Shown here one piece after another: positions 1 to 20,000 of a DNA stretch of 20,000 nt. The DNA is from an uncultured virus (IMG/VR IMGVR_UViG_3300034069_001183) (Duplodnaviria > Heunggongvirae > Uroviricota > Caudoviricetes), in IMG/VR virus record IMGVR_UViG_3300034069_001183; one strand, written 5' to 3'. A program made the position numbers and the translations under genes. The notes under the pieces are model-generated. The model ran no database searches, was not told where the DNA came from, and worked only from the letters and a program-made list of their open reading frames with translations. Numbering within the stretch: position 1 is the stretch's first letter; each line of letters opens with the position of its first letter.

Positions 1-935
1 ACATGATTTTCATCCTCCTTCCCAAAGGTCATTAGCTTACTCGCAAAATCTTTAGTTGCATAGTATAGGCATGGGTAATCATCGTGTCCTTTTGCCAAAC
101 GATGCCACTCACTATTAACAGGAAACACCCCTAGATCGTCCCTTAAGTTGATCAGGAAGTATATACTATCATTCTTAGCTGACCCTGTTAATATCTTCTT
201 GTCTTCCGGTGTCATTGATCTAGCAGTACCGTTCTCAAAAACAATACTATTAGCTATCTCACAAGAAAACTGAGAGCTGGATAAGTAGTTATAGTCTGCA
301 TAGAAACACTCTAGTAGGTCTATAGGATACTCAGGGACATTAAACTGAACCTTACCAACCTCTCCGCCGTAATCCAAAGTTACCTCTGCACCTACTATAT
401 TACTATTATCAAATGCAGGATTATAGAACTCATCCGTTTCATCACTATTATCGTTGCCTGTAAATAACCACGACTTACTGTTAAATAGGAAGTTCTTTAA
501 GCTGTCCTTATTGTCAACGATATGATCAAAGATGCAAGTAGATTCATGGTCAATTTCTGGATATCCTCCATCATCGGTCTTACTATTGACCCAAGTGAAT
601 TTAACACCATTAGCACCAGTAAACTTACAAACTAAGTTACTGAGCGTTGATAGCTTTTTGTGAACATCCATATATTTTTGTGCATATGACTTCTCGTTCC
701 ACTTAGTGCTATGATAATAGATACCACAGACATAGAGTAGTTTGTCCTTAATTGAATTCATTGCTTTCCACTCCCATCCAAAACATCTACCAGACTCTAA
801 GACAATATCACCGTCTTCATCCAGGTCTATGTCACTAGATAACTCAATACTCGCTCTATTAATTACAACAGAGTGAGATGAGCTACTGTTTGTTTCTGGG
901 AGGTTAAATCTTTCTACTTTCTTAATTTTTCCCAT
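1..935 (-). CDS. Conserved phage hypothetical protein (ETNSSSxHS-motif family), 3' end runs off the window
   Basis: Absent from the ORF track because it has no stop in the window. Manual translation from ATG at 935 (MGKIKKVERFNLPETNSSSSHSVVI...GYPEIDHES...KNFLFNSKSWLFTGNDNSD) stays open for ~311 codons to the edge. Promoter motif at 962-974 lies upstream. Confidence 0.85.
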   Translation of the reverse strand, partial: MGKIKKVERFNLPETNSSSSHSVVINRASIELSSDIDLDEDGDIVLESGRCFGWEWKAMNSIKDKLLYVCGIYYHSTKWNEKSYAQKYMDVHKKLSTLSNLVCKFTGANGVKFTWVNSKTDDGGYPEIDHESTCIFDHIVDNKDSLKNFLFNSKSWLFTGNDNSDETDEFYNPAFDNSNIVGAEVTLDYGGEVGKVQFNVPEYPIDLLECFYADYNYLSSSQFSCEIANSIVFENGTARSMTPEDKKILTGSAKNDSIYFLINLRDDLGVFPVNSEWHRLAKGHDDYPCLYYATKDFASKLMTFGKEDENH

Positions 936-987
936 AATTTATAATAATTAAATTTATTCATCTACTATTAAGGATTGTAAGGGAGAA

Positions 988-1020
988 TAAAAAAGGTAAG
1001 GACATTAAACTATCCCTACC
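988..1020 (-). terminator. Rho-independent terminator after endonuclease V gene
   Basis: Minus strand GGTAGGGATAG-TTTAA-TGTCCTTACC followed by TTTTTT. Confidence 0.7.
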
Positions 1021-1540
1021 TATATTTCTTTGTTTCCTTGTCAAGTATTTTTAAGAGCTTTGGTATTCTAAACTCCCCCGACATCATCTTAATATTTCCA
1101 GCTGCTACATTATCTGGAAGACCTATACCCTGTACCCATAATGGTTTTTCCGCCGATCCTCTAAGTATGGGCGCACTAATCTCACTCGTCCTACAAAATT
1201 CAGACTTTGCTAGGCCTATTATTTTTAATCCTGGCATGTTCAACTCATCAAACAGTTTCTTCCCTAGGCCATCTTTCTCCGTACCATCATTGAACCTAAG
1301 CCTGAGAAATCCATCCACTATTATCGTCTCTACCTTGTCTAGACTTACTTTCTCTACTAACAGGCCAAGAACACAGGGAAGCTCTCTCTTGTAGAACTCC
1401 CCTGGTATATAGGACGAAAAACTAGTGCAGATACTACTTATTATTTCGGCGGGTTCATCATCTGTCCATCTATTAAACAAGACACCAACAGTTAATGCGA
1501 GGTTGTCTGAATAATAGTAAGTATCTACCGCTAATTTCAT
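1016..1540 (-). CDS. nfi: Endonuclease V (deoxyinosine 3' endonuclease) family protein
   Basis: Motifs LAVDTYY, YIPGEFYKRELP, IIVDG, IIGLAKS and a C-terminal RIPKLLKILD match the short Bacteroidota-type EndoV. Confidence 0.85.
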   Translation of the reverse strand: MKLAVDTYYYSDNLALTVGVLFNRWTDDEPAEIISSICTSFSSYIPGEFYKRELPCVLGLLVEKVSLDKVETIIVDGFLRLRFNDGTEKDGLGKKLFDELNMPGLKIIGLAKSEFCRTSEISAPILRGSAEKPLWVQGIGLPDNVAAGNIKMMSGEFRIPKLLKILDKETKKYR

Positions 1541-2292
1541 ACATCCATTACATCTAAGAACTTAGCCTCTCCAATATAATCGCCAAATACAGTGAGTTTG
1601 TATTCTTTGTCTGACTTATCAAATACAATATTATAATTTACTGTATCATCTTTGTCCAGCTTAAATATAACTCTCCACTCATCACCCTTAACATGATGAA
1701 GCTTAAGACTACTAACCCTACCTACTAAGAACTCACCAGACTCTTTCTTGATTGTTGCCTGAATATTTCTCGAGTAACCTAGTAATTCACCCTGCTTCTT
1801 TGTTTCACTAATATCGGCAAGTGCAGTAAATGGTAGTGTATCCCTCTCAGCATAAAGACGAGACATCCTATCAAACAAGAATGACTCCTCCATCATCTTA
1901 CAGTGAAGGCTAAGTGGCATAAAGCGATTCATACTAGACTGAAGACCTTGACCCATGATATCGAAGCTAAATCCCTCTGGTATAATCTTCTCTGTGTAGA
2001 CCTTATGATCCTCAGCTGTACTCTTTGCGCGCTCTGGAAAATAGTACTCAATCTGGTATGTCATTGTAATAGGGTCATATCCACTAATCTTGTTTATCTT
2101 TACCCTCTCACACTTAGTATCATAACCATCACCACTGCTCTTTTTCTGGTAGTCTACATATACTGCATACTGACCAATGAGCTGTAAAATCTCTGAGCCC
2201 CCTGGAACCCACTTTAGACTACCTGAATTAAAACCATATCTCTCAGTCATTAACTTCAAGTAGTCTTTCTTCTCTTTCTTCTTATCTTCCAT
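1537..2292 (-). CDS. Hypothetical protein
   Basis: 251-aa ORF; stop overlaps the nfi start (ATGA); no motif recognised. Confidence 0.8.
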   Translation of the reverse strand: MEDKKKEKKDYLKLMTERYGFNSGSLKWVPGGSEILQLIGQYAVYVDYQKKSSGDGYDTKCERVKINKISGYDPITMTYQIEYYFPERAKSTAEDHKVYTEKIIPEGFSFDIMGQGLQSSMNRFMPLSLHCKMMEESFLFDRMSRLYAERDTLPFTALADISETKKQGELLGYSRNIQATIKKESGEFLVGRVSSLKLHHVKGDEWRVIFKLDKDDTVNYNIVFDKSDKEYKLTVFGDYIGEAKFLDVMDV

Positions 2293-2306
2293 AATCTTTT
2301 TTATAG

Positions 2307-2702
2307 TTAAATAATACCTTTTTCTACTAACAATCTCTCAACCTCTGTCCAATCGATGAAAGGACGAACGCTAATAGAGAGATCGGTTTTCAATGGAGCA
2401 CCTAAGGCAGCATCGTCAATATAGAGATGTGCAAAAATCTTCCTACTACTTGTCCATCTGTTCTGTGTCAAGTTCTCATTAACACCTACCAATGGAATAC
2501 CTCGCTGCGCAAACCAATCCACAGCTTCCTCTAAGTAGTTTGGATCACCTGGACTTGTTGGCTCTCCTCTCATTGTATAGAGAATAAGCTCATGTCCTGC
2601 CTCAACTAACCTCTTAAGAACTGGCACTGCACCAATATCTTTGCCAATCTCTGGAAATTCATGACTAACAACAGTACCATCAAAATCAATACAAATCTTC
2701 AT
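2307..2702 (-). CDS. HAD-superfamily phosphatase (BT0820-like)
   Basis: HAD motif I ICIDFDGT, motif II LILYTMR, motif III/IV RKIFAHLYIDD. Confidence 0.85.
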   Translation of the reverse strand: MKICIDFDGTVVSHEFPEIGKDIGAVPVLKRLVEAGHELILYTMRGEPTSPGDPNYLEEAVDWFAQRGIPLVGVNENLTQNRWTSSRKIFAHLYIDDAALGAPLKTDLSISVRPFIDWTEVERLLVEKGII

Positions 2703-2938
2703 CGTTTCTTACTTTTTCTTATTAGTCTTTTACAATTCTTACACTTATACGTTGACTTAATCTCATTGCCTGACACTACCTCACTGACAAGCCTAATATC
2801 TCGACTCGGTTTCTTACAGTCTGGACATGCAAGCTCACTATTCTTGTCATCCTCCTTAGAAAATTGTAAGACTAGTGAAACTACAACCACTGCACTAACA
2901 AAAATACCCGCCAGGCAGATTAATAGAATATCCATCAT
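2699..2938 (-). CDS. Small membrane-anchored zinc-ribbon protein
   Basis: N-terminal hydrophobic helix, CPDC...CKNC pair; ATGA overlaps with both neighbours. Confidence 0.7.
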   Translation of the reverse strand: MMDILLICLAGIFVSAVVVVSLVLQFSKEDDKNSELACPDCKKPSRDIRLVSEVVSGNEIKSTYKCKNCKRLIRKSKKR

Positions 2939-3198
2939 TCGCTGTCCTCCTCTTCGTCGTATTCGTATTCTTCATCCTCATCTTCGTTCTCTTCTTCTTC
3001 GTCTAAGTCACCCAAGTTAATAAAATTAAACTTACTACCAAAAAAGATTTCACCGGATTCTGGAAGTTCTGCAACAATAACAGTTCCTCTATCCTCATGC
3101 TCTTCAATACCAGTTACCTTACCAGATACCTAATCATACTTAAATGTTAGGTCTGGTGAAATAGCTACATAGTCTCCTACTTTAAATTCATCTTTCAT
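2935..3198 (-). pseudogene. Small SH3-like protein with acidic tail, interrupted by in-frame TAG at codon 23
   Basis: ATG at 3198 reads MKDEFKVGDYVAISPDLTFKYD*VSGKVTGIEEHEDRGTVIVAELPESGEIFFG...DEEEDSE-TGA. TAG at 3132-3130. Own promoter motif at 3217-3232; stop is coupled to the next start. Confidence 0.75.
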
Positions 3199-3249
3199 AA
3201 TAATACTTTGTTTTAATTACACTGTTAAGGAATACAAGACGGGGGAGTG

Positions 3250-3286
3250 GAAAAAATGAGCAGTACTATATTTCAAGTACTGCCCC
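3250..3286 (-). terminator. Rho-independent terminator closing the non-coding unit
   Basis: Minus strand GGGCAGTACT-TGAAATAT-AGTACTGCTC then ATTTTTT. Confidence 0.75.
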
Positions 3287-3970
3287 TAGAAACACGGCGC
3301 ATTATAAAAATCATTTGAAAAGGGTGGCTCCTATAATTCCCCGTGTGTTTTCTACGTGTGTTAATTTATTTTCTTGTATCTCCATAAAAGTATTTTCTAT
3401 GGTCAATATTATCAACTAGACACCATAACTACTTGGATTCAAACCAAGTTTTACCTGCAACTTAATTGTTACAGCGCTTTAGTCCCATATAAGCTATAGT
3501 CATTGTATACCTCTATCTGACTCTATCGATTATTCTCAAATTTATACTAATTAACTAGTAAGGTCGTGATTGTTCAGTGAAGTTCTTAGGCTCCACATCA
3601 GTAATTGACTATTCAGCCGCATACTGGTTTTAGTTAAACTATGAACTACTACAACCTAACACAAAACGTTAACAATATAAAATTAAGAAGGTTTTGTGTC
3701 TTATAATATGGTTTAAAATTTCTTGTTACACATTAATGCCACTAGTAGTCCTTATAGGTCCCCAGTTTTTCAGCAGAGCATTGCCCCACCTCAAGCATTA
3801 ATTTCTTGTGTCTTAATAATATAAATTTCAGGTTCTTTACGTAGGAATCATGCAAACACTAGAACCGCATTACATTCCATAATACTAATCTAGTCGTCAC
3901 TTAGTAGATCTCCTCACGAAACTAAACATCCACGAAACTTACTACCTCATGACCTGTTTATCCACGTCTC
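3250..3970 (-). ncRNA. Candidate large structured non-coding RNA (~720 nt)
   Basis: No ORF of 60 aa or more on either strand; two tandem promoter motifs upstream (3970-4066), terminator downstream, several stems visible by eye. Confidence 0.45.
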
Positions 3971-4066
3971 CTACATATATAAGAAATCGAGGCCTTTTCA
4001 AACTGCATTAATTTTCGAGGCCTTCATACTTCCTACACTAATAAGAAATCAAGGGGATCTCAAACG
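3970..4066 (-). promoter_or_regulatory. Tandem pair of phage promoter-like motifs
   Basis: Imperfect direct repeat on minus strand: GTTTGAGATCCCCTTGATTTCTTATTAGTGTAGGA and GTTTGAAAAGGCCTCGATTTCTTATATATGTAGGA, ~62 nt apart. Confidence 0.65.
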
Positions 4067-4090
4067 CCCTTATTTCTTAAGGACTACGGC

Positions 4091-4125
4091 AAAAAAAATA
4101 AGCTAAGGTATTACCCCCTAGCTTA
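4091..4125 (-). terminator. Rho-independent terminator
   Basis: Minus strand TAAGCTAGGG-GGTAATA-CCTTAGCTTA then a T-run, overlapping the stop of 4123..4404. Confidence 0.75.
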
Positions 4126-4404
4126 CTTAATATTATCACGTAACCACTTAATTATCTCATCCTTATTATCTACACCTAGTCTTGTCTTGAATAACCTAAC
4201 AACTACCTCATCAAGATCGACACTTAGATTATCTAGTTCACTCTCATCTTCGGCAGTCTTACAGTACCTACAAGAATCACACATTGCCGTATATCTTAGG
4301 TGGGCAGGTATTACATCCCACATACAAGCAAATTCCGGAATCTCAACACTGGCAACCTTTAATTGACTACCACAAACAGGACACTTATACTTTCTCTCTA
4401 TCAT
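4123..4404 (-). CDS. Small zinc-ribbon protein
   Basis: CPVC...CDSC pair; coupled to upstream gene by ATGA overlap. Confidence 0.75.
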   Translation of the reverse strand: MIERKYKCPVCGSQLKVASVEIPEFACMWDVIPAHLRYTAMCDSCRYCKTAEDESELDNLSVDLDEVVVRLFKTRLGVDNKDEIIKWLRDNIK

Positions 4405-5150
4405 AAGGCAAAATAATATGGACTAAACGCACGGACATAATTTTCATCGAGGAGACTGACGCATCTAACCTCCGTAGGACCTATATACTCTGCGTCATGA
4501 TTCGATGTGTGTAAGTGTCCGTGAATATTAAGGTCCGGTTTCATATCTTCTAGTAATGTTCTGATCTCTTTATTACCAACTGAACTGCCTCCCCAATAAA
4601 CATCAGGCTGAAGGACAATATCACTACAACCATAAGGAGCATCATGAGTAATAACAAGAGACTTAACTGTGTAACCATCAAACTCCTTCTCCAGTGCAGA
4701 CTTTGATTTACCTCTTACCTTGTCAAATTCCTCCCTCTGATACTCTGGCGTGTACATAAAAGCCCAATCACCAAAGATCTTACACATAGGAGAACCATAC
4801 ACATACACAAGATGGTTTGGTAGGTCATCGTCAAGTAAGAGAGTACTGGAATTGCATAAATAAGTAGTACGAGGACCTAAAGCACCTACGATTTTATCCA
4901 GACTCTTATTGTACATGTAAAAGTCATGATTTCCCGCCACTAACAATACCTTTTTCTTCACAGGCAGGCTATCAATCCACTCCTGATAATCCTTCTTTAA
5001 CCACTTCTCAACCTTTCTGTCATCTTGTTGAATATTAAGAGGCACTAAGTCACCCGCAATAATAAGATAATCAACCTCCTTATCTAGACTCACCCCAAGA
5101 TCTCCATGTAAGTCTGAGATCGCCGCAAAACTAATATTATTCTTCTTCAT
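4401..5150 (-). CDS. Calcineurin-like metallophosphoesterase
   Basis: Motifs SDLHG, AGD, AGNHD, ITHDAP, HGHLH. Confidence 0.92.
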   Translation of the reverse strand: MKKNNISFAAISDLHGDLGVSLDKEVDYLIIAGDLVPLNIQQDDRKVEKWLKKDYQEWIDSLPVKKKVLLVAGNHDFYMYNKSLDKIVGALGPRTTYLCNSSTLLLDDDLPNHLVYVYGSPMCKIFGDWAFMYTPEYQREEFDKVRGKSKSALEKEFDGYTVKSLVITHDAPYGCSDIVLQPDVYWGGSSVGNKEIRTLLEDMKPDLNIHGHLHTSNHDAEYIGPTEVRCVSLLDENYVRAFSPYYFAL

Positions 5151-5529
5151 CTTCTACTACTCTAACTGGTATATTCTTTTTCCTTGCTATATCAATCATC
5201 ATCTCAGTTCCCTTATTCTCAGCATACGCACTCTTAAAGGCAATCACTGCGTTAGCCGTCTCTGCCATCTGTAAGTTCCTGAGATAACCCGCCTTCTTAC
5301 CATGCTTCTTCCAATCCGCCGGAAATACCTCACACCTAAGACCATACTCGCCGGCAAACTTCTCACCTAGTTTATCAGCACCCTCAGCATGACCAGATAT
5401 GACAACAACCTCTAATGATAAGTCGGACATCTTTTTTCCTAGGTAGTACAGACACTTCTTCTTTAACCGAGCATAATCCGTATAACTCCTACTACCTGCA
5501 ATAATAACTCTAAACTGATTTACTTTCAT
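5137..5529 (-). CDS. SLOG-superfamily protein (DUF2493/YspA-like)
   Basis: RVIIAGSRSY, VISGHAEGAD, ADWKKHGKKAGYLRN, KGTEMMI. Confidence 0.88.
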   Translation of the reverse strand: MKVNQFRVIIAGSRSYTDYARLKKKCLYYLGKKMSDLSLEVVVISGHAEGADKLGEKFAGEYGLRCEVFPADWKKHGKKAGYLRNLQMAETANAVIAFKSAYAENKGTEMMIDIARKKNIPVRVVEDEEE

Positions 5530-5664
5530 CGCAATATATAATGTAATTAATTCTCACACTAATAAGGAACAAGGGACAGGAAGTATGCAAGATTGACAGT
5601 TTTAAATATTCTAGGTTCTAATACTACTTGTCATAATGGAAAAAATTTGTAATGATCTCATCTC

Positions 5665-5724
5665 AAAAGACTTATCTATGATAAGGGGCTTAAGTAAGTC
5701 TATAAAAAGGCCATGCTTAAGCTC
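5665..5724 (+). promoter_or_regulatory. Promoter-like motif plus conserved 5' hairpin (copy 1)
   Basis: AAAAGACTTATCTATG (5665-5680) is identical to 7427-7442; hairpin GGGCTTAAG...CTTAAGCTC at 5686-5724. Confidence 0.65.
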
Positions 5725-5753
5725 AAAATAATTAATAAAAAGAAGAATAATTT

Positions 5754-7018
5754 ATGGTTTACTTTTTGGAAACGCTCGCTGGTGATAGCGTACACGAGCC
5801 GGTTATCGTAGTTAAGATTGGATTCTCTGAGAATTTTAAGAAGAGACTAAAGGATTATAAGTCTACTAATTATATTTTCAGAGTAATGAAAGTTCTATCT
5901 GATAAGAGCTTTGATAGGAAGTGTGAAAAAATACTACATTACTATTTAGACACTCTATTGGTAAGAGATATAAGAATCAGGTTGAAGTTTTTATATTAGA
6001 TGATGAAGTAGAAAAGCTTATAGAAAGTATCAACACTAGGGAAGATATCTTAAGATTGCAGGGAAAATTGAGTGGTAAGAGGCAAAATTTTAATGTTTAC
6101 TTAAGAAAATCAAGTGGTAGGAAACGAGATTTTAATAAACATCTGAAAAGGTATAAAGGAATACTACTTAAGAATTGGAGGTTAATAGAAAAATCTTATA
6201 GTGGGGACCTAGAGGGATTAATAAATCATTTCATTGATTCCGGATTAGATGATATATTTAAGTTCATAAAAGACTATTATAACGTTGACCTCTTAGATTA
6301 TACCGACGACGAAAAGGGACTACTTAACGAATTCTTTGATAAGTACAATAAGATAGAAACAAGGCAGAAAAAGTTGAAGTTCTTGTGCGAAAAACTTCCG
6401 ACTTTTAATGAACTGGAGAGAACTTGCATATTGGAAAGTGTTACAGAGACTCTTTTTCAAGAATACATTGAGATACTAGGTCTTGATGAGTGTAAAGCAC
6501 AGGGATATAATACATCATTTCTAAACAAGAAATTGAATATCGTAGGGTTTGATGAAACTCTGCTAAATGATACTATATACAATGAATTTAAAGTGGGGCA
6601 TTCTTATTCAAACCCTTACATTAAACAGAAGCTAGGTGAGATATATAAGGATAATAATTACAGAGCTACCGCAAAAGCAGTTGATCTGGATAAGTACTTT
6701 GAAACTAAACATGGGAGAGTAGTAAAAGATAAAACAGGTAAGTGGGTAAATGGAATCTGTATACTGAGTAAGAAAACAGATAATGTAGAGTTTGATAAAG
6801 AAAAATTAAAGGATGATATTTATAACGAATTTATAGTAGGTAATTCTTATTCAACCACTTATGTAAAACAGAAACTAGGGAAAATATATAGTCAGAGGAG
6901 TTACAGAACTACTGCAAAATCTGTCGATCTAGATGAGTTCTTTAACACCAAACGTAAGAGTGTTAAAGATGAAACAGGTAAGTGGATAAATGGAATCTGC
7001 ATAGTTAGTAAGAAATAA
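5754..7018 (+). pseudogene. Frameshifted GIY-YIG/T5orf172-like nuclease fused to duplicated C-terminal putative DNA-binding modules
   Basis: ORF 5754..5999 has MVYFLE...VKIGFSENFKKRLKDY...CEKILH. The -1 frame continues HSIGKRYKNQVEVF...EDILRLQ into ORF 6056..7018, with the break near 5945-5955. The C-terminus is homologous to that of 7532..9598. Confidence 0.7.
6548..7015 (+). repeat. Intragenic tandem duplication, 243-nt (81-aa) period
   Basis: FDxxxLxxxIYNEFxVGxSYSxxYxKQKLGxIY...KDxTGKWxNGICIxSKK starts at 6548 and again at 6791; a third copy is at 9371-9595. Confidence 0.9.
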
Positions 7019-7022
7019 ACAT

Positions 7023-7061
7023 AGGGAGTAGGTTAGGCTGTTTGTCCTACTCTTTTTTTTT
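7023..7061 (+). terminator. Rho-independent terminator
   Basis: GGGAGTAGG...CCTACTCT followed by a T-run; similar to 9606-9651. Confidence 0.8.
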
Positions 7062-7082
7062 CACTACGAAGCTCTTAATATT

Positions 7083-7330
7083 ATAGGGTCGGGTAAGCCT
7101 GCAGCTCCCCTCCCCGCCTTCCCGTTGCCACAATATGAACCTCCCTCGTTACCACTCAGGAGAACCCTATTGAACCCGGGGAAGGTATTCACCTTATGTG
7201 GCGTCGCCGGCAGAGCACGGCTCGACGGTCCTAAGGGTAAACTTGAAAATACCCCTGAAGTACATCTGTGGTTAGGATACAGGAAAATACCGAGCGCCAG
7301 CGAAGGGATTTTGTATGAACTCTACAGATG
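7083..7330. other. GC-rich multi-hairpin element (candidate origin/recognition site or structured RNA)
   Basis: Stems ATAGGGT/ACCCTAT (7083-7170), AAGGT/ACCTT (7182-7195), CGTCGCCG/CGG..CGACG (7202-7227), GGGTA/TACCC (7235-7254), CATCTGT/ACAGATG (7263-7330). Confidence 0.55.
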
Positions 7331-7426
7331 AATATAGGGGTGACTATTTCCAAAATCGGCATATATTCTTTACGTACTCTGTCAAAAAATTCAATGAATT
7401 TGGTAAAATTGTAGTAGTGGTGTTCT

Positions 7427-7494
7427 AAAAGACTTATCTATGTAATAGATAGGGGCATTAAGCGGGCCGCTGCCAAAAAAGGCCGCTTAAGCCC
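7427..7494 (+). promoter_or_regulatory. Promoter-like motif plus conserved 5' hairpin (copy 2)
   Basis: AAAAGACTTATCTATG at 7427-7442; hairpin GGGCATTAAGCGG...CCGCTTAAGCCC at 7453-7494. Confidence 0.65.
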
Positions 7495-7531
7495 GGAAAC
7501 ATATTCATTAACATTTTAAAAATAATTTATT

Positions 7532-9598
7532 ATGACAGAAGAAGGAGCAATCGTAGTAGAAGTACCTAAGGGATATAGGTACATCTCAGAAATCCCAGAC
7601 TTTAAAATTAATGATTTCCCACACATCCTGAACAAACAAATACCGGGATGTGGTTTCACAGAGTACTGTATTGACCCTGCTAAAAACAGTGAAGATATAA
7701 TACTATGTAGTCCTAGAAAGATCTTACTAAAAAATAAGTATGATCAACACGTAGGAGATGTATTCTTAGTTGAAAATAAGTATGAACAAGAAACAAGGAC
7801 TGATAAAGACCTTACAAAGATAGAGAAAGAGAGGGGTGGAAGTATCTTTACAGAGGAAAAAGTGCCGACAAAAGAAGAAATTGAACAAGCTGAAAAAGAA
7901 AAGGTAGGTTTCTTCAATGGTCTTAGGGAGGACTTGAAGAAATATATCATAGGCTGTAGATTTCTCAAGAAGCCAGTTAAAATCTTAGTTACCTACGACT
8001 CATTCAGGATTGTCAAGGATATTATTAAGAGCATTGATGAACTTGATGATTTTAGGGTGATCGTAGATGAGTTTCAAAGTATCTTCACAGACAGTAGATT
8101 CAAACCCGACACAGAAATGGTATTCGTTAAGAACCTACAAGAAGTGAAGAAGCTCTGTTATGTAAGTGCAACTCCGATGATGAAAAAGTATTTAAGTCAG
8201 TTGGAGGAATTTAAAGATCTTCCCTACTACGAACTAGATTGGGAAGCGCTTGACCCTGATAGGGTAAGGAAGCCGAAACTTACTCTAAAAGGTATGAAGG
8301 CTATGTATACAGTAGTTGGTCCTATTATTAAAAAATATCTAGAAGGTGATTTTAGCTATAGATTTGTAAAGGGTGCTGGTGGCGGTGAGGTAGTAAAGGT
8401 AGAATCAAAGGAGGTTGTATTCTATGTTAACTCCGTCGCCAATATTACTAACTTAATAAAAAGAGCAAAATTAGGACCTGATCAAGTAAATATCTTAGTA
8501 GCCAATACACAGGATAACGCAAATAAGATAAAGAAAAGGTTAGGTACTAAATATAAGATTGGTACAGTTCCATTAAGGGATGAACCAAGGAAGATGTTTA
8601 CTTTCTGTACCAGGACTGTTTACTTGGGGGCTGACTTTTATTCTGATAATGCACAGACGGTAGTACTTAGTGATGCCAACCTAGAAACCCTTGCAGTTGA
8701 TATTTCTCTAGATCTTCCACAAATTTTAGGTAGGCAAAGGCTTAGAGAAAATCCTTGGAAAGACGAAGCAACTGTTTATTTCAGGCACCTACTGGATAAA
8801 AATAAGATAAACGAAAAAAGTTTTGACGAGAGAATAGACTGGAAGCTTAAGAAGACTGGTAACCTGCTTACTATATTTGACGAGACAAGAAATGTATTGA
8901 AGGGAGATTTATCAGAGGCATACCAAAAAATAGCAAGAACCTTCAATTATAAGGACGATTATGTAGCAGTGAATGTAGAAGAAGATCCAGAAACGGGAGG
9001 TCCAAAACTTATACCTGTTCTAAATAACTTAGTACTGGTATCAGAGAGACGTGCTTTTGATATGCAACAGACAGAGTATGCAGATCGATTTACAGTCTTT
9101 AATGAGGTCGGTAAGGTATCTACTATTGAAGCGATGAGTGATAAAGTATCTGAGTTCTTCGAAGAGTATGACAAGATAGATACTAGGCAGAAGAAGTTAA
9201 AATTCTTGTGCGAAAGTTATAATAATTTTGACAAGAGTGAGTGGAGATATATACTTGACAACTTAACAGAACTTCACTTTCAAGAATATATAGAAGTACT
9301 GGGTCTTGATGAATGTAAGGCGCAGGCATATAATACTTTCCTACTTAATAAAAAACTTGATATCTTGAGTTTTGATAAGAATTCATTAAAAGAAGATATC
9401 TATAATGAATTTAAAGTAGGCCAGTCTTATCCAAACCCATACATTAAACAAAAACTAGGAGAAATATATAACAGGAAAGAATACAGAGCTACACCAAAGA
9501 CTACTGATCTGATTGAGTACTTTGATATAAAACAGAAGAAAATAAAAGATGAAACTGATAAGTGGGTTCATGGTGTTGTAATCATAAGCAAGAAATAA
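7532..9598 (+). CDS. SF2 (DExD/H-like) helicase-fold protein with atypical Walker A and C-terminal putative DNA-binding domain; possible origin-binding protein
   Basis: Motif I-like IPGCGFT, Ia ILCSPRK, II IVDEFQ, III VSATP, V TRTVYLGADF, VI LPQILGRQR. Confidence 0.75.
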   Translation: MTEEGAIVVEVPKGYRYISEIPDFKINDFPHILNKQIPGCGFTEYCIDPAKNSEDIILCSPRKILLKNKYDQHVGDVFLVENKYEQETRTDKDLTKIEKERGGSIFTEEKVPTKEEIEQAEKEKVGFFNGLREDLKKYIIGCRFLKKPVKILVTYDSFRIVKDIIKSIDELDDFRVIVDEFQSIFTDSRFKPDTEMVFVKNLQEVKKLCYVSATPMMKKYLSQLEEFKDLPYYELDWEALDPDRVRKPKLTLKGMKAMYTVVGPIIKKYLEGDFSYRFVKGAGGGEVVKVESKEVVFYVNSVANITNLIKRAKLGPDQVNILVANTQDNANKIKKRLGTKYKIGTVPLRDEPRKMFTFCTRTVYLGADFYSDNAQTVVLSDANLETLAVDISLDLPQILGRQRLRENPWKDEATVYFRHLLDKNKINEKSFDERIDWKLKKTGNLLTIFDETRNVLKGDLSEAYQKIARTFNYKDDYVAVNVEEDPETGGPKLIPVLNNLVLVSERRAFDMQQTEYADRFTVFNEVGKVSTIEAMSDKVSEFFEEYDKIDTRQKKLKFLCESYNNFDKSEWRYILDNLTELHFQEYIEVLGLDECKAQAYNTFLLNKKLDILSFDKNSLKEDIYNEFKVGQSYPNPYIKQKLGEIYNRKEYRATPKTTDLIEYFDIKQKKIKDETDKWVHGVVIISKK

Positions 9599-9651
9599 AA
9601 AGCATAGAGAATAGGTTAGACGATTATGTTCTATCCTACTCTCTTTTTTTT
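9597..9651. terminator. Probably bidirectional terminator between convergent genes
   Basis: AGAGAATAGG-TTAGA...TCTA-TCCTACTCTCT with a T-run on the right and an A-run on the left. Confidence 0.7.
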
Positions 9652-10483
9652 ATTCCCCTATGAAGTTCTTGATTAATTCTGCTTCCTTACCTTTTTCTAT
9701 GATCCCCGCTTTTACATTACTATATCCCATCTTGCTAATCTTCTCCACTAATTCTCGGTCTGCTTCATTATAGAGGACATAGTAGATAAAATTTCCCAAG
9801 TCTCTGTGTGTGTAGATATAGTCAAGTATTCCGAAGTGTATATCAAACAGGTTACCTCCCGCTGTATCAATTAAGAAGACGTCGGTATCATGTTCTTTCA
9901 GTTTCTTATCGGTACTACTTAGTTGGTATTTCAGTCCAAGTTCTTTCTTTATGGTTCTTCTAAATTCTTTACTATCAAACACTGCCTCTCCTGTGTGATG
10001 AAATAATACTTGTTGTGGTCTTTGTATTTCATCGAACCTAGTATTAAAAGTTGAGGGTGTTATTTTAAAGCACAGGTATTCTCTTTGTGACCCAGGGAGA
10101 ATGCTTTTATACAGGTGAACATCGCTAAATTGTGCGTCATCAAAATCTGTGAGTCCTAGTGTTCCTCTAAAAAACCTCACGATAGAATCTGACGCAAGTT
10201 TTTCGAAGTTAGCACAATCTCTCTGTTTAATACCCGACTTCAAGATAAATTGTTCAGTGACTGTAAATTGTTTTGTTGTTCTGAGCCAATCAAGGTGCTG
10301 TGTAAAATCAATGGACTCTAATTGTCGGTCTATAATAGTTTCCATCTTCTTAGCCTCAGCATTTTTATAGATATAGGGTACTGGTTTTCCTCCCTTATAA
10401 AGTAGTCCAGCCCTATACATGTTATTAACGGAGATGAGTTTTACGTCATCCAGTGTAATTACCAAGTTTATTTCTTTTTTCAT
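9650..10483 (-). CDS. rusA: RusA-like Holliday junction resolvase with C-terminal extension
   Basis: ISVNNMYR, RDCANFEKLASDSI and DDAQF resemble RusA PSxN / RDxDNxxKxxxD / DDxQ; located in the replication cluster. Confidence 0.65.
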   Translation of the reverse strand: MKKEINLVITLDDVKLISVNNMYRAGLLYKGGKPVPYIYKNAEAKKMETIIDRQLESIDFTQHLDWLRTTKQFTVTEQFILKSGIKQRDCANFEKLASDSIVRFFRGTLGLTDFDDAQFSDVHLYKSILPGSQREYLCFKITPSTFNTRFDEIQRPQQVLFHHTGEAVFDSKEFRRTIKKELGLKYQLSSTDKKLKEHDTDVFLIDTAGGNLFDIHFGILDYIYTHRDLGNFIYYVLYNEADRELVEKISKMGYSNVKAGIIEKGKEAELIKNFIGE

Positions 10484-10493
10484 GCTTCCTTAC

Positions 10494-10533
10494 AAAAACT
10501 AAGAAACCCAGAATATATCTCTAGGTTTCTTTT
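10494..10533 (-). terminator. Terminator-like hairpin after DnaB-like gene
   Basis: Minus strand AAGAAACCTAGA-GATATAT-TCTGGGTTTCTT then AGTTTTT. Confidence 0.55.
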
Positions 10534-10540
10534 ATTTACT

Positions 10541-11956
10541 CTATCTAAACGGTGAATCAACTCTTTTCATTCTTCCCATGCTATTATCTATTTGGTTATT
10601 GACTTGTGATCTAGCTGCATTATAGTTGCTAATCATCATATCAATTTCCTGTTCTGAGAAGTATCGTTTTTCTTGTATATTTTTCAGATCTTGGTATACG
10701 GACTTAGGTATTATTTTAAACCTACCATTACCGAGTCTTATTGAATATGCGATAGAGTTTTCACCATGTCTATTTTTACATATATAGAACACACCAAGCC
10801 CATTAAGGTTTTGTGGTTCTTTTGTTCTGGTTATACATACATCAGCGATATGTCCCTTCCTACTTGACGTTCCTAAGTTCTGTAGTTCAATTGGGTTTCC
10901 GTCGCTCCATGTAAATTGTTTTGGTTGACATAGGATCCAGCTATTAATTCCTGCATACTTAAGTTTTGTAAATTCATTATATAGATCACCAAACTCAGCA
11001 TACATAGAATCACTGCCACCATTTTTACCATCACCTCCCATTTTAAAGTTTTCATCATAGTCAACAAAAACTGCCTTATATTTTTTGGGACTATCTATTA
11101 CAAACTGGACAAATTCCGCTGCGTTAATAGTACCGGCAGGAGCAATGATGATGTCTAGCTTATCTCCTATTTGTTGGCTCATTTCCTTATAGATCCCCGC
11201 CAAGTTTTCTCTCACATCACGAAAAGACAGGCCGGTATAAATCGCAGCGAGTCTAATAAATAAGCTTTCCCAATCAAGATCACCCATAATAAGCATACAA
11301 GTAGGAACCTTATGTACCATTGACATATGTAGTGCCTCTGCCTCTGCGATAAGTGATTTACCTACTGATGGCGGAGCACTAATTACTACTATATCACCAG
11401 GTTTAAATGCACCCTCTGAGAAAGATTCATTAACAAAGCTCAGTGATGATGTTAGTTTTCCCTCTTGTCCAGATTCCGCAACGATTGTATTAATATCTAG
11501 GTTATTGAAACTAGTAGTGCTTAAGTAATCAGTGCTACCTGTCTTAAATTCTAGCTTCTTAAGATATTCTAAGTATTCAGAGGGGCTGTCACTATAAAGT
11601 CTATTTGCTCTTTGTACATAGACCGTTGCAACAATGTCTCTGATATACTTTCTCGCTGGTTCAATCTGGTCCTTATTATACTTCTTATACTGGATTATCT
11701 TGTTAAGTATTTCCTGGCTCTCTGTTTGATTTTTTCCTGTCTTAGCTAGGATACTTTGAAACAGAGGTAATCCAATACTTTCCAGTGGGTAATCTTTAAT
11801 GGCACCTATTAATTCTTCAATAAGTGGATTACCTGATGTTGATGGATTAGTCTTAAAGAAAATAGAGATATCTTGTATATTTGTTTTACAGTCCTGATAT
11901 AAGAACTGATTAAACATTGATAATACTAGCTCTAGGTAATTGTCATTGTTATTCAT
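10541..11956 (-). CDS. dnaB: Replicative DnaB/gp41-like (SF4) DNA helicase
   Basis: Walker A SAPPSVGKS, Walker B VFVDY, LCQ, KNRHG arginine-finger motif; near primase. Confidence 0.85.
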   Translation of the reverse strand: MNNNDNYLELVLSMFNQFLYQDCKTNIQDISIFFKTNPSTSGNPLIEELIGAIKDYPLESIGLPLFQSILAKTGKNQTESQEILNKIIQYKKYNKDQIEPARKYIRDIVATVYVQRANRLYSDSPSEYLEYLKKLEFKTGSTDYLSTTSFNNLDINTIVAESGQEGKLTSSLSFVNESFSEGAFKPGDIVVISAPPSVGKSLIAEAEALHMSMVHKVPTCMLIMGDLDWESLFIRLAAIYTGLSFRDVRENLAGIYKEMSQQIGDKLDIIIAPAGTINAAEFVQFVIDSPKKYKAVFVDYDENFKMGGDGKNGGSDSMYAEFGDLYNEFTKLKYAGINSWILCQPKQFTWSDGNPIELQNLGTSSRKGHIADVCITRTKEPQNLNGLGVFYICKNRHGENSIAYSIRLGNGRFKIIPKSVYQDLKNIQEKRYFSEQEIDMMISNYNAARSQVNNQIDNSMGRMKRVDSPFR

Positions 11957-12026
11957 TTTCCATTCCTCTTAACTTTATTCTCACCTATAAGAGACTGCCA
12001 ACTTCGTGATTGCAAAATTGTTAGTT

Positions 12027-13139
12027 TCAAAGATCAGACTCCTCCATTTCTATATCTTCAATCTCACAGTACTGATAATAGTTGTCAATCATTTCTTTTC
12101 TTTCCTGTGCGCTCTTTGTGTAGACAGGTATTTTCTTGTTTCCATAGGGTCGCAAGGTAATAATGTTCATATGTTTACCTCTCGCAACTCGTCCTACACA
12201 TTGAAGAGTAACACCTGCTATTTTCCCGGCGAATAAACATATATTCTCTAGACCTGGGAAATCGAGCGCCCTATATCCTGAACTTGTGCTTGGGATGACA
12301 TCGACTAAGCCTTTCTTGATATACTCACAAGATTCATCAAGTGTTAGTTTAGTTTTATTTCCATCCAGGTCATAATATATATAACCCTCGCCGCACACTA
12401 GCAGGACTCTAAGAACGCCGAGCCAGTAATTATTAATCCAATCATAGAGTATTGTATTAAGGTTATTCATTGGTATAAAGCACTTAGGGAACTTCTTGAT
12501 TACCCTAGTCACTGTCCTACAAATATCCTTATCCATCCAGATCTGATTCATAATCTCAGCATATCTATTTCCTGCCAAGTCAACCTGTTCATCATCTAGT
12601 ACTAGGTTGTCAAGGGATGCTGTTTTAATGCTGATATTTGTGACGCTATTGTTGAGTGGCATTCTAAAGATAATACTTGGGCCGAAATATTTAATGAGGT
12701 TTTTATTTCTCACCACCACTTCACTCAAGCCTTCTCTAAAACTAATTGCTTGTCCTCCTACTTTATCAGCTGTACCACTAAACGCATAAAATCTCTCAGC
12801 GGATATACAACTATCATACAAGTATTCCCCTGCATCATTAATTGTATACTCAACCTCATCAACTAGTACCCATTCATATTCAGACAGGTATTGATGAAAG
12901 GTTTGATATTCGCTAGATTCACTCTTCTTAACTTTGCCCGAATTCATCAGGCCACTAGTAATAACACAATCTAGGTGCCCATTTAGTTTCTTGTCACAAT
13001 TAGAAACGGACAAGCCAAATACATTCTTGCACCTCTTAACAAGTTCATCTCTGGCCTTATTTGACGGGCAGACAATCAAGAGTTTTTTACCTAGCGTTTC
13101 ATGTGCATAATTCGCTAAGGTTGCAATTACTTGGGTTTT
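12027..13139 (-). CDS. uvsW: UvsW-like SF2 helicase, exon 2
   Basis: Begins KTQVIATL (second half of Walker A); LLIVCPS, LVDEVE, FSGTA, LQCVGRVAR. Confidence 0.8.
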   Translation of the reverse strand, partial: KTQVIATLANYAHETLGKKLLIVCPSNKARDELVKRCKNVFGLSVSNCDKKLNGHLDCVITSGLMNSGKVKKSESSEYQTFHQYLSEYEWVLVDEVEYTINDAGEYLYDSCISAERFYAFSGTADKVGGQAISFREGLSEVVVRNKNLIKYFGPSIIFRMPLNNSVTNISIKTASLDNLVLDDEQVDLAGNRYAEIMNQIWMDKDICRTVTRVIKKFPKCFIPMNNLNTILYDWINNYWLGVLRVLLVCGEGYIYYDLDGNKTKLTLDESCEYIKKGLVDVIPSTSSGYRALDFPGLENICLFAGKIAGVTLQCVGRVARGKHMNIITLRPYGNKKIPVYTKSAQERKEMIDNYYQYCEIEDIEMEESDL

Positions 13140-13403
13140 CAATTTTGTTATCCCACAAGCTTTTTATCCTGTGGTTCTTAAGTTTGTTATTCACTTAAGT
13201 TCGGCATATATTTTCAACTTACTATATTCTAAGTTGGCGGATACTCGTGGAGGGATTATATTTATTCACCCTCTATGCTCTACACTACTAAGATACCTAC
13301 ACGCAATTATCTTAGTTAGCACGGTATTAGCAATTTCAGCCTTCACCGTTTTTACCCACTTCCTTACTATGTATCACTACACAGTCTGGCAAATTTCTCC
13401 TTT
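13140..13403 (-). ncRNA. Self-splicing group I intron (IA-like), 264 nt, no homing endonuclease ORF
   Basis: Exon ends in U (GGT). P1 TGGT|AAA pairs with TTTGCCA giving a U-G pair at the splice site. P3 GTGGGTA/TATCCGC; P/Q AAACGGTGAA...AATACCGTGCTAA; P7 GCATA/TATGC; P8 CAACTTA/TAAGTTG; two P9 hairpins; terminal G. Removal restores QTGYGKTQ. Confidence 0.92.
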
Positions 13404-13820
13404 ACCATATCCCGTTTGTACTTGCATTAATCCTCTTCTGTGTCTAAGTAAGAATAGTACGTCATCATTCTGGTAATCTCTCAGTTCACTAAAAGGTACT
13501 GTCCTATATGTATCTGCCATTATGATATTACTTGCAATACCATTATAATCATCTACACTAAGCTTATCCTTCAGTGCCCCCAATAAGAATCCAGACCATC
13601 CGAGACCTACTATATACTTGAATGTTCCGTCGGGTTGTGCATGTTTTATTTTTCTTCCAGTCTCATATATTTTTTCTACTTTCTCAACATAACCCCACTT
13701 CTTCTGCCATGGGATATACTCATAATTACTTGTCTTTGTCTCTAAGAAATAATGAAATGTTGGATCATCTGTTATGAGAACTAGTTTATTTAAGTCTTGA
13801 TCAAAAAATACCTTTAACAT
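13404..13820 (-). CDS. uvsW: UvsW-like SF2 helicase, exon 1
   Basis: Q-motif ELRDYQ and Walker A start QTGYG; same frame as exon 2; spliced product 509 aa. Confidence 0.8.
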
Positions 13821-14821
13821 ATAAATTCTGGCTTAACTACTCTACCTATGTTAAACTTCTTATTATTAAACTTCCTAGATATCCAGCCAACTTCACTACC
13901 TGGACAAATAGAAATCATCCTATTCATTCTCTCCTCTGGATCTTCACCATCAGAACGAATTATATCAATCGGGCAATAATCAATCTGTGTTTTCAGTTTA
14001 TTCATTACTCTCTTTGATATACTAGTTTCGTCCATATAGATCAGTATTTTCTCTGGCATATACTCTTTAATGAAACCGATCTGATAGTCATTCAAGCTAC
14101 TTCCCATGAGTGCAATTGGTATGTAATCTGGGGCTTGTATTAAGAGGGATACCGCATCAAATATACCCTCACACAAGATCAGTTTTCTAATTCCCTGTCC
14201 ATGATCTATTATGTAGACAGGCTTTTTTGAAATCTGTGGGAAATAATATCTAATGCCTTTATCATCATGACCCACATTACTAAATCTGATCTGGTAGTAT
14301 ATTGGTTCCCCGTGATAGAAGAACGGCATTACTATATTACCATACCAGAATTTAAATCCGAGCTGTTGATACAAGTCCTTCATGTACTTATGTCTACTGC
14401 ACAAGTAATCATAACCGGCCTGATCAAAGTCATCGAATTCATACTGTAATCTATCTAACGACCAATCAGGATCCGTTAGTTTGACTACATTGAACGGTTC
14501 TGCGCCAAATCCAAACTTTAGTATTGACTCTGGCACATTAACACGGAACTCAAGCTTATCAGACACATGTATATAGTTTCTACCGCATACAAAGCAGTGT
14601 CCAACAGTCAAGTCAGTTTTTATATAGAGCTTATGTTTAGTATGCCCTTCTTTTTTACAGAACGGACAATGCATGATATATTCACCATTACCGTTTGCAT
14701 GACTTTCTACTTCTGCCATTGACTTAACTCCATAATACTTAGATAGGAGTTCTTCAAAATTACAGAATATAAGTGTAGTTCCGTCCCTTCTTTTTACTTC
14801 TTTATATTCGAACTCGTCCAT
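13814..14821 (-). CDS. dnaG: DNA primase (zinc finger + TOPRIM, DnaG/gp61-like)
   Basis: CPFC...HKLY...HCFVC zinc finger; YYQIR; TOPRIM LILCEGIFDA, IALMGS, IYMD, EDPEE. Confidence 0.88.
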   Translation of the reverse strand: MDEFEYKEVKRRDGTTLIFCNFEELLSKYYGVKSMAEVESHANGNGEYIMHCPFCKKEGHTKHKLYIKTDLTVGHCFVCGRNYIHVSDKLEFRVNVPESILKFGFGAEPFNVVKLTDPDWSLDRLQYEFDDFDQAGYDYLCSRHKYMKDLYQQLGFKFWYGNIVMPFFYHGEPIYYQIRFSNVGHDDKGIRYYFPQISKKPVYIIDHGQGIRKLILCEGIFDAVSLLIQAPDYIPIALMGSSLNDYQIGFIKEYMPEKILIYMDETSISKRVMNKLKTQIDYCPIDIIRSDGEDPEERMNRMISICPGSEVGWISRKFNNKKFNIGRVVKPEFIC

Positions 14822-14828
14822 TTGTTTG

Positions 14829-14876
14829 AAAAAATTTGAAATCTTTGAGAGAACTTAATTATTCCCCCAAAGACTT
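14829..14876 (-). terminator. Terminator-like hairpin upstream of primase
   Basis: Minus strand TCTTTGGGGGAA-TAATTAAG-TTCTCTCAAAGA followed by TTTCAAATTTTTT. Confidence 0.45.
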
Positions 14877-14894
14877 CGTTAACTTTAGGTAGTC

Positions 14895-15320
14895 TTATTT
14901 CTTAGCATTCTTCTTTGGTGCAGCCTTCTTTGTTGGTTCTGGCTTTACCTCTTCTTCTTGCTTCTTCTCATCTACCTTCTTTTCAGGTACTTCTTCCACT
15001 ACTACATCCTCTTTCTTAGGCTCTTCAACGACTGGCTTCTCTTCCTTCTTCTCTGGTGCTGTACCTTTGAATCGAATTACAGCCTCATCTAAGCTCTGTA
15101 CTACAAGAGGTGTACATGCTGGAACACCTGCACAAAGATTAAGTTCTGATGGACCTGATACAATCAATGCGATCTCAGTATCAACAAAACTAGTAGAAAT
15201 AAGTTGTAACATTTCTACATTTGGCATAATGTCTTTTGACACTGAATTAGGACCAATCGTAATCCTCTGTGTTGCAAGTGGTAATTCTACCTGTGAGTTC
15301 TTTCCGTTATAAATTCTCAT
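14895..15320 (-). CDS. Hypothetical protein with K/E/P-rich disordered C-terminal tail
   Basis: 141-aa ORF; promoter motif at 15395-15412. Confidence 0.8.
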   Translation of the reverse strand: MRIYNGKNSQVELPLATQRITIGPNSVSKDIMPNVEMLQLISTSFVDTEIALIVSGPSELNLCAGVPACTPLVVQSLDEAVIRFKGTAPEKKEEKPVVEEPKKEDVVVEEVPEKKVDEKKQEEEVKPEPTKKAAPKKNAKK

Positions 15321-15411
15321 GTTTACTAAATAATTTTATAATTAATAACATATATTTCTCTCATTGAGTAAGTTCCTAACACAAAATAGGAATTACTCAC
15401 ATATAAGGAAT

Positions 15412-16680
15412 CTAATCTGTTGTAGATGCAGTTTCGTTAGGTTCAGATTCTGGATCATCAAAAATCTCACGGAACACAAACTTACCATCTTTCTGCAGTA
15501 GATAGAATATCCTTATGTCACCAGGTATTTCTTTCTTCCACCACAACATACCCTTCTTTACAGGCTTTCTAGTGAGTAGGACCATCATAACAGACTTACC
15601 AATCATAGAAAAATCATAGGACCAAACTGCACTACTGAAATCGCACTTAATCAGATCTAGTAGTTTATACTTGGCCACTGCAAACTTACTACTCTCGTCT
15701 CCGTCTGATGGTAAGTGTAAGATATTCAGTAAGTGATTAGCCTGCTCAACAAACTTACTACTATCAGAGCTATCAGTTTCACCCGGCAGTACTACATCAT
15801 CTGTATCCTTAGGTGGTCTCTGTACTGGTTCTGTCTTCTTAAGTTTCTTACTAGGCTTACCAACTTCGAGTACTATCTGATCTGCATATAAACACATAGT
15901 AGGATCATCGTATGGTATAATCTCATCCTTTAGCTTGAATGATGTAAATACTGCCTGACTAACACCCTTAACCGGTTTATTTGTAGATTTCTTGAGAACG
16001 TAGTTATTTCCTGCATCCTTACCTTTCAATCCGCTCAAGTAAAGTGAGTCATTGTCAGCTGTGTCTAAGTTTCTACCACTAATCACAGTAATGTCAGAGT
16101 AGAATGCAGAGAAACCAAGTAAGTAAGGTACAGTGAAGGCCGTGATATTTCTAGGCGCTGATAAGTACCCGCCAAGTGGATTAAGACCTATTATTAAGAT
16201 GCCATTATCAGTACAGTAATTAATAAGGTCTAAGTTAAATTCAAGCGGGTTAATAGTCAGCGCAATATACTTCACGATACTATCACTGCCTAAGGTCTCA
16301 ATTATCTTCTTAACCTCTTCAACAGACTCAGGCTCCATAATTCCCCAAGCCTTACAACGATCACCAAGACCTACTACCTCAGATCCAGCCAACTTCCAAT
16401 CCGCCTTTGAATCGATCAGCAAGATATCGACATAATCTCTCCCTATTAATTCGACGTGACTCTTAACAGTATCACAAAGACCATCTAAGTGACTAGCATG
16501 AACAACCAGCTTAGTACCAGTTAGCTTGAATGACTCTACGTAATCTTTTATTAAGACGTCATTATTAGCAGGTATAGATGTTAAGATATAATCAAAACTA
16601 CTCCCTAGGATCGCTGCTGGTACATACCCCTTCATTGTAGAGGTATCAATACAGGTTCCCTCTATTTTAAACTTTGTCAT
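15412..16680 (-). CDS. Degenerate aldo/keto reductase-fold protein with C-terminal extension
   Basis: SHVELIGRDYVDILLID, KAWGI, INPLEFNLDLINYCTDNGILIIGLNPLGG parallel the AKR signatures SLxxLGxDYxDLxLIH, KxIGVS, ELxxYCxxNGIxxxAYSPLGG. Confidence 0.6.
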   Translation of the reverse strand: MTKFKIEGTCIDTSTMKGYVPAAILGSSFDYILTSIPANNDVLIKDYVESFKLTGTKLVVHASHLDGLCDTVKSHVELIGRDYVDILLIDSKADWKLAGSEVVGLGDRCKAWGIMEPESVEEVKKIIETLGSDSIVKYIALTINPLEFNLDLINYCTDNGILIIGLNPLGGYLSAPRNITAFTVPYLLGFSAFYSDITVISGRNLDTADNDSLYLSGLKGKDAGNNYVLKKSTNKPVKGVSQAVFTSFKLKDEIIPYDDPTMCLYADQIVLEVGKPSKKLKKTEPVQRPPKDTDDVVLPGETDSSDSSKFVEQANHLLNILHLPSDGDESSKFAVAKYKLLDLIKCDFSSAVWSYDFSMIGKSVMMVLLTRKPVKKGMLWWKKEIPGDIRIFYLLQKDGKFVFREIFDDPESEPNETASTTD

Positions 16681-17675
16681 AATATTGAAATGTTAATATA
16701 GTTTTCCCTCGTCTCCTCAGGTAACCAAGACAAGTGAAGCCTTAAGTCACACCCAGGATTAACTGTTACTGTATTTCTTAAGAACACAGGATCACTAAGG
16801 ACACCTACATTTCTTAAGACCTCATCTATTAAGTCGATAAGTAGTCTGAAGAAAGATTTATTCCTCAGTAAGACTAGTTTTATCACTACCTTATCAAGTT
16901 CAGACAGCCCACTAAAGAGAATTGGATTACCCTCTATGTCAGTTAGCTCGAAGATTGAATTATACTGTTCATTCAACTTATTATAGAACTTAATACACTT
17001 ATCGGGACTTGACTCTTTTAGCCTTAGTCTCTTAGTATTTCTAGTCTCAGTCTTTAAGTTAAACAAGTTATACCTACTATGATGTCTTTGATCGTAAGGT
17101 ATAATATCTGCATACTTAATAACGTACTTATCATTTATTCTTATCTCTGACTTACCACTATCAATTACATAAAGATCATTGACAGGTACTATCTTAAGAC
17201 CGCCAATATTATCTCTACTAAATATCTTAGGGTAGCCAGGAATAAAATCAGGAAACCAGATCTTATTTCTATCAATACTATACACCTTCTGTAACCTCTT
17301 GAGAACTGCCTTGAACTCTTCGTAGGTATGAGGTAGTGTGTTGTTGAAAAAGATCTTGTCAACTAAGAACATTTGTAGGTACCTGTCATCCTTAACGGTT
17401 ACATAATGATCTACAATTGCTCTTCTAATTGTTTCTATTGCTTGTGGCTTTTCGTATCTATCATCCTTCAAACAATCCCAACATGGTACTTTAAAACCAG
17501 TGGGATCTAAGTATGTTAGTGGATGTCTTGAATTACCACATCTATAGCAGTACTCATTCTCACGGAGGTCCATTTCATAGTAGACCGCCATATCTAAGAA
17601 GTGAGTATTCTTTAGGTGATCTTCTATTTCACCTTTGTCAGTAAATTCATGACTGCAGATCGGACATTTGAGCAT
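16677..17675 (-). CDS. Hypothetical protein with N-terminal C2H2 zinc finger and second Cys cluster
   Basis: CPIC-x12-HLKNTH, then CYRC...CWDC. Confidence 0.75.
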   Translation of the reverse strand: MLKCPICSHEFTDKGEIEDHLKNTHFLDMAVYYEMDLRENEYCYRCGNSRHPLTYLDPTGFKVPCWDCLKDDRYEKPQAIETIRRAIVDHYVTVKDDRYLQMFLVDKIFFNNTLPHTYEEFKAVLKRLQKVYSIDRNKIWFPDFIPGYPKIFSRDNIGGLKIVPVNDLYVIDSGKSEIRINDKYVIKYADIIPYDQRHHSRYNLFNLKTETRNTKRLRLKESSPDKCIKFYNKLNEQYNSIFELTDIEGNPILFSGLSELDKVVIKLVLLRNKSFFRLLIDLIDEVLRNVGVLSDPVFLRNTVTVNPGCDLRLHLSWLPEETRENYINISIL

Positions 17676-18169
17676 CTGTTTATGTAAGTTTCAAATTCAT
17701 ACTTAATACCTTCGTCGTCCTTATAGAAACCTGACTTATAAAACATGTCAAAGCCCTCTACAAGTTTTGAATAGTGAAGGTATGTGTCTGCTTCCTTTGT
17801 GGTATGGAATCTAGTGAGGTGAATAATGTCAGTATATTCTAGGAGTTGCTTATATACACTTGCACCACCAATGATAAAGACATTAGCTTCACCACTTCCT
17901 TCTATATACTCAGTCAAGTCTTTCAAGTTCTTCATACAGACACAACCTGGTATATCAGTCTCTGTCAGTACTATATTTGTTCTACCTTCTAGTGGACCAC
18001 CTGGCAAAGAATCAAATGTCTTCCTTCCCATTACTACTGCGTGGCCCATTGTTTTCTCTTTAAACTGTTTCATATCTTCTTTATTATGAAACAAGAGACC
18101 ACCATCTTTTCCAATACCACCATTATCATCAATTGCTACGATAATGTGAATTAAACTGTTTCCAATCAT
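17624..18169 (-). CDS. folA: Dihydrofolate reductase
   Basis: IIVAIDDNGGIGKDGGL, EDMKQFKEKTMG, VVMGRKTFDSL, PLEGRTNIVL, FIIGGASVY, ADTY. Confidence 0.95.
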   Translation of the reverse strand: MIGNSLIHIIVAIDDNGGIGKDGGLLFHNKEDMKQFKEKTMGHAVVMGRKTFDSLPGGPLEGRTNIVLTETDIPGCVCMKNLKDLTEYIEGSGEANVFIIGGASVYKQLLEYTDIIHLTRFHTTKEADTYLHYSKLVEGFDMFYKSGFYKDDEGIKYEFETYINRCSNVRSAVMNLLTKVK

Positions 18170-18987
18170 ACTGCTACTTCACCTTTTATTGCTGGCCATG
18201 GATTATAACCAACTAATTCAAAATCATCTATCTTAAAATCATCAATCTTAGTCACACCTGGATTAATTTTCACCACTGGCAATTCTCTAGGCTCTCTTGT
18301 TAGTTGCTCATTAATCTGCTCTGTATGATTCAGGTAGACATGCGCAATACCAATATTATAATAGAGCTTGCCTGGTTTCTTTCCCGTTACCTGTGCAATC
18401 ATCATAAGGAGGAGAGAATAAGATGCAATATTAAATGGACAACCTAAGAATAAATCATTAGACCTCACACTCAGGTTCATATCCAAGTACTCACCCCTCA
18501 CATAGATCTGAAAGAAATTATGACAGGCAGTTAGGACAGCATCATGATTAAGACCTGCATTCCAAGAGTCAACAATAATACGTCTACTGCTTGGATCCTC
18601 CTTAATAAGTCTTATCATCTCCCCAATCTGATCAACTTCCCCGATATATTCATTCTTGCTATTGAACTTAGGGTAGTGTCTCCAAAATCTAGCATAGGGG
18701 ATAAACTTACCTGATTCTCTACTAGGTGGCCATGCATCCCAGATATGAATGTTTCTATCCACTAAGTAATCAATGCTATAACCGTCTGTGTGAAGGAAGA
18801 ATAATAACTCCTCTATCACTCCCCTGAAAAATACCTTCTTAGTAGTGAGGAGAGGAAACTTGCCTGTCGATAAGTCAAATACCATCTTCTCACTGAATAG
18901 ATTTAAAGTACCTACACCAGTTCTATCGTGCTTCTCAAGATTACCATACTTAACAACACGATCGATTAACTCTAAGTATTGTTTCAT
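18166..18987 (-). CDS. thyA: Thymidylate synthase
   Basis: DRTGVGT, FPLLTTKKVF, EELLFF, SRRIIV, ACH (catalytic Cys), RSNDLFLGCPFNIASY, HVYLNH. Confidence 0.97.
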   Translation of the reverse strand: MKQYLELIDRVVKYGNLEKHDRTGVGTLNLFSEKMVFDLSTGKFPLLTTKKVFFRGVIEELLFFLHTDGYSIDYLVDRNIHIWDAWPPSRESGKFIPYARFWRHYPKFNSKNEYIGEVDQIGEMIRLIKEDPSSRRIIVDSWNAGLNHDAVLTACHNFFQIYVRGEYLDMNLSVRSNDLFLGCPFNIASYSLLLMMIAQVTGKKPGKLYYNIGIAHVYLNHTEQINEQLTREPRELPVVKINPGVTKIDDFKIDDFELVGYNPWPAIKGEVAV

Positions 18988-19124
18988 TCCTGACCCTCCT
19001 CTTCCATCTTCTCAATTACTGCATCAATGTCTCCAAATCTAGTGCAAAGTAATCGTAAGTTGTCCATGAAATACTCCTCATTAAACTTACTACTTTGTTT
19101 AATTGAAATCTTGTACGTTGCCAT
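18984..19124 (-). CDS. Small hypothetical protein (46 aa, start reassigned to ATG 19124)
   Basis: MATYKISIKQ... follows an A/T-rich leader; ATGA overlap with thyA. Confidence 0.6.
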   Translation of the reverse strand: MATYKISIKQSSKFNEEYFMDNLRLLCTRFGDIDAVIEKMEEEGQE

Positions 19125-19192
19125 ATTATTTTTAAAATTAATATTCATACAACAATAAGGATAATAGATAGGACTAGCTACAATTATTACCA

Positions 19193-19660
19193 CTACAAGT
19201 CATTCCTCTTAGTAAACAATAACTCACAGACCATAAGCTTTGCCATTGAGAATAACATGTGGGTGTAGTCTTCGATCTTATCTACGCCGTCCTCATCGAA
19301 GTCTATTATCTCATCCTTAATTCGAACATATACGGCATTATTATAGATCGACACAGGACCCACAACTAATTCAATAATCTGTTTCAAGTCTTCCCTGCTT
19401 AAGTCTACAATTCTCAACGTCTTACCTAGTATTAATTCTGCTGATCTAACAATAACAGCAATGAGATAAGATTCAGAGACAGACTTGAGATATCTGTTAC
19501 AGAGTCCGGTTAATTTAAAAGTCTGCACAAGTCTTGAATACTGAGCCATTACATCTAAGTCTGATTGTAAGAGCTCTATTGCACTACTTGGATTTTTTAG
19601 GCCCATCTTATAATAGAGCCAATACAAAAATTTAAGCTTTACTACTTTCCAATTTATCAT
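19193..19660 (-). CDS. Hypothetical protein (155 aa, start reassigned to ATG 19660)
   Basis: MINWKVVKLKF...; the longer track ORF runs through hairpins and promoter motifs. Confidence 0.7.
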   Translation of the reverse strand: MINWKVVKLKFLYWLYYKMGLKNPSSAIELLQSDLDVMAQYSRLVQTFKLTGLCNRYLKSVSESYLIAVIVRSAELILGKTLRIVDLSREDLKQIIELVVGPVSIYNNAVYVRIKDEIIDFDEDGVDKIEDYTHMLFSMAKLMVCELLFTKRNDL

Positions 19661-19770
19661 ATAGTTAAAAATAAAAAGGGAAGAGGTGGCATGTAACACA
19701 AAAATACAACCACAACTCCTCCCAATTTGACATTGTTGATTTATTATCACATATAAGGATTCTAGGGCGA

Positions 19771-20000
19771 ACAAAAAACCTAACTCATCTATCACAGACA
19801 AGTTAGGTAAAATTTGACAGAAAAGAAACAATTGTATCAATTATAAGAGAACTAGGGCATGAGGGACGAAAAAATGCCTAACTCATTCTCACGAACAAGC
19901 TAGGCCAGAGTTCTAATATATTTAAAAAGAGCTATAAATAATCTATTACACTATTAAGGAATTGAGGGCAACAAAAAACCTAACCCATCTTCACAGACAA
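19771..20000 (-). repeat. Three related terminator-like hairpins alternating with promoter motifs, ~100-nt period
   Basis: CCTAACTTGTCTGTGATAGATGAGTTAGGTTTTTTG (19771-19807), CCTAGCTTGTTCGTGAGAATGAGTTAGGCATTTTTT (19869-19905), TTGTCTGTGAAGATGGGTTAGGTTTTTTG (19971-20000, truncated). Confidence 0.75.

Follow-up and report, generated by a model that had tools for sequence, protein, structure and literature searches.

A candidate large structured non-coding RNA gene with a tRNA-like module in uncultured jumbo phages

The window analysed here is a 20,000-nt stretch of DNA from an uncultured virus of the Caudoviricetes. Its largest gene-free gap spans 924 nt (3199–4122) between the genes at 2935–3198 and 4123–4404, both on the minus strand; the remaining intergenic gaps measure ~224, ~513 and ~234 nt. 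Read along the minus strand, the gap holds a terminator, two copies of a promoter motif, ~720 nt without an ORF of at least 60 aa and a second terminator belonging to this unit. The same unit was found in 13 other records (L001, L055–L062, L064, L063, L069 and L066; G001, G002 and L001 denote one record), which together with the window make up five lineages of ~340-kb jumbo phages. The putative RNA is ~720 nt long in the window and ~530–730 nt in the relatives. Common to all five lineages are the promoter motif, a sequence termed Box A, one to three further ACACAAAAC-type motifs, the terminator and a Zn-ribbon gene directly upstream; the identity of flanking proteins between lineages falls to ~60% or lower. 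With five lineages compared, each structural module rests on one to three divergent sequences.

A terminator scan of 2800–4500 returned three sites, compared with 0.6 ± 0.7 in shuffled sequences, and placed terminator-like minus-strand sites at 4128–4096 and 3285–3258. The former belongs to the intrinsic terminator of the Zn-ribbon gene (4086–4128, minus strand), a 13-pair stem at 4128–4096 followed by a T run, which is kept in relatives and would insulate the RNA unit from upstream transcription. The latter forms the unit's own intrinsic terminator (3250–3285, minus strand), in which one C-G pair is replaced in a compensatory manner by U-A in L064. In more distant relatives the unit ends in a terminator (L063 and L069) or a T run (L066), and promoter and terminator are retained in all lineages. 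The promoter motif GATTTCTTATNNNTGTAGGA occurs exactly twice, at 4050–4031 and 3988–3969 on the minus strand, with 0.17 copies expected by chance and two copies reached in four of 200 shuffles. Looser copies (TTCCTTA..AGTGTA) precede other minus-strand genes at ~3233–3214, 5569, 13295, 15412 and 19961, indicating that GATTTCTTATNNNTGTAGGA behaves like a promoter motif of the phage. Copy P1 (CCCCTT-GATTTCTTATTAGTGTAGGA; 4031–4056, minus strand) is retained with substitutions in L064, and L063 also has a tandem pair. Copy P2 (GGCCTC-GATTTCTTATATATGTAGGA; 3969–3994, minus strand) hardly varies among 11 relatives; L063, L069 and L066 likewise have this motif at the head of the unit, and P2 is likely the main start of the ~720-nt RNA. 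A further promoter motif at 3214–3233 (minus strand) serves the downstream 87-aa gene, which shows that this gene does not have the RNA unit as its leader. The size of the gap, the two exact motif copies and the terminators at both ends confirmed the insulated, ORF-free stretch with tandem promoter motifs that had been noticed in a preliminary description of this DNA.

The gene upstream of the gap (4123–4404, minus strand) encodes a small Zn-ribbon protein of 93 aa, in which CPxCG...CxxC is followed by a pair of helices at the C terminus. No other neighbour accompanies the RNA unit in all lineages: L064, L063, L069 and L066 each have a homologue immediately upstream of the unit, with identities down to 17–27%, and synteny past this gene is lost between lineages. 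A Pfam search with the protein gave nothing above the cut-off and only sub-threshold zinc-ribbon matches. The AF2 model of the protein had a pLDDT of 71.5, and Foldseek returned no PDB match to it at E ≤ 0.001. Matches in a protein atlas were to 'hypothetical protein' clusters only, and a scan of IMG/VR with the protein recovered only the contigs already known.

Box A (3805–3834, minus strand) consists of AACCUGAAAUUUAUAUUAU, a spacer of 0–3 nt and GACACA (AACACA in L066), and is sequence-invariant in the five lineages. It is present once per genome, as seen in the 353-kb L069 contig and the 218-kb L066 contig. A search of 185,579 prokaryote genomes gave no match to Box A, and the string was not found in the literature searched. 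A published catalogue lists 10,006 candidate structured RNAs of viruses (PMC10690425); the Box A string and three of the contig identifiers were absent from six of its supplementary files, and the unit or its tRNA-like part may sit in three others. A second CA motif (GACACAAAAC; 3691–3700, minus strand) is also conserved as sequence, and each lineage has two to four CA-type motifs per RNA, including the one within Box A. Box A is predicted to be unpaired (0.57–0.82) in four of the five lineages, and the CA motifs are predicted to be unpaired (0.79–0.92) in L063, L064, L066 and L069; in the window, both are predicted to be paired.

The conservation of Box A could reflect a role of the DNA instead of the RNA. 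In one such explanation, which we regard as unlikely but as the main alternative to an RNA gene, the unit is a transcription-activated replication origin, where transcripts from the tandem promoters open or prime synthesis at the AT-rich Box A and the RNA structure serves primer formation; an additional function of the RNA would be compatible with this. Analogous systems are the T7 primary origin, where an AT-rich stretch follows two promoters in tandem, the R-loops at T4 oriF and oriG, and RNA II of ColE1. In the window clade, L064 and L063, the unit resembles them in having a conserved AT-rich element downstream of paired phage promoters, with a putative structured transcript near replication genes, but it differs in ending in a conserved terminator and in its covarying helices far from the AT-rich box. 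Box A is AT-rich, invariant and present once per genome, and in all lineages it lies ~85–130 nt downstream of the promoter motif. The locus lies in a region of replication and nucleotide metabolism (helicase, primase, ThyA and DHFR are all encoded in the window), with a divergent intergenic region ~1.5 kb from the unit. In the complete 353-kb genome G003, the unit (67.6–68.2 kb) is ~3–6 kb from the point where cumulative GC skew is lowest and where most genes switch orientation, the skew minimum being weak evidence for an origin because phage GC skew largely follows gene orientation. The Zn-ribbon protein of L066 matched a primase-helicase zinc-binding domain at 22.2 bits, just under the 23-bit cut-off, but the Zn-ribbon matches are short CPxCG stretches that fall under the cut-off, and similar scores were obtained with many unrelated families. 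The promoter motif is duplicated ahead of the unit in the window clade, L064 and L063, but only one copy lies directly before it in L069 and L066. The strong terminator conserved at the unit end in all lineages also argues against an origin, as do the compensatory changes that keep helices several hundred nt downstream of Box A, which would be needless for a DNA unwinding element. If the unit were an origin, it would show where replication begins in an uncultured clade of jumbo phages.

The folding of the transcript was evaluated by comparison with shuffled sequences and with the relatives. For the minus strand, the folding energy is −191.1 kcal/mol (z = −3.85), a value equalled by none of 20 shuffles, compared with −127 kcal/mol (z = −1.54) for the plus strand. 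The sense strand exceeded its shuffles in all five lineages (z from −3.85 to −9.2) and exceeded the antisense strand in each. The region 3415–3515 (minus strand) forms a tRNA-like four-way junction with an extended closing stem, within which ARAGORN called a cloverleaf at 3424–3503; the statement in the preliminary description that no tRNA hallmarks are present was thus wrong. Both ARAGORN and the comparison of stems recovered the four stems of a tRNA cloverleaf: the acceptor-like and anticodon-like stems have 7 bp each, the D stem has 4 bp and a loop containing GG, and the T stem has 5 bp and a 7-nt loop in which U54 and A58 are retained. The junction is present in four lineages, with compensatory base changes. 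In alignment A6, which covers eight close sequences, all 238 cells of the 30 pairs were paired (100%), with three compensatory pairs and one matched double deletion, and no uncompensated stem change was seen in the close clade. Moreover, model R1 found the module in L069 (24.9 bits, E = 2.8e-4) and L066 (18.3 bits, E = 0.018), in which the D, anticodon-like and T stems differ in sequence, yet pairing is retained, and spacers separate the closing stem from the arms. In L063 the module was not found, the best R1 match (12.8 bits) lying on the opposite strand. Both sides had changed in 20 of the 30 pairs of alignment A7, a count biased towards the proposed structure since this alignment was fitted to the model. 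The stem ACTTGG/CCAAGT, proposed earlier from the window, is real and covaries, being the T arm of this module.

The arms of the module are kept, and the 'anticodon' loop varies in length. It is 8 nt long (CAAUUAAG) in the window, carries point changes in L057, has one additional nucleotide in L061 and six in L064 (14 nt), and is 5 nt long in L069 and L066; a 7-nt loop with U33 and a readable anticodon, as in a tRNA, was not observed. This free variation suggests that the module does not decode. The T loops read UUUGAAU, UGGGAAU or UUGGAAU and lack the canonical UUC, with U or G instead of C at position 56, and the Rfam tRNA model RF00005 (gathering score 29 bits) gave no match at E ≤ 10 in 3100–4200. 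In these respects the unit differs from a tRNA, and it shares with tRNA and with mascRNA, at the 3′ end of MALAT1, a cloverleaf with tRNA-type arms. For MALAT1, a tRNA-like element within the long ncRNA is described as directing end formation. When the ARAGORN threshold was lowered to 70%, scattered and inconsistent tRNA and tmRNA calls with unidentified tags appeared, which were treated as noise.

The abnormal 8-nt loop of the cloverleaf would fit a decaying remnant of a phage tRNA gene cluster, maybe still transcribed and no longer functional; tRNA islands are frequent in jumbo phages, and the distant relative L007 has six genuine tRNA genes ~3.4 kb upstream of the same phosphoesterase gene. 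We consider such a remnant improbable, as all stem changes in the module are compensated, the matched double deletion included, and the four-way junction persists in L069 and L066 despite different stem sequences. The invariance of Box A and the CA motifs between lineages and the silence of RF00005 in the unit point the same way. In addition, the six RF00005 matches of G003, its real tRNAs, all lie at 180–214 kb, >110 kb from the unit.

Further folded domains were identified on both sides of Box A. The 5′ leader domain (3840–3975, minus strand), predicted with RNAalifold, comprises hairpins closed by a long-range helix and differs in sequence by lineage; the helix (alignment columns 1–20 with 119–136) shows one-sided pairing-preserving changes only, and some inner pairs of the domain are broken in L064. 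A hairpin domain, ATTAATGC...GCATTAAT (3732–3802, minus strand), is restricted to the window clade and L064, and its pairs never vary and are thus uninformative for or against structure. The middle domain (3530–3712, minus strand), delineated by model R2 and comparison, has a long closing helix round a junction of three hairpins, one of them with a GAAU loop. This domain is present in three lineages with compensatory base changes. R2 located it in L063 at 5273–5420 (36.9 bits, E = 1.5e-5) and gave a weak match in L066 (14.4 bits, E = 0.18), and the domain was not found in L069 with this model. Because a MAFFT alignment that included L063 misplaced the GAAU loop, a model-based alignment was used instead; in this alignment (A13; 53 pairs), 98.5% of 407 cells were paired and both sides had changed in 12 pairs, counts that fitting to the model biases towards the proposed structure. 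Around ~3645–3672 the middle domain has a hypervariable spot, at which L061 and L062 tolerate a 168-nt insertion within the unit, an observation that we counted against the main reading given below. Towards the 3′ end (3290–3402, minus strand) lie two hairpins, at 3382–3402 and ~3290–3350.

The compensatory changes bear out the earlier expectation of conserved structure among relatives, and three of the six stems proposed from the window fail on comparison. In ACACAAAAC/GTTTTGTGT, mutations or deletions affect the 3′ arm in L001, L055, L056 and L064; uncompensated changes break GGAAT/ATTCC in L056, L059, L060 and L061; and TATGGT/ACCATA faces competing pairings. ATTAATGC/GCATTAAT is invariant in the close clade, with the entire hairpin missing from L063, and a different hairpin takes the place of ACACGG/CCGTGT in L064.

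The coding potential of the unit was assessed in several ways. Between the genes at 2935–3198 and 4123–4404, no ORF of at least 60 aa was found under table 11, and recoding TAG as Q, TGA as W or TAA as Q opened no minus-strand frame of that length in the unit. Stop-codon recoding was rejected, as the in-frame TAG of the neighbouring gene reads TGG in nine of nine close relatives and is therefore a mutation or a sequencing error and no sign of recoding. The translated comparison likewise gave no sign of a decayed protein gene, a possibility raised in the preliminary description: indels between relatives measure 1, 2 and 6 nt, not all multiples of three, and no peptide is conserved between lineages beyond those forced by conserved nucleotides. 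None of 14 small ORFs tested matched a PHROG family. It is highly improbable that the unit serves as mRNA for very small proteins (one or several) or as the long regulatory leader or trailer of an adjacent gene: a 13-codon ATG ORF with an upstream GAGG at ~3503 reaches 46 aa in L001, and a TTG ORF of 37 aa at 3742–3855 is intact in the window and L001, but the first is disrupted in the window by a frameshift and a stop and overlaps the tRNA-like stems, all three differences between the window and L001 in the second alter the amino acid and its segment is missing from L063, and a leader or trailer is at odds with the unit's own terminator, the next gene's own promoter and a different downstream gene in each lineage.

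A cmscan search against Rfam gave no match at the gathering score in the window and none at E ≤ 10 in 3100–4200, and none at E ≤ 1 in L063, L064, L066 and L069; the covariance models of GOLLD, ROOL and tmRNA were among those searched, and ARAGORN at default settings also called no tmRNA. The lack of a known family fits the earlier claim of a novel RNA. In general character the unit resembles GOLLD and ROOL, being several hundred nt long, phage-encoded, heavily structured and of a function not known, with a conserved part joined to variable parts and an association with tRNAs. It differs from them in that its embedded element is a tRNA mimic with a freely varying 'anticodon' loop and no real tRNA, in that the G003 unit is not near the G003 tRNA island, and in the co-inheritance of the Zn-ribbon gene. 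Protein-sponge sRNAs such as CrcZ/CrcY, with A-rich 'CA' motifs, and CsrB/RsmZ, with GGA motifs, carry repeated single-stranded motifs. The unit is similar in its two to four copies per RNA of the A/C-rich ACACAAAAC, sometimes followed by AAC repeats and predicted to be unpaired in four of the five lineages; it differs in its few copies, larger size, tRNA mimic and phage origin, and no partner protein is known.

These comparisons support the proposal of a novel large phage ncRNA gene, with no Rfam match, no protein gene and a structure conserved through compensatory changes. We consider it probable that the minus strand of 3250–3994 constitutes a gene dedicated to a large structured ncRNA, for which we propose an action in trans as a scaffold or decoy, and the comparative evidence points to a new family of large structured phage RNA. 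In this model, transcription would start at one or two copies of the compact phage promoter and stop at the unit's own intrinsic terminator, yielding an RNA with a variable 5′ leader, single-stranded Box A and ACACAAAAC-type repeats, lineage-specific folds and the tRNA-like junction. Acting in trans, the RNA would expose the conserved single-stranded motifs and the tRNA mimic. The unpaired invariant motifs may bind a highly conserved partner, either a host molecule (RNA or protein) or the Zn-ribbon protein inherited with the unit, and the tRNA mimic may engage tRNA-handling enzymes, for example RNase P and RNase Z, which would define or stabilise the RNA ends or titrate the enzymes.

More tentatively, and at a rather low probability, the RNA and the Zn-ribbon protein could form a new jumbo-phage ribonucleoprotein, or the RNA an RNA-only assembly like ROOL or GOLLD, with the non-decoding tRNA mimic and Box A engaging a universal machinery of the host, either the ribosome or enzymes of tRNA processing or repair, as a takeover or counter-defence RNA that acts on translation. 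Such a takeover role would account for an identical Box A in phages whose proteins are at 17–60% identity. To our knowledge, only a few families of large structured phage RNA have been described, and GOLLD, ROOL and their like belong to the most poorly understood RNAs. The locus adds a family absent from Rfam with an unusual set of features: a tRNA mimic that compensatory evolution maintains even as its 'anticodon' loop drifts, an unchanging motif of ~25–30 nt present once per ~350-kb genome, and strict linkage to one Zn-ribbon gene.

The distribution of the unit was further assessed in other sequence collections. A blastn search of 3150–4200 against 50,697 phage records gave no match among cultured phages, to which the window helicase is related at only ~24–29% identity. 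The relatives of ThyA, at ~46–51% identity, come from mixed phyla (many Bacteroidota, plus Proteobacteria and Planctomycetota) and name no host. Distant phosphoesterase relatives (L002, L003 and L007–L054; 23–47% identity) were discarded as they have no similar DNA beside the phosphoesterase gene, and R1 gave nothing significant in the five records searched with it (L007, L010, L012, L049 and L065). Phosphoesterase relatives at 46–61% identity (P0002–P0006) occur in ENA and Logan assemblies, on contigs of up to 391 kb. Among pattern matches in IMG/VR, L067, L068, L071, L091 and L094 proved on reading to be chance matches, and L072–L083 and L085–L088 were similar by blastn only at the searched word. 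The match of contig set X8 was confined to a low-complexity acidic-codon stretch outside the unit (2944–3004), and contig sets X4 and X5 held only 250–280-nt pieces of the unit. Contig set X2 carries the unit as DNA at ~97–98% identity.

The 924-nt gap between the genes at 4123-4404(-), encoding a small Zn-ribbon protein, and 2935-3198(-) lacks any ORF of at least 60 aa (table 11), and reading TAG, TGA or TAA as sense still gave no long minus-strand frame in the unit. A terminator scan of the region returned three sites against 0.6 expected, with minus-strand terminators at 4128-4096 and 3285-3258. The promoter motif GATTTCTTATNNNTGTAGGA occurs in two exact minus-strand copies (4050-4031 and 3988-3969), for which the chance expectation was 0.17 and two copies were reached in 4 of 200 shuffles. 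Looser GATTTCTTATNNNTGTAGGA-like copies also precede other minus-strand genes, and one at 3233-3214(-) serves the next gene. The minus strand of the unit folds at -191 kcal/mol (z -3.85), compared with -127 kcal/mol (z -1.54) for the plus strand. These ORF, terminator, motif and folding scans confirmed, at the same positions, the sequence features of the ORF-free transcription unit, with tandem promoters and its own terminator, proposed in the preliminary description. We infer transcription, RNA ends and abundance from sequence. The Rfam search suggested in that description matched no known family: no match reached the gathering score across the window, 3100-4200 gave only noise at E<=10, and four relatives' sequences gave no match at E<=1.

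The closest relative is the 29-kb contig L001, which matches window 1-5602 at 96.6% identity. A metagenome scan with the flanking phosphoesterase yielded eight near-identical contigs (L055-L062) together with L064, whose unit is ~80% identical, and L063, whose phosphoesterase is 62% identical and whose unit is laid out in the same way: behind the Zn-ribbon gene come 736 nt free of ORFs (5044-5779), which carry a terminator as well as two copies of the promoter. Alignment of three divergence levels revealed two wholly unchanging stretches, which were used as DNA patterns to search IMG/VR. This search added two lineages: L069, part of a 353-kb genome (G003) that is complete and carries terminal repeats, and L066 in a 218-kb contig; the remaining matches were rejected as chance. 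The family is narrow, with 14 records (window included) in five lineages, and DNA adjoining the phosphoesterase gene in relatives at 23-47% identity showed nothing similar to the unit. All five lineages carry at least one copy of a compact promoter motif (TCTTATATATGT plus A or G, with CCCYT before it), and their units end in a terminator or T run. In G003 (records L095-L112), the strict promoter form CCCTTAAAnTCTTATATATGT occurs at four positions only (67648, 119378, 217977 and 218288), one of which precedes the RNA unit; in this phage the unit may be among the few served by a special class of promoter. In addition, a 168-170-nt insertion in L061 (5477-5646) and L062 (5475-5644) occupies the unit's most variable spot (window ~3664-3672); it folds well (-46.6 kcal/mol), has no second copy in the sequences compared here, and a small mobile element and an extra RNA domain are both possibilities.

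The sense strand folds better than dinucleotide shuffles (z -3.85 to -9.2) and than the antisense strand in all five lineages. The preliminary description saw no tRNA hallmarks; it overlooked one odd cloverleaf with an 8-nt anticodon loop, detected by ARAGORN at 3424-3503(-). The cloverleaf lies within a tRNA-like module at 3415-3515(-), in which all 238 pair cells of eight distinct close sequences are standard pairs and the three variable stem positions (closing stem, D stem and anticodon-like stem) are all compensated. In L064, the acceptor stem has lost one nucleotide from each strand, keeping the helix register. With the close-clade covariance model, the module was recovered where expected in both L069 (24.9 bits, E 2.8e-4) and L066 (18.3 bits, E 0.018), in which the D, anticodon-like and T stems differ in sequence from the close clade; it was not found in L063. 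The module mimics the shape of a tRNA but is incapable of decoding, because the loop at the anticodon position varies from 5 to 14 nt and the T loop retains U54 and A58, not C56.

A second covariance model, for the middle domain (3530-3712, minus strand), matched L063 (36.9 bits, E 1.5e-5) and, weakly, L066 (14.4 bits, E 0.18), with no match at the L069 unit. One hairpin of this domain keeps a GAAU loop on a wholly changed stem. Fitting to the models biases both joint alignments toward the proposed pairs: the tRNA-like module has both sides changed in 20 of 30 pairs with 100% of 285 cells paired, and the middle domain with L063 has 12 of 53 pairs compensated with 98.5% of 407 cells paired. Only the within-clade count of 238 cells and an RNAalifold run (7/226 pairs compensated) are free of this bias. 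The concern that relatives might share no structure was answered by compensated pairs.

Box A (AACCUGAAAUUUAUAUUAU, a 0-3-nt spacer and GACACA; window 3805-3834, minus strand) lies 85-130 nt downstream of a promoter in the five lineages, is identical across them save for an AACACA ending in L066, occurs once per genome, and was absent from 185,579 prokaryote genomes. Further ACACAAAAC-type CA motifs number one to three per unit in all five lineages. In four lineages, predictions leave Box A and the CA motifs unpaired (0.57-0.92); those of the window are predicted to pair, with non-conserved partners. The identity of Box A among phages with strongly diverged proteins points to a near-unchanging partner, which could be an RNA or protein of the host, or to a site that is read as DNA. 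A Zn-ribbon gene (CPxCG...CxxC) lies directly upstream of the unit in all five lineages; its proteins share only 17-27% identity between lineages and all other neighbours differ. This strict linkage suggests that the Zn-ribbon protein and the RNA are a candidate protein-RNA pair. Elsewhere, the 5' leader of gene 14895-15320 (window 15340-15390, minus strand) can form the hairpin TTCCTA-TTTTGTG-TTAGGAA, with complementarity between its loop and the unit's ACACAAAA motif, a single case that may be chance.

On the simplest reading, the unit would be a gene devoted to one large, modular ncRNA, in which folded domains that vary are combined with a tRNA mimic and with exposed sequence motifs that do not. 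Among known RNAs, the large phage RNAs of the GOLLD/ROOL group come closest, and they are likewise tied to tRNAs; Rfam did not place the unit in either family. Some part of it may have been listed earlier in a catalogue of viral structured-RNA candidates, which was searched in part. The main rival is a transcription-primed replication origin, in keeping with tandem promoters followed by an AT-rich element present once per genome, with a position within the replication region and, in G003, with the main gene-orientation switch and the minimum of cumulative GC skew being only 3-6 kb away. However, phage GC skew follows gene orientation, the unit's terminator is conserved, and helices are kept far downstream of Box A. 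An ncRNA gene and such an origin could both be true of the unit. A decayed tRNA cluster is unlikely because the stems are compensated and the motifs invariant.

Within the unit, the window and L001 differ by indels of 1, 2 and 6 nt. A 46-aa ATG ORF preceded by GAGG overlaps the tRNA-like module in L001 (7650-7790, plus strand); it is probably fortuitous, since a 1-nt indel (frameshift) and a further stop cut it to 13 codons in the window. Six-frame comparison across lineages gave shared peptides only where nucleotides are conserved in Box A, the second CA motif and the tRNA-like module; these peptides arose on either strand and in more than one frame. PHROG families matched none of 14 small ORFs. 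A protein gene was rejected on these grounds, as was the decayed one considered in the preliminary description. A small-peptide mRNA is unlikely, as no frame is conserved.

The window, a fragment of a phage genome, encodes among other proteins a DnaB-like helicase, primase, thymidylate synthase, DHFR and metallophosphoesterase. Contigs bearing close relatives measure 326-346 kb and L001 is only 9% complete (CheckV), indicating that this is a jumbo phage. Two weak hints suggest a host possibly among Bacteroidota: a Shine-Dalgarno-like tetramer precedes only 5 of 23 genes, and many of the nearest ThyA relatives come from Bacteroidota, alongside other phyla. Directly downstream of the unit, gene 2935-3198(-) (87 aa, acidic tail) has an in-frame TAG at 3130-3132. 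Recoding was rejected, as the codon is TGG (Trp) in each of nine close relatives (L001, L055-L062), and the TAG is a nonsense mutation or sequencing error in the window record. A low-complexity acidic-codon tract (GAA/GAG/GAT repeats) at 2944-3004 draws contigs of unrelated organisms in public runs, and was the sole matching part of the searched stretch in the public run X8 (small share). The stretch 7001-7500 is unusually GC-rich (0.446) with few ORFs. On the plus strand, 5640-5700 and 7420-7490 share an element, AAAAGACTTATCTATG...ATAGGGGC/ATAAGGGGC...TTAAG, ahead of the genes at 5754 and 7532; it differs from the minus-strand motif and may represent a second promoter or operator class. Furthermore, the distant relative L007 (phosphoesterase 43% identical) carries six consecutive tRNA genes (positions noted, 1113-1672 and 4391-8180), and nearby ORFs, which we take by eye to resemble peptidyl-tRNA hydrolase, IF-3 and a YqeY/GatB-type domain; jumbo phages of this group apparently devote genes to translation.
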